A program made the translations under genes and the position numbers. From NCBI GenBank assembly GCA_001769835.1, contig MEPR01000039.1:56101-120100 (forward strand): a stretch of DNA of 64,000 bases, read 5' to 3'. This DNA comes from Bdellovibrionales bacterium GWB1_55_8. Lineage in GTDB: Bacteria; Bdellovibrionota; UBA1018. A model generated the notes under the pieces. The model had not been told where the DNA came from, did no database searches, and was given only the letters and a program-made list of their open reading frames with translations. Below are positions 1 through 64,000 of the stretch, one piece after another (within the stretch, counting starts at the first letter, position 1; each line of letters starts with the position of its first letter).

Positions 1-521
1 CCCTGCTCTTTCAGCCGAAACGCGTACGCCTCGTCATTCAACCGCATTCCGCGGAACACTTTACTCTTCTTACGCAGATTCGGAGTCGCGGCAAAAGCCT
101 GCCGCAGCTGCTCGGCCGAAGCGTTCGGATTTTTCGCGAGGTGCTCCTTGCTCCAACTCAGGAAAGAATCCGTGCGGCAAAGAATCCGAGGATCGAGCAT
201 GAGATGCGCGCGCCGCTCGCCGAGGACTTCACGAAACCGAGGATAGATCATCTGCGGGAACATCTCTGATCCGTACCAACTGCGCGCGAGGTTCGTGACC
301 TCTTCGGGATGGGACTCCAGATAGGAACCGAACCGAGGATCGAGCCAATACGCTTTGCTCGTGATTACCTGGTCCACCAAAGCGGCAATTTCCAACTCAC
401 CGAGCTGTTGGATAATGCAGGGGTTGCCCGCTGACCATGCGCTCAGGCCGGGAACGCAGGCCCAGCACATCAAAAGCATGAAGATTGACCGAAAAGACAC
501 GGAACCCCCTGGTCGTATCAT
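1..521 (-). CDS. Hypothetical secreted protein, C-terminal part truncated by the window edge. N-terminus MIRPGGSVSFRSIFMLLMCWACVPGLSA looks like a signal peptide.
   Basis: Manual reverse-complement translation of 1-521 gives an open frame from ATG (521..519) to the window start with no stops. An in-frame stop lies immediately upstream of the ATG. Hydrophobic signal-like N-terminus. Absent from the ORF track, presumably because it is truncated. Confidence 0.4.
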   Translation of the reverse strand, partial: MIRPGGSVSFRSIFMLLMCWACVPGLSAWSAGNPCIIQQLGELEIAALVDQVITSKAYWLDPRFGSYLESHPEEVTNLARSWYGSEMFPQMIYPRFREVLGERRAHLMLDPRILCRTDSFLSWSKEHLAKNPNASAEQLRQAFAATPNLRKKSKVFRGMRLNDEAYAFRLKEQ

Positions 522-720
522 TCTAAGCGCGAAACGAAATCAAATATACTCCTGAACCCTTACATCGCGCCCATTTCCGGATTGCAAAAGTTTACGACAA
601 TGGCACTATTTTGACAGTTTCGTTCACCTGTTCAATTCGGATGATTGGACGTACCCACGGAAGGTCAGAGCGAGTTCGGAAGCTACCCCGTTCAGCTTAC
701 ACGGCCTTGAGGTTGTACTT

Positions 721-1638
721 TTGAACTACGGGACCCGCCCCTCCCTCATGAACCGGAACCCCCGACAGATCGGCATCGCTCAGGTCATGCTCTCCGGAGT
801 CTTTTTCGGCGTCCTTGGGGTTTCGGGTAAATCGGTTTTTGAAAATGGCGTGAAGGCAGGAGAACTGCTGAGCCTCCGGTTTCTCATCGCGGCCATCCTG
901 CTTTGGCCCGTTGTCCTGATTCTGTTTCCCAGACACTGGCGGCTGCGCCCGCGTGAGATCGCGCTGTGCGCTGGCCTGGGCACCGGGGGATATGCGCTTT
1001 TTTCCTCATGCTTTTTTCTAGCGCTCCAGGGCATGTCTGCTTCACTCACCGTCCTTCTGCTTTACCTGTACCCGATCTTCGTCTCCCTTCTTGCATGGAT
1101 GTTTTTGGGAGAGAAAATCCCGAGACAGAAGTGGCCGGCCCTTCCATTAGCGATGATCGGACTGGTACTTCTCGTCTGGGACGAATTTTCGGTGGAGAGG
1201 GTCAGTTCCCTGCTTCTTGGAGTCGGATCAGCGGTCTTCTACTCCGCCTACATTCTGGTATCGAGCCGGTTTCTGAAGGGCATCCCCCCTCTTGTTTCGA
1301 TCACGTATATTTTGAGCTTCGCTGGAATCGCCTTATCAGCGCTTCATCAGAGGGATCTGGAGCATGTCACAGTTCAACTCACGGAAAACTGGCGGGCAAT
1401 GCTTGCCATTGTTTTCTTGGGTACGGTCGGCGCCATGACACTCTTCCTGGCCGGACTTCAAAAACTAAAAGCCTGGGAAGTGTCGATACTCAGCATGCTT
1501 GAGCCGATTACCGGAATAGCACTCGCCGTTTTGATTCTCGGCGAACGCCTGAATTCGTGGCAGGGCATCGGTGCGGCCGGTATTATGGGAGCCCTCGTTT
1601 TCGTCTCGCTGCCGTCAAAACGCTCAGAGTCCGGTTAG
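721..1638 (+). CDS. EamA/DMT-family (drug/metabolite transporter) permease
   Basis: 305-aa ORF with about 10 hydrophobic helices arranged as two halves, typical of EamA duplication. Start may be at a downstream Met. Confidence 0.65.
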   Translation: MNYGTRPSLMNRNPRQIGIAQVMLSGVFFGVLGVSGKSVFENGVKAGELLSLRFLIAAILLWPVVLILFPRHWRLRPREIALCAGLGTGGYALFSSCFFLALQGMSASLTVLLLYLYPIFVSLLAWMFLGEKIPRQKWPALPLAMIGLVLLVWDEFSVERVSSLLLGVGSAVFYSAYILVSSRFLKGIPPLVSITYILSFAGIALSALHQRDLEHVTVQLTENWRAMLAIVFLGTVGAMTLFLAGLQKLKAWEVSILSMLEPITGIALAVLILGERLNSWQGIGAAGIMGALVFVSLPSKRSESG

Positions 1639-1649
1639 CGAGGAAGAAC

Positions 1650-2201
1650 TCACCCCTTGGCCTTGGAGCCGGAAAAATTTTTCAAGAAACCGAAATACTC
1701 GTCAGGATGTTGGTCGAATTCCAACGTGCTGTTGCAGGTTTTGCAGTGAGCTTCGGGTGCTTGCGGAGATCCATCCTCGTACTTGATGTCCTCCGGCTTG
1801 AAAAACTCGAAGGTCCGTCTCTTGCAATTCGCACACTGGTAGGGCACGCAGAATGAGACAAGCTTGCCGCGTTTTCCGAAAATGTTCGGAACAATGCCGG
1901 CCATATCGACAAAGGTTTCGCTCGCTTTTTCGAACCTGAGACTCATGCGCGGTTCGATCTTCTCAATAAAGAAGAGCCATGCGCGTATCCCGATGGAGTT
2001 CGCGGAAACAACGCCTTGAAGATCAAAAACAACTTCTTTGATGTCCTCGCTCAGCTTCGAAAGACGGTCAAATACAAGATCGAGCTTCGAATTTTCGTTA
2101 AGCGCGCCGATGGGCCGCAGCTCCACGGTTTTACCTTCAACATTCAGATACAACTCGACCTTGAATTGTCCATTTTCGGCGACGATTTCCGGGTTGCTCA
2201 T
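1650..2201 (-). CDS. STAS-like (anti-sigma-factor antagonist-like) domain protein with C-terminal 4-Cys zinc-ribbon
   Basis: 183-aa ORF. The N-terminal region resembles a STAS fold (…LDLVFDRL…VVFDLQGV…). C-terminal CxxC…CxxC (CANCKRR…CKTCNS). Confidence 0.4.
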   Translation of the reverse strand: MSNPEIVAENGQFKVELYLNVEGKTVELRPIGALNENSKLDLVFDRLSKLSEDIKEVVFDLQGVVSANSIGIRAWLFFIEKIEPRMSLRFEKASETFVDMAGIVPNIFGKRGKLVSFCVPYQCANCKRRTFEFFKPEDIKYEDGSPQAPEAHCKTCNSTLEFDQHPDEYFGFLKNFSGSKAKG

Positions 2202-2279
2202 GAGAACTAAGCTTTCAGTTAAACATATCCCGTGTCAAGCGCTCTTGATGCTCTCAATCTGAATTTGTTTACTTTCATG

Positions 2280-4244
2280 CTATTTTACAATAAATCTTCG
2301 CGTCGAACTCCACCCGCTATCAAGATCCTTCAACTGACTTCTGACCCGCCAGTGATAGGTGCCCGCCCGAGGCTCGAAGAACGAGTAAAAGTTATTTATG
2401 ACCTGTTCGTTCACCACCGTGGTCGAAAAATCCTGATCACTGGAAACCTGAATCTGGTAGCTTTTCGTTGCAAGGGTTCTCTCCCAGGTCAGAACAAAGT
2501 CGCCGTCCAATACGGCACCATCGTCCGGCAATTTTAATACAGGGGCGGCGAGTTCGAGCGGCAGATTAACTCGCCCACTGGTGATGACGGCACCTTCCTC
2601 AAGCAAGGCAGTCACTTCGTAGCTGTATTGCCCGCTGATTGAATCAAGCAAAAAGTGCAGCCGCGGTTCAGACGTTGCGCGGTTTTTGAAGACGGCCTTG
2701 GATCCATCAAAAAGCGAAACGCGGTATTCCTTGGCCTCCAGAATGGAGTTCCATTCAATGATCAGCGGAACTTTCTGCAGTTCATCGGCAGATCGAAGAC
2801 GGGTCGAAAGCGCAGGTGTATTCACCGCCAATTTCGGCAGAATACGCGGTGCCGGAACCGGACTCGGAACGGCAATCGGAAGCGGGCTTGGAATCGCCGC
2901 AGGGGCAGCCACCGTGAACTGGAGAGTCTCGCTCCAGGGTGAGACCTGTTCGTCGGGCAATACCGACCTGATTCGCCAGAAATATCTTCCAAGGGGCAAA
3001 TCGAGCCTTAAGTTCGATTGCTCTGTTACTCGAGAGTCTTTCTGACCCTGGAAGTCAGTGGAATCACGCGCGATCTGGACTTCCGTCTTTGCCTCGCCTG
3101 GAGCACGACCCCAGGACAGGCTGATTTCCAGATCAGAGACCTCGCTAGTCAGGGTCGTGAAACGCGAGTTGTTCGCCGGTGCCATCGGTTGAGGAGCAGC
3201 AAGGCCCAGAACGGAAAAGGTCATCCAGGAACTGGTGATCTGTTTTTGATCCGGGCTGTCGAACGCAAGCCGCCATTGGTATTTACCCGGTCTGACAGAA
3301 AGCGTTGCCTTCGCGCTCTCCGGATCGACCCTTTGTTTTGTCTTGTGATTTGTTTCAGTCTCTTGCACTTCCAGCGATAGCGTTGCTCCGGGAGGAACCC
3401 TGTCGATCGCTTCCCACTCGAATTCCGCGGGAAACGATTCTGCGATCGCCGGGTTGATGTATCGAGCTTCGCCACTTCCAGGCCTCAAGGGTCGCAGCGA
3501 TACATCATAGACCCGGGTTTCCTGCTCTTTCTGAATGACGGCAGTATGGCCTGCCGCCACCACCACCGCGGCTTTCGGCATCGCCGAGTCAGGCTTTTCC
3601 TCGGTGATCTTGATCTGCGACTCCGAACCGGTCGTTAACTGCAGTCCGCCGGCGGATTTCGGATCGACACTCAGTTCCACTGAGCTATTCGCTGAAACGG
3701 ATTCCAGCTTGTAATCCGTGTTGTTCGATTTGATTCTCAAGGGCGCCATCTTCGGTGTCAGCCGCAGTTTTACCTGGCCTTGCTTGATTTCCACAGTATG
3801 GCGAGCGGGGCCTGCCGCCGATCGATCCGCAAGGCGCGCCAGCCAACCCGATTTGACAGCCGCCCGTTCCTCCTGCTGAATCGTGATCAACGAATGAGGC
3901 GTGATCGCAATTTCAGAACCGGACGCCAGGCGAACGAGCGCGTGACCGGATTCTCCGGTGAAAACCGTATCTCCCAGTGCAACCTGATACTCCTGGTCCC
4001 CGATATCTCTCCAGACCCAGCTTTTCTCGGAACGCTGGCGCACGGCACCCTTCTCTCTCCGGAGAACCCCTGCTGACTGTGAAGGATCTAAAAGAGAGGC
4101 ATCCTCATTCCAGTAGGCCCCGTCGAGAACAAGCCAAAAGCCGATCAGACCAGCGCAAAAAAGGGTGATCACCCAAGCCCAATGGAGCGGGCCTGTTTTC
4201 AACGCATGCGGCAAGGGTGCTGTTGCTAGGGTCGTCAAAGGCAC
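2280..4244 (-). CDS. Membrane-anchored FecR-domain protein with several Fn3-like/beta-sandwich repeats
   Basis: 654-aa ORF. N-terminal TM (WAWVITLFCAGLIGFWLVL), then a FecR-like segment (GDTVFTGESGHALVRLASGSEIAITPHS), then repeated ~90-aa modules with a recurring '…YxWRxRS…' signature (YFWRIRS, YQWRLAF, YHWRVRS). Confidence 0.5.
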   Translation of the reverse strand: MPLTTLATAPLPHALKTGPLHWAWVITLFCAGLIGFWLVLDGAYWNEDASLLDPSQSAGVLRREKGAVRQRSEKSWVWRDIGDQEYQVALGDTVFTGESGHALVRLASGSEIAITPHSLITIQQEERAAVKSGWLARLADRSAAGPARHTVEIKQGQVKLRLTPKMAPLRIKSNNTDYKLESVSANSSVELSVDPKSAGGLQLTTGSESQIKITEEKPDSAMPKAAVVVAAGHTAVIQKEQETRVYDVSLRPLRPGSGEARYINPAIAESFPAEFEWEAIDRVPPGATLSLEVQETETNHKTKQRVDPESAKATLSVRPGKYQWRLAFDSPDQKQITSSWMTFSVLGLAAPQPMAPANNSRFTTLTSEVSDLEISLSWGRAPGEAKTEVQIARDSTDFQGQKDSRVTEQSNLRLDLPLGRYFWRIRSVLPDEQVSPWSETLQFTVAAPAAIPSPLPIAVPSPVPAPRILPKLAVNTPALSTRLRSADELQKVPLIIEWNSILEAKEYRVSLFDGSKAVFKNRATSEPRLHFLLDSISGQYSYEVTALLEEGAVITSGRVNLPLELAAPVLKLPDDGAVLDGDFVLTWERTLATKSYQIQVSSDQDFSTTVVNEQVINNFYSFFEPRAGTYHWRVRSQLKDLDSGWSSTRRFIVK

Positions 4245-4336
4245 TGAGATTCTCCGTGTCCTATTTATCGGGCGATCAACGAATTTCTTAATGAAGTTCG
4301 TCGATTCTGACGAATTAGAAACACAGGAGATAAGAT

Positions 4337-6208
4337 TTGATTTCCATCAGGCTAAAAATCCTAGCATTGCTTGTCGCCGCCCTGGCCATAAGCCTACTGA
4401 GTTACCTTTTCGTGGGAACGTCTCTGATCGTCAAAGACAAGACTTCCTATATTTACGATTACAACCTCGCCCAGGTGAAAGCGGCAGGCGACCAGATCGA
4501 CTCCCAGCTGGAACGGTTGCGCTCCACCTTTTTACTGATGGGGAATCTGGTGAATCCCGCGCTTCCGAAGTCCAATGCTGATGCGGTCCAGCGCTTTTTC
4601 AAGCGTCATCAGAATGCTCTGTCAATCGCCGGGTTCGCCATTTTCCGTCCTTTGAATAGCGAGCACTTCAAACCCGATTCCAATTTTTCAGATGACGCAA
4701 GCGCAAGACAAGCGGGTTTGGAAGCCTTGGGCTGGTCCCCCCTCTATTTTGAAAAAAACGAGTTTGCGACCGGCAGTCTGACCCCGGACTCCAAGACAAT
4801 TCCTGTCGGATTGAGGTTGGTGGATGCAGCCGGGAAGCCGTTCCTGGCGGTATCCCGAATTGAACTGAACCGGAAAGTATTCGAGAAGCGAGAGAGCAAT
4901 TTCAAACTCATGGTCGTGAATTCACGAGGCCAGCCGCTCGCTGGAACCGAGGGGTCACCAGCCCTGGACCCCGAGTCAGTCACTCTGGTGAACACCTTGC
5001 TCAGCTCGGAGTTTTCATCTGGTGCAAGAGATTGGTCCCGCGGGAGCGAAGAGTTCATCGTCGCCTATGAAAAACTTGCGAAGCTGGACGCAATGGTGAT
5101 CGGCCTGATTTCCAAAGAGGAATCTTTCCATGCCGCCCGCGCACTTGTGCAACGATCAATCGCTTTAGGCATCAGCATTCTGCTGATGAGCATCGCACTC
5201 ACTTACGTGTTTGCTCGCGGCCTCACACGCCGACTCAGCGAAATGTGGCACGCGACGCAGCGAGTGGCTTTAGGGGATTTCTCCGTACGCGTGGATGCAA
5301 CACGAGGCAAAGACGAGATTTCAGGTCTGGCCCTGTCCTTCAACAAGATGTCGGAGCGGATTAAAGAGCTCATGGCCGAAACCGCCGAAAAGGTGCGGAT
5401 GGAAAAAGAGCTTGAGACGGCTCAAGCTGTCCAGAACCGGTTCTTTCCGGAAAAAGGGTTCAGCCATCCGAATATACGCCTGGCCGGAAAAGCGATCGCC
5501 GCGACGGAGTGCGCTGGTGATTGGTGGCAGTACGTAAAAATCGGAAAACATCTTCTCGTCGCCGAGGGCGATGTCACGGGCCACGGCGTCTCATCGGCCC
5601 TGGTGACTGCTGCCGCCTACGGCGCGTTTTCCATCTCTGTCGGCGACATCGTCGAAAATGAATCACAGACCATCCACACCCCTCCGATGGATAAATTGCT
5701 CAAAAATCTCGATAGAGCTGTCAGAGCTGCCGGAGGCGAGCACGCCTCGATGACGATGGTTCTTTCCTCGATTGACCTTGAAACAGGAATGATGAAAACC
5801 CTGAATGCCGCTCATCGCGCAATTTACGTTTATCGCAAGAGCCCGGATGCGGCGAGTAACCCGACCAAGTCCTTCAAAGTGATCACCGACGGGCGCCTAC
5901 CCTCACTGGGATGTCAGATCAGTGACCTTCCTCCTCCCGGTGAGTTTCAGCTCGTTCCGGGCGATGTGGTGTTCTGGTACACCGATGGCCTGGTTGAGTG
6001 CAGAAATCCGACCGGTGAGTGTCTCGATCGAAAGACTTTGATGGCGACGATGGCAAACGTTGCTGAACAGAATGGATCAGATGCGGATCGCATCTGCGAC
6101 GCGGTACTTGCGGAATTCGTCCGGTTCCTTGCTGAAAACGCCAAAAATCCGGATGACGACACCACCCTGGTGGTGGCGACGATTCCGATGGACGCGAAAT
6201 TCACATAG
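4337..6208 (+). CDS. Membrane sensor with HAMP domain and PP2C/SpoIIE-type Ser/Thr phosphatase domain (RsbU-like)
   Basis: 623 aa. N-terminal TM, periplasmic region, second TM plus HAMP (…LTRRLSEMWHATQRVALGDFSVRVDATRGKDEISGLALSFNKMSERIKEL…), then PP2C signatures (GDWWQYV…VAEGDVTGHGVSSALV…DGLVE). Confidence 0.75.
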   Translation: MISIRLKILALLVAALAISLLSYLFVGTSLIVKDKTSYIYDYNLAQVKAAGDQIDSQLERLRSTFLLMGNLVNPALPKSNADAVQRFFKRHQNALSIAGFAIFRPLNSEHFKPDSNFSDDASARQAGLEALGWSPLYFEKNEFATGSLTPDSKTIPVGLRLVDAAGKPFLAVSRIELNRKVFEKRESNFKLMVVNSRGQPLAGTEGSPALDPESVTLVNTLLSSEFSSGARDWSRGSEEFIVAYEKLAKLDAMVIGLISKEESFHAARALVQRSIALGISILLMSIALTYVFARGLTRRLSEMWHATQRVALGDFSVRVDATRGKDEISGLALSFNKMSERIKELMAETAEKVRMEKELETAQAVQNRFFPEKGFSHPNIRLAGKAIAATECAGDWWQYVKIGKHLLVAEGDVTGHGVSSALVTAAAYGAFSISVGDIVENESQTIHTPPMDKLLKNLDRAVRAAGGEHASMTMVLSSIDLETGMMKTLNAAHRAIYVYRKSPDAASNPTKSFKVITDGRLPSLGCQISDLPPPGEFQLVPGDVVFWYTDGLVECRNPTGECLDRKTLMATMANVAEQNGSDADRICDAVLAEFVRFLAENAKNPDDDTTLVVATIPMDAKFT

Positions 6209-6947
6209 GTGAATGCCAGACCTGATTCGATCTGCTGAGTTCTCGCATCAAAAGTGCGCGAAGCTTTGGCTGGTATTTCGGAGGTACATCTACAAACTTC
6301 ACACCTAACTCGCACCTATCCTTTTTCTGTTCGGACGTACGAGCCCACACCACTTCAGCCTCCAGCGTCACGCTCGTCAAACGCAGACCAGGACCACTGA
6401 ATTGGATTTTAAGGCGGGTATTCAAAGGAATCGGCCGTTCAGTTGTGAGACCGGCGCCCATCATGGACAGATTGCTGATGGTACCTGCTCCAAACTGATC
6501 CACTGAAGCCTTCAACTTTGTCCGGACTCGAAAGGCATTCCGCGGCTTTCCAAAAACCTTCTCTGCAGGAGTGGAAAGAAGTGCGTCGAGCGCACCAAAA
6601 ATAACGCTGGGAGGATGAGCTTTGTGAACAGCCAGAAAGGATGGGTAGATCAACAGGTCCAGCAGGGTATCCGCTTTTTCATCGGCCACTAAAATGGTCG
6701 GCACATCCTCTTCGCAACGCTTCAATGCGTGGACAAGGTGCGCGCCGTTGATTCGCGGCATTTCGAAGGCTGTCACGACACCGGCGAAGAATCTGGGATA
6801 AAAAAGAGCCAGCGCTTCAAAACCATCCGATGCCTCAATGGCATGGAAACCTGCGGCTTCAAATTCATTACAGATCGCTATTCTGGATACAGGATCGTTG
6901 TGCGCAACCAAAACAACACGAGCAGGCTCGGGCGAGCGGTCATCCAT
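6201..6947 (-). CDS. Receiver-like (REC) domain fused to C-terminal PilZ domain. The receiver appears degenerate.
   Basis: 248 aa. N-terminal CheY-like fold, but by-eye alignment puts A/H/A at the D12/D13/D57 positions. C-terminal PilZ-like region (…RNAFRVRTKL…, DQFGAGTISNLSMMGAGL). Confidence 0.55.
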   Translation of the reverse strand: MDDRSPEPARVVLVAHNDPVSRIAICNEFEAAGFHAIEASDGFEALALFYPRFFAGVVTAFEMPRINGAHLVHALKRCEEDVPTILVADEKADTLLDLLIYPSFLAVHKAHPPSVIFGALDALLSTPAEKVFGKPRNAFRVRTKLKASVDQFGAGTISNLSMMGAGLTTERPIPLNTRLKIQFSGPGLRLTSVTLEAEVVWARTSEQKKDRCELGVKFVDVPPKYQPKLRALLMRELSRSNQVWHSPM

Positions 6948-7087
6948 AGACCCCTTTCGGATGAAAACCGGAATTTTTTTAGGACTTAGTCCAAACCGAA
7001 ATTCCGGTCGAAGAAATGAGCTTCAATTCCCGCTTCCTATGACCCATTCAACTGCAATGATTAATGGAATTCAGCCCTACCCTCTGA

Positions 7088-7786
7088 TCAAAACTGGCAA
7101 TGCCAGATTCCGGTACATTCCCGAAGGATAGCGCCGCCATTTGCCTCCATAAGAAGCGGAAACCTTTTCCCGAAGAATGCTTCGGTCAAAGCATCGGCCT
7201 GCTCTTTTGAATCAAAGCGATAATCGGTTCGTATCCAATTTCGTGCAAACCCGAACTCGCGTTCAAGAAACGAGTAATATTCGAAGAGCCTTTCATTGGG
7301 CTCCACCGGCAACTCATGTCCCGTACCCAGTGTCTCCAAAATGATAGCGAACCCCGACGGCCGGCTAATTCGTTCCATCTCTTTCACCGCTGATGCAACA
7401 TGCTCTTTCCAGGCATCGGGATACCAGGAAGTGCAATGTCCGAATGTCCAACCCGCAATTGTCAGATCCGCCGAAGCATCTTCGACCGGAATGGCTCTAT
7501 TTTCGCCGACTCGCCACGAAACATTCTCAATTCCAAGCACGCCAAGTCTGGCGCGTCCCTCATCGATCATCGCTGGATAAGCATCAAAGGCATGAATGAA
7601 TTTGCATCTTGGAGCAATCAGTCTGGTGAGACGTCCTGTTCCGGCACCGAATTCGACAACCTCTTTCTGAGCAAGCGGGGAGATTCGTTCTATAGCGGGG
7701 AGAATATTCCCCTGAAAGTCCTCCCGATAGACGAGAGCTTCATAGGTCTTCGCATGAGATTCATAGACTTTTTTGTATCGAGGCAT
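7088..7786 (-). CDS. Class I SAM-dependent methyltransferase
   Basis: 232 aa with a glycine-rich SAM-binding motif I (VVEFGAGTGRLT) and an acidic motif II (FDAY). Confidence 0.65.
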   Translation of the reverse strand: MPRYKKVYESHAKTYEALVYREDFQGNILPAIERISPLAQKEVVEFGAGTGRLTRLIAPRCKFIHAFDAYPAMIDEGRARLGVLGIENVSWRVGENRAIPVEDASADLTIAGWTFGHCTSWYPDAWKEHVASAVKEMERISRPSGFAIILETLGTGHELPVEPNERLFEYYSFLEREFGFARNWIRTDYRFDSKEQADALTEAFFGKRFPLLMEANGGAILRECTGIWHCQF

Positions 7787-7810
7787 CTATTCAGGATCTA
7801 TAGCCCGGAA

Positions 7811-7847
7811 ACAAAAAAGGCCAGGTCCGAAGACCTGGCCTTATTTC
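7811..7847 (-). terminator. Rho-independent terminator downstream of tRNA-Asp: a 10-bp GC-rich hairpin followed by a T6 run on the minus strand
   Basis: aaaaaaGGCCAGGTCcgaaGACCTGGCCttattt. Perfect stem AGGCCAGGTC/GACCTGGCCT. Reads as hairpin + TTTTTT on the minus strand and hairpin + TTATTT on the plus strand. Confidence 0.55.
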
Positions 7848-7860
7848 ACGTCTTAGTAAA

Positions 7861-7937
7861 TGGCGGGAGCGATGGGACTCGAACCCACGACCTTCGCCGT
7901 GACAGGGCGACATTGTAACCGACTCAACTACGCCCCC
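7861..7937 (-). tRNA. tRNA-Asp (anticodon GTC), 77 nt including encoded CCA
   Basis: Reverse complement is GGGGGCGTAGTTGAGTCGGTTACAATGTCGCCCTGTCACGGCGAAGGTCGTGGGTTCGAGTCCCATCGCTCCCGCCA. It has a cloverleaf with a 7-bp acceptor stem, a D-arm, the anticodon loop CTGTCAC, a T-arm GGTTCGAGTCC and a CCA end. It is near-identical in layout to canonical bacterial tRNA-Asp. Confidence 0.9.
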
Positions 7938-8016
7938 GCATTTCACTGACGTGAGATAATCAAGTAATCGAACCCCAAACTCTTGTCAACCGACAAAACT
8001 GAAGTTGAAAACGAAA

Positions 8017-9184
8017 CTATTCGAGATCCGCTCCGCCGCCCCGGGCCCATTCACCCGTGATCCGGCAGGTCAGGAAGGATTTGATATACCCGTCCAAATC
8101 GCCATCAAGGACCTTGTCGGCAACCGGCATTGTAAAGCCTGTCCGATGATCTTTTACCATTTTATACGGATGCAACACATAGGAGCGGATCTGACTGCCC
8201 CAGGCGATATCCATTTTGGAATCTTCAATGGCTGCCTGCTTCTTCCGCTCTTCTTCCAAATGGCGCTCGTAAAGTCGTGAACGCAGAACTTTCATGGCCA
8301 GGTCTTTATTTTTGATCTGCGAACGTTCCTGCTGACAGGTCACGACCAGGCCGGATGGATGATGGGTGATCCGGACCGCTGAATCGGTCGTATTCACGCC
8401 CTGCCCCCCCTTGCCGCCTGCACGATAGACATCGATGCGAAGGTCGGCCGGGTTGATGACAACCTCGAAGTCATCGTCGATTTCGGGACTGACGAAGACA
8501 CTGGAGAACGAGGTATGGCGACGTGCGTTCGAATCAAAAGGAGAGATTCTGACCAGGCGATGCACGCCGGCTTCGGACTTCAAAAGCCCATAAGCATACG
8601 GACCGCTGATCGTCAGAGTTGCGCTCTTGATTCCCGCTTCTTCGCCCTGCTGCGCATCAAGCAGTTCAACTTTGAATCCTTTTGCCTGGCCCCAACGTTG
8701 GTACATCCGAAGGAGCATCTGCGCCCAGTCCTGAGACTCCGTCCCGCCCGCGCCGGCATTGATCGTCACAATGGCGTTTTTGGGGTCTTGCTCTTCAGCA
8801 AGCATCTTGTGGAATTCAACTTTTTCAAATTGATCGGCGAGGCTTGTAATCAGGGCCGAAACCTCGCGCATGCTGCTTTCGTCGTTTTCCGACTGAGCGA
8901 GCTCGTAAAGCGTTTCAGCGTCGCTCAAGCCGGTCTGCAGCTCGTGAAATTCACGAACCTCGTCCTCAAGGCGTGTTTTTTCCGTGGTGAGGGTGCGGGC
9001 GCGACGGTTGTCGTTCCAGAAGCCCTCCTGGGTGCTTAAATCGGCAAGTTCTTCGATCCGGCGAGTTTTGACCGGGAGGTCAAAGAGAGTCTCGTAGGAA
9101 ATCGAGCTTCTGGCGCATCGTCGCCAGCCGCTCGCGGATTTCATGGGGGGCAAGAATCGATGTGCCCGTCTGCTGTAAGTTCAT
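8017..9184 (-). CDS. prfB: Peptide chain release factor 2 (RF2) with a programmed +1 ribosomal frameshift
   Basis: The ORF-track entry 8017..9153 is the post-shift frame, carrying the RF2 hallmarks SPF and GGQ (…RISPFDSNARRHTSFSSV…, …AGGKGGQGVNTTDSAVRITH…). Frame 0 from ATG 9184 reads MNLQQTGTSILAPHEIRERLATMRQKLDFLRDSL and then hits in-frame TGA at 9082..9080 inside CTT TGA C, the classic prfB shift site. Confidence 0.9.
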
Positions 9185-9714
9185 GCTTTGGGTTTACTTG
9201 AGCCTGCGCGGTTAATCAAGCCCGGCTTCGCCTTGCTCAAAAGCTTTGCCTCAAAAGCCGCCATCTCATGGCCTCGTGCATGTGCTTTGGGTCCTTTGCC
9301 TTCGTGATCCTGACCCAGCAGATGAAGCAGGCCATGCACGAGGAGAACCCGTAGCTCCTCTTTGGCAGGATGCCCTATTTCACGCGCCTGCTTCTTCATG
9401 ACGGGAAGACAGATCACTAATTCACCCAGGAGGCCCTGTTCGCGGAAAACCTCGGGAGCTTCGAAGCTCAAGACATCCGTCGGCCCCTTTTTCCCGCGGT
9501 AGAACTCATTCAAACGCGCCATCTCAGCGGTGCCGACGAGATGAACCCCCGTGACCCACTCGTGCTTGGGCCCGAGTTTTCGGAGTTTCGGAAGGCTCCT
9601 GGCTTTCTTCAGATTCGCCGCAAGCAATCTTCGGGCAAGCCGGGGCCACTCAGGCTTCGATGAGGATGTTTTGGGTTTGGACCGGGTCTCAGTTCTTCTT
9701 TTTGGGCTCGCCAT
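9181..9714 (-). CDS. ybeY: rRNA maturation endoribonuclease YbeY
   Basis: 177 aa with the HxxxH zinc motif (LLVHGLLHLLGQDHE) and conserved …YRGKKGPTDVLSFE…. Basic N-terminal extension, so the true start is uncertain. A 4-nt overlap with the prfB start suggests translational coupling. Confidence 0.8.
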   Translation of the reverse strand: MASPKRRTETRSKPKTSSSKPEWPRLARRLLAANLKKARSLPKLRKLGPKHEWVTGVHLVGTAEMARLNEFYRGKKGPTDVLSFEAPEVFREQGLLGELVICLPVMKKQAREIGHPAKEELRVLLVHGLLHLLGQDHEGKGPKAHARGHEMAAFEAKLLSKAKPGLINRAGSSKPKA

Positions 9715-9740
9715 GGTGGCGTGATATACAGCGAAGAACC

Positions 9741-10664
9741 ATGACTCACAAGAACGAAGCCCCCCAAAGTCCGGCAGACAGCCTGCCGAAGGAAAACCAG
9801 AACGTCCTGAAACCCATCGAAGAACTCATTCAAACCGTGCATCGCCTGCGCGCGCCTGACGGCTGCCCTTGGGATCGCGAACAGACGCACCAGTCCATCC
9901 GCCAGTACTTCATCGAGGAAACCTACGAAACCATCGAGGTGCTCGATCAGATCGATAAGCCCGAAGACGTCAGAAAGGAGCAGATCCTCGGACGCCTGCG
10001 CGAGGAACTCGGAGACGTGCTGTTGCAGGTGCTCCTGCACTCGGAAATGGCCGATGAGCAAAAGGCATTCAACTTCGTGGAAGTGGCAAAAGCACTGAAT
10101 GAAAAGCTGATCCGCCGTCACCCCCATGTTTTCGGTGAAACACGGGTGAAAGACTCCGAACATGCATTCCAGAGCTGGGAAAAACAGAAAGCGAAGGAAA
10201 AGGCCTCAAAACCCGATGCCAGCGTCCTCGATGGCGTGCCGAAGGGCCTGCCCGCCGTGCAACGCGCCACGCGCGTGATCGAAAAGGTGACGAAGGTCGG
10301 CTTTCAGTGGACCGGACTGGAGGGCCCTCTTTCCAAAGTGGACGAGGAACTCGGCGAATTGAAGGCCGAAATCGAGCTGCTCCAAAAGGCAGGGAGTGAT
10401 CCCGCGGCACAGAGCCTGGCGCGGAAAAAAATCGGGCATGAGCTCGGAGATCTTTTTTTCTCGATCTGCAATCTCGCGCATATGCTGCGCGTCAGCCCTG
10501 AAGATTCCTTTCGAGGAACGATTCAGCGCTTCGAATCCCGCTTTCGTCATGTCGAAAAACGACTGAAAGAGATCGGCAAGACCCCCGAACAATCCACCCT
10601 TGAGGAAATGGACCGGTATTGGGATGAAGCCAAACGGCTTGGCAGGGAATCAGGAGCCGAATGA
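9741..10664 (+). CDS. mazG: Nucleoside triphosphate pyrophosphohydrolase MazG
   Basis: Tandem MazG domains (…HRLRAPDGCPWDREQTHQSIRQYFIEETYETIEVL…EELGDVLLQVLLHS…, and a second …ELGELKAEIE…ELGDLFFSICNLA…). Start placed at MTHKNE (9741) rather than the ORF-track 9660, which would overlap ybeY. Confidence 0.8.
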   Translation: MTHKNEAPQSPADSLPKENQNVLKPIEELIQTVHRLRAPDGCPWDREQTHQSIRQYFIEETYETIEVLDQIDKPEDVRKEQILGRLREELGDVLLQVLLHSEMADEQKAFNFVEVAKALNEKLIRRHPHVFGETRVKDSEHAFQSWEKQKAKEKASKPDASVLDGVPKGLPAVQRATRVIEKVTKVGFQWTGLEGPLSKVDEELGELKAEIELLQKAGSDPAAQSLARKKIGHELGDLFFSICNLAHMLRVSPEDSFRGTIQRFESRFRHVEKRLKEIGKTPEQSTLEEMDRYWDEAKRLGRESGAE

Positions 10665-11314
10665 AGCAGAAAAGACCTCCGGGCCAGCTTTCGGTCGGAA
10701 ACCGGGAAAGCAAGAACGCCGTGGAAGTTTGGGGCCTGACCGGGGGCATCGCCTCAGGAAAATCCCAAGCCGCTCGCATATTTGCCGAAGCAGGGGTTCC
10801 GGTCGTTGATGCGGATAAAATTTCCCGCGAGTTGAGCACGCCTGGAGGCGCTGCATACGATGCCATTCTGAAACGTTTTGGTACGGCGGACCGCGCGGAA
10901 CTTCGCTCACGCATTTTTCAGGATGCCTTGGCCAAACGCGACCTCGAAGCGATCCTTCACCCCCTGATTCAAGCCGAGAGCATGCGCCAGATTCAATCCA
11001 TCGCTGAAAACTGGCCCGGGCCTGCGCCCGGGCTTCGCGTCCTGTATGAAGCCGCTTTGCTGGTGGAAACGGGGCGATACCGAAACTTTTCGGGCCTGAT
11101 CGTGATCGAGGCGGAACGTGAACTTCGCAAGAAACGTCTGATCGCTCGCGATCGGATGGATGAGATCACCGCGGAGCGGATCATCGCCGCACAGACTTCC
11201 GATGAGGAGCGACGGCGAGCGGCTTCCGTGGTCATCGAAAACAATGGCACACTGGATGACCTCCGAGCCCGCGTAATTCACTTCATTATTGAAAGAGGCT
11301 GGGCGACAGCCTGA
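10661..11314 (+). CDS. coaE: Dephospho-CoA kinase
   Basis: P-loop GLTGGIASGKS near the N-terminus, about 200-aa CoaE-like layout. The true start is probably the downstream GTG at 10721 (VEVWGLTGG…). The ORF-track start overlaps the mazG stop. Confidence 0.8.
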   Translation: MKQKRPPGQLSVGNRESKNAVEVWGLTGGIASGKSQAARIFAEAGVPVVDADKISRELSTPGGAAYDAILKRFGTADRAELRSRIFQDALAKRDLEAILHPLIQAESMRQIQSIAENWPGPAPGLRVLYEAALLVETGRYRNFSGLIVIEAERELRKKRLIARDRMDEITAERIIAAQTSDEERRRAASVVIENNGTLDDLRARVIHFIIERGWATA

Positions 11315-11382
11315 TCACTTTACAAAGATCGATACCTCCCCTACCCTAAAAGCCTGCTTGTTCATTCATAGGAGAATTCGCC

Positions 11383-12279
11383 GTGAAGAGACCTTTCTCA
11401 GCTGTCGTATCGACTCTGTTTGCCTGTGCATTTTCCCTGACGGTCACCGCCTGCAATGTCTTTGAGCCACTGGATGGTCCCAGCTCAGACGCGCAACTTT
11501 TATCTGCTGCGCGGGCCGCTTTTGATCAGGGCAGATTTGAAGAGGCCGCCGATTTCTACGGTCGCCTTTCATCTGATTACGCGGAAGTCTCCGCAAGTGA
11601 ATCGGCCTTTCAGATTCTGGACCAGTACGGCGCATCCATGGGCGCTTTCATGAGCTCTTTCGGACAGGGTATGGAGAACATCGGCGTGGGATTCACCAGA
11701 CTCGCCCCGAAGCTGACCTCAGATGGACGTGCCCCCGGCCAGGCCAAGCGCGTTGCGATTTTTGGCGCTTTCCGGAAAATTGACAACATCACCTCGAACC
11801 CGGAATTACGGGGCCTGATTCGCTTTGTCTCGGCGGCGGCGCTGCTGTCTGAAATATTGGCTGAAAACACGGGCGCTTCGGGGTTGTTCCAGGAGGCCGA
11901 TCTTGTTGCCGATCCCAACGCTTGCCTGACTTTGGGCGCAGGTTGCGCAGCCCCCGGCGGCGCTTGCAGAATTCCGACAGGCAAAACGATCAATGACTCC
12001 GGCACCGCCTTCGAGTTGAGCCTGAATACAGCCGGGCGCCCTTCTGACCCTGCGGCACTCGCCAAACTCGACGTTGCGGCACCGAATTTTCAAATGATCC
12101 AGGCCGCACTGGTGGAAATCAATCACGCCCTTACGACTGAGATCGCCGCGAGCGGTGACCTCGGTGGATCGCTTCAGGGTTTCTCAGCGGAGTTTATCAA
12201 CGTCTACGGACTCGTCCTTGATGCGACTCCGAACTGTTATCGCCAAGGGCTTCTTCTGAACGGAATCGGAGCGAACTAA
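11383..12279 (+). CDS. Hypothetical lipoprotein
   Basis: Signal peptide plus lipobox (LFACAFSLTVTAC). Its stop overlaps the start of the next ORF (ATGA), so the two are likely co-transcribed. Confidence 0.5.
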   Translation: MKRPFSAVVSTLFACAFSLTVTACNVFEPLDGPSSDAQLLSAARAAFDQGRFEEAADFYGRLSSDYAEVSASESAFQILDQYGASMGAFMSSFGQGMENIGVGFTRLAPKLTSDGRAPGQAKRVAIFGAFRKIDNITSNPELRGLIRFVSAAALLSEILAENTGASGLFQEADLVADPNACLTLGAGCAAPGGACRIPTGKTINDSGTAFELSLNTAGRPSDPAALAKLDVAAPNFQMIQAALVEINHALTTEIAASGDLGGSLQGFSAEFINVYGLVLDATPNCYRQGLLLNGIGAN

Positions 12280-13397
12280 TGAAAGCACATCACCTGTTGA
12301 CCGCAGCAATCGTTATCATCTCCTTGTCCTCATTTCCCGAGCGAGCCCAGGCGCTTGAGCAGATCATCCGTCCCTATCAGAACGCGCGAAGCAGCGGAAT
12401 GGGCGGAGTTAAAATCACGACGGGTTTTTACGACGAGAACTTTTTCGGCAACCCCGCTCGTGTCACCCACAATCCGAAGTTCCGCCTGAGCCTGCTGGAA
12501 CCGACTTTCGAGATCAACCCGAACTCGATCAGCACCGTCTCGGATCTCGCCGGCGCCGATGATATCCTGCAGACGCTCGGGGATACCGCCGGACGGAGCA
12601 ATCACGTTCGTGTGCAGACGGTTTTCCCATCGATCTATATTCCGACGAACAATGGCGCGCGAATGTCCTATGCGTTCGGCGTGATCATGAACTCGCAGGG
12701 TGACGTGGCACTGAGAAGAAGCTTCCAGGTCAATCCCCAGGCCGTGGTCGATATCGGCCCGGCGCTTACGATTGGCAGGCGCTTCCTTGCGAATGATGCT
12801 TTGTCCGTAGGTCTGACTTCGCATCTGATTTATCGTGCGGCAGCTCGCACGAACCTTTCTCTCGGCGACCTGCTCGAAGACTCTTCGATGTCCCCCGAAC
12901 GAATTGGCGGCGATGGAGCTATGGTCGACTTTGACCTGGGCGCCACCTACGAACTTCCGTGGATCTGGAAAGATTTCCAGTTTCTCACGGGCGCAGCCAT
13001 TAATAACGTCCTTGGCGGCAAGTATTCGAATCTGAACCTGCAGGTGATCGATAATACGGCAGGTGCCCTCGAACAGCCGCGCACACTCGGCCTTGGCATC
13101 ACTGCACGCCGCGCGAAACTCGGCCCTTTCCGTGATTTTCAGACGGCTTTTGAGATCACCGACATTGGAAATAACGATGGTGGAAGCCTGTTCCGCCTGA
13201 TTCATATCGGCGCCGAAGCTCACTACGGAGTCCTGGCTCCGCGGCTCGGGATCAACCAGGGTTACCTGACCGGCGGACTTGGATTGAACACGCGGTTCTT
13301 CAGTCTCGATTACGCCTACTACGGTGAAGAGCTCACCTTAAACGCCGGCGGTTATGAAGATCGTCGCCATATCGTGAAAATAGCATTTCATATCTGA
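12279..13397 (+). CDS. Secreted putative outer-membrane protein, family not recognised
   Basis: 372 aa with signal peptide MKAHHLLTAAIVIISLSSFPERAQA. Alternating amphipathic beta-strand-like segments rich in G/Y/N. The antisense ORF 12330..13223 is judged a shadow ORF. Confidence 0.45.
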   Translation: MKAHHLLTAAIVIISLSSFPERAQALEQIIRPYQNARSSGMGGVKITTGFYDENFFGNPARVTHNPKFRLSLLEPTFEINPNSISTVSDLAGADDILQTLGDTAGRSNHVRVQTVFPSIYIPTNNGARMSYAFGVIMNSQGDVALRRSFQVNPQAVVDIGPALTIGRRFLANDALSVGLTSHLIYRAAARTNLSLGDLLEDSSMSPERIGGDGAMVDFDLGATYELPWIWKDFQFLTGAAINNVLGGKYSNLNLQVIDNTAGALEQPRTLGLGITARRAKLGPFRDFQTAFEITDIGNNDGGSLFRLIHIGAEAHYGVLAPRLGINQGYLTGGLGLNTRFFSLDYAYYGEELTLNAGGYEDRRHIVKIAFHI

Positions 13398-13451
13398 ACG
13401 AAACATTCGAAAGTCCGACAAAAAGGGTGTAAACAGGCTTAAACCCAATGG

Positions 13452-13979
13452 GTGAGGAGTTCCTGCATGACATCCGCTATTCTTGCGCCACGAGAGAAGC
13501 TTTTCCTTCTACTGGCGGTTTTCGCGCTTTCGACCACCGCCTTCGCCGAAGGTAATATCCGGGCAGGAAATGCTGCGGTCAGCGGTTATGCGGACGTCTC
13601 CCGAAGATCTGCCCCCAGCGATGCGACCGACTATGCGCTGGGTATCAATAGCTCTTATTTTTTCCGGGATTCTCTCGCGCTTGGCGTAAAGGGTACGATC
13701 AGCGGATCTTCCGATTCGGACATGGGCGCCCTTCTCGGTCCGACTGCCACGTACTTCTTCTGGAGTCAGGACAGCCTCGCGAGCTATGCCCGAGCCGGAA
13801 TTCAATTCGGCCTGACCGATGTCTCGGTCCTATCGATCATTCAGGGAGAACTCGGGCTCGAGCATTTCCTTCTACCTTCGGTTGCTCTCGGGCCGGTGAT
13901 CTCCTACTCTCATTACAATAGTCGCTACTCGGACTTCCAACGCCTCGGATTTTCCGTGAATCTGGCTATTTATCTGTAG
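13452..13979 (+). CDS. Small outer-membrane beta-barrel protein (OmpW/OmpA-like 8-strand type)
   Basis: Signal peptide (LLLAVFALSTTAFA) followed by alternating aromatic/hydrophobic beta-strand pattern with G/S/N-rich turns. Likely start is the Met at 13467. Confidence 0.55.
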   Translation: MRSSCMTSAILAPREKLFLLLAVFALSTTAFAEGNIRAGNAAVSGYADVSRRSAPSDATDYALGINSSYFFRDSLALGVKGTISGSSDSDMGALLGPTATYFFWSQDSLASYARAGIQFGLTDVSVLSIIQGELGLEHFLLPSVALGPVISYSHYNSRYSDFQRLGFSVNLAIYL

Positions 13980-14026
13980 GGCGGCCTGAACGAGATAGGG
14001 CCAAGCTCTCGATTTTCTTCGTTTCT

Positions 14027-14048
14027 TAAGACTCTCAAGTCTTTTTCA
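14027..14048 (+). terminator. Weak intrinsic terminator after the small OMP gene
   Basis: AAGACTctcaAGTCTT 6-bp stem followed by TTTTCAAA. Confidence 0.3.
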
Positions 14049-14119
14049 AATCAGCCGCTCTTGCGAACCCTTGCAACGCACCGCACAATAAGAGTGCGGC
14101 CATAGGCCCAGGAGTTCGT

Positions 14120-14584
14120 ATGTGGCAATCCCCCAATCAACGAGTCCGTGCGATCGCGAATTCAAAAAAACGCGAACGAGAAAGACTTCAGCAGCAATTT
14201 CACCTGAGAAGGGTTTCAGTGAGCCTGAAACTCGAACCGGCAGCCAGTGCGCCGCCAGACGCGCCCGCGGAGGCTATTACCCTCCTGGCGCGCGCTGTAT
14301 TGAACGATCTCAGCCCGCAGGGCATTGGCCTCTTTGTCTCGCAGCAACTCACCTCTGGCGAGATCCTGAGCCTGACGATCCATGGACATAAGCCACTCGA
14401 GGTGCGCGGCCGAGTCGTGGCATCTCAGGAGTTCGACAACGGAAGCCATATCCTGTCGCAGCAACACTTCACCTGCCGCGTCGGCATCCAGTTCATCTTC
14501 GACTCGCCCGAAAAAGAGCGCGAAGTAAAGGAATATTGCCAGTCGATTGCAGGCGAGCTGCTGGGCGGAAAAGCGGCGGCCTGA
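14120..14584 (+). CDS. PilZ-domain (c-di-GMP-binding) protein convergent with fliA
   Basis: 154 aa with an RxxxR-type motif (RERERLQQQFHLRR) and a D/NxSxxG motif (NDLSPQGIGL). Confidence 0.6.
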   Translation: MWQSPNQRVRAIANSKKRERERLQQQFHLRRVSVSLKLEPAASAPPDAPAEAITLLARAVLNDLSPQGIGLFVSQQLTSGEILSLTIHGHKPLEVRGRVVASQEFDNGSHILSQQHFTCRVGIQFIFDSPEKEREVKEYCQSIAGELLGGKAAA

Positions 14585-14586
14585 TA

Positions 14587-15648
14587 TCAACCCAGAAGCG
14601 TACTGACTTCGTCCCAATGTCCGCGCAGCTTTGATTTCAACCTGAGAATGGCCTGCGTATGCAGCTGGCTCACGCGTGACTCCGTCACGTCGAGGACCTT
14701 GCCGATTTCCTTCAGGTTCAGATCCTCGTAATAATAAAGCGAAAGCACGAGACGCTGTTTTTCGGGAAGATCCCTGATTGAATCGGCGATCATGCGCTTG
14801 ATCGAAGCCAGCGTCACTTCGCTGAAGGGCGTCGGAACTTTCGAACCGTTCTCACCCGCTCCGTGAAGCAGCCGCTTATCGGATTTCGAGAAGTTCAGGA
14901 TGTCATCATAGGAAAGAAGCGAGACGCTCCGGACCTGATTGAGCAGATCGTGATACTCGTCCTGCGTGATCTTGAGCTCCTCGCAGACTTCCTCATCAGT
15001 TGCCTGCCGGCCTTTCTGCTGTTCGATCTTGTTGTAGCAACGTTCGAGCAGTTTCGCCTTTTCGCGAACCGAACGCGGTACCCAGTCCTGCGCGCGAAGT
15101 TCGTCGAGAATGGCCCCGCGGATACGGAATTCAGCGTAGGTTTTGAATTTGTTGTCGCGATTCGAATCGTATTTCTCGATCGCGTCCATCAGCCCGATCA
15201 CTCCGGAGCTCATCAGGTCATCGAGTTCGATGTTCGCGGGCAGGCGCGCCGCTATTTTCTGCGCGATATATTTGATCAGCGGCGCATATTCCAGCACGAG
15301 CCTCTCGCGTGTGCTGTTGACAGGAGACAAATCCTCCTTCACCAGCTGCGCGGTTTGCGAAGCTTCACGCTCAAGCTCGGCCGCGATCTCTTTCTGCAGC
15401 TCGGCTTCCTCGCGCGCGGCTTCCTCTGCCGCCTTCGCGGCTTCCGCCGCTTCGCTCAGCGCCTGCTCTTCCGCTTTTGAAGTCTTGGTGCCCTTCGCAG
15501 GCGTTTTCGCCTTACCGGGCTTCGGTTTTTCCGGCGTTACAGCCGCAACCGCCTCGACTTCAGCGGCCTTCTTGGCTTTCTGCTCGCCCTTTGGCTCGCT
15601 TTTCCGCGCCGTATCCCGATACTTTTGAATTCCCTGGTTCAGCCTCAT
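14587..15648 (-). CDS. fliA: Flagellar sigma factor sigma-28 (FliA) with an unusual ~100-aa K/A/E-rich N-terminal extension
   Basis: C-terminal 250 aa carry sigma-70 regions 2-4 (…YAPLIKYIAQKIAARL…GVIGLMDAIEKYD…KFKTYAEFRIRGAILDELR…LSLYYYEDLNLKEIGKVLDVTESRVSQLHTQAILRLK). Last gene of the flagellar array after flhF and flhG. Confidence 0.8.
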   Translation of the reverse strand: MRLNQGIQKYRDTARKSEPKGEQKAKKAAEVEAVAAVTPEKPKPGKAKTPAKGTKTSKAEEQALSEAAEAAKAAEEAAREEAELQKEIAAELEREASQTAQLVKEDLSPVNSTRERLVLEYAPLIKYIAQKIAARLPANIELDDLMSSGVIGLMDAIEKYDSNRDNKFKTYAEFRIRGAILDELRAQDWVPRSVREKAKLLERCYNKIEQQKGRQATDEEVCEELKITQDEYHDLLNQVRSVSLLSYDDILNFSKSDKRLLHGAGENGSKVPTPFSEVTLASIKRMIADSIRDLPEKQRLVLSLYYYEDLNLKEIGKVLDVTESRVSQLHTQAILRLKSKLRGHWDEVSTLLG

Positions 15649-16574
15649 GCCTTTACCTCGCCCAACAGGATTCGCCAGAATCCTGTTTTATTGCCTGGCG
15701 CTGATCGCGCCGGTTCTTCCCTAAACCGACTTGGTGGGAGCCGTCTTTTGGTTACGATCCGTTCAGCATCAAATCCTGATTCTGATCCGGACCCCGTTCC
15801 CATTCTCGTTCCCCTGAGATACCGACCTAAAAACCTTTTGGCCAGTAACTCGAAGCAACGAACCGACAAAGCTCCTGACTCCAAGTCTAACAGAATTTTT
15901 CGATTCCTCACGGCCTGCGAAAATTTTTCATCACGTCCGCAATGCCCAAGGTACTCGAGCTCAACTCCTGAAATTCTCTCCGCATTCGCCTTAAGACTTC
16001 TGAACAACTTCTGCGCCTCAGCGCCATCTCGCGCTTGATTAACGATAACACCGGCTTGCAACCTTCCCAGGCGCGCTTTCAGATGGCCGATTCGCGAACA
16101 GGCTTCCGCCACTGACGTCGGCCGCGGCGTCAAGACAATGACGTACTCCGCCTTCAGGGCCTCGCAAATTTTCGAGTGTTCCTCGGCCTGAGCAGATCCT
16201 CCGGAACCCAGATCAAGAAACGCCACTTCAGCGCAACCTGCCTTCGCGGTAAGACTGCTTTCATCGGCCCTTTCAATGGCGGGCACCAGCCATAAATCCT
16301 GCTCGATTTCGTAGACAGGCTCGTTACTCAGAAAAGGCCCGGCGCCGAACGCATCGATCAGACTCACGCGCGGATTCTTCTCCAGCTCGACCGCAGCCAC
16401 CTTCCATCCAGAACGAGCCAGAATGGCGGCGATATTGGCCAGAACCGAACTTGTGCCCGCGCCTGGCCCTGAGCCGGCGAATGCAAGGACCCGCGCACTG
16501 CGGGTATCCGAGTCCGATTTCGGCCGCTCGCGCATCAGCCTGCGAAGCGTTTCAGCCTGATCCCCCACTTCCAT
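15645..16574 (-). CDS. flhG: MinD/ParA-family flagellar number regulator FlhG (FleN/YlxH-like) with a degenerate Walker A
   Basis: 309 aa immediately downstream of flhF, with a MinD-like fold. The P-loop reads AFAGSGPGAGTSSV where KGGxGK[ST] is expected, so both lysines are missing. Confidence 0.65.
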   Translation of the reverse strand: MEVGDQAETLRRLMRERPKSDSDTRSARVLAFAGSGPGAGTSSVLANIAAILARSGWKVAAVELEKNPRVSLIDAFGAGPFLSNEPVYEIEQDLWLVPAIERADESSLTAKAGCAEVAFLDLGSGGSAQAEEHSKICEALKAEYVIVLTPRPTSVAEACSRIGHLKARLGRLQAGVIVNQARDGAEAQKLFRSLKANAERISGVELEYLGHCGRDEKFSQAVRNRKILLDLESGALSVRCFELLAKRFLGRYLRGTRMGTGSGSESGFDAERIVTKRRLPPSRFREEPARSAPGNKTGFWRILLGEVKA

Positions 16575-16595
16575 ATCCCCCCTTTGAGTCAGGCC

Positions 16596-18032
16596 TTAGA
16601 AATTCATGATCAATGCAGCCACACGTTCACGAGACGCCTCTTCGATGTCCTCCGGAACTCGCTGACCTGTCGTGAAATAAAGAAGCGGGAGCTTGGCCTT
16701 TTGCGAAACATTGTAAACCGCGCCGTAAACGGTGGTCTCATCCAGCTTCGAAACGATGATTCCCTGCGGTCGAAACAATGCGAACCGATGGGTGGTTTCG
16801 TAGAGCTCCGTATCCCGCGTCGTCGCGGAAAGGACGAGATGCGTTCGAACGTTCGGCACCGCGCTCAGCAGATCATGCATCTCTTTCAAAGTGCCTGCAT
16901 CGCGCTGTGAACGCCCGGCGGTATCGATCAAGACAAGATCGAGCGATTGAAAATCCTGGATTGCGATCCGAAGCTCCTCGAGCGTGCCGACCGAACGAAA
17001 AGGAACGTTCAGAATTTTCGCGTAAGTGCCAAGCTGGTCGAAAGCGGCTACTTTATAGCTGTCCAGATTGATCAAACCGACTTTCAGGTTACGCTTCAAC
17101 AATCCTTCACTGGCAATCTTGGCGACCGTGGTGGTCTTGCCCACTCCCGTCGGTCCCACCATCGCGATCACGACGGGTCCATTCTCACGCTGGCCGGCTT
17201 CAATTCCGCTCAACGGCGAGAGCACCTCGGTGCTGTCCATGAGTTCCATGGCAAGCTGATCCGTGACTGCGTCGAGGCTATTCGCGTTCTCTGAACCTGT
17301 CTGCGCGGCTGCCTTGCGCACCAAGGCCAACGCGTAACGGCGATCCACTCCGCTCACGATCAGCTGCTCAAAAGCGTCCTGTAGTGCCGGCGTACCAAGC
17401 GCCTCGGAACCCATGAGCGACTGAGCACCCGTAACCGCCGGAGCTTCCTCCTCCTTGGTTTTCATCTCGTGAATCATCGCCTTCAGGTTCCGCAGCTCTT
17501 CCTCAAGCGACATTCGCTCGCGACTTGCGGAATCCAGACGGCCGGTAGCGGCGTTGGCCAGTGAAGCGGAGTTCTTGTTCGCCACCGCGGCACTCGTCGC
17601 CGTGGCAGGGGCTTCGGGTGAATCGATGTCGATGTATCGCGTTGCCGTGATGCTCTTCTTCTGGGCTGTTGCGGCAGCCTGTTGCTGCGGGAGCTTTTTC
17701 GCGCCGCCGCTCAACTGGACGCGATCTTTCGTGTTCTTCGCGCGATCCATGTGCCGTTCAGTGTATTTGTCGTAGAGCTCAGCTTGTTTTTGCGCGCCCA
17801 TTTTCCCCACTGCGGTCTTGCTCTGAGCGGGAAGCCGGGTTTCCACAAAGGTCTTCTTCGAAAGTGAGCGCTCCGACACGGCCGCCGTCACTTCGACCGA
17901 TGGTTTCGACATCAGGCCGAATCCCCGCTTATTCCTTTTCGTCTGCAGGATGATGGCTTCCGGACCCAGCTCGCGCTTGATCGTATCGAGGGCTTCTTGA
18001 ATAGTCGGGGCTTCGAATTTCTTAACTTGCAT
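16596..18032 (-). CDS. flhF: Flagellar SRP-type GTPase FlhF
   Basis: Conserved N-terminus MQVKKFEAPTIQEALDTIKRELGPEAIIL. GTPase motifs VIAMVGPTGVGKTTTVAKIA, DTAGR and TKLDET-like (SKLDETT). Confidence 0.85.
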   Translation of the reverse strand: MQVKKFEAPTIQEALDTIKRELGPEAIILQTKRNKRGFGLMSKPSVEVTAAVSERSLSKKTFVETRLPAQSKTAVGKMGAQKQAELYDKYTERHMDRAKNTKDRVQLSGGAKKLPQQQAAATAQKKSITATRYIDIDSPEAPATATSAAVANKNSASLANAATGRLDSASRERMSLEEELRNLKAMIHEMKTKEEEAPAVTGAQSLMGSEALGTPALQDAFEQLIVSGVDRRYALALVRKAAAQTGSENANSLDAVTDQLAMELMDSTEVLSPLSGIEAGQRENGPVVIAMVGPTGVGKTTTVAKIASEGLLKRNLKVGLINLDSYKVAAFDQLGTYAKILNVPFRSVGTLEELRIAIQDFQSLDLVLIDTAGRSQRDAGTLKEMHDLLSAVPNVRTHLVLSATTRDTELYETTHRFALFRPQGIIVSKLDETTVYGAVYNVSQKAKLPLLYFTTGQRVPEDIEEASRERVAALIMNF

Positions 18033-20103
18033 ACGACAACCTCACCGTGGCGAAGGATTTGACGTTCACGTTCGTCGTGATCTCGTTATGCGAGAGCACC
18101 GTGACATTCGGAATAAAGCGATCCACCAGCGTTTTCAAATGTGCGCGGATCAGCGGTGAACAGAGCACAACAGGCTGAAGCGCCTGGCTGGAGAGTTCCA
18201 CTGCCTGCTGATTCAGCTGCGCGATAAAGCTTCGAACGAACTCAGGATCCAGCGAAAGCTGCTGACCCTGGTCAGTATGGATAATCCCTGAAGCGATCGT
18301 TTCCTCGATATTGCGATCCAGCGTGAGAAGATTGATCTGACCGTCGGGACCGGCGAGTTTGCGCGTGATCGTGCGCGCGAGCGCCGTACGCACGTGCTCG
18401 GTAAGCACCATCGGATCTTTCTGCTGGGGCGCTGAATCGGCAAGGGACTCCAGAATCGTGCGTAGATCGCGGATCGGAACACCTTCCTTGAGCAGATTCT
18501 TGAGCACCTTGAGGACAGCTCCGAGCGGGAGCAGATTCGGGATGAGATCGTCGACCACCTTGGGCGCGCTCTGTTTGATTGTATCGAGAAGCGCCTGAAG
18601 CTCCTGACGGCCCAGCAGCTCTCCTGCATGCTGTCTCACGAGCTCCGTCAGATGAGTCGCGATCACAGTGGACAGATCGACGACCGTATAACCGGCGTAC
18701 GTCGCCTCATCCTTCTGCCTCGGCGAGATCCAGAGCGCATCCAGGCCGAAAGCGGGTTCACGAGTGGGAATTCCAGAGACCGATTCCGTGACATTTCCCG
18801 GATCCATGGCAAGGAGCTGGCCCACCATCAGGGAGCCTGCCCCGATCTGAACGCCCTTCAGAAGGAGTTGATAATCACCCGGCTTGAGTTCCAGGTTGTC
18901 CCGGATTCGAAGCGGCGGAACGATGATGCCGAGGTCGAGCGCGAACTGCTTCCGGATGTTTGAAATACGCTCGAGAAGGTCCCCGTTCTGTTCGGCGTCC
19001 ACGATATTGATCAGGCCATAACCCACTTCGAGTTCGAGAGCGTCGACTGACAACAGATTCTCGAGCTTCTCCGGCGTGGGCTTGAGCTTTTCGACATCGG
19101 CCTTGCGCTGTTTGGCGGCTTCGACGTCGCGTTCTTTGTTTTGAAGATAGTAAGAGGCCCATCCGAGCGCCGCCGCCAGGATAAAAAACGGGATATGGGG
19201 AAGACCCGGAACCAACGCCATGAAGAACAGCACGCCCCCCGCCGCGCCGAGCGCCTTGGGCTTCATGATGAGCTGCTTGGAGAACTCCTGGCTGAAGTTG
19301 GTGCTCGTCGCCGTGCGGGTGACGATGATGCCAGCCGCGGTTGAAATAATGAGTGCCGGAATCTGGCTCACCAGACCGTCACCGATGGTGAGAAGCATGA
19401 AAGTCTCGGCCGCAGTTCCGAAATCCATGCCCTTCTGAAGGGTGCCGATCATGATCCCGCCAATGACATTCACAGCCACGATCATGATGCCTGCGATCGC
19501 ATCTCCCCGAACAAACTTGCTGGCACCATCCATGGCTCCGTAGAAATCCGCTTCACGCGCTATTTCAGAACGCCTTCGCCTGGCTTCCTCTTCATTGATC
19601 GCGCCGGCGTTCAAATCGGCATCAATCGACATCTGCTTGCCGGGCATGGCGTCCAACGTGAAACGCGCGGCGACTTCAGCCACCCGGCCAGCGCCCTTGG
19701 TGATGACGATGAAATTGATAATCACCAGGATTACGAAAATGATAATGCCGACGGCGTAATTTCCGCCAACAACGAATTCTCCGAAAGACTTGATGACCTC
19801 ACCTGCCGCGGCGGTTCCCTCTTCCGCGCCGCGAAGGAGAATCACGCGCGTGGTAGCCACGTTCAGAGACAGGCGAAACAAAGTCGTGATCAAAAGAAGC
19901 GAAGGGAAAACGCTGAAATCAAGGGCGCGCGTCGCGTAGACCGACGTGAGCAGAAGAACGAGCGAGATCGCGATACCGAGAGAAAGAAGAAGATCGAGCA
20001 GAAAGGCCGGCATCGGGATGACCATCACGGCCAGAATCCCCACCAGCCCCACGGCCATGGCGAAATCGGAATTTCCGGTGAGTCGCTGCAGGAAAGTTTT
20101 CAT
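18022..20103 (-). CDS. flhA: Flagellar export apparatus protein FlhA
   Basis: 693 aa with 8 N-terminal TM helices (FAMAVGLVGILAVMVIPMP…), the conserved FHIPF/cytoplasmic linker region and a large C-terminal cytoplasmic domain. Confidence 0.9.
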   Translation of the reverse strand: MKTFLQRLTGNSDFAMAVGLVGILAVMVIPMPAFLLDLLLSLGIAISLVLLLTSVYATRALDFSVFPSLLLITTLFRLSLNVATTRVILLRGAEEGTAAAGEVIKSFGEFVVGGNYAVGIIIFVILVIINFIVITKGAGRVAEVAARFTLDAMPGKQMSIDADLNAGAINEEEARRRRSEIAREADFYGAMDGASKFVRGDAIAGIMIVAVNVIGGIMIGTLQKGMDFGTAAETFMLLTIGDGLVSQIPALIISTAAGIIVTRTATSTNFSQEFSKQLIMKPKALGAAGGVLFFMALVPGLPHIPFFILAAALGWASYYLQNKERDVEAAKQRKADVEKLKPTPEKLENLLSVDALELEVGYGLINIVDAEQNGDLLERISNIRKQFALDLGIIVPPLRIRDNLELKPGDYQLLLKGVQIGAGSLMVGQLLAMDPGNVTESVSGIPTREPAFGLDALWISPRQKDEATYAGYTVVDLSTVIATHLTELVRQHAGELLGRQELQALLDTIKQSAPKVVDDLIPNLLPLGAVLKVLKNLLKEGVPIRDLRTILESLADSAPQQKDPMVLTEHVRTALARTITRKLAGPDGQINLLTLDRNIEETIASGIIHTDQGQQLSLDPEFVRSFIAQLNQQAVELSSQALQPVVLCSPLIRAHLKTLVDRFIPNVTVLSHNEITTNVNVKSFATVRLSYAS

Positions 20104-20106
20104 CTC

Positions 20107-21198
20107 TTACAGATCCCTCTTGTTCTTGAGCCGATAAACGTAGGCCAGGACTTCAGCTACGGCCTGGTACAGGGCCCTGGGTATATATTGCCCTACTTTG
20201 ACGCTCTTGTAGAGAGTTCGCGCGAGCGGAACATTTTCCACGAGGGGTACCCCTGCATCCGAAGCAATTTTCTTGATTCTTTGAGCAAGGAAATCGGCGC
20301 CTTTTGCCACCACCTTGGGCGCGAGCATGCCATCCTTCGAATAGACGATCGCGACCGCGATATGCGTCGGATTTGTGACGATGACATCCGCTTTTTTCAC
20401 GGCTTCCATCATCCGCTTGCGCGCCATTTCGCGCTGAACCGCGCGAATGCGGGCTTTGATCATCGGATCACCTTCGCGCTCTTTATGTTCCTGCTTGGCT
20501 TCCTGCTTGGTTAACCGGAGGTTTTTATTGTAATCTCGCTTTTGCAGGATGAAATCAAACACCGCAAAGACGCTCAAAATCCCGATGAGCGCCAAAAAAA
20601 TGACTTTTGCCGCACTTCCGTAAGCCTGAAGGACGGATACCGGCTCGCTGCCCACCTGCCCGGGAGACTTGAGTACTTCCGTTTTGATCAGAGCATAGGT
20701 TACCACGAAAATGACAGCTGCCTTGAATACCAGCCGAACGCCGTTCACCGCCTGCTTCATGGAGAACATGCGCTTGAGCCCCTGGATCGGGTCGAGCTTG
20801 CTCAAATCCATGTTCAACGGGTCCGTCGAAAAAATGCTCCCGATCTGGGAGAAACTCGCCGCCACGCCGACAACGAACCCCGCAATCGCCACGGGCAAAC
20901 CCACAAGTGCCGTGAGCGAAAGGGCTTTCATCAGGAATGTCCGGAGCACGTCGTTCGCGCCGAGATTCAGCCGCGACGAAAGATCCGCGCGAAAGACCTC
21001 GTACATGAATTCCGTGAGCTGGCTCTGCATCTTCGGAGCGAGGATGTAAGTCATGGCACCGGCCGCAAGCAGCGCCGCCAACCCGGAGATCTCGCGACTC
21101 TGGGCGACCTTACCTTTGCGCCGATAATCTTCTAATCGGTGCTGCGATACTTCTTCGCTTAAGTCTTCTGAGGACCTTTCGTCCTGATTCTCAGCCAT
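20107..21198 (-). CDS. flhB: Flagellar export apparatus protein FlhB
   Basis: 363 aa with 4 TM helices and the NPTH autocleavage motif (VIVTNPTHIAVAIVY). Confidence 0.9.
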   Translation of the reverse strand: MAENQDERSSEDLSEEVSQHRLEDYRRKGKVAQSREISGLAALLAAGAMTYILAPKMQSQLTEFMYEVFRADLSSRLNLGANDVLRTFLMKALSLTALVGLPVAIAGFVVGVAASFSQIGSIFSTDPLNMDLSKLDPIQGLKRMFSMKQAVNGVRLVFKAAVIFVVTYALIKTEVLKSPGQVGSEPVSVLQAYGSAAKVIFLALIGILSVFAVFDFILQKRDYNKNLRLTKQEAKQEHKEREGDPMIKARIRAVQREMARKRMMEAVKKADVIVTNPTHIAVAIVYSKDGMLAPKVVAKGADFLAQRIKKIASDAGVPLVENVPLARTLYKSVKVGQYIPRALYQAVAEVLAYVYRLKNKRDL

Positions 21199-22022
21199 CA
21201 GGTTCCCTTCGCCATGGCGCGCATGACCGCTTCCATGCTTTCCCCGACCTTGCCGAGCATATTCGCCGTGACCGCCTGAAATTCAGGCAGGCTCAGCATC
21301 AACACGAGAAGCCCGATCAACGCGCTCGCCGCGAAAGACAACATAAGAACATTTAGCTGGGGCATGGCTTTCGCCATCACGCCGAACGCCACGTTGACGG
21401 CGAACAAAGCAATCGCGACCGGCGCCGCGAGCTCAACGCCGAACCGAACGACTTCTCCGGAGATCTGGATCAGCTTCTCACTGAAAGCCCCGCCCAGCCC
21501 CAACTCCACCGCGCCCAGGCCCCCCACTCCGACAATGGCGTAACTTCCCGTCACGGCCTGAAGCATGATGTGATGGCCATCGAGCGCCAGAAACACGAGC
21601 ATGGCCATCGCCATCTGGAATTCAGCCACCACCTGGCTTTGGGCTTCAAGGTGCGGGTCATACATGCTGGCGATACCGAAACCCATGAACTGGCCCACCA
21701 GGTTCCCGGCGAAAAAAACCGCCTCAAAAACCATCCTGCCCGCGAACCCGACAGCAAGCCCGAACAGCGCTTCCAGGGTGATCGTCCCGACGATACCACT
21801 GGTGCTGGAGGCCCAGACCATCGCTTCACCTGGTTTGACGAAACCTTTGGCCACAAGGAAAGGATAGAGCGCGACGCTCACCGAAAGTGAAAGCAGGACT
21901 TTCACCGGCGTTGGCACCATGCGATCACCCAGAAAGGGAAGAACCGAGAAAAGAACGCTGAAGCGGACCAGTACCGCGAAAAAGCTGAGCAGTTCTTCCT
22001 GATTGAGCTGAAAAGCCCCCAT
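21198..22022 (-). CDS. fliR: Flagellar export protein FliR
   Basis: 274-aa polytopic membrane protein placed between fliQ and flhB. Confidence 0.85.
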   Translation of the reverse strand: MGAFQLNQEELLSFFAVLVRFSVLFSVLPFLGDRMVPTPVKVLLSLSVSVALYPFLVAKGFVKPGEAMVWASSTSGIVGTITLEALFGLAVGFAGRMVFEAVFFAGNLVGQFMGFGIASMYDPHLEAQSQVVAEFQMAMAMLVFLALDGHHIMLQAVTGSYAIVGVGGLGAVELGLGGAFSEKLIQISGEVVRFGVELAAPVAIALFAVNVAFGVMAKAMPQLNVLMLSFAASALIGLLVLMLSLPEFQAVTANMLGKVGESMEAVMRAMAKGT

Positions 22023-22023
22023 T

Positions 22024-22293
22024 TCACCTCACCAAGTCGCCGGCATTGCCCAGGACTTCGATCGTATACTGCTGAAGCATCTCGAGCATCCAGGGCGCCA
22101 TGACCACCAGGACGAGCACTACCGCGACCATCTTCGGGATGAAGGTCAGGGTCGCTTCATTGATCTGAGTGATTGCCTGCAGAACACTGACCAGAATACC
22201 AATGACCATCGCGGCAAGAAGCATCGGCCCCGCCAGATACACCACGATCTTGATGGCTTCTGAACCGAGTGCTAAAACCATGTCTTCAGTCAT
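22024..22293 (-). CDS. fliQ: Flagellar export protein FliQ
   Basis: 89 aa with 2 TM helices and the FliQ-typical sequence (…LQAITQINEATLTFIPK…). Confidence 0.85.
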   Translation of the reverse strand: MTEDMVLALGSEAIKIVVYLAGPMLLAAMVIGILVSVLQAITQINEATLTFIPKMVAVVLVLVVMAPWMLEMLQQYTIEVLGNAGDLVR

Positions 22294-22316
22294 TTCGTTC
22301 TCCCCGCACGCTTAAA

Positions 22317-23105
22317 TTAACCGAAGCTCTTGACCAGACTTCCGACCACGAGCTCCCACCCGTCCACCAGGACGAACAAGAGAAGTTTGAACGGAAGCGA
22401 GATCACCACAGGCGGCAGCATCATCATGCCCATCGCCATCAGGACGCTAGCAACGACCATATCAAGGACGAGAAACGGCAGATAAAGCATGAAGCCGATC
22501 TGAAAAGCCGTTTTCAATTCACTGATCACGAAAGCGGGAATCAGCACATAAGTCGGGACGTCATCGCGATTCTGAGGCTTTGCTTCCTTGGAGAGGGAAA
22601 GAAACAGCTCGAGATCCTTTTCCCGCGTCTGCGAGAACATGAATTCCCTGAGCGGCGCCTCGGCCCTTTCGTACGCGACGGACTGTGTGATTTTCTCGTT
22701 CATGAAAGGCTCGACCGCGTTCGCGGAAATCGCCTTCCACGTCGGGGCCATGACAAAGAACGAAAGAAAAAGCGAGAGGCCGACAATCAGCTGATTGGGC
22801 GGCATCTGCTGGGTTCCAAGCGCGTGTCGCACGAAGCTGAGCACCACGACAATGCGAGTGAACGAGGTCATCATGATCAGGATGGCCGGTGCCAGCGAAA
22901 GCACCGTCAGCATCATGATGATCCGAAGCACCGACACAACGTCAGTGGGTTTCTGATTGTCAGCGAAAGACAGGCTCAACGAAGGAAGAGAGAGCCCGGA
23001 AGTTCCAGGAATATAGCCGCCCCCGCCGGTGCCCTCGGCAAATGCCGGAACCGCCGCGAGGAGAAGCAGAAAGCCTGAAAGAAACGCCAGGCGCGAGCCT
23101 CTCAT
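22317..23105 (-). CDS. fliP: Flagellar export protein FliP
   Basis: 262 aa with a signal peptide and conserved FliP motifs (…[17 protein letters not shown]…, …[29 protein letters not shown]…). Confidence 0.9.
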
Positions 23106-24355
23106 AATTGTTTCAGCCCTTCCAGACGGCTTTTGATCCGCGCGCGCACGTCCGAATCATTCACGCGCGCCGCATGGGCCGCCGCTTGCGTTGCCACAGG
23201 CGCTGTCTTTTGAATCGAAGGCTTACGCGCCTCCGACCTGAGTACATCCGAAAAATCCACCTGCGTGGCGCTTACGCCTTTCGCGGTGGTCGCGGCCAGA
23301 AGTGCCGAAGCAGCGCTACTCTGTACCTGACGCGCGTCGGCCTTGGCCTGTTGGGCGGTGCCGAGCTTCCGGGCCTCGGGTTCAGCGATACGGAGTCCGA
23401 GATCCTCGAGGTCTGAAATTTCCATATTGAGGGACGACTCGCCGGAATCCGCGCCCAGCTGGGTGATCAGATTGATGGATTCCTCGGTTATGCCAAGGAC
23501 CATCGTCCGGCCGGCAACGCGCACGACCGCAATGCTTTTCTTCGGACCAAGATAATGATTCGAGAGAACCTCGATCATCTTCTTCTTTCCGATGCCGTTT
23601 TTCGCCAGGCGATTCAGGATGGGATTGCCACGAAGAAACTTTCTGAAACCGAAAGCGACTGCCCCGAGCAGAGCGATGATCGCAGCGAGTTTTCCAAAGA
23701 CCCTGAACGGACTGGGCAGAGGTTTGCCGCCAGTCAGCTGTTTCGTCGCGCCGGCCTTCGAATCCTGACGCATCACCTTCTCAAGAAGCTTTTTCTGTTC
23801 CGGATCATTGATCTGGACCGAGTCCGCGGTGCGCGTATCGCTATCGATCTTCGCAACGCCCGCTTTACGCGGCTCGCTCCTGGCTTCGATCGGCTTGGCC
23901 GCCGTTGCCGCGACACGATCCACGGTGATTCCGTTCGTCAGGCGAACGGTGAGAATTTTGCCGTTGGGGACGATCTCGATCCGATCCTTGTAATCCTCCG
24001 CATTGCCCTTCACGGAAAGACGGCATCTCACGAGTTTCGGCGTGTACTGATACGCGAAGATCTTGGTGAGATTTCCTCCGTTCACGGAAGAGATCTTCGC
24101 CGGATACACGGAAGTATCCGACAAGCTGATCTGGACGATGTCCTTGAAGAACTCGGCCTGGATCTGTTTTTTGTTTATCTTTCCGTCAAACAGCAAATCC
24201 ACCTGGGATCCGCCGGAAACCTGCACCTGCTTCAAACCAAGCAGGGTTGCACCCGCTTCATTGGCCCCAAACAGCGCCACAAGCAGCAGGCCCGAGAAGA
24301 TTCCCGTGAATGCTCTGAAATTCGTTATGCCCCTCATTTTCGCCTTCCTTGGCAC
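23102..24355 (-). CDS. FliO/FliZ-like flagellar biosynthesis protein, enlarged to 417 aa
   Basis: Occupies the fliO slot between fliN and fliP. An internal TM ([15 protein letters not shown]) is followed by a FliO-like segment (…[41 protein letters not shown]…). Extra N-terminal signal/TM plus an ~180-aa domain, and an A/Q-rich C-terminal tail. Confidence 0.5.
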
Positions 24356-24467
24356 TACAAGAGCTTACCGCTCTTCATCGCCGGGCGTTTAACCCGCGAT
24401 ATTCCTGCGGCCGTCGGAGCCCCCCGCCCCCACAGTCCGCGCGGAGCATCCTGCCCCGCTTGCGAGC

Positions 24468-24890
24468 TTACTTCAGCTGCTCGATCCGCTCCACCGGTGA
24501 AATGATATCTGTCAGACGGATACCGAACTTCTCGTTCACCACGACGACTTCTCCACGTGCAATGAGCTTTTCGTTCACCAGAACTTCGAGTGGCTCACCC
24601 GCGAACTTCGAAAGCTCGATCACCGACCCCTGCGCGAGCTGCAGGATCTCGCGGATGGCCATTTTTGAACGTCCCAGTTCAACCGTGAGCTTGAGCGGGA
24701 TATCCAGGATGAAATCGAGAGACTGCACCTGTTGCGCCGTGGCTCGGGAGCCGCCCGAAGCCTGCGCAGCACTATGCCCGCCGCCGCCCATGCCTTCCAT
24801 GCCTCCCGCTTGCGATCCGGCAGCCGCGAGCGCGGCTCCGATATCGCCCATATTGATATCACCCAGTGGAGATGCCGATTGATCGTTCAT
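24468..24890 (-). CDS. fliN: Flagellar motor switch protein FliN
   Basis: 140 aa with a C-terminal SpoA domain (…LDIPLKLTVELGRSKMAIREILQLAQGSVIELSKFAGEPLEVLVNEKLIARGEVVVVNEKFGIRLTDII). Confidence 0.85.
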   Translation of the reverse strand: MNDQSASPLGDINMGDIGAALAAAGSQAGGMEGMGGGGHSAAQASGGSRATAQQVQSLDFILDIPLKLTVELGRSKMAIREILQLAQGSVIELSKFAGEPLEVLVNEKLIARGEVVVVNEKFGIRLTDIISPVERIEQLK

Positions 24891-24903
24891 ATTACTCTCC
24901 TGC

Positions 24904-25929
24904 CTACTCGTTATCCGGAATTCTGGTCACCTGAACGGCCCGATTGCCGCGCGAGACACCGAAGAATGCCTTGAATTTGGAGACGCCCTCGACCTCGACA
25001 TCGAGTTCCGCATCCGCGTTCTGCGTCAGAGGGACGATGTCCCCGACGTTCAGGTTCACGAGATCGCCAACTGTGATCATGGCGGCCCCGAGATTCACCC
25101 TGACGTTCACCTCCGCATTGCGAAGATGCTCTTCCATTTTCGCGGTCCATTCCTTGTCATGCCGATCGGACTCGGTCTGGAAAGACGCGTTCAACTTGTT
25201 TTTAATGGGCTCGATCGTCGAATAAGGGATCACCAGCGCGATTGTGCCGCTGGCGTTCTCCAGTTCAACCTCGAATGTGGTCGAAATGATCACGTCAGAA
25301 GGCGGCACCACGCCGACGAACTGCGGATTCACTTCGGTACGCATGAAGCTGATGTCAACCTTGTGAACCGGGGCCCACGCGTCCTCGAGATCCTTGATTG
25401 CAAGATCCATCACCTTCTTCATGATGGAAAGTTCGATGCGAGTGAACTCCTTGCCCTCGATCTTGGTGTAGGGTCGGTCCGTTCCGCCGAAAAAGCTGTC
25501 AACCAGCGCATAAGCGAGCTTCGATTCGAATACGAGGAGCGCCGGTCCATGAAGGCTTTCAAAGCGCATGATGCACATGCAGCTGGGGATCGGAAGCGTG
25601 TTGACGAACTCACCGAATTTCAAAAGGTCCGTTGAAATGATGCTGATAGTGGCGATCTTGCGCAGCGAATTGGACAGCGACATCCGGTACAGGCGGATGA
25701 AACGTTCATAAATGATGTCGAGGGTCGGCATGCGACCGCGAATCACGCGGTCCTGATTGGTCAGGTCATAAGGGGCAATATCGGCATCCGGGAGAAAACC
25801 GGCCGTCGCATCACCAAAACCGCCACCGCTCGCCTCTTGGGCCTGAGGGGCCGCGGTGGTCTCAACAGACCCCTCGACCACCGCGCTGAGCAGCGCATCG
25901 ACTTCTGATTGGGTCAGTACCTGGTTCAT
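24904..25929 (-). CDS. fliM: Flagellar motor switch protein FliM
   Basis: 341 aa starting MNQVLTQSEVDALL (the CheY-P-binding LSQxEIDALL motif), with a CheC-like middle domain and C-terminal SpoA. Confidence 0.85.
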   Translation of the reverse strand: MNQVLTQSEVDALLSAVVEGSVETTAAPQAQEASGGGFGDATAGFLPDADIAPYDLTNQDRVIRGRMPTLDIIYERFIRLYRMSLSNSLRKIATISIISTDLLKFGEFVNTLPIPSCMCIMRFESLHGPALLVFESKLAYALVDSFFGGTDRPYTKIEGKEFTRIELSIMKKVMDLAIKDLEDAWAPVHKVDISFMRTEVNPQFVGVVPPSDVIISTTFEVELENASGTIALVIPYSTIEPIKNKLNASFQTESDRHDKEWTAKMEEHLRNAEVNVRVNLGAAMITVGDLVNLNVGDIVPLTQNADAELDVEVEGVSKFKAFFGVSRGNRAVQVTRIPDNE

Positions 25930-25982
25930 GCCTTCCTAGCCTCCACGGGCATCCTGCCCGACTTCGTCAGCCTCTCGGCTGC

Positions 25983-26558
25983 CTAGCTACTCAGGGCGAA
26001 ATTCGTGAAAAACACGCCCTTCACCTTGCCTGTCACCAGAAACGCATTCAATGCGCTCCTGATTTCCTCCTTCAGATAATCCCGACCCTCCGCCGTAGCC
26101 AGATCGGCGGGTCGCTTGCTGTTGAACAGATCAATCACGACGTTCCGCACCTGCGGCATCTTGAGATTGACCTCGCTCTCGGAATCTTCATTGGGAACTT
26201 CAAGAGAGATGTTCACGCGGACGAATTTCGGATTCACGCTTCCGGGTGTCGCAAGATTCACGGTGAATTGATCGAGCGTCACCATTTTTCCGAAATTCGT
26301 GGGCTTCTTGGCTTCAGCCGCGCCCTTGGCGCCATGCTCGCCCTTTCCATCGCCCTGTGCTGCAGGTGAATTCGCCGCGAGATCCTCAATGGCTGGAGTT
26401 TTCTGGTCGCGTTGAAACGCGACGAAAAGAATACCGAGCATTCCGAGAGTCACAAGAGTGTTGATGCCCGTCAGAATGAGTACGAGCTTGCTGCCTCCCC
26501 CGCCTGAGGAGGCGCTGACTGGCGCTTCAATTTTTTCGATATCTTCTTTTGCGGCCAT
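25983..26558 (-). CDS. fliL: Flagellar basal-body-associated protein FliL
   Basis: 191 aa with a single TM (LVLILTGINTLVTLGMLGILFVAF) and a FliL periplasmic domain (…FVRVNISLEV…). Confidence 0.75.
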   Translation of the reverse strand: MAAKEDIEKIEAPVSASSGGGGSKLVLILTGINTLVTLGMLGILFVAFQRDQKTPAIEDLAANSPAAQGDGKGEHGAKGAAEAKKPTNFGKMVTLDQFTVNLATPGSVNPKFVRVNISLEVPNEDSESEVNLKMPQVRNVVIDLFNSKRPADLATAEGRDYLKEEIRSALNAFLVTGKVKGVFFTNFALSS

Positions 26559-26833
26559 GAGTCCGGGGTTCCCTCCACCTGACTGCTATTATTTTGCTAC
26601 GCAGACTCAGGGTGAAGCAAGGCCCATCTTCAGGCCGGCCGGGCATGGATGTCAAAAAGAGGTCAGAAAAAGGCTCACAACGGGTGCGCGAACTCAAAAC
26701 GGGCTTACTTACAGGCTTTTTCAGATTGGGCGCCGCCCGGGGGGCAAGGGGGCAGGAAGGAAAGAGCAGTCAAATACCGTCAGTCAAATGACACTCAATC
26801 GATCCTGAACCCCTCACCGGCTCAATTCAGCGA

Positions 26834-28117
26834 TTAACCACGTTTGAGGTTAATCACTTCCTGCATCATCTCGTCAGCCGTGCTGACCACCTTGCTGTTC
26901 GCCTGGAACGCGCGCTGCGCGGTCATCATGTTGATGAACTCAGTCGCGATATCCGTGGTCGAGGATTCGATGGTCTTCGAAGACACGCGGCCACGGCCGC
27001 CCGTGGACGGCGCACCGATTGTCGGCTGACCGGAGAGTCGGCTTTCGCGATAACGGTTCTGACCGTTCTTGAAGAGGCCTTCCGGGTTTTCGAATTTCGC
27101 AAGCGAGATCTGCGCCAGATTGATGGTCTGACCATTCGTGTAAATGGCGGAAAGATTTCCGTCATCATTGAAGGTAAGACCTGCAAGAGTACCAGCAGTG
27201 AAGCCGTCCTGCAGTGTTTTGTAAGCTTCGGAAGCGGTACCGTACTGCGTGACCTGGAGGCCGGGGCCGCCATTATTCTTGTCTTCACCGAAATTGAAGC
27301 GGATCTCCTGGTCCGGAAGAGCTCCCTTGTTGAACTGGAAGCTGGAATTTTCCGTGATCTGCTCCTTCAGGCGTCCGTCGTTGTCAAACAGCAGTTTTCC
27401 CCGTGCCTGCTCGAGCATCTCACCTTTTTTACCGCCGACGACCTCGTCGCCTTTGGCCATCGCGCGCCAAGTCCATTCACCGTCATCCGTTTTATTGAAA
27501 TAAACCGTGACCACATGGGCGGTACCAGCCGTGTCGTACACCGTGGCACCCGTCGCGAAATGCGAGGTCTGATCCGGGCGTTTGGGATCGAACTTCAAAG
27601 AGACCTCAGCGCGAAGGTCGAGGTTCATGAATAAATCCACATCCGTCGTCTTCTTCGCGTCGACCACAGTGCGGTTGACCGAAATATCACCCATTTTGGA
27701 GGTGATTTTGCCATCCTCATCGGCCATGAAGCCCTGCACCTTGAAGCCGTCCGCATTGATCAGCTTGCCATCCTTGTCGAAATGGAAGGCACCGTTTCGG
27801 CTGAAGCTCTGCCCATCCACACCTTCGAGCACGAAGAAGCCGTCGCCGGTGATGGCGAGGTCGGTGGACGATTCAGTCTGCACGATCGACCCCTGCGAGA
27901 AAACCGGATTAACCGCGGCGAGCCGGGTTCCGCGGCCGATCTGATTTCCGCCGAGAAGACCTTTCAAGGATTTTGCGATCACGTCCTGGAACTCGGGACG
28001 GCTTGTCTTGAAGCCGACCGTGTTCGCATTTGCAATGTTGTCACCGTAGATGGCGAGAGCTTCGCCCTGACCCTGCAGACCCGTGATACCCGTATACATT
28101 GAAGAGAGAATACCCAT
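26834..28117 (-). CDS. flgE: Flagellar hook protein FlgE
   Basis: N-terminal flagellar-rod domain (…SSMYTGITGLQGQGEALAIYGDNIANANTVGFK…) and C-terminal conserved …STADEMMQEVINLKRG. Start placed at MGILSS, while the ORF track extends to 28141. Confidence 0.85.
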   Translation of the reverse strand: MGILSSMYTGITGLQGQGEALAIYGDNIANANTVGFKTSRPEFQDVIAKSLKGLLGGNQIGRGTRLAAVNPVFSQGSIVQTESSTDLAITGDGFFVLEGVDGQSFSRNGAFHFDKDGKLINADGFKVQGFMADEDGKITSKMGDISVNRTVVDAKKTTDVDLFMNLDLRAEVSLKFDPKRPDQTSHFATGATVYDTAGTAHVVTVYFNKTDDGEWTWRAMAKGDEVVGGKKGEMLEQARGKLLFDNDGRLKEQITENSSFQFNKGALPDQEIRFNFGEDKNNGGPGLQVTQYGTASEAYKTLQDGFTAGTLAGLTFNDDGNLSAIYTNGQTINLAQISLAKFENPEGLFKNGQNRYRESRLSGQPTIGAPSTGGRGRVSSKTIESSTTDIATEFINMMTAQRAFQANSKVVSTADEMMQEVINLKRG

Positions 28118-28227
28118 AAAGAAACGCCTCCATGCGTTCATGAATTAAGGTTTTACCAGCCCGTCAATCAATCGGGGCCGGCTAGGCTTCCCTTATGGGT
28201 CCAGCCTATATGTGGCAATCCGCCACG

Positions 28228-28653
28228 CTAAACGATCACTGCTCCGTCAATATTCGTGAACACGTTGCCCGACATCGAATTCTTGTCGAGTGCCGTGATC
28301 ACAGTTCGGTTCTTCACGCTGACTATCAACGCCGCATCCGGCGTCAACACGAGCGTGTCTCCAAGACCCTTTGCATCAGCCTTATCCACGGCATTGCTGA
28401 CTTTCGCCATCATCGCCGGGTCCAGTTTGATATTTCGTTCGCGTAGTCTCTGCGTCGCATGCGCCGAGAATTTCAGCGGCGCCCGCATCTGGTCCAGTTC
28501 GGGCTGCGCGGAAGTCCCGAGAGTATTCTCGAGAACGCGATCGAATTCTCCTTTTACCGCGTCATTTTTCCTGGGTAGCCGGTCCGATTGTCCGATACCG
28601 GACTGCCCGGGCAATGAGGTCACATTGGGGTAAAGAAATGGTCCACTGCTCAT
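28228..28653 (-). CDS. Small 'flagellar operon protein' found between flgD and flgE in Firmicute- and spirochaete-type operons; function unknown
   Basis: 141-aa ORF tightly packed between flgD and flgE. Assigned by position and size only. Confidence 0.4.
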   Translation of the reverse strand: MSSGPFLYPNVTSLPGQSGIGQSDRLPRKNDAVKGEFDRVLENTLGTSAQPELDQMRAPLKFSAHATQRLRERNIKLDPAMMAKVSNAVDKADAKGLGDTLVLTPDAALIVSVKNRTVITALDKNSMSGNVFTNIDGAVIV

Positions 28654-29756
28654 CCGTTTTCTCCTCCTTTCTCATTTATGGGTGGTTGCTGGTCATCTGA
28701 ATCCTGTAAACCGTTCGGGAATCCCCGCTCTGAGTCCGCCGGCGCTGCCTGTCCTGCTCTCGCCTCGGACTGCTGAGACTGGAACTGCTGAAGCGCGGCT
28801 TTCGCTTCTGGAGAAAGCTGCTCCTGCGAGAGGTTCGAAGAACCCACGCCCTTCTGGAATGAGATGAAATTGTTTCCGCCGAACTGGGGCTGCACGGCTT
28901 GCATGCCCTGAACAACCTGGGGCGCGGCACCCGGCGCCTGCGGTCGAGACATCGGATTTTGAATGGCGCCAGAGGAATCATCGATCTGAATGACATTCTT
29001 GAGCGTGATTTTTTCCTGGCGATTGCGATCTCCGACAAGAAATACGGGCTCACTCCCCTCAAAACTCACGCCAACAACCTGCGCGCGAGTACGTGATGAA
29101 GTTTCAACCGACTGTCCGGCGGCGTTCTTCGCGTCGACGCGGAACATATAGGTTCCGGATTTCGCCGCGAGAGTGTTCACTTTTTTGCCATCCCAGTTGA
29201 AGCTCACGAGCCCGGCCTTCTGCTGCCCAAGATCCTTCGCGAGAACTGTTTCGCCCGCGTCATTGATGATCGCGACACTCACCTCCGTCGCATCCGACGG
29301 CAATGAGAACGAAACGAGGGAGTTACTGCCCTCGGTATGAGGGAAACGCTCGCGATCGATGGTGACCGTCTTTCCGATCATGTTCGTCATCGCAAGGCGT
29401 TCGAGCGGTTGATTCTGTCCCGCCATTTTCTGGAAATTCTGATTCAGGTTCTGAAGCTGCTCGACTGACGCGAACTGCGCCATCTCCGCGGCCATCTGCT
29501 CCGGCTTGAACGGATTCGTCGGATCCTGATAACGCATCTGCGTGACCATGATCTTCATGAAATCATCTTTGCCGAGAGTTTTCTTAATTTCCCGCTGCGG
29601 TTTTGGTTTCGCGCCGTATTGTGACTGAATCTTCTCGAGGACATCGCCGAATTTCGGCGCAGTGGAAGGATCTTTCATTTCCTGCTCGAGCATCTGCCCG
29701 CGACTTGGCTGAATCGCCGTCTCCGTCGCGGTTTTTGTGATGCTCATTCCTTCCAT
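28650..29756 (-). CDS. flgD: Flagellar hook capping/assembly protein FlgD
   Basis: Conserved FlgD N-domain (…LGKDDFMKIMVTQMRYQDPTNPFKPEQMAAEMAQFASVEQLQNLN…) and a FlgD Ig-like domain (…GTYMFRVDAKNAAGQSVE…). Q/P-rich C-terminal extension. Confidence 0.8.
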   Translation of the reverse strand: MEGMSITKTATETAIQPSRGQMLEQEMKDPSTAPKFGDVLEKIQSQYGAKPKPQREIKKTLGKDDFMKIMVTQMRYQDPTNPFKPEQMAAEMAQFASVEQLQNLNQNFQKMAGQNQPLERLAMTNMIGKTVTIDRERFPHTEGSNSLVSFSLPSDATEVSVAIINDAGETVLAKDLGQQKAGLVSFNWDGKKVNTLAAKSGTYMFRVDAKNAAGQSVETSSRTRAQVVGVSFEGSEPVFLVGDRNRQEKITLKNVIQIDDSSGAIQNPMSRPQAPGAAPQVVQGMQAVQPQFGGNNFISFQKGVGSSNLSQEQLSPEAKAALQQFQSQQSEARAGQAAPADSERGFPNGLQDSDDQQPPINEKGGENG

Positions 29757-29844
29757 CTCGTCCCCTCTTCTCTTATCCTAGCGGCTTATTCGGGGGCGCG
29801 AAATGGGCTTTTTTTTCCCACTTCGCGCCCTCGTTGCTTAGCGG

Positions 29845-31407
29845 TTATGCCGTGACGTCAAGACGCCCACTTGCGGCAGCCGCGCGTGTTCTTGCGGCCG
29901 CGTTCCAACCTGCGCCCGCCGCCTGAGTACGTGAACCCGCCGAATCGGCACGGGCGTCCGCCCTGCCTTCCGACGACTGTTCGCGGTTCTGGCCCTTTTC
30001 CTGTCCCATCATGCTTCCCAGATCCTGGAAACCATGCTGGCCCTGCTGTCCCTGTTCGTTGCCTGAGTTCGAACTGAAGGAAGTCCCGTGTGAAGATCCG
30101 ACGGCCAACTCCACTTTTCCAAGGCTCAGATTCTGCGAAGCGAGGCTGTCCTTGAGGAAGTTCATGCTTTCCTCGATGACTTTCATCGCTTTATCGTCTG
30201 AAGCCTGGATCTGCAGACCCACCTCGGTCCCGCGCGTCACGACCCGGAGATGCAACTCTCCGAGATTTTCCGGTCTCAGTCGGATCCGGATTTCACCGCC
30301 GCCGTGGGCAGTCATATTCCGGATGTTCCCGCTGAGCCCCAGAAGCGTGTCCGAGGAAAGTCGATCCCGCGCCATTTCGCCTTTCGCGACGTGTGCCGTG
30401 AGCTCGACTGTTCCTGACTGAGACGTGTTCTCGGGCGAACCCGCCTGATGACCCAGAGAGGTCCCCATCAGTTCGGAAAAGCGGCTTTGCTCGCCGTTCT
30501 TTTCCGCTCCTCCGCGGATCATCTTGAGTTCGGGACGGATCCCCGCTCTCATCTGAGCCTGGGATCCGGCGCCGCCCTGTCCGGAATCACCGGAAAGCTG
30601 CGACTTCGCTCCCTTGACGCCCGCATTACGGACGGAATTCAGGGCGTTCAGAAACTCATCACCCGAAAGCTGGGTGGTCAGTCCCTTTTTCCCGCCTTCC
30701 GCCTTGTCGCGCTGACCCGTGATCGTCGGTTCGCCATGAAGGGAAACACCCTCCAAAGCGCCGTTCAGACCATCAGTCAACTTCTCGAGTCCCTCAGGCC
30801 CCGTGAAACCGGCTGCTTCCGCTCCCTGCATCTGCAAAGATTGCGGACCTGCATCGCCCCTCGTCTGAAGCGCGGCCGCATCGGCGGCCTTATCCATGAG
30901 CCCTTTCACCATTTCCGGTGTCAATTCGGGTTTGCTCTCTCCCGAAAACAAGGGCTGCAACTCCGGGCGCGGGTTTTCGAATCCTTCGAATACCCACTCC
31001 CCGCTCCAGGGTTTGAGTCCAGCGATAGCTGCCGCGGTACTCATACCGGCAGCCGATTTCTGGGCCAATTCCGATTTCGCAATGGTGGACTCGTGAAGTG
31101 CCGAGACCTTCCCGCCTTTTATAGCGGAAGCGGACTCGACGTTCACCAGCGTGGAAACTCCGACCTGCCCCGCATCATCGCCCAGGGCGACCAGCGCCTC
31201 GATATCGGACGCCTGGTCAGCGTTCGGCGTCGGGACTTCGGCCAAATTCGGATCCAGAGACAGCTCCGGGTTTGCCTGTTTGGCCACCACGGCTCCTGCC
31301 TGTACCAGCTCGAGAGCAAACTCTTCGCCCTTTTTGCTGCCCTTTTCGGACTTTTCCGCGTTTCCTTCCATTGCAATCGGTTTAGTGACATCAATTGCTT
31401 TGATCAT
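29845..31407 (-). CDS. fliK: Flagellar hook-length control protein FliK
   Basis: 520 aa, low complexity, with a C-terminal FliK domain (…GEIRIRLRPENLGELHLRVVTRGTEVGLQIQASDDKAMKVIEESMNFLKDSLASQNLSLGKVELAV…). Confidence 0.7.
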   Translation of the reverse strand: MIKAIDVTKPIAMEGNAEKSEKGSKKGEEFALELVQAGAVVAKQANPELSLDPNLAEVPTPNADQASDIEALVALGDDAGQVGVSTLVNVESASAIKGGKVSALHESTIAKSELAQKSAAGMSTAAAIAGLKPWSGEWVFEGFENPRPELQPLFSGESKPELTPEMVKGLMDKAADAAALQTRGDAGPQSLQMQGAEAAGFTGPEGLEKLTDGLNGALEGVSLHGEPTITGQRDKAEGGKKGLTTQLSGDEFLNALNSVRNAGVKGAKSQLSGDSGQGGAGSQAQMRAGIRPELKMIRGGAEKNGEQSRFSELMGTSLGHQAGSPENTSQSGTVELTAHVAKGEMARDRLSSDTLLGLSGNIRNMTAHGGGEIRIRLRPENLGELHLRVVTRGTEVGLQIQASDDKAMKVIEESMNFLKDSLASQNLSLGKVELAVGSSHGTSFSSNSGNEQGQQGQHGFQDLGSMMGQEKGQNREQSSEGRADARADSAGSRTQAAGAGWNAAARTRAAAASGRLDVTA

Positions 31408-31413
31408 ATGCTT

Positions 31414-32058
31414 TTACCTCCTTTCTTTATGCGTGGTCACTGCAGCGTCACTCGACGCATCGGTACCCCGCTCTTTTGGAGCGGAATCGTTGGCCCGGAC
31501 CACTCCGGCCAGAAGTTCTGTCAACCGCGACGACTTCGCGGGATCCATAAGATTCATGATCTTTGCTAAACGCTGCGTCGAAATCCGCGACATGGCCGAA
31601 ACCGCGAGCGTCTCATCAAGCGAGGTCAGAAGCTGCGACGCCGCTTTCGGGCTCATCGTCTCGAAAGTCTCCACCAGCTTGTTCACGCGTTCGTCGTTCT
31701 CGGACTTGCGGGATTCCTGCACCTTCGCAAGCTCCTTGCGTATTCCATCAAACTTCTTCAGCTCCTCCGCGATCGCGTCCTCGCGCGCCTTGAACTCCGC
31801 TTCCTTGGCAACAAGATTGCGTTCGCGCACCTGAAGAGCCTCGCGCTGCTTGCGCAGATCCTCGATCACCGAAGGATCCGTCAGGCATGCGCCCGACGCT
31901 GAGCTGGAAATATTCGTTTCCGTAGTGTCGCCCCCGGAACTCTCAGCTGCACCCGCCGACCCAGCCGCTGAAGGAGCCGGGGTCTCTGCACTTGCGAGCA
32001 CCGTCATGACGGCGGCAGCGAGAAACACCATGACTGCAAGCGTTCTGAGGAGTCTCAT
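31414..32058 (-). CDS. MotE/FlbB/YlxF-like flagellar protein (MgtE-N-like domain)
   Basis: Signal/TM N-terminus, coiled coil and an MgtE_N-like C-terminus (…LLTSLDETLAVSAMSRISTQRLAKIMNLMDPAKSSRL…). Sits between fliJ and fliK, as ylxF does in Bacillus. Confidence 0.5.
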   Translation of the reverse strand: MRLLRTLAVMVFLAAAVMTVLASAETPAPSAAGSAGAAESSGGDTTETNISSSASGACLTDPSVIEDLRKQREALQVRERNLVAKEAEFKAREDAIAEELKKFDGIRKELAKVQESRKSENDERVNKLVETFETMSPKAASQLLTSLDETLAVSAMSRISTQRLAKIMNLMDPAKSSRLTELLAGVVRANDSAPKERGTDASSDAAVTTHKERR

Positions 32059-32510
32059 CCGACAGCCCTCTCCTTCAGGCGATCTCTCATGACCGACATG
32101 TCGTCGAGCAGCTTCTGCTCGCGCTTGCTCTGCATCTTTCGAAATTCAGCATGCTCGCGGTCGTACAGCGACTCCATCATGCGAGTCTGACGCCGCGTAT
32201 GAAGAAAATACTTCAAAGCCTTTTCGACCGCGCGACTCGCGCGCATGATATCGCGGTCAGCGCGCACGATCCGATGTTTCGTTCCTGCGATGAATTCGTC
32301 CTCAAGCTGGAAGGAAAGAACGCCGATTGGTTCGATACCAAGATTCTCACGGCGGATCAGCGCATTCTGAAGTTCGGAAACAAGACGTCCCTTTTTCGAG
32401 AGCTCTTCCTGATAAGCCCGTTGCGCATCACCCAACGCACGAAGAGCCTCCTCTTCGCGGCTTTTGCGCAGATTCAATACAGTGGCCAGTCTGAATCGGA
32501 AGCGTCTCAT
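32055..32510 (-). CDS. fliJ: Flagellar export chaperone FliJ
   Basis: About 150-aa all-helical protein starting MRRFRFRLATVLNLRKSREEEALRAL (FliJ-type). Start placed at ATG 32510 rather than the ORF-track TTG at 32522. Confidence 0.65.
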   Translation of the reverse strand: MRRFRFRLATVLNLRKSREEEALRALGDAQRAYQEELSKKGRLVSELQNALIRRENLGIEPIGVLSFQLEDEFIAGTKHRIVRADRDIMRASRAVEKALKYFLHTRRQTRMMESLYDREHAEFRKMQSKREQKLLDDMSVMRDRLKERAVG

Positions 32511-32609
32511 GTCTAAGATCAATTCTGATCTTGAGGCTCACCGCCCGCTAGACTGAATGTTTTGCCGCATGAAGGGGCACCACTGCTGCCGAGTGGAAAA
32601 AAGTGCCGA

Positions 32610-33173
32610 TCAGAGTGCGCGGCTCTTCAAGCCCGGCGGCCCCACTCCGTTTGAAATGACTTGAAACGGATCCCAGCTCCCGGACCAGAGTCCTTTCGAT
32701 TCAAGGAAATTCTTTGTAAAATACTCGGTTACGCGTTTGAACTCGTGGCCCCAACTTATAATCCTGGAATAAAGAGTACGGTCCCAGAACCTGCCCTTCG
32801 CGTTCGTCTTGCGGGCTCCCATGATCTGAAAGGCCAGCGCTCCTGAAAACTCCCTGAGGAAGCCCTGAAAATTCCGCTTCGCGGAAACGAAGCCCTTCGC
32901 GTCTGCTTTCACGAGCAAATGCAGGTGATTTCCCACGTTTACAGATCGATACACGCGGATCCTGTAGCGCCGGGCGCAGTCGGCCAACAGGTGTTCGAAC
33001 AATTTTGCATTCTCGCGGGTCAGAAGAGACCACTTCCCTTGCGCGCGGCTGGACCGCAGGACGAGATAGATCGGGTGCTTATGGCTGAACGGACGAGCCA
33101 CCTTTCTTCGCCCCTGACGTACCCCTCCCCCATGCTCGAGACGAAGGGATGGCAGAAATGAAGCCTGTTTCAT
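32610..33173 (-). CDS. tnpA: IS200/IS605-family Y1 HUH transposase (TnpA/RAYT-like)
   Basis: HUH motif NHLHLLVKA plus a C-terminal RAYT-like FWDRTLYSRIISWGHEF (catalytic Tyr region). Start at MKQASFLP (33173). The ORF-track start at 33284 would read through the upstream palindrome. Confidence 0.75.
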   Translation of the reverse strand: MKQASFLPSLRLEHGGGVRQGRRKVARPFSHKHPIYLVLRSSRAQGKWSLLTRENAKLFEHLLADCARRYRIRVYRSVNVGNHLHLLVKADAKGFVSAKRNFQGFLREFSGALAFQIMGARKTNAKGRFWDRTLYSRIISWGHEFKRVTEYFTKNFLESKGLWSGSWDPFQVISNGVGPPGLKSRAL

Positions 33174-33174
33174 G

Positions 33175-33192
33175 ACCGGATATATATCCGGT
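33175..33192 (-). promoter_or_regulatory. 18-bp perfect palindrome ACCGGATATATATCCGGT, 2 nt upstream of the tnpA ATG. Likely the IS200-type left-end hairpin, which would occlude the RBS.
   Basis: Seen directly in the sequence. IS200 elements carry such hairpins, serving as TnpA recognition sites and translational repressors. Confidence 0.5.
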
Positions 33193-33376
33193 TCAGTTAA
33201 CCGTGTAAAGACGTTTGTTACGGGTGAACGCTGGGGCAATGGTATTTTGATCGTACAAACACTGATGGAAACAAGGTCTGTCACATCTATTCTGCTAACT
33301 GACCCTGGATTTTTCTCGACCTTGTCAAAGCGCCATGAAAGCCGATGCTGTCGCGGAGCCTTTCAATAGGTAAGCT

Positions 33377-33577
33377 TCAGTTTTTGCGATCACATAAGTC
33401 TTGAGCATTCGGCTCATTTTTTCGGCAGACATTATCGATCGTGTCCCAGCAACCACCCGAGTCCAGACACGAGTCCTGCTTCATCCACGTACATGCATTC
33501 AGAGCAGATACCAGGAGCAAGCATGCTGAGATCAGCATCATCGAGAAAAGCCGTCCGTTCGCCCTACTCCGGGTCAT
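33377..33577 (-). CDS. Small secreted Cys-rich lipoprotein, 66 aa with 7 Cys
   Basis: Signal peptide plus lipobox (LLVSALNAC), then a Cys-rich mature peptide CTWMKQDSCLDSGGCWDTIDNVCRKNEPNAQDLCDRKN. Overlaps the start of the upstream kinase gene by 4 nt. Confidence 0.4.
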   Translation of the reverse strand: MTRSRANGRLFSMMLISACLLLVSALNACTWMKQDSCLDSGGCWDTIDNVCRKNEPNAQDLCDRKN

Positions 33578-34071
33578 TCAAAGGCCTTCTTCTTGATCAG
33601 ATCAGCGATCTCGTCCGGACTCATGTTGTCGGTCTTGATCTCAAACCCAAGCGCACCGTTCAAAAATCTTCCTCTCTGATTTCGTTCCACTTCCTGGGTT
33701 TCAGAAACTTCCCTCTCGGCTTGCGGTCGTCCACGTTTCAGAATCCGAGCGGAGAGACTCCGAGTTTCAGCTGAAAGATAGAACACACGGGCAGGCTCGC
33801 CCACTCTCTGAATGAAATCTTCCATCAGGTCAGGACTCAAAAACAGGCTATCGAATACGATCGTCCTTGCGCCCAGGCGGCGATAAGCGCTGATCAGATC
33901 ACAGGCGACATTCAAGGCAAGTTTCTGTCGCGACTGCGTGGCAATCAAATTATCCGAAACGAACCCGAGAACGTCGCCTTCAATATACGCGGCATCGTCC
34001 AACTGGCATAGCAGAGTCCTTGCCACCCAGGTTTTTCCAACGCCCACGGTGCCGTTTACGATGATGAGCAT
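33574..34071 (-). CDS. Small P-loop kinase (AAA_33/gluconokinase-sized NTP-binding protein)
   Basis: 165 aa with Walker A NGTVGVGKT at residues 6-14 and a Walker B-like hydrophobic strand plus D (IVFDSLF). Confidence 0.55.
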   Translation of the reverse strand: MLIIVNGTVGVGKTWVARTLLCQLDDAAYIEGDVLGFVSDNLIATQSRQKLALNVACDLISAYRRLGARTIVFDSLFLSPDLMEDFIQRVGEPARVFYLSAETRSLSARILKRGRPQAEREVSETQEVERNQRGRFLNGALGFEIKTDNMSPDEIADLIKKKAFE

Positions 34072-34197
34072 GTCTCAATCGTAAGTAGCGGCAGCCCGCC
34101 CGTCGAGCTAAAAAATACCGGAGCTCCATGCGAAAACATCGAAGTAAGAATCGCCGATGTCTTCGCATGAAGTTCCGGGTTCGAATTCACTGCAGTC

Positions 34198-34653
34198 CTA
34201 TTCGGACTTCTGTTGTACACATCTGATGTTCTGCTGATCGACTGTTTCAATGAACTCATCCACAAGGTCTTCGAGGTGTGAAACGATCTTGTGCCGAAGG
34301 TCAGGAGTGTCATCGAAGTACCTTACTTTTTTCCCTCGATCAGAAAGCGTGCTGAATACCGTCACGCCATTCGATTTCACGGCCTTAAGCCAGATTCTGT
34401 TCCTGAAAAAACTGGCACAAGACACCACGCCGCACTTTGCAAGCCCGGTCCACCCTGTGTAGTAATCCGTCTCAAGGAATATATGAGCAGGCACTCCCTG
34501 CGGCACCACATGATAGCCCTTCGTTAACAAGTGTTGCTGAGCCCATGTGTCATCGGTTGAGATCGTGCAGTTTAACGATGGACCGTCTTTCGCGTACGCT
34601 GATGAGACCGCGACCAAGCAGATTCCAACGATAGCCATAATTTTGCCGTTCAT
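34198..34653 (-). CDS. Hypothetical secreted protein
   Basis: Signal peptide MNGKIMAIVGICLVAVSSAYA. 4 Cys in the mature part. Low local GC. Confidence 0.4.
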   Translation of the reverse strand: MNGKIMAIVGICLVAVSSAYAKDGPSLNCTISTDDTWAQQHLLTKGYHVVPQGVPAHIFLETDYYTGWTGLAKCGVVSCASFFRNRIWLKAVKSNGVTVFSTLSDRGKKVRYFDDTPDLRHKIVSHLEDLVDEFIETVDQQNIRCVQQKSE

Positions 34654-34888
34654 ATGTTCTCCATTTTCTTCTTCCGGTTCAGCCCGGAAGCGAAAACGAG
34701 AATACGCCGCAATAGTCCAGGTCTCCGCTGACATCCTCTGACGTAAAGTAACATACGGAATTCACGAAAGAATCGCGATTCCTGCCGACCCTGCTCTACT
34801 TCGGCGCACCCTTGAAATTATCGGCCGGCTATGAGCATATGGCCCTCGTCGACTTGCACAATTCCAAACTTTTAGCGTCTCTATCGAG

Positions 34889-36268
34889 GTGATCCGGATG
34901 AGAGCTTTGTTCATCACACTTCCATTTCTGTTCATCGGCATAAACTCGGCCACTGCCGATGTTCTTCCGATTCAGGCAAACTACGTTTCGACGCGGGCCC
35001 AGGAAGGAATCATGTCTTTCGACCATTTCGTCGAGTTCAACGCGGATGCGAGGCAATCCGACACGGCACTTCAGGGCTGGGCGCGGCAGGCGATTGAAAA
35101 GCAGCTCATGTTTCTGATCGGTTCAATGAGGTGGCACTTCTCCGTTCCGAAGGGCGATCACAAAATCACGGAGCTGCGCCTTGCCCCGAAAAGCGCACAG
35201 GGTGTGACGATGATCGCCTCTTACCATTACGAGGGAACCGTTCAGATCCGCGAGGACGTACCCCTTCCGCTCAGGCTCGTGCTTCCGAATAACCCCTATC
35301 GGTTTTACTGGGACGGTCTCGTGCGAGATGGCTTCAAAATAAGCGCGCCTTGCACGCAGAAGCATTATCGTTGGCCGAGCGACCTGTTTTATTTCTGGCA
35401 CCCTTACGCTCCCGCGTGTCCATGGAAACGCGGCGAGGACTACCAGGAGATCCAGCCTGAAATCGTTTTAAAAAATAACGACGAAACGACCTATCCGGAA
35501 TACGACCGGCTTGTCGACCCCGCCACCCGTACGATCTCGATGTGGATACTTGTCGGACCTGCCAGCAACAAATCCATGAATCCGATGACCTCTCCTGATA
35601 TCAATGCGCAGACTTTCTGTGAATTCCGGGAACATTTCCTGCGTAAGGGATTTTCTTCACGGCGTTGGACCTCCAAAGAAATCCGCAGGAAGGGGAACAC
35701 CCTCTTCGCGAAACTCCCTTGGGTCGAGGATTTCGAAAAACAAGGCGCCCGATCCCGTATCCTGATCCACGCATTCTATGGCCATACCGCGGTGAAGGAT
35801 TTCAGCCGCGCTTTTTACCACTTTCTTGAGGACGGGGTCGAGAACGCCTCAATGGTGGTGTACGCAGGACATGCAGGATTGGGCAAAACCCTTGCACCTT
35901 CCGTAGCGGAAAAGATCGGGCTACTCAGGATGCGACCCAATCGGGATCGCTACCAGATCTATTTCTTCAACGGATGCAGCACTTACGCTTATTACACGCA
36001 ACCCTACTTCACGCGTAAAGCGAGCGCTTTGGATCCAGAAGGCACAAAGAACCTCGACATCATCACAACCGGCCTGGCCACAGGCGAGGACTTCCTCGGG
36101 AGTAGTTCACTCGCCGCGATCGATGCTGTGACGGACTGGGCTGATGGCGGTGCTGCCGCAAGTTATCAGGAAATCCTGAAACGCGCAGGTGGTTCCAATT
36201 TGCTGAGCGTCAGCGGAGATGAAGACAATCCGTCATCTCCGCAAAAACCCTTCCAAACGCGCGATTAA
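34889..36268 (+). CDS. Secreted protein with a putative clan-CD (caspase/clostripain/gingipain-like) cysteine peptidase His-Cys dyad
   Basis: Signal peptide (LFITLPFLFIGINSATA). The C-terminal half has a hydrophobic strand plus GH (MVVYAGHAGLG) followed ~40 aa later by a hydrophobic strand plus xC (QIYFFNGCSTYAYY), the arrangement typical of CD-clan peptidases. Confidence 0.4.
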   Translation: MIRMRALFITLPFLFIGINSATADVLPIQANYVSTRAQEGIMSFDHFVEFNADARQSDTALQGWARQAIEKQLMFLIGSMRWHFSVPKGDHKITELRLAPKSAQGVTMIASYHYEGTVQIREDVPLPLRLVLPNNPYRFYWDGLVRDGFKISAPCTQKHYRWPSDLFYFWHPYAPACPWKRGEDYQEIQPEIVLKNNDETTYPEYDRLVDPATRTISMWILVGPASNKSMNPMTSPDINAQTFCEFREHFLRKGFSSRRWTSKEIRRKGNTLFAKLPWVEDFEKQGARSRILIHAFYGHTAVKDFSRAFYHFLEDGVENASMVVYAGHAGLGKTLAPSVAEKIGLLRMRPNRDRYQIYFFNGCSTYAYYTQPYFTRKASALDPEGTKNLDIITTGLATGEDFLGSSSLAAIDAVTDWADGGAAASYQEILKRAGGSNLLSVSGDEDNPSSPQKPFQTRD

Positions 36269-38455
36269 CAGGTCTAAAATCGAAATTCTATCCTTTGAGA
36301 CTGGCTCCCCGATTCTCCCCTTTTCGAGTTCCGCAAGCTCCCGCGCCTTCAATGTACGAACCGCCTGCTCGGCTTTCGATCGATCGCTGGCAAGCGCCGC
36401 TTCAGCGGACTTGGCAAGAGCCGTATCCGATTGGATCAATTCCTTTTCCCGTCTGAGCTCATCGTCTGAAGGCACCCGCCTTGTTCTGAATTCTGGTTCT
36501 GCGGGAAGTGTAAGTTCCACTTTACTCAGCCAGACGTCAGAAGGAGCACCGGTTCTCGCAGAAGGAGCGAGACAACTTGGGTCTGCGGAGAAAATATTGA
36601 AACTCAGGAAACTTCGATCGGGGGAAAGCGACATCTGAACGTCCAGCTTCGCGTCCCGATGTGATGCAAGCCACAGGGATTTCGGTGTTCTTGAGAAAGA
36701 CGATTTGCAGTTCCTGAATTGAATGGTGCCACTCCACGAGTCAGGTTTGATGGTCAGATCAGCACTGAAATCGCGGCGCGATACCTGGACCTTCACCACA
36801 CCAGCAGCGGCATCGCAGTTCACCTTGAGTTTCACATCAGCAAATTTTTGGCCGTTCGGAACTTCCCCGGCGGAAGCATAATGGGCGATCTCCGGCTTCT
36901 TCGGATCAAAGTCGCGTCTCTCAATCCGCACCTTCTTGGGATGTCCTTTTTTATCGAAAAGGTCAGGATCAGAACAGTAGAGCCTGTAAATCTCTTTCGC
37001 ATCGCGAGATTTCAGACCCCGCGATTTTATGAGATCCGGGAAACGCATACCGGCGGTTTGGATGACTCCGGAAATATCCTCGATCGACTCCGCGCGAATG
37101 ACACCGCCCCCTTCTTTTCGGATAGCCAGATAGACGTTCCCTAGCGAGTCTTTGATTCCGGTTTCCTTGCACCCAACATGACTGCGGTAGAGGCTGAAAT
37201 ACGGGGAGTTATAGTAACCCTCCTTCGCTATACCGCCGACATCACCACCGCCGCCTTTGCCGACATCACCACCGCCGCCTTTGCCGACATCACCACCGCC
37301 GCCTTTGCCGACATCACCACCGCCGCCTTTGCCGACATCACCACTGAACCTCAGTCCAGATGACGAATCCACAAACGGACTCGGACACACGGATTGAAAC
37401 CGTTCCGTAGTAGCGCCGACACGAAAAGTGATCTCGGGCGTGCCCACAGCTCCACCTGGTGTTTGTGTCACCGTCCGGTCGTAGTAATACGGAGACCCTT
37501 CTGCTTTCGAGACATCAAGCCCATTCATGAGCCCTGGAAGGGCCTCATTGATGGTCTCGATCGGAACCGCGACGGACTGGGTTTCGTTCAAGAACGTCTT
37601 CAGAAGTATTCCAGAGAGGAAAGTTTTCGATTCGAAGATCTCACTGGTTCCGCTTCGGGGTACCAAAACGGTGTAAATAATCGGACTGCCACTCATGCCT
37701 GGCCGGACACCCTGCTTCGGCAATAGGACTGCGCTCCTACTCCCGATAAGCGGATGCTCTGCAGCTTGGGTCGCGAGCTCGATTTGCACGGGAAAACGAT
37801 TGGGGATCACCTTCAATCCATCTTCAGTCACTCGTGCGAGATGCAGATTTTCCCGATTGACGAAATCCGCCGCTGTTTGGATGTAATGGCTGCCTTCTGG
37901 CAGCCAGTTTTCGCGATTAATGGGAAGCAGGTGGCGAACTTCAGCCACGGGCAGTTTGAAACCATCCCAAACAAATAAGGGCGTCAGGTCCGAAACAATC
38001 TTCTCTAATTCCAGGACCGCGAGATCCTTCGTCTGGCTGATACCGCGAACTTTTGCCTGAACAACTTTCCCCCCGCAGCGGACCTGGACCTTTTCGGCGC
38101 CTGCGACCACGTGTGCGGCGGTCAAAACGAACAGATGTTTTGGTTCATTGGCCGATTTAAAGACAGAGCCTTGCCCAATCGAGGACAGCGAGTCTTTACC
38201 GGACTGCCTCTGCCCCTCGATCTCGACTACTTCGCACCGGTCCAGAACCGGGGCGTTGTTCGCGATTCGATCCAGCCATCTCACCAGCTCCGGCTCAAGG
38301 AGCGCCTCGCCTGACAAGCCACTATTGCAACAAGGGTCCGCAGTCACTGGCGAAGATGAGCCAGACAAAGCCATTGCAGGGATCATCGATCCCGCGACGC
38401 CGAAGAGAATAGTGAGCACTCGCAGTGGAAAACTGCACATCGTTCGTTTATTCAT
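36233..38455 (-). CDS. Large secreted trypsin-like (S1 family) serine protease with an internal (GDVGKGGG)n tandem repeat and a C-terminal coiled coil
   Basis: Signal peptide MNKRTMCSFPLRVLTILFGVAGSMIPAMA. Catalytic His (VLTAAHVVAG), Asp (KDLAVLEL) and Ser (GMSGSPII) in S1 order. Repeats GDVGKGGG ×4.5, then …ELRREKELIQSDTALAKSAEAALASDRSKAEQAVRTLKARELAELEK. Start chosen at the signal-peptide Met. Confidence 0.6.
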   Translation of the reverse strand: MNKRTMCSFPLRVLTILFGVAGSMIPAMALSGSSSPVTADPCCNSGLSGEALLEPELVRWLDRIANNAPVLDRCEVVEIEGQRQSGKDSLSSIGQGSVFKSANEPKHLFVLTAAHVVAGAEKVQVRCGGKVVQAKVRGISQTKDLAVLELEKIVSDLTPLFVWDGFKLPVAEVRHLLPINRENWLPEGSHYIQTAADFVNRENLHLARVTEDGLKVIPNRFPVQIELATQAAEHPLIGSRSAVLLPKQGVRPGMSGSPIIYTVLVPRSGTSEIFESKTFLSGILLKTFLNETQSVAVPIETINEALPGLMNGLDVSKAEGSPYYYDRTVTQTPGGAVGTPEITFRVGATTERFQSVCPSPFVDSSSGLRFSGDVGKGGGGDVGKGGGGDVGKGGGGDVGKGGGGDVGGIAKEGYYNSPYFSLYRSHVGCKETGIKDSLGNVYLAIRKEGGGVIRAESIEDISGVIQTAGMRFPDLIKSRGLKSRDAKEIYRLYCSDPDLFDKKGHPKKVRIERRDFDPKKPEIAHYASAGEVPNGQKFADVKLKVNCDAAAGVVKVQVSRRDFSADLTIKPDSWSGTIQFRNCKSSFSRTPKSLWLASHRDAKLDVQMSLSPDRSFLSFNIFSADPSCLAPSARTGAPSDVWLSKVELTLPAEPEFRTRRVPSDDELRREKELIQSDTALAKSAEAALASDRSKAEQAVRTLKARELAELEKGRIGEPVSKDRISILDLLIARLEGFLRR
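37222..37345. repeat. Perfect 24-bp tandem repeat (GACATCACCACCGCCGCCTTTGCC) ×4, plus one partial copy at each end (about 5.3 copies), in-frame within the S1 protease gene
   Basis: Seen directly: …gccgacatcaccaccgccgcctttgcc ×4 …gacatcaccactgaa. Encodes GDVGKGGG units on the minus strand. Confidence 0.9.
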
Positions 38456-38534
38456 CGGCATAACCTGGTGACTTCCTAAGTATTCTTTGTCTGCTTGCCG
38501 ATAAGAGTCCTGGAGGGCTCCCGGGAGCTGCGTC

Positions 38535-39728
38535 ATGAAACATAAATACGGCTCTACTGCTCTGAACAAGAGCCCAACACTGAGGAGCAGCGAACTTTCG
38601 GCGATCTACTACTCGCTGGTCGAGATGATCTTGCAAGGCCGCTATGAAGCAACGGCGGAAGCCCTGAACCAACTTCGTCGTGGAAGCCCGTTCACGCATG
38701 ACGATAACGAAGCTATTCGCAGATTGATTGCCGCGCGCCTCGCGATAAAACAAGGCGATGCTGGTGAGGACACATCCTGGCTGGATATTCCAGTTCCGGA
38801 GAATTCCTGGCTTGCTGCTGAAAAGGAAATTGTAAAAGGTCATTGGGAGTATCACCTGCAGAACTTTCCGATGGGCATCACGCACTTTAAGGAGGCGGAG
38901 CGCCAATTCAAAAACCTGGGAATGCTCGATCGGGAGTTCCTCAGCGCTTTCAATCAAATCATCGGCGAAGTCAGTGGCCCCTCTCAGCTCCCCCCCCTTC
39001 AGCAGATCGATCAGCTTCGGCAGTTGGAGATCCGAGTCCGACAGCACCTCGAGAAAGTGGGCTGCGTGCGAGTTCAGGCGCTGATTCATCGACAAAAATC
39101 TCACGCATTTGAGGACCTGACCCTGTTCCACGCGGCGGTGGAAGAGATATCAAAAGCGATACAAATACTGGAGCTTCACGGGCCAGCCTCGGACTATCAA
39201 CTGGCCCTGCTTCAGGCTGCCGACCTGAGCCTGGATTTAGGTGACCAGTTCCGGGGTCGCACCTTTTTCGAATACGTCATTCCACCGCTCGATAAGAGAG
39301 TTGAATTTCCTCATGCCTACATAGCCTGGCGATTGGGCGGACCGCTTCCCGAGCAATCCAATTTTGAAATCCTGCCCGGCGGATGGAAGGAAAAGTTCGA
39401 GAAATTGAGAGCATCCCTCACTCCCGATAACAGTACTCCTCACGAATGGACCTGGAATCTCACCTCAGGTGAGATTCAAAGCCCTGAGCTTCTCAAACCC
39501 ATTCAACTCAAACCAGCAAGCCTGGAAGGGCGCCTCGTACAGATGTTGACCCGCAACAAGGCAACGAAGAACCTTCTAATTGAATCTTTCTGGCCCGGGC
39601 AAAGCGACAGACAGTTACTGGACAACCGCCTGCACAGGATGATCTCCCGCTTGAACAAAAAGTTGTCGAACCTCATCGAGTTTGACGGGAAAAGTTATCG
39701 TCTCAAGCGGCGATTACGGACTAAATGA
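38535..39728 (+). CDS. Atypical transcriptional regulator: N-terminal helical/TPR-like domain and C-terminal OmpR/PhoB-type winged-helix DNA-binding domain, with no receiver domain
   Basis: C-terminus …LEGRLVQMLTRNKATKNLLIESFWPGQSDRQLLDNRLHRMISRLNKKLSNLIEFDGKSYRLK matches the trans_reg_C pattern (LT..E..LL..L…vWg…..ld..i.rLRkKL…i.tvrg.GY.L). Divergently transcribed from the protease gene. Confidence 0.5.
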   Translation: MKHKYGSTALNKSPTLRSSELSAIYYSLVEMILQGRYEATAEALNQLRRGSPFTHDDNEAIRRLIAARLAIKQGDAGEDTSWLDIPVPENSWLAAEKEIVKGHWEYHLQNFPMGITHFKEAERQFKNLGMLDREFLSAFNQIIGEVSGPSQLPPLQQIDQLRQLEIRVRQHLEKVGCVRVQALIHRQKSHAFEDLTLFHAAVEEISKAIQILELHGPASDYQLALLQAADLSLDLGDQFRGRTFFEYVIPPLDKRVEFPHAYIAWRLGGPLPEQSNFEILPGGWKEKFEKLRASLTPDNSTPHEWTWNLTSGEIQSPELLKPIQLKPASLEGRLVQMLTRNKATKNLLIESFWPGQSDRQLLDNRLHRMISRLNKKLSNLIEFDGKSYRLKRRLRTK

Positions 39729-39799
39729 AAGAAATGCCGCCACTCTTCTTCTCGAAGAGGGCGGCATTCTCATGAACGGCTAAATAAACTCCTAGAGCA

Positions 39800-40642
39800 T
39801 CAAAGGACTGAGTCGGAACCCGGAACGCTGACACCCGCTTTGGTGAAATAGGCCTGAAAATCAGCTTCAGAGACTTCCTCGCCGTTGATTTCATACTTGG
39901 TTTCTGTTCCATCGAAGGACTGTTTCAACTCCGCCGAAAAATCCGCATACTCAAGTTTGAGGGCCACGGAGCCGCTGCCATCGGCCTCTGTGCTGCTGAA
40001 TTCCATTTCCACATCGGCTTGCAGTTCGAATTTCACATCACCCTTGGTCTGCGAGTGGACATCGCCCTTAACCTCGCCCTCGATCACGATCGAACCACCG
40101 CTCGTGGAGGTCGTTGCTTTGACTGCGATCTCGCCCGAAAGGTCGAACTTGTCGACATCGTTCAGCTTGCGGAATTCGTCGTCTTTCACTTCGTATTTCA
40201 GCGTGGCGGCGACCTTGGCTTCCGTTTCGCTGCCTGAGCCCTTCATTTCGATATTCATCGAAATCGGGCAGGACACATCAGGCTTGTCGGAAACCTGAAT
40301 TTTGATATTGAAGCTGGTGGCGCTCGTCGAAACAGGTACCGAATAGTCCACCTGACAAAGTTCGTCTGCCAGCTTCTCCTGCATTTCAATGGTGGTGGGA
40401 TCCGTCGTGAGCGCTGCCGAACGTGATCCAGCCGTGCCACTGAGAAAGGACAGCGCATGGAACCGGTTCACAACAGGAAGGGCGAGCGTTGCCGGCGCGC
40501 CAGGAACCGATTGATGAGTGCGGCCCGCGCTTTCGATTGTTGCCGACACGATGGCCTTCTGCTCATCTGTCAGCTTCTTTTGTCCACAACCAGTCACGAC
40601 GAGTGCCATCAGCACGGATACAAGCACAAATGCGTTTCTCAT
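39800..40642 (-). CDS. Hypothetical lipoprotein
   Basis: Lipobox LMALVVTGC. S/T/E/K-rich repetitive beta-rich mature domain. Confidence 0.5.
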   Translation of the reverse strand: MRNAFVLVSVLMALVVTGCGQKKLTDEQKAIVSATIESAGRTHQSVPGAPATLALPVVNRFHALSFLSGTAGSRSAALTTDPTTIEMQEKLADELCQVDYSVPVSTSATSFNIKIQVSDKPDVSCPISMNIEMKGSGSETEAKVAATLKYEVKDDEFRKLNDVDKFDLSGEIAVKATTSTSGGSIVIEGEVKGDVHSQTKGDVKFELQADVEMEFSSTEADGSGSVALKLEYADFSAELKQSFDGTETKYEINGEEVSEADFQAYFTKAGVSVPGSDSVL

Positions 40643-40803
40643 GAGATCTCCTTTTATTTGCAGGGATCATAAGGAAGGAAACGCAAATTCACAAGCTGAC
40701 GCTTCAGCGAAAGACGCATTCGCCTTACGTCTTATTCTGAAGTTATTCAGTTGACAGCCTTGAGCCGTAACCACTCACGGATGACAGTGGATGGATTCCC
40801 TGC

Positions 40804-42285
40804 CTATTTTTGCTTCTGCCCGGTCTGCTGTGCCGCGAAGGCGGCTTCCACGCTCCGGACAATCGAATAGAGCATCCCGGTGGCCTGATCGTAAGTCGTT
40901 CGTTCATCGATTCCCTGCCGGAGAAACGCATTGATCCGCTCGATCGCGAAAATCGCCTGATCGATCTTCGCATTGCTGCCTTTCACATAGGCTCCGATAT
41001 TGATCAGATCCTCGGCCTGCGCGTAGGCTGCCATCCATTCCCTGACCTGGCCTGCCCAGAGATTATGTTCCTTGCTGATCACCGAACGCATCACACGACT
41101 TGCGCTCTGAAGCACATCAACGGCCGGGTAGTGATTGCGTTGCGCGATCTTCCTAGAAAGGACGATGTGCCCGTCCAGAATGGACCGGACGGAGTCCGCG
41201 ATCGGATCATCCATGTCATCGCCTTCCACGAGTACCGTGAACAAGCCCGTGATACTCCCCTTTTTCGGCGCCATGCCGGCGCGTTCAAGAAGCTTCGGAA
41301 GGGTCGAGAACACACTGGGAGTGTAGCCCTTGGAAGCCGGAGGTTCGCCCATGGCCAGCCCGATTTCACGCTGGGCCATCGAGAAGCGGGTCACTGAATC
41401 CATGAGCATCAAAACGTCTTTGCCCTGATCCCGGAAATACTCCGCGATCGTCATTCCAAGGAAGGCCCCGCGCATGCGGAGAAGCGGCGAACGATCAGAG
41501 GTTGAAACGACGACGACCGAACGAGCCAAAGCTTCCGGCCCCAGGTCCCGTTCGATGAACTCCCGGACCTCGCGTCCGCGCTCGCCGATCAGCGCAATCA
41601 CGTTCACCTCGGCCGAGGTATGCCTGGCCATCATCCCTAGCAGGACGGATTTTCCGACACCCGAACCTGCCATGATCCCGACACGCTGGCCCTTGCCACA
41701 AGTCATCAGCCCATTGATGGAACGAATTCCGAGATCCAGGGGCTCGGTAATCATTTCACGCTCGAGAGGATGGGATGGAACCTGGTACAGGCTCCGCTCC
41801 TCCAGCCATTCGCCACGTGAAACCAGCGGTCCCTTGCCGTCGATTGGAACGCCCTTTCCATCGATCACACGGCCGAGAAGCGCGTTTCCAACCGGGACCG
41901 TGGATTTATTCTTTCGAAGAACGACCAGGCTGTCGTTATGGACACCTGAGGCATCTTCAAAGGGCATCAGAAGAACACGCTTGTCGCGAAACCCGATCAC
42001 CTCGGCATCAACGCCTTCGTCCGCTCCTGGTTCGCTTGAGCTGAGAATGCGACAAAGACTTCCGACCGCTGCACCGGGCAGATGCGCCTCGTAAATGAGA
42101 CCAAGAGACTTGGTCACTTTACCGGCATGATTGTAGAGAAGCGTGTGTTTGAGCCGATCCTCGTACTTCGCGGAATCAATCTCCCAGGTCACGTGGTCTC
42201 GCTCCCATGCTCTGTCGAACTGGCGAAGAGAGCCGAGGAGATGCTCTGAAGCTGCGCCTCGACGCTTGCGTTGATCGCGTTCCAC
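40804..42285 (-). CDS. fliI: Flagellum-specific ATP synthase FliI
   Basis: Walker A GSGVGKS, Walker B …VLLMMDSVTRFSMAQREIGL… and an F1/T3SS ATPase fold. The ORF-track start overlaps fliH by 97 nt, so the true start is probably an alternative codon near 42190-42200. Confidence 0.9.
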   Translation of the reverse strand: MERDQRKRRGAASEHLLGSLRQFDRAWERDHVTWEIDSAKYEDRLKHTLLYNHAGKVTKSLGLIYEAHLPGAAVGSLCRILSSSEPGADEGVDAEVIGFRDKRVLLMPFEDASGVHNDSLVVLRKNKSTVPVGNALLGRVIDGKGVPIDGKGPLVSRGEWLEERSLYQVPSHPLEREMITEPLDLGIRSINGLMTCGKGQRVGIMAGSGVGKSVLLGMMARHTSAEVNVIALIGERGREVREFIERDLGPEALARSVVVVSTSDRSPLLRMRGAFLGMTIAEYFRDQGKDVLMLMDSVTRFSMAQREIGLAMGEPPASKGYTPSVFSTLPKLLERAGMAPKKGSITGLFTVLVEGDDMDDPIADSVRSILDGHIVLSRKIAQRNHYPAVDVLQSASRVMRSVISKEHNLWAGQVREWMAAYAQAEDLINIGAYVKGSNAKIDQAIFAIERINAFLRQGIDERTTYDQATGMLYSIVRSVEAAFAAQQTGQKQK

Positions 42286-43082
42286 TCGGTTTCAATGACG
42301 CACCCGCCGAGTTTCACCTGATCAGAAGGCTCGACACTCAGATTCTTGAGATTGCCCAGGGACTGTTCCAGCCCCCGCTTCACCATTTCGGCTGTTTCCG
42401 CATCCTGCTGACTGATATGAATCTTTATGTTCTCGCGTACGCCCACCTTCTCGATCAGTTCGCGTGCCAGGCGCAGCACGTACTCCCCGTCCGTGCTCAT
42501 TTCCCGCAACAGCACCATCCGTCCGATGCGATAGACCAGATCCAGAAGAAACTTCTCGTTCGCGTGATAAACCTGCTCTTTCGCGCCCTCGAATTCCGCG
42601 ATCATCTTCGAAAAGGAGCCGAGACGTTCCTCACCCTCACGCTGAAATTTCGTGAAGGCCTCATGATATCCCTTCTTCAGACCTTCCTCGTAACCCTGCG
42701 CTGAGGCGTTCACACGCGCCTCATCAGCCATGGCAGCGACCCGAGCGCGCACTTTCTCGTCGATGACCCGGCGCTCCTCCTCCTCGATGGAAAGAGGATC
42801 CCTGAGCAGTGAGTTCAGCTTGAAACGGCTGTCTTTCTGCGCCCTGCCCGCCCTTTCGGGATCCGTCACAGCGAGGGCTCCGAATTTCTTCTTTACGTCT
42901 GCGTAGTTCCGGTTCCCGGGCTCGGAAAGCGCCCCGAACTCAAACGATTTGACAACAGTCTTTTCAGCCTCGCCTCCGAGCTTCACCACCCGAGGTTCAG
43001 TTGCGGTGCCTGCGTCCTCCTTGATCTTGATACCGGAATTCTTCTGGGAAGACGGCGGTACATGGGGCGTGAATTTCGACAT
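42189..43082 (-). CDS. fliH: Flagellar assembly protein FliH
   Basis: 297 aa with FliH/YscL-type motifs (…YEEGLKKGYHEAF…, …KLGGCVIETEWNAINASVEAQL…). Sits between fliG and fliI. Confidence 0.7.
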   Translation of the reverse strand: MSKFTPHVPPSSQKNSGIKIKEDAGTATEPRVVKLGGEAEKTVVKSFEFGALSEPGNRNYADVKKKFGALAVTDPERAGRAQKDSRFKLNSLLRDPLSIEEEERRVIDEKVRARVAAMADEARVNASAQGYEEGLKKGYHEAFTKFQREGEERLGSFSKMIAEFEGAKEQVYHANEKFLLDLVYRIGRMVLLREMSTDGEYVLRLARELIEKVGVRENIKIHISQQDAETAEMVKRGLEQSLGNLKNLSVEPSDQVKLGGCVIETEWNAINASVEAQLQSISSALFASSTEHGSETT

Positions 43083-43106
43083 TTCTTTTCCCTGTCAGTC
43101 TTCTTG

Positions 43107-44120
43107 CTAGACCAGCGCGTCGGATTCGCCGCCGCGACTGATGATGATCTTGCCTTCGGCCTCCAGCCGTTTGGCGATATTGACGATTTCCTGCTGAGCC
43201 GCCTCGACATCCGAGAGCCGCACCGGACCCATGGCGTCGAGATCCTCGCGAAGCAGATCGGCCGCGCGCTTGGAGATATTGCGGAAAATCTTGTCCTTGA
43301 TCTCCTCGGGCGCCGTCTTGAGTGCAATGACGAGCTTCTGGTTGTCGACTTCCTTGAGCAGTTGCTGCATCCCGCGATCGTCGATAAAGACGATGTCTTC
43401 GAAGACGAACATGAGTTTGCGAATCTCTTCCGCCAATTGCGGGTCCTTCTCCTCCACGCGAGCCATGATGTTCTGCTCGCTCGTCTTGTCCATGACGTTG
43501 AGCATTTCGGCGATCGGCTGGACGCCGCCGAGCTGCTGGGTGTCGATTGAACCCAGCGTGGCAAGTTCCTGTTTGAGGACATCGTCGACCTGCGCGATGA
43601 GGTTCGGCGAGATAAAATCGAGGTTCGCAATACGAAGCACGACTTCCGTCTGTATCCCTTCCGGAAGCCTTTTAAGCACTTCCGTTTTCTTGTTCGGGTC
43701 CAGATGCGCAAGAATGAGCGCGACTGTCTGCGGATGTTCATTGACCAGGAAGTTCGCGAGAGTTCTCGGGTCCACAAGCTCCAGCGCTTCGAGAGTGCGG
43801 CTGCCCTCGAGTACCGAGAGCTGTCCCAGGACGGTTTTTGCGCGCTCCTCACCCAGTGTGGCCAGAACAAAGTCCCGTCCCTGCGCGTGTCCGAATATCA
43901 GCGTGTCTTCTTCGGCGATCTCCGCATAGAAGGACTCAAGCACCTGCTTGACGACTGGAATCGGCACCTTGGTGACCTGCCCCATCGCACTCACCAGCCG
44001 TTTCACGTCATTATCGCGCATTTTCTTGAAAATCTGAGCGGTCACTTCATTACCCAGGACATTCAGCAGCAACGCTGATCTTTCCAGTCCTGTCAGTTCC
44101 TCGAAGTTTTCGTAAGCCAT
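43107..44120 (-). CDS. fliG: Flagellar motor switch protein FliG
   Basis: 337 aa with an N-terminus starting …LTGLERSALLLNVLGNEVTAQIFKKM… and conserved middle and C-terminal torque-helix regions. Confidence 0.9.
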   Translation of the reverse strand: MAYENFEELTGLERSALLLNVLGNEVTAQIFKKMRDNDVKRLVSAMGQVTKVPIPVVKQVLESFYAEIAEEDTLIFGHAQGRDFVLATLGEERAKTVLGQLSVLEGSRTLEALELVDPRTLANFLVNEHPQTVALILAHLDPNKKTEVLKRLPEGIQTEVVLRIANLDFISPNLIAQVDDVLKQELATLGSIDTQQLGGVQPIAEMLNVMDKTSEQNIMARVEEKDPQLAEEIRKLMFVFEDIVFIDDRGMQQLLKEVDNQKLVIALKTAPEEIKDKIFRNISKRAADLLREDLDAMGPVRLSDVEAAQQEIVNIAKRLEAEGKIIISRGGESDALV

Positions 44121-44146
44121 CGCTTATGCTCCGTTCGTTTCCGCTT

Positions 44147-45847
44147 TTATGCCGTTGCCGATGCCGACGGGGACCGCTTATTACCGTCTTCGTCGGATTT
44201 CTTGCGTGAGGTATCCAGTACCATCCAGTCCTTGATGATCAAGGCTGCCTTGTGCGGATTGGAATCGACGAGAGTGATCACCTTCTCGCGAATCATCTCG
44301 CCTTCGGTCTTCTCAGGATCCATCTTCTCCGGAATCACGGGAACCGCCTCCTCAAGCCCCGGCAGATTGCCGCTGGTCTGAAGTCTTTCGAGTTCCTCGA
44401 TTGTCTGAGGCAGGAAGGTATCGACGCTGTCGATCGTGTTCTCGGTGAGCCACTTCATGAAAGGACGAACCACGAGGAAGAAGAAGAGCGCGATCGTAAG
44501 ACCCACTACCGCGTAGAGGATCATGTTCTGCAGATAGCTCTTCCGCTCTTTCTCGGCGACGATCTTCTGGGCTTCATCGAAATCCTCGCGCGTGAACTCC
44601 ATGGTCTTGACCTCAAGCGCGTCGCCGCGCTTGCGATCAATGCCGACGGTGCTTGCGACGATGGATTCGAACTCAGCGAGCTTCTCTGCCGACCAGGGCT
44701 CAACCTTGCTCAGGGTCTTTCCATCCTCGCCTACGGTCTTCACGGTCTTTCCATCCACCATGACCGCCACTGAAAGACGCTTCACGGTACCCGACGGGCG
44801 GGTAGTGCGACGAATGGTTTTGGGCACTTCGTAATTGACGACTTCGTTACTCTTGGTCGTCTCGTTGCGGATGGCGCCATTCGCGGCCGGCAATTCACCT
44901 GGCGTGTTCGAAACGGCTCCCGCCACCCCGTAAGGGCCGGGGCGAGTGCCGCTCATGTTGTCATTTCGCTTCTGGACGGAAAGAACAGCCGACCCGTCCG
45001 CATCGACGAAAGTCTGGGTTTCAGCAACCTGAGAGAAGTCGAGTTCCGCCGATACTTTCGCCACGACGTGCCCCTCGCCTACCACTCGCGAAAGAATCGA
45101 CTCGATCCGCTTTTCCATCTCGGATTCGACCTTCGTCTGGAAATCGAGCTGGGTTGCCGTGGCGGCGGCCAGCGGGTCCGAGGGGTTTTTCGAGAGCGTC
45201 TTGCCGTTCGAATCCACGATCACGACGTCGGCGACTTCCATGCCCTCGACAGCACGGGCCACGAGGTTCGCGATGCCATAAACCTGCTTGTCATTCAGGA
45301 CAACACCCGGCTCCAGATCCAGAACCACTGATGCCGTGGATTTCTTCTGGTCTTCCACGAATGTGCTCTTCTGAGGCGTCGCCAGATGGACACGCGAGCG
45401 GCGTACGCCCTTGATCGAGGCAATCGACCGCATGAGTTCGCCCTCGAGGGCGCGCTTCTGATTGACCTTCTGGACAAAACTCGTGGTACCGAGCGACTGC
45501 TTGTCGAAAACCTCATAACCGATCGTGCTCGACTGCGGAAGCCCCATGGTCGCAAGCTCGAGGCGCAGCTGATAGATGTCTTCCGAAGGAACCAGGACGT
45601 TCTTGCCAGTCTGGTCCATCTTGAACGGGATCCGCTTTTCGCGAAGAACACGAATGATGTTACTGGCATCCTCCGGATTCAGATTGGTCATGAGAGGGGT
45701 GTAAGTCGTCTCTCCCGCCCAGAAGAAAAGCGCCGAAAGGCCCACGATGATTCCGGCCGTGGTCATGCCGACCGCGACCTTCTTCACCGGACTCAAGCCC
45801 TTCAGAAACTCGTCGATCTGCCCGAAGATTTTCTTGAAATATTCCAT
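44147..45847 (-). CDS. fliF: Flagellar MS-ring protein FliF
   Basis: 566 aa with an N-terminal TM, a YscJ/FliF domain (…RIPFKMDQTGKNVLVPSEDIYQLRLELATMGLP…) and a C-terminal TM. Confidence 0.9.
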   Translation of the reverse strand: MEYFKKIFGQIDEFLKGLSPVKKVAVGMTTAGIIVGLSALFFWAGETTYTPLMTNLNPEDASNIIRVLREKRIPFKMDQTGKNVLVPSEDIYQLRLELATMGLPQSSTIGYEVFDKQSLGTTSFVQKVNQKRALEGELMRSIASIKGVRRSRVHLATPQKSTFVEDQKKSTASVVLDLEPGVVLNDKQVYGIANLVARAVEGMEVADVVIVDSNGKTLSKNPSDPLAAATATQLDFQTKVESEMEKRIESILSRVVGEGHVVAKVSAELDFSQVAETQTFVDADGSAVLSVQKRNDNMSGTRPGPYGVAGAVSNTPGELPAANGAIRNETTKSNEVVNYEVPKTIRRTTRPSGTVKRLSVAVMVDGKTVKTVGEDGKTLSKVEPWSAEKLAEFESIVASTVGIDRKRGDALEVKTMEFTREDFDEAQKIVAEKERKSYLQNMILYAVVGLTIALFFFLVVRPFMKWLTENTIDSVDTFLPQTIEELERLQTSGNLPGLEEAVPVIPEKMDPEKTEGEMIREKVITLVDSNPHKAALIIKDWMVLDTSRKKSDEDGNKRSPSASATA

Positions 45848-45907
45848 TATCCCTTTACCCCGTCATTACCACTGAAGAATTCTGCCCTATTCCGTCAAAA
45901 CCGAGAA

Positions 45908-46315
45908 CTACACCTGCATCCGCATGATTTCGCGGTACGCATCCAGGATCTTATTGCGGACCTGAAGCGCCAATTTCAAAGACGTATCGGCGCGCTCGAT
46001 CGTCAGCATTGTTTCATGAATATTCTTATTCCGTCCGGCAACCATTTCCTTGATCGCCCGGTCGGCCTCATGCTGGTCCTGATTCACCTGATCGAACGAA
46101 TTCCGAAGCATCTCGGAAAAAGTCTTCGCGTTATCGCCGGCGGTGGAAGCCTCCCCGCCCGCTCCGACAGCGAAGCCTCCCGGAGGCTCCATGCCTTCCG
46201 AGCGCATCGCGCGTAGTGCCGAGGCTTCCGAGGCGAATTCCCCTCCTGCGCCAGCGGCACGGGAGGTCTCACCCTGAAGAACCGGCGCCAGATTTTCAAG
46301 TCCAAGAGTCGACAT
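45908..46315 (-). CDS. fliE: Flagellar hook-basal body protein FliE
   Basis: 135 aa with a C-terminal FliE signature (…AIKEMVAGRNKNIHETMLTIERADTSLKLALQVRNKILDAYREIMRMQV). Confidence 0.8.
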   Translation of the reverse strand: MSTLGLENLAPVLQGETSRAAGAGGEFASEASALRAMRSEGMEPPGGFAVGAGGEASTAGDNAKTFSEMLRNSFDQVNQDQHEADRAIKEMVAGRNKNIHETMLTIERADTSLKLALQVRNKILDAYREIMRMQV

Positions 46316-46325
46316 TCATCACTCC

Positions 46326-46763
46326 TTAGCGGCCGATTTCCAGAGCCTTCTGGGCCATGGCCTTTGCCGCGTTCAGGGCCGTTATGTTCGCCTCGTAAGA
46401 GCGCTGGGCACTGATCATGTTGGCCATTTCCTCGACCGTATTCACGTTCGGCATGGCCACGTAGCCTTCCTCGTTCGCATCCGGATGCGATGGATTGTAG
46501 ACCATTCTCGGTGCCCTTTGATCCTGCACGATTTCCTGAACGCGAACTCCCTGAACATTTTCGTCGAGTTCGTTCTGAAGGATCTCGCCAAAGCTTTCAC
46601 GATCGGTTTCAGCCGCCAGAAGCGGATCTTTGCGGCGATAGGGTCCGCCCTCTTCGGTTCGCGTGGTCTCCGAATTGGCGATGTTACTCGAAATCGTGTT
46701 CATGCGCGTTGTTTGCGCGTCAAGTCCCGTGGCACTGACTCTCATGGACGAAAAGAAATCCAT
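46326..46763 (-). CDS. flgC: Flagellar basal-body rod protein FlgC
   Basis: …ATGLDAQTTRMNTISSNIANSETTR… N-domain and a conserved C-terminal rod domain. Confidence 0.85.
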   Translation of the reverse strand: MDFFSSMRVSATGLDAQTTRMNTISSNIANSETTRTEEGGPYRRKDPLLAAETDRESFGEILQNELDENVQGVRVQEIVQDQRAPRMVYNPSHPDANEEGYVAMPNVNTVEEMANMISAQRSYEANITALNAAKAMAQKALEIGR

Positions 46764-47179
46764 TACCGGTTACCTCCACCTTCGCTGATCGAATACTTCA
46801 GCATTCCGAGCTTCTTCTTGAGCATCTCGGCCGCAGCGTCATAAAGCAGCTGATTTTCCGTGAGCCTTGCCATCTCCTCGGCGCGATTCACGGTATTGCC
46901 GTCAAGCGATTCCACTCCGTTCGGATCGTCGTAGATCTCGGGTTCGACAGCATCCGTGGAGCGGTGAACGATATGGCGAGGATCCCCTTCGCGTGGCGTG
47001 AGTTCCGTACCCACGCCAAGGGCATCGCGGAGCGCGCCCTCGAACTCCATTTTCTTGGTCTTGTAACCGGGAGTGTCCGCGTTCGCGATGTTGCCGCTGA
47101 TCACGTTCTGATTGGCGAGCCTGAGGTTCAGGGCCGTGTTCAGAGCGCCGATTGTCGGGTCAAATCCGCTGTTTTCCAT
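46763..47179 (-). CDS. flgB: Flagellar basal-body rod protein FlgB
   Basis: …LRLANQNVISGNIANADTPGYK… signature. Start set at MENSGFD. First gene of the minus-strand flagellar array. Confidence 0.8.
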   Translation of the reverse strand: MENSGFDPTIGALNTALNLRLANQNVISGNIANADTPGYKTKKMEFEGALRDALGVGTELTPREGDPRHIVHRSTDAVEPEIYDDPNGVESLDGNTVNRAEEMARLTENQLLYDAAAEMLKKKLGMLKYSISEGGGNR

Positions 47180-47413
47180 AGTGTTCCCCTGCCAGAAACT
47201 CTTCAAGTTACATGCCGCGTCTTCCGATGAGCCCGATGAAGGCATTGCTCGAAATCCGCTGTGGTTCAGGCGTCTTGAAAATTTTCCCCGGATCCTCCTC
47301 TACTTAGTCCCGCTCGCCCCTCGGCAAAAGTTGCCGCTTCCATCTTTTCCCAGGGCAAATACTGCCGTCCCCGTCCATCGCCCGGACGACGATGGCAGCA
47401 TTGCCCTGTTCCA

Positions 47414-48373
47414 CTAAACCTGAATCCCGACCCCGCGATATTCGGCGAGCTTGTTCCGCAAGGTGCGGATCGAAATGCCAAGCGCCTTCGCGGTGTGCGT
47501 GCGATTGCCCGAATGATACGTCAACGCCTGCAGAATCACGTTTCGCTCGATATCGTTCAACGTCTGGCCCGGTTCCCAGTTGCGTTCGACAGCGTCTGCC
47601 ATCTGAGCCGCCGCCATATTCGGCCTGCGCTCGATATGGATATCGCGAGCCAGGATGCCTTCCACACCGGCCGTGATCACCGCGCGCTCGATCACATTCT
47701 CGAGTTCGCGGATATTGCCGGGCCAGGAGTGCGACTCAAGAACCGAAAGGGCTTCGGGTGCGAAACCGCTCAAAGTCTTTCCGTTCTTCTCGGCGTAATA
47801 GGCCATGAAGTTGTTGGAAAGGATCCGCACATCTCCGATCCGTTCGCGAAGCGGTGGCAAAGTCAAATTCACCACGTTCAGGCGGTAAAAAAGGTCTTCG
47901 CGGAAAGAACCCTCACGAACGCAATCCGAAAGATTGCGATTCGTTGTTGCAATGATCCGCACATCCACCGCGATGGGCTTGCGCCCGCCGATCCGGTCCA
48001 CCTCGCCCTGCTGAAGAACACGCAAAAGTTTCGCCTGAAGACGGATATCCATCTCCGAAATTTCATCCAGGAGCAGCGTTCCGCCATTGGCGAACTCGAA
48101 ACGCCCGGCCTTGCTGGAAACCGCGCCCGTGAAAGCGCCGCGTTCATAGCCAAAGAGCTCCGATTCGAGCAGATTCTCGGGGATAGCCGCGCAGTTGATC
48201 GCAACAAAGGGTTTGTTGGCGCGTGTGCTGTGCTCGTGAACCAGACTGGCCACAAGCTCCTTTCCCGTGCCGCTCTCGCCCTGGATCAGTACGGTTGCCT
48301 TGCTCTGGGCCACCGTCCGAGCCAATTGAATCACCTCGCTCATTCTGCGATCCGCAGTGATGATTTCCGTCAT
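47414..48373 (-). CDS. Sigma-54-dependent transcriptional activator (AAA+ EBP plus Fis-type HTH) with no N-terminal regulatory or receiver domain
   Basis: Walker A GESGTGKE, GAFTGA motif, ESELFGYE, an R-finger region and a C-terminal HTH (…RTHTAKALGISIRTLRNKL…). The protein starts only ~20 aa before Walker A. Confidence 0.8.
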   Translation of the reverse strand: MTEIITADRRMSEVIQLARTVAQSKATVLIQGESGTGKELVASLVHEHSTRANKPFVAINCAAIPENLLESELFGYERGAFTGAVSSKAGRFEFANGGTLLLDEISEMDIRLQAKLLRVLQQGEVDRIGGRKPIAVDVRIIATTNRNLSDCVREGSFREDLFYRLNVVNLTLPPLRERIGDVRILSNNFMAYYAEKNGKTLSGFAPEALSVLESHSWPGNIRELENVIERAVITAGVEGILARDIHIERRPNMAAAQMADAVERNWEPGQTLNDIERNVILQALTYHSGNRTHTAKALGISIRTLRNKLAEYRGVGIQV

Positions 48374-51162
48374 TGTCCGCCCTCCTTGGCGTCTCTCTTC
48401 GTGTCATTTGCCAGCGTTTCTGCCGCAAGTTTCTTCCAGAACCCGTCTCCGGCGCCGCTGGCGAGCTTCCTCATCGCCGTCCGGCCCTTTTCAACTTCGA
48501 CTTTCGTCCCTGTCTTCAGTAACGCACGAGCGTTACCGAAAACCGCACGATCGCCGCTCCAACCTTTTTCAATTGCCTTCTCGTACGCGACGGCCGCTTC
48601 GGACCACCGCCCCAGCTTTTCCAAGGCTCCTGCTTCGGCGATCACCAGTGCTTCCAGTGAAGGAGCAGGAGCAAGTCCCAGGGATGATGCCACCACGCTG
48701 CTTTCGCCCCCGGCCCCCTGAATCCTGCCGATCTTCTGCTCAAGGGCGCGAAGGAGCTCAAGCGCCATACGGGAATCTCCGCCTCCGACTTGAAGCATGG
48801 CCACATGGGCCTCGAGCCTGAGCGCGAGGTCACGATCCTTCGCAGCGCTTTCAGGCGCGAGCACCTGGGCTTTTGCCGCATGCGCGAGGGCCGCCGTAAA
48901 ATTCCCTTCACGTTCCTCGAGCAGGGAGAGAATCACGTATTTCTCAAATGAGTAACGGGACTCGTCGGTCACGCCAGCCAGGAGATTCCGGATTTCCGAC
49001 GCCGCGGCTGCCGGAATTTTCGAACTCGCGCCATTTTGGGAAACCCAATTCGCCTTGGCACGCGCGAAGCGCTGCTCGGATGCCCTCGCCTGCTCCTCGA
49101 GATCGTCCGCAGCCTGCTCGGCCGCGATCATCCGTCCGCCATTGCGGGGCGACTTCGAAACAGATTTGTCGTAGAGTTCGGCGAGCTCCTTGCCGACACT
49201 TCCCAGGCCCAGATCGGAACCCGCTCTTGAAAGCGCCAGAAGATAATCAAAGTCGTTTCCAGAATCCTTCAGGAGCATTTCCTTCCGCTCATGATAAAAC
49301 GCGAGCGCTTCATATTTTTTTCCATTCTCCAGCAGCTGCAGAATGGTTTTCCTGAACAGGAAATTCACGATCTTTCCCAGGTAAGGCTGGGCGGCCGAGT
49401 TCGCCGGTTGCGCAAGCTCGCGAAGAGCCAGAGTCACCGCCTGATCATCATGTCCCAGGGTGACAAGCGCGCGGACCTGCGAAAGCGCTTTGAAAGTTCC
49501 ATAGCGCTTCATTTGAATCTCACCCGCACCATCGAAACGCGCGGCATCCTCCCTGAAAAAGCGCTCCATGCCCGCGAGGTCGAACCCTCCCTGATCACCA
49601 CAGGGCACGAGCCTCATGCGAGCCAGCGTCGCCCCCGGGCTGAACGGAAAACGGTTGATCGTTTCATTAAACCAGTGCCGGGATTCGGCGCGTGCCTGCT
49701 CCCCGCCTTTTCTTCCGCTGATCTCGCCCAGTCGGAACGCCGCCCTCCAGCCGGAAGGATGTCCTGGATGTTTTTCGAGAAACTGCGAGAAAGCGTCCTT
49801 GGCCCGGTCATACTGGCCAAGCTGATAGAGAGCTTCCGCACGATTCACAAAAACAGAGGGAAATCCCTTCACCTGTTCCTGAAAGTGACTCAAAGACTCG
49901 TAATAGGAGGCCAGCGCCTGCTCGTATTGGAAGCGGTCCATATACAGATCGCCGACGCGGATCGCGGCTTCCGCCTTGTCGGAATCAGATGGCGCGTTTT
50001 CGATGACCCACTGATACTCTTTGGCCGCGCGCTCGGTCTGCTTCAGGAGATACAGCGACTCGGCCGCCCCAAGGTGAAACACCCAGTTCAGGGAATGTTT
50101 GGGGTGGCGGTTGGCCAGCCAGAAGAAACTCTCCATGGCTGCCAGATGTGAACCCTTTTGAAAACGGCTGTTGGCCAGGAACATGGCCGAATGCAGACCG
50201 ACCGGAGAATCCTTCGCGTCGATCACAAGCTGGCTCAAAATCTCGTCCGACTCACCGGAAAGCCCGAGCTTCACGAGTGCGCTCGCCTTGAGAAGCCGCA
50301 TTTCATACCGGAATTCCGAACCAGGGTGCTCTCGTTCAAAAAACTCGAGCGTCCGGACAGTCAGAGCAGGCTTTCCCTGCTTATAGAGTTCGAGCGCCAA
50401 CCGGACGTACTGTGCGTCTCGCGTTTTCGCCTCGGGAATGAAATAGGAATAATTCTCATCCGGCACCTTTGCGGAGAACCAACGGCCAAAATCAATCTTC
50501 TCGTGGAACGGCAGGAAAGAAAGGAAAACGTCCGTGGAATCCTTCAAGGGTTCGGCACAGAAACCCTGGACAGCACTCTCGGCTTCCTGTCGCGTTTTCT
50601 GGCTCGCGAGCCTCCTGTCTGCCCGCTGCTTGGATTCCATTCGCGCTTTCGACTCAGCCTGGGCCTTCTTCACCCGCGCCCGGGCGGATTCCACTTCCGA
50701 GACCGTCGGGCCCGACTTCCACCAGAAGTCGACCACATAGCGGGGGGCCTTCTCCCGATATTCGAACGTCTCCATGGCCGGAACAGCCGGGGCGTTTCGC
50801 CCGATCGGGTACTTCCATTGACCCCGAATGAGAACCCCACTGGCGGTTTCCTCAAAGCTCAGCCCGGCAAGACGGGGGTCGGCAGCAGCCCGGAAATTCG
50901 CTTTCCACTCTTCTTGCTGGCCGCTCGGCACGCCCAGATCGGTCAATGCGATCCCTTTGAGCAGGATCTCAAAACCCCGGCTGCCATTCTTCCACTCAAC
51001 AGGCACGCTTTCGTCCACGGAAAGGGCCAGGCGGCCATGTGTCTTGAAGGTCTGAATTCTAAGCGCTTCGGCGGAAGCATACGGGGCTGCCAGGGCGGCG
51101 CCCAAGGGAAGAAGGATTCCCATCAGAAGAAGGTCACGGACCGTATTTGGCTTGAGCATCAT
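48370..51162 (-). CDS. Large secreted TPR-repeat protein, 930 aa
   Basis: Signal peptide MMLKPNTVRDLLLMGILLPLGAALAAPYASA. Multiple TPR-like A/L/Y-rich helical repeats. A 4-nt overlap with the downstream EBP gene suggests an operon. Confidence 0.55.
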   Translation of the reverse strand: MMLKPNTVRDLLLMGILLPLGAALAAPYASAEALRIQTFKTHGRLALSVDESVPVEWKNGSRGFEILLKGIALTDLGVPSGQQEEWKANFRAAADPRLAGLSFEETASGVLIRGQWKYPIGRNAPAVPAMETFEYREKAPRYVVDFWWKSGPTVSEVESARARVKKAQAESKARMESKQRADRRLASQKTRQEAESAVQGFCAEPLKDSTDVFLSFLPFHEKIDFGRWFSAKVPDENYSYFIPEAKTRDAQYVRLALELYKQGKPALTVRTLEFFEREHPGSEFRYEMRLLKASALVKLGLSGESDEILSQLVIDAKDSPVGLHSAMFLANSRFQKGSHLAAMESFFWLANRHPKHSLNWVFHLGAAESLYLLKQTERAAKEYQWVIENAPSDSDKAEAAIRVGDLYMDRFQYEQALASYYESLSHFQEQVKGFPSVFVNRAEALYQLGQYDRAKDAFSQFLEKHPGHPSGWRAAFRLGEISGRKGGEQARAESRHWFNETINRFPFSPGATLARMRLVPCGDQGGFDLAGMERFFREDAARFDGAGEIQMKRYGTFKALSQVRALVTLGHDDQAVTLALRELAQPANSAAQPYLGKIVNFLFRKTILQLLENGKKYEALAFYHERKEMLLKDSGNDFDYLLALSRAGSDLGLGSVGKELAELYDKSVSKSPRNGGRMIAAEQAADDLEEQARASEQRFARAKANWVSQNGASSKIPAAAASEIRNLLAGVTDESRYSFEKYVILSLLEEREGNFTAALAHAAKAQVLAPESAAKDRDLALRLEAHVAMLQVGGGDSRMALELLRALEQKIGRIQGAGGESSVVASSLGLAPAPSLEALVIAEAGALEKLGRWSEAAVAYEKAIEKGWSGDRAVFGNARALLKTGTKVEVEKGRTAMRKLASGAGDGFWKKLAAETLANDTKRDAKEGGQ

Positions 51163-51437
51163 GCTCGAAGGTGTCCTTTGCTGTTGTCTCGCTGGTGCCT
51201 TTCAGGTCCTTCATGGACCAGGGGCGCCACCCGGGTTAAAAGCAAGCCTGATGCCATGCGCGGAAAAAATAACCTATCCGGCAAAACTTACCGGAACCTT
51301 CCGTTCGCAATGGGCAATTCCTTCGCCGGCAGAAAAGGGATGCCCGGCAGAGCTTGCCCGAATCTCGGGGGAATTTTGACCCTCCGTCAGAAAACGCCAC
51401 AGTTTACGGCGGGCTTTTGACGGTTTACATTAGCGGA

Positions 51438-51986
51438 ATGCGAACCTCATCCCTGTTGATTCTTCTTCCCCTGCTCCTGTTCCAAACCGCCTGCGGACTT
51501 CTCATCGGGAACGTGAAACCGGTTTCTGAGAAATCCGAGAGTTACCGCATCATGGACCTTTCCCGTGAGTCGGCCGAATGGGAACGAATTGAAGACACGC
51601 AGGGTCCGACAGAAGAAGATGAACCTCTGGCGATTCCGGACGTCGCCTACCAGTCAAAAGTGACCGCCTCCATCATCTCTCTGAATTCAGGCTGCAGACC
51701 GAGCATGGAAGCTTCCGAACAGTCCCTCAAAAATTTCACTGAACAGCTCTTTCTCGGAGTGGGAAAAATCACCTCGCGCGAGGAGCGGGAGATCGTGGCC
51801 GGAGGCGCTCCGGCTCTTGAAACAACCATTTCAGGACGTCTCAATGATGAAAGCGTCAAACTTCGCACGGTCGTACTCCGCGCCGATCGCTGCCTCTATG
51901 ACCTGACTTACGTCGCAAGACCCGAGCAGTTTGAAAAGGATGAGAAGCTCTTCTCCCAATTCGTTGCTTCGTTGCGGCTCAGATAG
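51438..51986 (+). CDS. Hypothetical lipoprotein
   Basis: MRTSSLLILLPLLLFQTAC lipobox. Start chosen at this Met, not at the ORF-track 51354. Confidence 0.4.
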   Translation: MRTSSLLILLPLLLFQTACGLLIGNVKPVSEKSESYRIMDLSRESAEWERIEDTQGPTEEDEPLAIPDVAYQSKVTASIISLNSGCRPSMEASEQSLKNFTEQLFLGVGKITSREEREIVAGGAPALETTISGRLNDESVKLRTVVLRADRCLYDLTYVARPEQFEKDEKLFSQFVASLRLR

Positions 51987-52053
51987 TAACTTTAAGTTTA
52001 TGCCCCTGGCACATCCATCTGGATACAACTTCCTCCGGCGCATCGGAGGCAAG

Positions 52054-52809
52054 ATGATGTACAGCCTTCGCTTTGCCGGAGGCTTCGGTCTTCTTTGCGT
52101 TCAGATCCTCAAAGAACTCTTCACTCCTCCTTTCTACCCCCGGCTTGTCATCCAGCAACTTTTCGCCATCGGCATTCAGTCCTTTCTTCTCGTCGCGGTG
52201 ACGGGTCTCGCCACGGGATCAGTCATGGCTCTGCAATTTGGGTATGGGCTGGCGAAATTCGGGGGCACCCTTTACGTGCCTAAGATCGTCGCTCTCACGA
52301 TTCTTCGAGAGATGGGTCCCGTTTTCACAAGCCTGCTCCTCGCCGGCCGTGTGGGATCAGGGATCGCCGCCGAAGTGGCATCGATGAAAGTCACGCAGCA
52401 GATCGATGCCGTTCGGGCGCTGGGCACGAGCCCTATCAAAAGAATCGTAATTCCCAGGCTACTGGCCGCGCTGATCGCGTTTCCTATCCTCACCCTTTTC
52501 GCGGATTACATCGGCCTTTTCGGCGCGATGCTGGTGAGCCTCCACGACCTTGACATCGATACGGAATATTTCTTTTCCAAAGCCGTCGAATCACTGAGGA
52601 TGTACGACCTCCTCACTGGGATGGCGAAGACGATCGTATTCGCGTTCTTCATTACGGTGACGGCCTGCTGGCGGGGACTCAATACGCAGGGCGGAACAGA
52701 AGGAGTGGGAAACACGACCACCTGGGTGGTGGTGACATCGAGCATTTTCATCATGATCAGTGACTTCTTCCTGACCAAACTTTTCATCGCGACCGTGTAC
52801 CCGAAATGA
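52054..52809 (+). CDS. mlaE: Mla/Ttg2-family ABC transporter permease MlaE
   Basis: Polytopic permease with the conserved MlaE core (…LVAVTGLATGSVMALQFGYGL…REMGPVFTSLLLAGRVGSGIAAEVASMKVTQQIDA…). Start at MMYSL, avoiding overlap with the lipoprotein gene. Confidence 0.8.
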   Translation: MMYSLRFAGGFGLLCVQILKELFTPPFYPRLVIQQLFAIGIQSFLLVAVTGLATGSVMALQFGYGLAKFGGTLYVPKIVALTILREMGPVFTSLLLAGRVGSGIAAEVASMKVTQQIDAVRALGTSPIKRIVIPRLLAALIAFPILTLFADYIGLFGAMLVSLHDLDIDTEYFFSKAVESLRMYDLLTGMAKTIVFAFFITVTACWRGLNTQGGTEGVGNTTTWVVVTSSIFIMISDFFLTKLFIATVYPK

Positions 52810-53582
52810 CCACAACGAGAGACGACAATCAGATGCCAAGCTCCGAAATCGCGCTTGAAGTTCGGGACCTTCACAAGTCTTTCGACGGCAAAAAGGTCCA
52901 CCAGGGCGTCTCTTTCCGATTGCGAAAAGGAGAGATCCTCGGACTGTTCGGCGGCTCCGGCAGCGGCAAAAGCGTCATTCTCCGTTCCATCATCGGCCTG
53001 GAAAAACCCGATCGCGGACAGATCCTCTTCGAAAGCCAGGACCTCACTCGCCTCAAGGAACGTGAACTCATGAAGGTCCGGACGAAGATCGCCTACGTGT
53101 TCCAGAACGGGGCCCTCTTCGACTCTTTCACAGTCGAGGACAATCTCGCCTACCCTCTTCGCGAACACACCCAGCTCACCGAAAAACAGATTCATGACAG
53201 GGTCAACGAGATGCTGGAGCTGATCGACATGAAGGGAGCGAACCTTCTTCTGCCTGCTGAACTATCCGGCGGGATGCAGAAGCGAGCGGGCCTCGCGCGG
53301 GCGATCATTCTTGAGCCCCAAGTGATTCTTTTTGACGAGCCCACTGCGGGCCTCGACCCCGTCAATACCAAGAGGCTTCTCGAAAACATCTCGAAACTGA
53401 AGAAGAAAGGCATCACCGGGATTTTCGTAACTCACGACATTCCGGCCGCCTTCGAAATTGCCGATAGAATCGCTATTCTTTACAATGGAAAAATCGCGAT
53501 CATGGATACCGTGGAGAGCATCAGGAACTCCACGGACCCGCTGGTACAGATGTTCGTGTCCGGCGGTCACATCACGGAGTAA
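52806..53582 (+). CDS. mlaF: ABC transporter ATP-binding protein MlaF
   Basis: Walker A GGSGSGKS, ABC signature LSGGMQKR and Walker B ILFDEP. Confidence 0.85.
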   Translation: MTTTRDDNQMPSSEIALEVRDLHKSFDGKKVHQGVSFRLRKGEILGLFGGSGSGKSVILRSIIGLEKPDRGQILFESQDLTRLKERELMKVRTKIAYVFQNGALFDSFTVEDNLAYPLREHTQLTEKQIHDRVNEMLELIDMKGANLLLPAELSGGMQKRAGLARAIILEPQVILFDEPTAGLDPVNTKRLLENISKLKKKGITGIFVTHDIPAAFEIADRIAILYNGKIAIMDTVESIRNSTDPLVQMFVSGGHITE

Positions 53583-53590
53583 GCGAATCA

Positions 53591-54421
53591 ATGGGGAAAC
53601 AGCTGGAAATCGAAATCAAAGTCGGCCTCTTCGTGACCATCGGGATCGCGCTGATCATGGTGGCTATCCTGGTGCTTGGCTCCAGCGAAAACTTTCTCGA
53701 GCGAAAACACACCTATACCGTCCACTTCAAGACTGTGGAAGGCTTGATCCCGGGCGCAAAGGTGGTCCTGGGGGGCGTTCAGGTCGGCACCGTGAAGGCC
53801 GTCCGGCTGAACCCGAAGGAACGGGACATCGAGGTGGAATTGTCTGTCTCCGATGAATCGTCTGAATGGATCCGAGAGGATTCTCGTGCCGAGATCGCAA
53901 CCCAAGGGGTACTGGGTGATAAGTACATCGGAATCTCCCCAGGAACCACGGATGCCGAGCATCTGAAGCCCGGATCCGAGATCCCAGTCACCTCCTCGGC
54001 CGGCCTCACTCAATTCATCAGCAAAGGTGACCAGCTCATGGTCTCCCTGAATCGGATCGCAGGCAGCCTCGACAACCTTCTGAAGAGTTTCGAAAGCGGA
54101 AATCGCGCCGACACGCTCGCCAAAGGAATGGCCTCGACGGCCAAGAACCTGGCCTCCGCCTCTGAGAAGCTCAATCGCGAGCTCGACCATCTCAATCTCA
54201 AATCCTCGATGGCGAACCTGAATGCGATTCTTTCCAAGATCAACAACGGTACCGGCACGCTCGGCGCACTCGTGAATGACCCTGGCCTTTATGATGACGC
54301 TAAGTCCCTCATGGGCGGAGTCAGCCGCAATCGTGTCATGCGAAACCTCATCAGACAGACGGTCCGCGAGTCCGAGGAGAAAAGCGCTAGCTCACCGGTA
54401 ACGGCGAAAGAAAAGCGCTGA
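53591..54421 (+). CDS. mlaD: MCE-domain protein MlaD
   Basis: N-terminal TM plus MCE domain (…GLIPGAKVVLGGVQVGTVKAVRL…), positioned after mlaE and mlaF. Confidence 0.8.
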   Translation: MGKQLEIEIKVGLFVTIGIALIMVAILVLGSSENFLERKHTYTVHFKTVEGLIPGAKVVLGGVQVGTVKAVRLNPKERDIEVELSVSDESSEWIREDSRAEIATQGVLGDKYIGISPGTTDAEHLKPGSEIPVTSSAGLTQFISKGDQLMVSLNRIAGSLDNLLKSFESGNRADTLAKGMASTAKNLASASEKLNRELDHLNLKSSMANLNAILSKINNGTGTLGALVNDPGLYDDAKSLMGGVSRNRVMRNLIRQTVRESEEKSASSPVTAKEKR

Positions 54422-54423
54422 GC

Positions 54424-54450
54424 CCGCCCCTTTCAGGGGCGAGCCCAGAT
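54424..54450. terminator. GC-rich imperfect hairpin between convergent mlaD and the sigma-54 EBP gene. Reads as hairpin + T-rich tract on the minus strand.
   Basis: gcccGCCCCTttcAGGGGCgagc. The minus-strand reading continues …cgcTTTTCTTTCg. Confidence 0.4.
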
Positions 54451-54458
54451 AAACGAAT

Positions 54459-55535
54459 TCAGCAATCCATCAAGCCAGGACCAGGTCCGGTCCCATCGAA
54501 GGCATCCAGGCTTTCGCGCGTCTTCTCGAGCGGAATGATCATGCCCCGCTTGCGAAGCTTCTCGACGAGAGTGGTGCGATTCATCTGGAGCAACTCGCTT
54601 GCGCGATTCTTGTTGCCATTGGTCCGGGCCAGAGCCTGGTCCACCAAGTGGTTTTCAAATGCCGCGACGATCGACTTGAGATCAAGCCCGTCGGATGGAA
54701 GCGCCATTTTCGGAAACTCCCACTCCGCCATGGCACCTGTACCCTGAGGCTGAGTTTCCGCGTATTTCTGGAAAACCTTGTAAGGAAGGTCGCCCAGGTC
54801 CACGGCGCCCTTGCCCTTCAGGATCACCAGACGTTCCATGAGGTTCTCGAGCTCGCGAACATTTCCGGGCCAGTCATAGGCCATCAGGGCGTCAAGCACC
54901 TGCTCGCTGAGCGCCTCGACTTCGTTTCCCGTGACGCGATTGAATTTCGCGACGAAATGATTGGCCAGCAACGTGACATCCGTGCGGCGCTCGCGGAGCG
55001 AGGGAACCTTCAAGGGGATCACGTTCAAGCGATAATAAAGATCTTCACGGAAGCTGCGGTCAGCGACGGCCTTCTCGAGATCGCGATTGGTGGCTGCAAT
55101 AATCCGAACATCCACCTCGAGAGTTCTGGAAGAACCCACGGGCTCAAACTGACGGGTCTGAAGGACTCGCAGCAGCTTCACCTGTAGGTGAAGAGGAAGC
55201 TCTCCCACTTCATCCAGAAAGATGGTTCCGCCATGGGCCAGCTCGAAGCGTCCTTGGCGGTTCTGGGTCGCGCCGGTAAATGCGCCTTTCATGTGGCCGA
55301 AAAGCTCAGCCTCCAGCAATTCCGAGGGAATTGCTCCACAGTTCACGACCACGAGCGGCCGTGCTGCGCGGGGCGAACTTTCGTGGATGGCCCGAGCCAC
55401 CAGCTCCTTCCCCGTTCCGCTTTCCCCTGTGATCAAGACAGTGCTATCAGTCTGAGCGACCTTCTCGATCGTGCGGAAAATGGTTTGTATGATTGAACTT
55501 TCACCGACGAATGGCGATTGAAACGTGAGCATCAA
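54459..55535 (-). CDS. Second stand-alone sigma-54-dependent activator (AAA+ plus HTH, no receiver domain)
   Basis: GESGTGKE, GAFTGA, ELFGHMKGAFTG and a C-terminal HTH (…KNRASELLQMNRTTLVEKLRKRG…). Confidence 0.8.
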   Translation of the reverse strand: MMLTFQSPFVGESSIIQTIFRTIEKVAQTDSTVLITGESGTGKELVARAIHESSPRAARPLVVVNCGAIPSELLEAELFGHMKGAFTGATQNRQGRFELAHGGTIFLDEVGELPLHLQVKLLRVLQTRQFEPVGSSRTLEVDVRIIAATNRDLEKAVADRSFREDLYYRLNVIPLKVPSLRERRTDVTLLANHFVAKFNRVTGNEVEALSEQVLDALMAYDWPGNVRELENLMERLVILKGKGAVDLGDLPYKVFQKYAETQPQGTGAMAEWEFPKMALPSDGLDLKSIVAAFENHLVDQALARTNGNKNRASELLQMNRTTLVEKLRKRGMIIPLEKTRESLDAFDGTGPGPGLMDC

Positions 55536-55728
55536 TGCTCCCCCCCTTTAACCCTTCCTGAGTTTGGGACTACACCGCTGAACCTGGCTGACCCGTCTTG
55601 GTCGGTTTCAGTTCAACGCCCCTATAAAAAGGCTAAGCAAAAGCTGCCTACGTGTCAAAAGTTTTTCGCATGAGCCAAAAAACAGTCGGAGCAGCCATGT
55701 TTTTCCAGGGAAAACAGATTCGGGTACC

Positions 55729-55950
55729 CTACCCGCCGATCAGAGCGCGGACCCAGAGATCTGAATTCTTGTCTCCGCGAAAGACAAACCAGAGCAGCAC
55801 CAGAACGACCAGCAACCCGGATGCTGACCAGAGCGGGACGAAAACGCGGTTGTTCTTGCGGCGAAAATGAAGCCCAAGATCAGCCAGAATGAACGCAACT
55901 GGAATCGCCCAGTACGGGAAAAACCGGAGCGCGGTGAATAGGAAGCGCAT
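55729..55950 (-). CDS. Small 2-TM membrane protein (hypothetical)
   Basis: 73-aa ORF with two hydrophobic helices. Weak support. Confidence 0.3.
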   Translation of the reverse strand: MRFLFTALRFFPYWAIPVAFILADLGLHFRRKNNRVFVPLWSASGLLVVLVLLWFVFRGDKNSDLWVRALIGG

Positions 55951-55975
55951 CCCCGGATTATAGGGAAGTACCGTC

Positions 55976-57142
55976 TTATTTCAAACTGCGAAGTGCGGCA
56001 ACTTGGTCAGTATTTTCCCAGGTAAATTCGGCTTCACTGCGACCAAAGTGCCCGTATGCGGCCGTTTTCGAGTAGATCGGCCTGAGCAGATCCAGTGAAT
56101 CGATAATGCCAGCGGGGCGAAGATGGAACACTTCGCGGGTGGCTGCTTCAATCTTTTTCAGCTCTACCTTCTCAGTTCCATAGGCATTCACCATGACGCT
56201 GACTGGCTCTACGACACCGATGGCGTACGCAAGCTGAACAAGACATTTGTCCGCCAGGCCTGCCGCAACAATGTTTTTTGCGATGTAACGGCCCATGTAT
56301 GCGGCCGAACGATCCACTTTGGAGGGATCTTTACCGGAGAAGGCACCGCCACCGTGAGCTCCGTGCCCACCATAGGTATCGGCGATGATCTTACGGCCCG
56401 TGAGACCGCAATCACCCATCGGCCCACCGATCACAAAACGACCGGTCGGATTCACATAGAATTTTGTTTTGCTATCCAGAAGTTTCGCAGGAATGACCTT
56501 CTTGATCACTTCTTCAGTCAGGGCTTCCTGGATCTGCTTATGCGTGATGTTGTCGTCATGCTGTGAGCTGACAACAACCGCGTCGACGCGCTTGGCGATA
56601 TCGTTTTCGTACTCAATCGTGACCTGTGTCTTGCCATCGGGCCGGAGCCAGCCCAGCGTTCCGTTCTTGCGAACTTCTGAAAGGCGAAGCGCGAGCTTAT
56701 GGGAGAGGTCAATCGTGAGAGGCATCAGATTGTCTGACTCGCGAACCGCGTAGCCAAACATGATGCCCTGGTCACCGGCTCCCTGTTCCTTTTGGTTATG
56801 AATGCCTTGACCGGTGGTTACACCTTGCGCGATGTCCGGGGACTGTCTGTCCAGAGTCGTCATGACGCCACAGGTTTTATAGTCAAACCCTTTTTCAGAG
56901 GAATCATACCCGATCTTCTTCACGGTCTGGCGAACGATATCCGCATAATCAATGCGTGCGTTCGTCGTCACCTCACCGGCCACAACCACCAATCCGGTGG
57001 TAATGAGCGTTTCACAGGCAACGCGGGACCGGGGATCCTCCGTGAGAAGGGCATCCAGAATCGCGTCCGAGATCTGATCGGCCATTTTGTCTGGATGGCC
57101 TTCCGTGATGGATTCAGAAGTGAAAAGGTAGTTGCGTCCCAT
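55976..57142 (-). CDS. metK: S-adenosylmethionine synthetase
   Basis: [25 protein letters not shown]…, [12 protein letters not shown] and the [19 protein letters not shown] motifs. Confidence 0.95.
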
Positions 57143-57166
57143 GACAGATCTCCGCGTCGATCTTTC

Positions 57167-57295
57167 TTAATTCTCGAGGTGAATCGGAAACTTGGGGGTT
57201 GTGCCTTTATTCTGTTCCTGGCGCTTACGTGCTTTGCCTTTGCGGGCCTTGCGAATCTTGCGCGCCGTTTTGGTCTTCATCATACGTGATGGCAT
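57167..57295 (-). CDS. Putative 42-aa highly basic small protein upstream of metK (unannotated sORF)
   Basis: ATG at 57295 preceded by GGAGAccctt (SD). Translation MPSRMMKTKTARKIRKARKGKARKRQEQNKGTTPKFPIHLEN. Below the ORF-track size cutoff. Confidence 0.3.
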   Translation of the reverse strand: MPSRMMKTKTARKIRKARKGKARKRQEQNKGTTPKFPIHLEN

Positions 57296-57471
57296 AAGGG
57301 TCTCCGTGGTCGACTGGTGATAATCCGCTCTGCGGCTAAATAGTTCTGTCAGTTGTTATGATGGAAAGACCGCCCTTGTCAATCAAAGAGGGCAACAAGA
57401 GCGCAACAAGGGGCTCTTAACAGAGCTCCCCCTGCCGCGACCGGCCTGTCTCTTGCGCTGCTCCAAGACCT

Positions 57472-59037
57472 ATGAATCGCCTGAAACAGCTCCAGTTACC
57501 CCGGTTACCGATGACAGTGATCGCATTCCTGACCCTCCCCTTTCTCGCGGCTCCTCAATCCGCGAGCGGCAACGGGCAGCTGAAACACGCCGCCCCGATC
57601 GTACTTTGCCCCGGCGAACAGCGAATTTTGAGCTTCCCCGGGCTGCAGCGTTACGCACTGGGTGCCGATTTTGTCCGGGCAACGAGACCGCCGAACCGCC
57701 TGCCGGGTTCGCCTGAGGCCTCCCTCCTGGTAAAAGCCCGGACGCCCGGCCAGACAGACATTTTGGTCTGGAAGCAGGACGGTAGCATCGAAAAGCGGAA
57801 CATTTCAGTTCAACGATGCCGCGAGACGATCAGCACCCCTTTGGAGACGGCCCTCTCTTCACTCGAGGAAGTGGAGATATACGTCAGCGGGGGATTCGCA
57901 ATACTGCGGGGCGTATTCCAGACCAAACCGGAAAGTGCGCGGATCCAATCCCTTCTCAGTGGTTTCCCGGGAAAGGTCCGGGACGATTCGCGCCCCTCGC
58001 AAGAGCTCCTGGATCAGGAGCTCGCGGCCGTGAACCACTGGATCGCTGAAACCGGGAAATCCGCCCTTCTACAAACTGCGCTGACAGGAAAGAGGGTATT
58101 TGTCCGCGGAAATGTCGAGGATTCGGTGTTGCGCCAGACTTTGGAAGAAGAACTCAAGTCTCGGTTCACGCTCGCCACGCCGGAATTGGCGAGCCTGCCC
58201 GACAGTGCTCCTACTGTTTACTTCAGAGTATTCCTGCTTGAACTGAAAAAGGCCCGCTTCGGTGCGATCGGATTATCCTGGCCCGATGCAGTTCCAGGCG
58301 CTTTTCGCGTGACCACGGCAGGAATTCCCCGCTTTGAAGACCTGCTGCAGATTGACCTGACGCTAGAAGCTTTGGAAGGCGAGGGCTCAGTGAAAGTTCT
58401 TTCGAGGCCCGAACTCGCTCTCCGCACCCCGGGGGAAGCGGAACTTTTTGCCGGAGGAGAGCTTCCGATCCAATCGCGCGGTCGATACACGTCGAACATC
58501 TCGTGGAAACCCTACGGACTCACACTGAAACTCAAAGCCACCCACTCTACAGACACCCAAGTGCGCCTGGAAGTTTTCACGGAAGTGAGTCACCTCGACA
58601 CTGCCGTTGCATCCGACTCGGTTCCAGGTATCCGCTCCAATCGCATGAAAACACAGGTGGATGCCAGGTTTGGAAAACCTCTCCTTTTATCAGGCCTCCT
58701 CCAGGAGAAAAATCGCGAAAATGCGCGGGGAATCCCGATCCTGAGAAGCATTCCGGTACTCGGGTCCCTCTTCGGGTCCACGGATTACCTTCAGGATAAA
58801 TCAGAACTCGTCGCGATCTTGCTGCCACTGAGAGCCCCCCCTGCAGCGCCGGAGTCGTTACCTAATCGCCCGCTCCTCACAAATGCTCCGAAAACGGAAA
58901 TTCCAGCAGCTTCCTTCGCAAAGAAACCCACTCTCAAGCGACGGGTGGCTGGCCCTTTTCCGTACCGAATGGGAGCACTTCGGATTCGTTCGAAAATCAA
59001 CACAAGAAAGGCGGCCGGCGGGAGGACCGCGAAATGA
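57472..59037 (+). CDS. cpaC: Tad/Flp-pilus-type secretin (CpaC/RcpA family)
   Basis: Signal peptide and a C-terminal secretin domain (…VKVLSRPELALRTPGEAELFAGGELPI…GIPILRSIPVLGSLFG…). Confidence 0.75.
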   Translation: MNRLKQLQLPRLPMTVIAFLTLPFLAAPQSASGNGQLKHAAPIVLCPGEQRILSFPGLQRYALGADFVRATRPPNRLPGSPEASLLVKARTPGQTDILVWKQDGSIEKRNISVQRCRETISTPLETALSSLEEVEIYVSGGFAILRGVFQTKPESARIQSLLSGFPGKVRDDSRPSQELLDQELAAVNHWIAETGKSALLQTALTGKRVFVRGNVEDSVLRQTLEEELKSRFTLATPELASLPDSAPTVYFRVFLLELKKARFGAIGLSWPDAVPGAFRVTTAGIPRFEDLLQIDLTLEALEGEGSVKVLSRPELALRTPGEAELFAGGELPIQSRGRYTSNISWKPYGLTLKLKATHSTDTQVRLEVFTEVSHLDTAVASDSVPGIRSNRMKTQVDARFGKPLLLSGLLQEKNRENARGIPILRSIPVLGSLFGSTDYLQDKSELVAILLPLRAPPAAPESLPNRPLLTNAPKTEIPAASFAKKPTLKRRVAGPFPYRMGALRIRSKINTRKAAGGRTAK

Positions 59038-59999
59038 ATACGCCCCTCTGGCTTCGCCATGCCCTGACCAACCCGCAGGTATCCGACATCTGCCTGAACG
59101 GGGCAGCGACCGTTTTTATCGATCAAGGACAAGGCCTCCAACCCATTGAGGACAGAACGCCATGGAGCGATGAAGAAATGAAAAGCTGGGTGCTCGAACA
59201 GATTTCACTGGCAGGCCGAAGCTGGGACGCGAAGCACCCATTCATTGATGCAACCCTCGCCTCTGGACACCGGATCCATGTCGCTTTTCCACCCCTGGCC
59301 AGGCAGGGTATTCTCGTTTCCCTGAGACGTCTGGCTCATGCGAGTGAACACTCTGAAAAAGACGATTCAATCGCGAGATGGGGAAACTCGGAGGCGTTCA
59401 GGCTCCTGGCTTGCGCCGTACGCAATGGTGATTCTGTCATCATCTCAGGCGCGACCGGCAGTGGAAAGACGACTCTCGCAAGTGACTTGCTCGCCTCGGT
59501 ACCCGAAATAGAGCGGATTGTCGCACTCGAAGACACCCCGGAACTCAGACCCCATCATCCTCACTTCGTGACCCTGATCAGTCGTCCGCCGAATTCCGAC
59601 GGTTTTGGGGAGGTGACTCTGACCACATTGCTCCGGCAGGCGCTCCGGATGCGACCAGACCGCATCGTCCTGGGTGAGTGCCGCGGACGAGAAGTCCTGG
59701 ACCTGCTGCAGTCACTCAATACCGGTCACCGTGGCGCACTGGCCACTCTGCACGCGAACTCGGCTCGTGAGGCATTGAAGCGGCTCGAACTACTCTGCCT
59801 CCTTTCGGCAGGCGGAACGGTCCCGGCAGGAGTTCTCAAGGAACTCCTCGCACTCGGGGTTCAGTGGGTCACGCAAGTGCGCCGAGTAGGCGGCAGGCGC
59901 GAGATCTCCGAACTATGGCGAATTGAAGGTAAAGAAGGAGATACCATTCTCATGAGGCCCGTCTTTCGAAGTCACGAGGACGCCCACAGAATTGCCTAA
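59034..59999 (+). CDS. cpaF: CpaF/TadA-type (VirB11-like) secretion ATPase, short form
   Basis: Walker A GATGSGKTT, a Walker B/Asp box and His box (…RIVLGECRGREVLDLLQSLNTGHRGALATLHANS…). 321 aa, lacking the usual N-terminal domain. Confidence 0.75.
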   Translation: MNTPLWLRHALTNPQVSDICLNGAATVFIDQGQGLQPIEDRTPWSDEEMKSWVLEQISLAGRSWDAKHPFIDATLASGHRIHVAFPPLARQGILVSLRRLAHASEHSEKDDSIARWGNSEAFRLLACAVRNGDSVIISGATGSGKTTLASDLLASVPEIERIVALEDTPELRPHHPHFVTLISRPPNSDGFGEVTLTTLLRQALRMRPDRIVLGECRGREVLDLLQSLNTGHRGALATLHANSAREALKRLELLCLLSAGGTVPAGVLKELLALGVQWVTQVRRVGGRREISELWRIEGKEGDTILMRPVFRSHEDAHRIA

Positions 60000-60105
60000 G
60001 GCCCGATCGAGCCATGGCTGACCTGCTCCGGGAATCACCCACGGTTTGCCACCCAGCAGAATCCCGAGCAGAAGCGCCCAGAACGACCATCGGATCAAAG
60101 CTGCT

Positions 60106-61194
60106 TCAAATTCCACCATTTCCGCCAAACTGATCCAGCCATGAGAGCCAAAGGCCGAAGCCGAGCATCCCCATCAGAGCGGGTGCCACACAAAGGAAGA
60201 GAGGCTTCAATGCTCGCGTCGGCAGCAGGACGAGCTCCCGATCCGTCCTCACCTTCATTTCGCATCGAAACGCCCGCAACGATGCCTCGGAGCGCTCCAG
60301 ACAAGGACGTCCTTCCATCAAGCTGACCTGAGCAGACTTTTTCAGCGCATTTCCAAGATCGATCAGTGGCAGAATCGCGGGATGCTCACCCACCATTACC
60401 GGCTCGGATGTCCAAAGCGAGTATCCCCAGTGCGCCGCCAACTCGGGCGAATGGGTCGCCAGCCATTCACAGCTCTTTGACCAGGCAATATCAGCAGGAT
60501 TGCCTGCGCGAATAAGCGCGAGAAAACGTTCGCCTGCGCATTGAACCGAAAGTAACCCGTTGCGGTGCCCGCGGGGAAGTGAAGCCCACCTGGCCGTCTC
60601 GGCGAGCCTAAGAATCCATTTTGCGCCAAACACCGCAAGAGAAAGCGCGAGCGCGCACACCACTGCCCAAAGTCCCAAATGCGCGTCTATTCCCGGAAGC
60701 AAAAGGTAAAGCATGCCTGCGAAAAGCGGAACAAGCCCTGCGCAGGCGATTGCCTGAACCACCGCCTGCGAGGATCGGGATTCCGCATCAGCCAGCACCT
60801 CGCGATGATGATTCGCAAATTCTCTCAAGCGTCCTAACGTAGGCAACAACGCTCCGCCCTGCCTCCTGAGTTCCTGAATGCTCTCGTGCGCCAGAACTCC
60901 CCAAGGGGCCGACAGGCGTTGAACGGCTTCCCAACGGGAAGGTGCCGGGATCAATCCTGCTGCAAGTGTATCTTCAAGCTCCCTGAAGAGCGAAACAACA
61001 CGTTCAAGCGCAGCTCGTTCCATCTTCACCCCACCCGCGGCGAAAGACGAAAGCCACCCCTCGCGGAGTTTCCCTAATCCGTGGAAAAGGCACCAGAAAC
61101 CCACAGTCCAGACAAGCCCTTGAGCCATTTGCGCATTCCTCTGCGCGAGCGCTATGCCAGGAATATTCCAGCTGGCCAGAACCGGCGTAGTCAC
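60106..61194 (-). CDS. Polytopic inner-membrane protein, possibly of the T2SS-F (GspF/PilC/TadB-C) family
   Basis: 3-4 TM segments separating two cytoplasmic helical regions (…RELEDTLAAGLIPAPSRWEAVQ…). Convergent with cpaF. The assignment is tentative. Confidence 0.3.
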   Translation of the reverse strand: MTTPVLASWNIPGIALAQRNAQMAQGLVWTVGFWCLFHGLGKLREGWLSSFAAGGVKMERAALERVVSLFRELEDTLAAGLIPAPSRWEAVQRLSAPWGVLAHESIQELRRQGGALLPTLGRLREFANHHREVLADAESRSSQAVVQAIACAGLVPLFAGMLYLLLPGIDAHLGLWAVVCALALSLAVFGAKWILRLAETARWASLPRGHRNGLLSVQCAGERFLALIRAGNPADIAWSKSCEWLATHSPELAAHWGYSLWTSEPVMVGEHPAILPLIDLGNALKKSAQVSLMEGRPCLERSEASLRAFRCEMKVRTDRELVLLPTRALKPLFLCVAPALMGMLGFGLWLSWLDQFGGNGGI

Positions 61195-61285
61195 TTCGAC
61201 CGAAAGGCTTTGAAATCTCCGGACTCAGGAAAGCAGATTCGGACTTTCCTTGCCGGGAGGACCTGTTCACCCGTAAAATTTCAGA

Positions 61286-62107
61286 ATGCGATCCATTCTG
61301 CTCGTTTTGTGTCTCTGTGCAAGCCTACTTGCGGGACTCCAGGCCCTTGCATACCGGACTTACGCCGAAACCGCGCTGTCTTCTCCAGCCCGGCCACAAT
61401 ACGCCGAAGGCGATCAGGCATTTGCAAAACGGAACGTTCCCGAAGAGGCACAAAAAGCGCTCGAACTTTTTCGCCGTTACCATTCGGAGAATCCAAAAGA
61501 TCCTGAAGCTGGCTGGCGGCATTCCATGGGGTGCTACTTTGCCGGACTGCATCTTCTGAAGGGCAAAAATGACAAAGCTAAAACCTTTGCTGAAGGACGG
61601 GATGCAGGAAAAGCTGCACTGAAACTCGCGCCCGATTGCGCGCCTTGTCATTTCTGGACGGCCATCAACATGGCCCTGTATGGACAGACCATCGGTGCGG
61701 TTAAAATGCTATTCAGCCTGAAATCAATCCGGGGGCATCTCCAATCGACACTGAAAACCGAGCCCGCTTACGCGGGTGCCGGAGCGCATCGTTTGCTGGG
61801 TCTGATCGAGCAAAAGCTTCCGGGCGTTCTTGGCGGCAGCAACGCCCGCGCAAAGGAGCACTTCGAGAGAGCCATCCAGGTTGCACCGGATGAGCCAATG
61901 AATCACCTGTTTCTGGTAAAGCTGCTGTTTGAGAAACTCAAAGACAAGAACGCCGCCAGGGTGGTCGCGAAGCAAGGATTGAGAGTCCCCGCTCCTTCTC
62001 CGGAGCGGATCGAATCACTGGGTTCGATGAAAGAATTGCAGGAATTCCTGGATGCTCACCCGGAACCCGAAGCCGCAGAGTCGCCCGCCCCGGCCGGGAG
62101 CTCATGA
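61286..62107 (+). CDS. Secreted helical/TPR-like protein (hypothetical)
   Basis: Signal peptide MRSILLVLCLCASLLAGLQALA, then helical repeats. Confidence 0.4.
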   Translation: MRSILLVLCLCASLLAGLQALAYRTYAETALSSPARPQYAEGDQAFAKRNVPEEAQKALELFRRYHSENPKDPEAGWRHSMGCYFAGLHLLKGKNDKAKTFAEGRDAGKAALKLAPDCAPCHFWTAINMALYGQTIGAVKMLFSLKSIRGHLQSTLKTEPAYAGAGAHRLLGLIEQKLPGVLGGSNARAKEHFERAIQVAPDEPMNHLFLVKLLFEKLKDKNAARVVAKQGLRVPAPSPERIESLGSMKELQEFLDAHPEPEAAESPAPAGSS

Positions 62108-62313
62108 ACAAGATCCCCGAGCCGCTCCAGCAGTGCTTCGGTTTCGCTGAGGAAATCAGGCGGAATGCTGAGTTCCAGATCCCGATACAGAGCCCCTGAG
62201 CGATGATCGAGGGTGGAATAGCTAGTGATGCCCTCATACGACTCCAGAATGAAGTAAACGTATGCTGAGTCTTCCTTGCGTACGCGGATGATCTTCTTGA
62301 TTGCCGAAACCAC
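62056..62313 (-). CDS. Small cytoplasmic protein (DUF4911-like?)
   Basis: 85-aa ORF, convergent with the previous gene and overlapping it by 52 nt. Weak. Confidence 0.3.
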   Translation of the reverse strand: MVSAIKKIIRVRKEDSAYVYFILESYEGITSYSTLDHRSGALYRDLELSIPPDFLSETEALLERLGDLVHELPAGAGDSAASGSG

Positions 62314-62354
62314 GCAGTCAACTTATCCTATGTTCAAGTATGTGCTACCGAAAA

Positions 62355-63170
62355 ATGCTCCCGCTCGTCACCCGCAGAATTTCTATCACTTTCGTTGGGC
62401 TGCTCGTTCTGGGAGCCTGCTCATCGGTTCAGAAAGCCTCTGAAAACGAAAACGACAAGGCTGAAGCGGCTCCGCCGATTTCCGAGATGCGCACTCAGAT
62501 GGGCGCATTGAACGCACGGATCGAGGAACTCGAAGGCAAACTTACCTCTCTGAACGGAAAGCTTGAGTCCATGCAGGCAGCCGCATCCACATCAGCAGAC
62601 CGCATGGAACGCTCGGCTGCCGCACCTGTCATTCCCCATCCAGCCACTCGCGCGGGCGCTCCGATATCCATATCCAAGGCTTCCAGTGATCCGGAGGCAG
62701 GCTTTATGAGCGATGACGCCATTCAAAGTTATCGAAAAGCGCTTGTCCTGCTCCAGTCACAGCAGCATTCCGAATCTGTTCTGGCTTTTTCTAATTTTCT
62801 GGAACAATACCCCGACCACCCTCTCGCCGGCTCAGCCCAGTTCTATGTGGGGGAAGCTTACTTTCAGCAAAAGGAATACAAGCTGGCGCTTCAGGAGTAC
62901 CGCCGTGTTCTGACCTCTTATGATCGCAGTGCTCAGGTTCCCGAGGCGCTCCACAAGATGGCACTCGCGGAAGACCTTCTGAACATGAAAGAAGACGCGA
63001 AAGCCCATCGACAGCTTCTCACCTCGCTTTACCCGCAATCACCCGCTGCGGGCGCCAATGCTGAGCAGGAATCCACTGAATCGAGCGCGCCCCGCGGACT
63101 GGATGGGGTGCCGCCGACAGCTCCTCTGAAGAGCCAGATGAACGAACCGAAACGAGAGAATGCGCACTAA
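62355..63170 (+). CDS. cpoB: Tol-Pal-associated cell-division coordinator CpoB/YbgF
   Basis: Signal/lipobox-like N-terminus (VGLLVLGACS), a coiled coil (…LNARIEELEGKLTSLNGKLESMQ…) and C-terminal TPRs (…AQFYVGEAYFQQKEYKLALQEYRRVLTSYDRSAQVPEALHKMAL…). Confidence 0.65.
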   Translation: MLPLVTRRISITFVGLLVLGACSSVQKASENENDKAEAAPPISEMRTQMGALNARIEELEGKLTSLNGKLESMQAAASTSADRMERSAAAPVIPHPATRAGAPISISKASSDPEAGFMSDDAIQSYRKALVLLQSQQHSESVLAFSNFLEQYPDHPLAGSAQFYVGEAYFQQKEYKLALQEYRRVLTSYDRSAQVPEALHKMALAEDLLNMKEDAKAHRQLLTSLYPQSPAAGANAEQESTESSAPRGLDGVPPTAPLKSQMNEPKRENAH

Positions 63171-64000
63171 AAAAAAGCAGGACGCAAATCGCCGTGCTGT
63201 CTTGATTGCGGGATCCGCAAGCGCGGTTGCGTTCGCCTTTTTGAGCGCCGAAACCGCCTGGACCGCGATTGCGCCCGGAGTTCGTGAGCAGCAATCTGCC
63301 GAGCTCGCCCGGACTCTCAAGCCGATTCCCGACGAGGAATGGCAGATGATCGCCGGAGAACGCGCTTCCCAGAAATACAGCATCGTTCGCGGTGATACGC
63401 TTTACGACATCTCGCGAAGATTGTTTGGTGATGCGCGATATTGGCCAAAAATCTGGGCGCTGAACAATAACTCCATTACTAATCCCCATCTGATCAGCCC
63501 AGGGCGCGAGATCGCGTTCCTGCCCGGCACAGGCGTTTCATTGCCGGCAGTCGCGATCGGTTCTCTGGAAAACCGGACAGCGGAACCCGCTCGTTCCGGA
63601 TTCTCACAGGAAATTCCCAGCAAGACCGGTGCAAAACCCCGTTCCTCCGAGTGGAGGCGCCTCCCCCCTCAGGAATGGGAACAGGTTTCCATCGCGTTGC
63701 CGCCGGAAGTGGACCCACTCGGATTTGACACGAATACGAAAATCAGTTTTGGGCAAGGCCAGAACGGCTTTGAGCTCGGAGTGCTCGTCCAATCGGAACG
63801 GATTGACCCTCTCGGTGAGATCACGGGTTCCAACGACGACGTCGGCATGCTCAGCCCCGAAAACCAGATATTCATCGAGTCAGATGGTAACCTCCATGTC
63901 GGCGAAACCTATGACATCACGAGTAGTCCCGCTGTTCTGAAAACCAGCTTGTTCGGTCGCACAGGATACGCCTACCCTCTGGTCGGAACCGTCCGGATCA
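63160..64000 (+). CDS. LysM-domain peptidoglycan-binding protein, C-terminally truncated by the window
   Basis: ATG at 63160 overlaps the cpoB stop in another frame. LysM motif YSIVRGDTLYDISRRLFGDARYWPKIWALNNNSITNPHLISPGREIAF. Not in the ORF track because it is truncated. Confidence 0.55.
   Translation, partial: MRTKKKQDANRRAVLIAGSASAVAFAFLSAETAWTAIAPGVREQQSAELARTLKPIPDEEWQMIAGERASQKYSIVRGDTLYDISRRLFGDARYWPKIWALNNNSITNPHLISPGREIAFLPGTGVSLPAVAIGSLENRTAEPARSGFSQEIPSKTGAKPRSSEWRRLPPQEWEQVSIALPPEVDPLGFDTNTKISFGQGQNGFELGVLVQSERIDPLGEITGSNDDVGMLSPENQIFIESDGNLHVGETYDITSSPAVLKTSLFGRTGYAYPLVGTVRI

What the first reader, a model, noticed from the sequence alone, without database searches (positions are those of the whole stretch)
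38535..39728. Regulator with an OmpR/PhoB winged-helix domain at the C-terminus but no receiver domain
The last ~100 aa match the trans_reg_C winged-helix pattern closely (LTRNKATKNLLIESFWPGQSDRQLLDNRLHRMISRLNKKLSNLIEFDGKSYRLK). The first ~290 aa are all-helical and TPR-like, with no REC domain, and no sensor kinase gene is nearby. The gene is divergent from the protease gene, so it is a candidate dedicated regulator of the module. An N-terminal helical sensor joined to a C-terminal wHTH is not standard OmpR, SARP or CadC.
Basis: partly seen in the sequence, partly recalled or inferred. Interest (0 to 1): 0.5.

Follow-up and report, generated by a model that had tools for sequence, protein, structure and literature searches.

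The report
TPR–winged-helix regulator beside secreted protease
This gene encodes an unannotated type of one-protein sensor-regulator from predatory Bdellovibrio-like bacteria, with a TPR sensor domain fused to an OmpR-type DNA-binding domain and no phosphorylation domain, and it almost always sits next to a secreted serine protease gene that it probably controls.

Summary
The ORF at 38535-39728 (+), 397 aa, is real. It is a hypothetical protein of Bdellovibrionales bacterium GWB1_55_8. Three other lines show the domain call is still right.

- **Profile search:** a family profile finds PhoB-family and ToxR DNA-binding domains best in the PDB.
- **Relatives:** Trans_reg_C is the only Pfam family that recurs among relatives' C-termini.

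Residues 14-295 form a TPR solenoid with no strands. Its closest structures are the peptide receptors Rap and NprR, and MalT domain III. There is no receiver domain, and no histidine kinase among the ORFs tested at 24-54 kb.

The protein belongs to an uncharacterised family of about 520 clusters at 50% identity. All seven genome-collection hits are Bdellovibrionota MAGs.

The main new result is the gene pairing. In 11 of 16 independent loci, down to about 25% identity, the regulator abuts a secreted trypsin-like protease with a Gly/Asp-rich repeat. The pair is divergent here and translationally coupled elsewhere.

Best reading: a ligand-gated one-component transcription factor dedicated to that protease. 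Regulation and ligand are inferred, not shown.

Verdict: a new variant of a known kind, of moderate interest.

The parts
38535..39728 (+). Regulator CDS, 397 aa plus stop codon: TPR sensor domain fused to an OmpR/PhoB-type winged helix
   Evidence: ORF. Identical to an NCBI hypothetical protein. The family has 520 cluster representatives. Full-length model pLDDT 87.
38574..39419 (+). TPR solenoid, residues about 14-295 (13 helices): the presumed ligand- or partner-binding sensor domain
39441..39725 (+). OmpR/PhoB-type winged-helix DNA-binding domain, residues about 303-397
39609..39662 (+). Predicted recognition helix alpha3, residues 359-376 (RQLLDNRLHRMISRLNKK), the most conserved stretch of the family
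   Evidence: Helix 359-376 in the model. R372 is invariant, and R365 and K376 are at least 90% conserved over 100 relatives. It aligns in register with the TRLRKK helix of a PhoB-family regulator.
36233..38461 (-). Partner gene: secreted trypsin-like (S1/Trypsin_2) serine protease. The likely start is ATG 38461 or 38455. It has a signal peptide and the motifs TAAHV, DLAVL and GMSGSP.
   Evidence: ORF. Trypsin_2 E 4.9e-6, and HtrA/MarP-type NCBIfam hits. Homologues lie next to regulator homologues in 11 of 16 loci, with a conserved catalytic triad and signal peptides.
37235..37344 (-). Perfect 24-nt tandem repeat, 4.6 copies, encoding the Gly-rich octapeptide repeat GDVGKGGG inside the protease
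   Evidence: Tandem Repeats Finder: 100% matches. Gly/Asp-rich repeats of other periods sit at the same place in partner proteases.
38462..38534 (.). Shared divergent intergenic region, the presumed promoter/operator region
   Evidence: Sequence. No sigma-70 consensus match.
38496..38505 (+). Candidate operator half-site TGCCGATAAG. It forms a 7-nt inverted repeat with ATCGGCA at 38454-38460, 35 nt away. Low confidence.
   Evidence: Inverted repeat. A YCGATA(A/C) motif lies upstream of the regulator in all 5 divergent-type loci. However, 26% of shuffles give some 8-mer in 5 of 5 sequences.
38517..38528 (.). Perfect 12-nt palindrome GCTCCCGGGAGC overlapping the regulator's ribosome-binding site
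   Evidence: Conservation in other loci was not tested.

Best explanation
The gene encodes a cytoplasmic one-component transcription factor.

Its N-terminal TPR solenoid, about six helix pairs, is the sensor. It most likely binds a peptide, a protein segment or a small ligand in its concave groove, as Rap, NprR and MalT domain III do.

A short flexible linker (residues 296-304, low pLDDT) joins it to a C-terminal OmpR/PhoB-type winged helix. That domain binds DNA through the highly conserved recognition helix DNRLHR(L/M)ISRLNKK and the C-terminal wing.

No phosphorylation is involved, because there is no receiver domain and no partner kinase.

Its principal target is the adjacent gene for a secreted trypsin-like serine protease with a Gly/Asp-rich repeat, and probably its own gene. 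In this genome both would be served from the shared 73-nt divergent intergenic region. In most relatives the two genes form a translationally coupled, autoregulated operon.

What is shown: the domain folds, the absence of REC, the family, and the conserved gene pairing. What is inferred: DNA binding, the target, and the nature of the ligand.
For: - **Sequence profile:** the family profile hits a PhoB-family regulator at E 0.0049 and ToxR at 0.014, in register over alpha1 to alpha3.
- **Pfam on relatives:** Trans_reg_C is the only recurrent Pfam family on relatives' C-termini, 11 of 51.
- **Hallmark residues:** positions conserved over 100 relatives are E331 in alpha1; R365, R372 and K376 in alpha3; and Y388 in the wing.
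- **Family size:** 520 cluster representatives, nearly all 350-420 aa with both domains.
- **Gene pair:** conserved in 11 of 16 independent loci at 25-61% regulator identity. It occurs in three arrangements: divergent; protease then regulator; regulator then protease with overlapping or abutting stop and start codons.
- **Partner proteases:** they keep a signal peptide and the His/Asp/Ser triad.
- **No kinase:** none among the ORFs tested at 24-54 kb.
Against: - Pfam and NCBIfam give no hit for this protein itself.
- No DNA-binding or expression data exist.
- No operator motif is shared across 13 loci beyond shuffle expectation. The YCGATAA candidate in the five closest loci is statistically weak.
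- No sigma-70 promoter match was found in the intergenic region.
- Four of 16 loci lack the protease neighbour. One of these has a histidine kinase and a sigma-54 response regulator directly downstream instead.
- Similarity of the TPR domain to Rap/NprR is only slightly above that to generic eukaryotic TPR proteins. The ligand class is therefore open.
Confidence: 0.6

Rival explanations
1. A peptide-sensing switch analogous to RRNPP quorum sensing. Peptides made outside the cytoplasm by the partner protease, from a precursor or from prey proteins, are imported and bind the TPR groove. This switches the winged helix on or off, giving feedback on protease or predation genes.
For: The closest structures to the TPR domain are the peptide receptors Rap105, NprR, Rap pLS20, AimR, RapH/I and PlcR. 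Profile matches to NprR (E 1.2e-5 over residues 15-239) and RapH/I/J/F cover most of the domain. The pairing with a secreted protease is strict. Y25, R68, E96 and N140 in the TPR domain are nearly invariant.
Against: No conserved small pro-peptide gene is seen next to the receptor. Only 71 nt separate it from the next gene here, and downstream genes differ between loci. Generic TPR proteins (APPBP2, TONSOKU, LGN) score almost as well. MalT domain III, which binds a sugar, is also a top hit. No peptide transporter is linked.
Confidence: 0.12
2. Secretion or partner feedback. The TPR domain binds the not-yet-exported protease precursor, for example its Gly/Asp-rich repeat or pro-region. The logic is that of TPR chaperones that co-activate type III secretion genes (IpgC/MxiE, SicA/InvF), so transcription would report export status.
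For: Stop and start codons overlap or abut in both gene orders, which suggests stoichiometric co-production. The Gly/Asp-rich repeat is the one unusual feature shared by all partner proteases.
Against: The proteases carry ordinary N-terminal signal peptides and would leave the cytoplasm quickly. In the window's clade the genes are divergent, not coupled. There is no direct evidence of any interaction.
Confidence: 0.1
3. A SARP- or HilA-like activator with swapped domain order that controls other genes. Adjacency to the protease would reflect shared ancestry of an island rather than regulation.
Confidence: 0.1
4. A degenerate orphan response regulator whose receiver domain has diverged beyond recognition.
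For: The DNA-binding domain is C-terminal, as in OmpR-family response regulators.
Against: Residues 1-300 are entirely alpha-helical TPR with no beta strand, which is incompatible with the alpha/beta receiver fold. There is no Response_reg hit in the protein or in 100 relatives.
Confidence: 0.02

Closest known systems
OmpR/PhoB-family response regulators (PhoB, OmpR, KdpE, PmrA, VicR)
   Same: The DNA-binding domain has the same fold and sits at the C-terminus: an N-terminal beta-sheet, three helices and a wing. It keeps the LxxxE...L, W, RL.KK and G..Y signature positions.
   Different: There is no receiver domain, no phospho-acceptor Asp and no partner kinase. A TPR solenoid stands in place of the receiver. 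The sequence is too divergent for Pfam PF00486.
SARP regulators (AfsR, DnrI, EmbR) and HilA
   Different: In SARPs and HilA the winged helix is N-terminal and is followed by BTAD/TPR (own knowledge). Here the order is reversed, there is no BTAD signal, and the TPR domain resembles Rap/NprR/MalT rather than SARPs. The taxon is also different: Bdellovibrionota.
RRNPP(A) peptide receptors (Rap, NprR, PlcR, PrgX, AimR)
   Different: RRNPP regulators carry an N-terminal XRE-type HTH (Rap has a 3-helix bundle) and have an adjacent pro-peptide gene. They occur in Firmicutes and their phages and plasmids (PMC10075063, abstract; the domain details are own knowledge). Here the DNA-binding domain is a C-terminal OmpR-type winged helix, no pro-peptide gene is evident, and the conserved neighbour is a protease.
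MalT / LAL / STAND regulators
   Different: There is no NTPase (NOD) domain. The DNA-binding domain is OmpR-type, not LuxR-type.
ToxR / CadC / TcpP membrane one-component regulators
   Same: They have an OmpR-type winged helix without a receiver. ToxR, TcpP and CadC are among the best sequence and fold matches.
   Different: In those proteins the winged helix is N-terminal and is followed by a transmembrane helix and a periplasmic sensor (own knowledge). This protein's model has no long hydrophobic helix and places the DNA-binding domain at the C-terminus.

Membership tests
Trans_reg_C (PF00486) / OmpR-PhoB winged-helix superfamily | Pfam PF00486 HMM match above the gathering threshold | tested here: not met
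   No hit for the full protein at E<=1 or for residues 300-397 at E<=10. Among relatives, 3 of 100 full-length proteins and 11 of 51 C-terminal domains hit weakly, best E 3e-4.
Trans_reg_C (PF00486) / OmpR-PhoB winged-helix superfamily | Fold: N-terminal antiparallel sheet, alpha1-alpha2-alpha3 with alpha3 as the recognition helix, and a C-terminal beta-hairpin wing | tested here: met
Trans_reg_C (PF00486) / OmpR-PhoB winged-helix superfamily | Detectable sequence homology to solved members | tested here: inconclusive
   A profile of 51 C-terminal domains gives a PhoB-family regulator (5dcl) at E 0.0049, ToxR at 0.014, TcpP at 0.21, AdeR at 0.38 and MtrA at 2.2. The hits are coherent and in register, but borderline.
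OmpR-family response regulator (two-component system) | N-terminal receiver (REC) domain with a phospho-acceptor Asp | tested here: not met
   No Response_reg hit. Residues 1-300 are all-helical TPR.
OmpR-family response regulator (two-component system) | Cognate histidine kinase, usually adjacent | tested here: not met
   No HisKA/HATPase among the ORFs scanned at 24-54 kb. This is not an exhaustive scan of small ORFs.
SARP | N-terminal winged helix followed by a BTAD domain | tested here: not met
ToxR/CadC-like | N-terminal winged helix, a single transmembrane helix and a periplasmic sensor | tested here: not met
   The domain order is opposite, and the model shows a soluble TPR solenoid. 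No dedicated transmembrane predictor was run.
RRNPP(A) quorum-sensing receptors | TPR peptide-binding domain homologous to Rap/NprR/PlcR | tested here: inconclusive
RRNPP(A) quorum-sensing receptors | Adjacent small secreted pro-peptide gene | tested here: not met
   No room exists between flanking genes in the window, and no conserved small neighbour is seen across loci. A systematic small-ORF and signal-peptide screen was not run.
RRNPP(A) quorum-sensing receptors | N-terminal XRE-type HTH (or the Rap 3-helix bundle) as output domain | tested here: not met
   The output domain is a C-terminal OmpR-type winged helix.
MalT/LAL STAND regulators | P-loop NTPase (NOD) domain and a LuxR-type HTH | tested here: not met
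   No NTPase or GerE hit. The protein is only 397 aa.

The most novel reading that the evidence does not exclude
This family could be a Gram-negative, predator-specific counterpart of the Firmicute RRNPP peptide receptors. In this reading the TPR groove binds imported peptides generated by the co-encoded secreted protease. The peptides could be self-derived or released from prey proteins. Through an OmpR-type winged helix the receptor would then switch hydrolase and predation genes on. That would amount to a 'taste-the-prey' or quorum circuit in Bdellovibrionota, built from a receptor-protease pair instead of a receptor-propeptide pair.
Probability: 0.12. Interest if true: 0.75.

Novelty: new variant of a known kind. 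Interest (0 to 1): 0.45.

Why it matters
Gene regulation in Bdellovibrio-like predators is poorly understood, and their many secreted hydrolases are central to killing and digesting prey.

This work defines a sizeable family that current databases label only 'hypothetical' or 'TPR repeat protein'. It has about 520 clusters at 50% identity. The family is a phosphorylation-independent transcription factor with a domain order not described for OmpR-type regulators. It is tied to one specific class of secreted serine protease.

That gives three concrete handles: a candidate regulator-target pair to test, a candidate sensor domain whose ligand could report prey contact or digestion, and a gap in Pfam/NCBIfam coverage that a new model would close.

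If the TPR domain proves to bind peptides, RRNPP-style signalling logic would extend beyond Firmicutes.

Tried and rejected
- **Direct annotation:** Pfam and NCBIfam scans of the protein gave nothing.
- **PDB sequence searches:** single-sequence phmmer and the 13-sequence profile gave nothing significant. Only the larger profiles worked.
- **Second word-indexed homologue search:** run with the 100-sequence alignment, it hit the candidate cap and added nothing.
- **The search for related loci with the 100-sequence alignment:** it failed because no stretch was conserved enough. The 13-sequence alignment worked but used one narrow pattern, so the exclusively Bdellovibrionota result is a lower bound on distribution.
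- **AFDB fold library:** unavailable, so I could not ask whether any UniProt entry shares the whole two-domain architecture.
- **Operator search:** an exhaustive 8-mer search (1 mismatch, both strands) over 13 upstream regions found nothing above shuffles. The 5-locus YCGATAA motif is weak. No direct repeats occur in the intergenic region. There is no sigma-70 promoter match.
- **Anti-phage defence reading (TPR plus protease):** PADLOC gave only marginal trypsin-domain hits, so it was rejected.
- **Degenerate receiver domain:** rejected on the all-helical model.
- **Link to the flanking flagellar genes:** rejected, because no other locus has flagellar neighbours.
- **Literature:** four searches found no paper on this family or architecture.

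Full report

The window has an ATG-initiated ORF at 38535-39728 on the + strand, 397 aa long. A GGGAG ribosome-binding site lies 7 nt upstream of the ATG.

The protein is identical to NCBI 'hypothetical protein A2X94_06865' of the metagenome-assembled genome Bdellovibrionales bacterium GWB1_55_8.

Upstream on the opposite strand lies a long ORF. Its realistic start is ATG 38461 or 38455, preceded by AGGAAG. It encodes a 740-742-aa protein with a signal-peptide-like N-terminus and a Trypsin_2 match (E 4.9e-6), plus HtrA/MarP-type NCBIfam hits.

**2.

Pfam and NCBIfam return no family for the 397-aa protein at E<=1. The isolated C-terminal 98 residues give no Trans_reg_C hit even at E<=10. Single-sequence and small-profile searches of PDB sequences were also empty. 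By the finding's stated criterion ('no Trans_reg_C hit') it would be refuted.

Three independent lines overturn that.

- **Structure prediction, whole protein.** AlphaFold2 on a 13-sequence alignment gives mean pLDDT 87. Residues 305-396 form three short strands, helices 330-340, 345-352 and 359-376, and a C-terminal beta-hairpin.
- **Sequence profile.** A profile of the 51 C-terminal domains finds a PhoB-family regulator as its best PDB sequence match (E 0.0049). ToxR (0.014), TcpP, AdeR and MtrA follow. All are aligned in register: 'L..lE..Ll.lL' on alpha1, 'Sk..L...lW' on alpha2 and 'nRLh.lisRlnkKl' on the recognition helix.
- **Pfam on relatives.** Trans_reg_C is the only Pfam family that recurs when the 51 relatives' C-termini are scanned one by one (11 of 51, best E 3e-4).

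The hallmark positions are the most conserved in the whole family. R372 is invariant. E331, L338, L352, R365, K376 and Y388 are at least 90% conserved over 100 sequences.

So the domain is a divergent member of the OmpR/PhoB winged-helix superfamily that Pfam's model misses. 'Matches closely' was an overstatement. 'Is one' is well supported.

**3. The N-terminal 295 residues.**

The model has 13 helices and no strand between residues 14 and 295, which excludes a receiver fold.

- These are interleaved with generic eukaryotic TPR proteins: APPBP2 at 18.4 and TONSOKU at 18.2.
- Foldseek also ranks Rap proteins first, at weak E-values near 1e-3.

At sequence level the 100-member profile matches several groups:

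- consensus TPR proteins, at E 5e-32;
- NprR (1.2e-5, residues 15-239) and RapH (4e-5), both with long coverage;
- the PH0952 STAND TPR sensor (3.6e-5);
- RapI, Rap3T, RapJ and RapF.

TPR_2, TPR_12 and TPR_MalT hit 26, 21 and 16 of 100 relatives respectively.

The domain is thus a TPR sensor-type solenoid. Its closest known relatives are bacterial ligand-binding TPR sensors, but the margin over generic TPRs is small.

**4. It is a family.**

The word-indexed search found only 13 relatives. An exhaustive HMMER search with their profile found 520 representatives of 50%-identity clusters at E<=1e-3, of which 92 are at E<=1e-30. Almost all are 350-420 aa and match end to end.

Database names, where present, are 'hypothetical protein' or 'tetratricopeptide (TPR) repeat protein'. 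None of the first 13 had a precomputed Pfam domain.

A scan of one genome per GTDB species returned seven loci. All are from Bdellovibrionota MAGs: Bdellovibrionales, Bacteriovoracaceae and Pseudobdellovibrionaceae. The scan used one narrow peptide pattern, so this is a lower bound on distribution.

Four literature searches found nothing on this architecture or family.

**5. The conserved partner is the key new evidence.**

I compared 16 independent loci, not counting duplicate contigs. A homologue of the window's protease is the immediate neighbour of the regulator in 11 of them.

| Arrangement | Loci |
|---|---|
| Divergent, protease upstream of the regulator | window; L001 (=L002, L010); L013; L014; L016 |
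| Same strand, protease first, stop and start overlapping or abutting | L006; L007; L008; L018; L019 |
| Same strand, regulator first, 4-nt overlap | L004 |

A twelfth locus, L020, is a very distant regulator (E 1e-17). It has an abutting downstream 659-aa protein with about 20 GDGGGGL repeats and GASGS/TAHQ motifs. BLAST does not link that protein to the others, so I count it only as probable.

P0012's contig has an unknown 562-aa gene overlapping the regulator's start, but no DNA was available to test it.

The partner proteases share four features:

- an N-terminal signal peptide;
- the His, Asp and Ser motifs (TAAHV, DLA(V/L)L, GMSGSP);
- a Gly/Asp-rich low-complexity repeat at the same position;
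- a conserved C-terminal region.

Four loci lack the protease: L005/L011, L009, L015 and L017. L005 has a histidine kinase and a sigma-54 response regulator downstream instead.

Linkage that survives three different rearrangements, down to about 25% regulator identity, is strong comparative evidence for a functional pair. The window's other neighbours are not conserved partners: a 459-aa secreted protein, a 280-aa lipoprotein and an AAA_33 kinase.

**6. Mechanism.**

*Shown:* a soluble protein with a TPR sensor, a low-confidence linker (residues 297-302 below pLDDT 50; the residue 291-300 block averages 61) and an OmpR-type winged helix. It has no REC domain. No kinase was found among the ORFs scanned at 24-54 kb. 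It has a conserved secreted-protease partner.

*Inferred:* it binds DNA through alpha3 and the wing, controls the protease gene and probably its own, and is gated by something bound to the TPR groove.

The operator search was weak.

- The intergenic region holds a 7-nt inverted repeat, ATCGGCA (38454-38460) and TGCCGAT (38496-38502), 35 nt apart. It also holds a 12-nt palindrome, GCTCCCGGGAGC (38517-38528).
- A YCGATA(A/C) element occurs upstream of the regulator in all five divergent-type loci, with an inverted copy near the protease start in L014 and L016.
- However, 26% of shuffled sets also give some 8-mer in 5 of 5 sequences.
- No motif is shared by 13 loci beyond shuffles, and there is no sigma-70 consensus.

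I put 0.6 on the overall one-component-regulator-of-the-protease model. The sub-claims differ in strength: domain identities about 0.9, DNA-binding transcription factor about 0.75, the protease as target about 0.55.

**7. Rivals.**

- **RRNPP-like peptide sensing (0.12).** Peptides released by the partner protease would be the signal. This fits the structural neighbours and the pairing, but there is no pro-peptide gene and no transporter link.
- **Chaperone-like sensing of the unexported protease (0.10).** The TPR domain would bind the precursor, following IpgC/MxiE logic. This is suggested by translational coupling and the shared odd repeat, but the proteases carry ordinary signal peptides.
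- **SARP/HilA-like activator of other genes (0.10).** Adjacency would be incidental.
- **Degenerate response regulator (0.02).** Excluded by the all-helical N-terminus.
- **Anti-phage defence.** Checked and dropped.

**8. Comparison with known systems and novelty.**

The protein works like a SARP, HilA or ToxR-type phosphorylation-independent OmpR-class regulator, and like MalT or RRNPP in having a TPR sensor. It is a member of none of them.

- SARP, HilA and ToxR have the winged helix at the N-terminus.
- RRNPP uses an XRE-type HTH and a pro-peptide gene.
- MalT has an NTPase domain and a LuxR-type HTH.
- Response regulators have a REC domain.

To my knowledge (memory, not tested, because the AFDB library was unavailable), an N-terminal TPR sensor followed by a C-terminal OmpR-type winged helix has not been described as a regulator class. 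The pairing with a secreted S1 protease is new.

I therefore rate it a new variant of a known kind: known domain types, a new order, a new family, a new conserved partner and a restricted predatory phylum. Interest is moderate (0.45). It is a clean, testable lead for predator gene regulation and a gap in domain databases, but the biology is so far inferred only from sequence.

Noticed in passing
window 32600-40700: The regulator-protease pair lies in a block of about 8 kb that interrupts a flagellar gene cluster. fliM, flgE, flgD and fliK lie at 24.9-31.4 kb, and fliI, fliH, fliG and fliF at 40.8-45.8 kb, all on the minus strand. The block has lower G+C (0.52-0.54, against 0.55-0.59 in the flanks). 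At one edge is a weak IS200-like Y1_Tnp ORF (32613-33284, E 0.006). It may be an inserted island.
   Followed up: partly
window 37235-37344 (minus-strand gene): A perfect 24-nt tandem repeat, 4.6 copies at 100% identity, encodes GDVGKGGG repeats in the protease. Partner proteases elsewhere carry different Gly/Asp-rich repeats at the same position: DGGHWG in L004, GGDWADD in L007, and about 20 copies of GDGGGGL in L020. The tract looks rapidly evolving, and its role is unknown.
   Followed up: partly
L012 6869-7213: The sister MAG Bdellovibrionales bacterium GWA1_52_35 has only a 114-aa ORF. Its last 64 residues or so are 73% identical to the window's winged helix, and no TPR domain precedes it. 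It is either a truncated remnant or a stand-alone winged helix.
   Followed up: partly
window 34201-34734 (-) and L013 2093-2518: A small secreted protein in the window (true start probably MNGKIMAIV...) is 36% identical (E 9e-10) to the 141-aa gene immediately downstream of the regulator in L013. It may be a loosely linked third component.
   Followed up: no
L004 7154-7789 and L006 1970-2638: A Gly-rich, probably membrane-associated protein of about 215 aa flanks the regulator in two distant loci. The two copies are 41% identical (E 1e-48). It is divergent upstream in L004 and downstream in L006.
   Followed up: no
L005 9184-11816: In one protease-less locus the regulator homologue is followed directly by a HisKA/HATPase kinase and a sigma-54-dependent response regulator. 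It is preceded by a PLD-family protein. Some family members may be wired differently.
   Followed up: no
window 47417-51162 (-): A 319-aa sigma-54 activator sits next to a 930-aa TPR protein just beyond fliF. The activator has AAA+ and HTH_8 domains but no receiver domain. It may be a flagellar master regulator with an unusual partner.
   Followed up: no
window 34889-36268 (+): A 459-aa ORF with a signal-peptide-like N-terminus is convergent with the protease gene. It has no Pfam, NCBIfam or PADLOC hit and no homologue in any fetched locus.
   Followed up: partly
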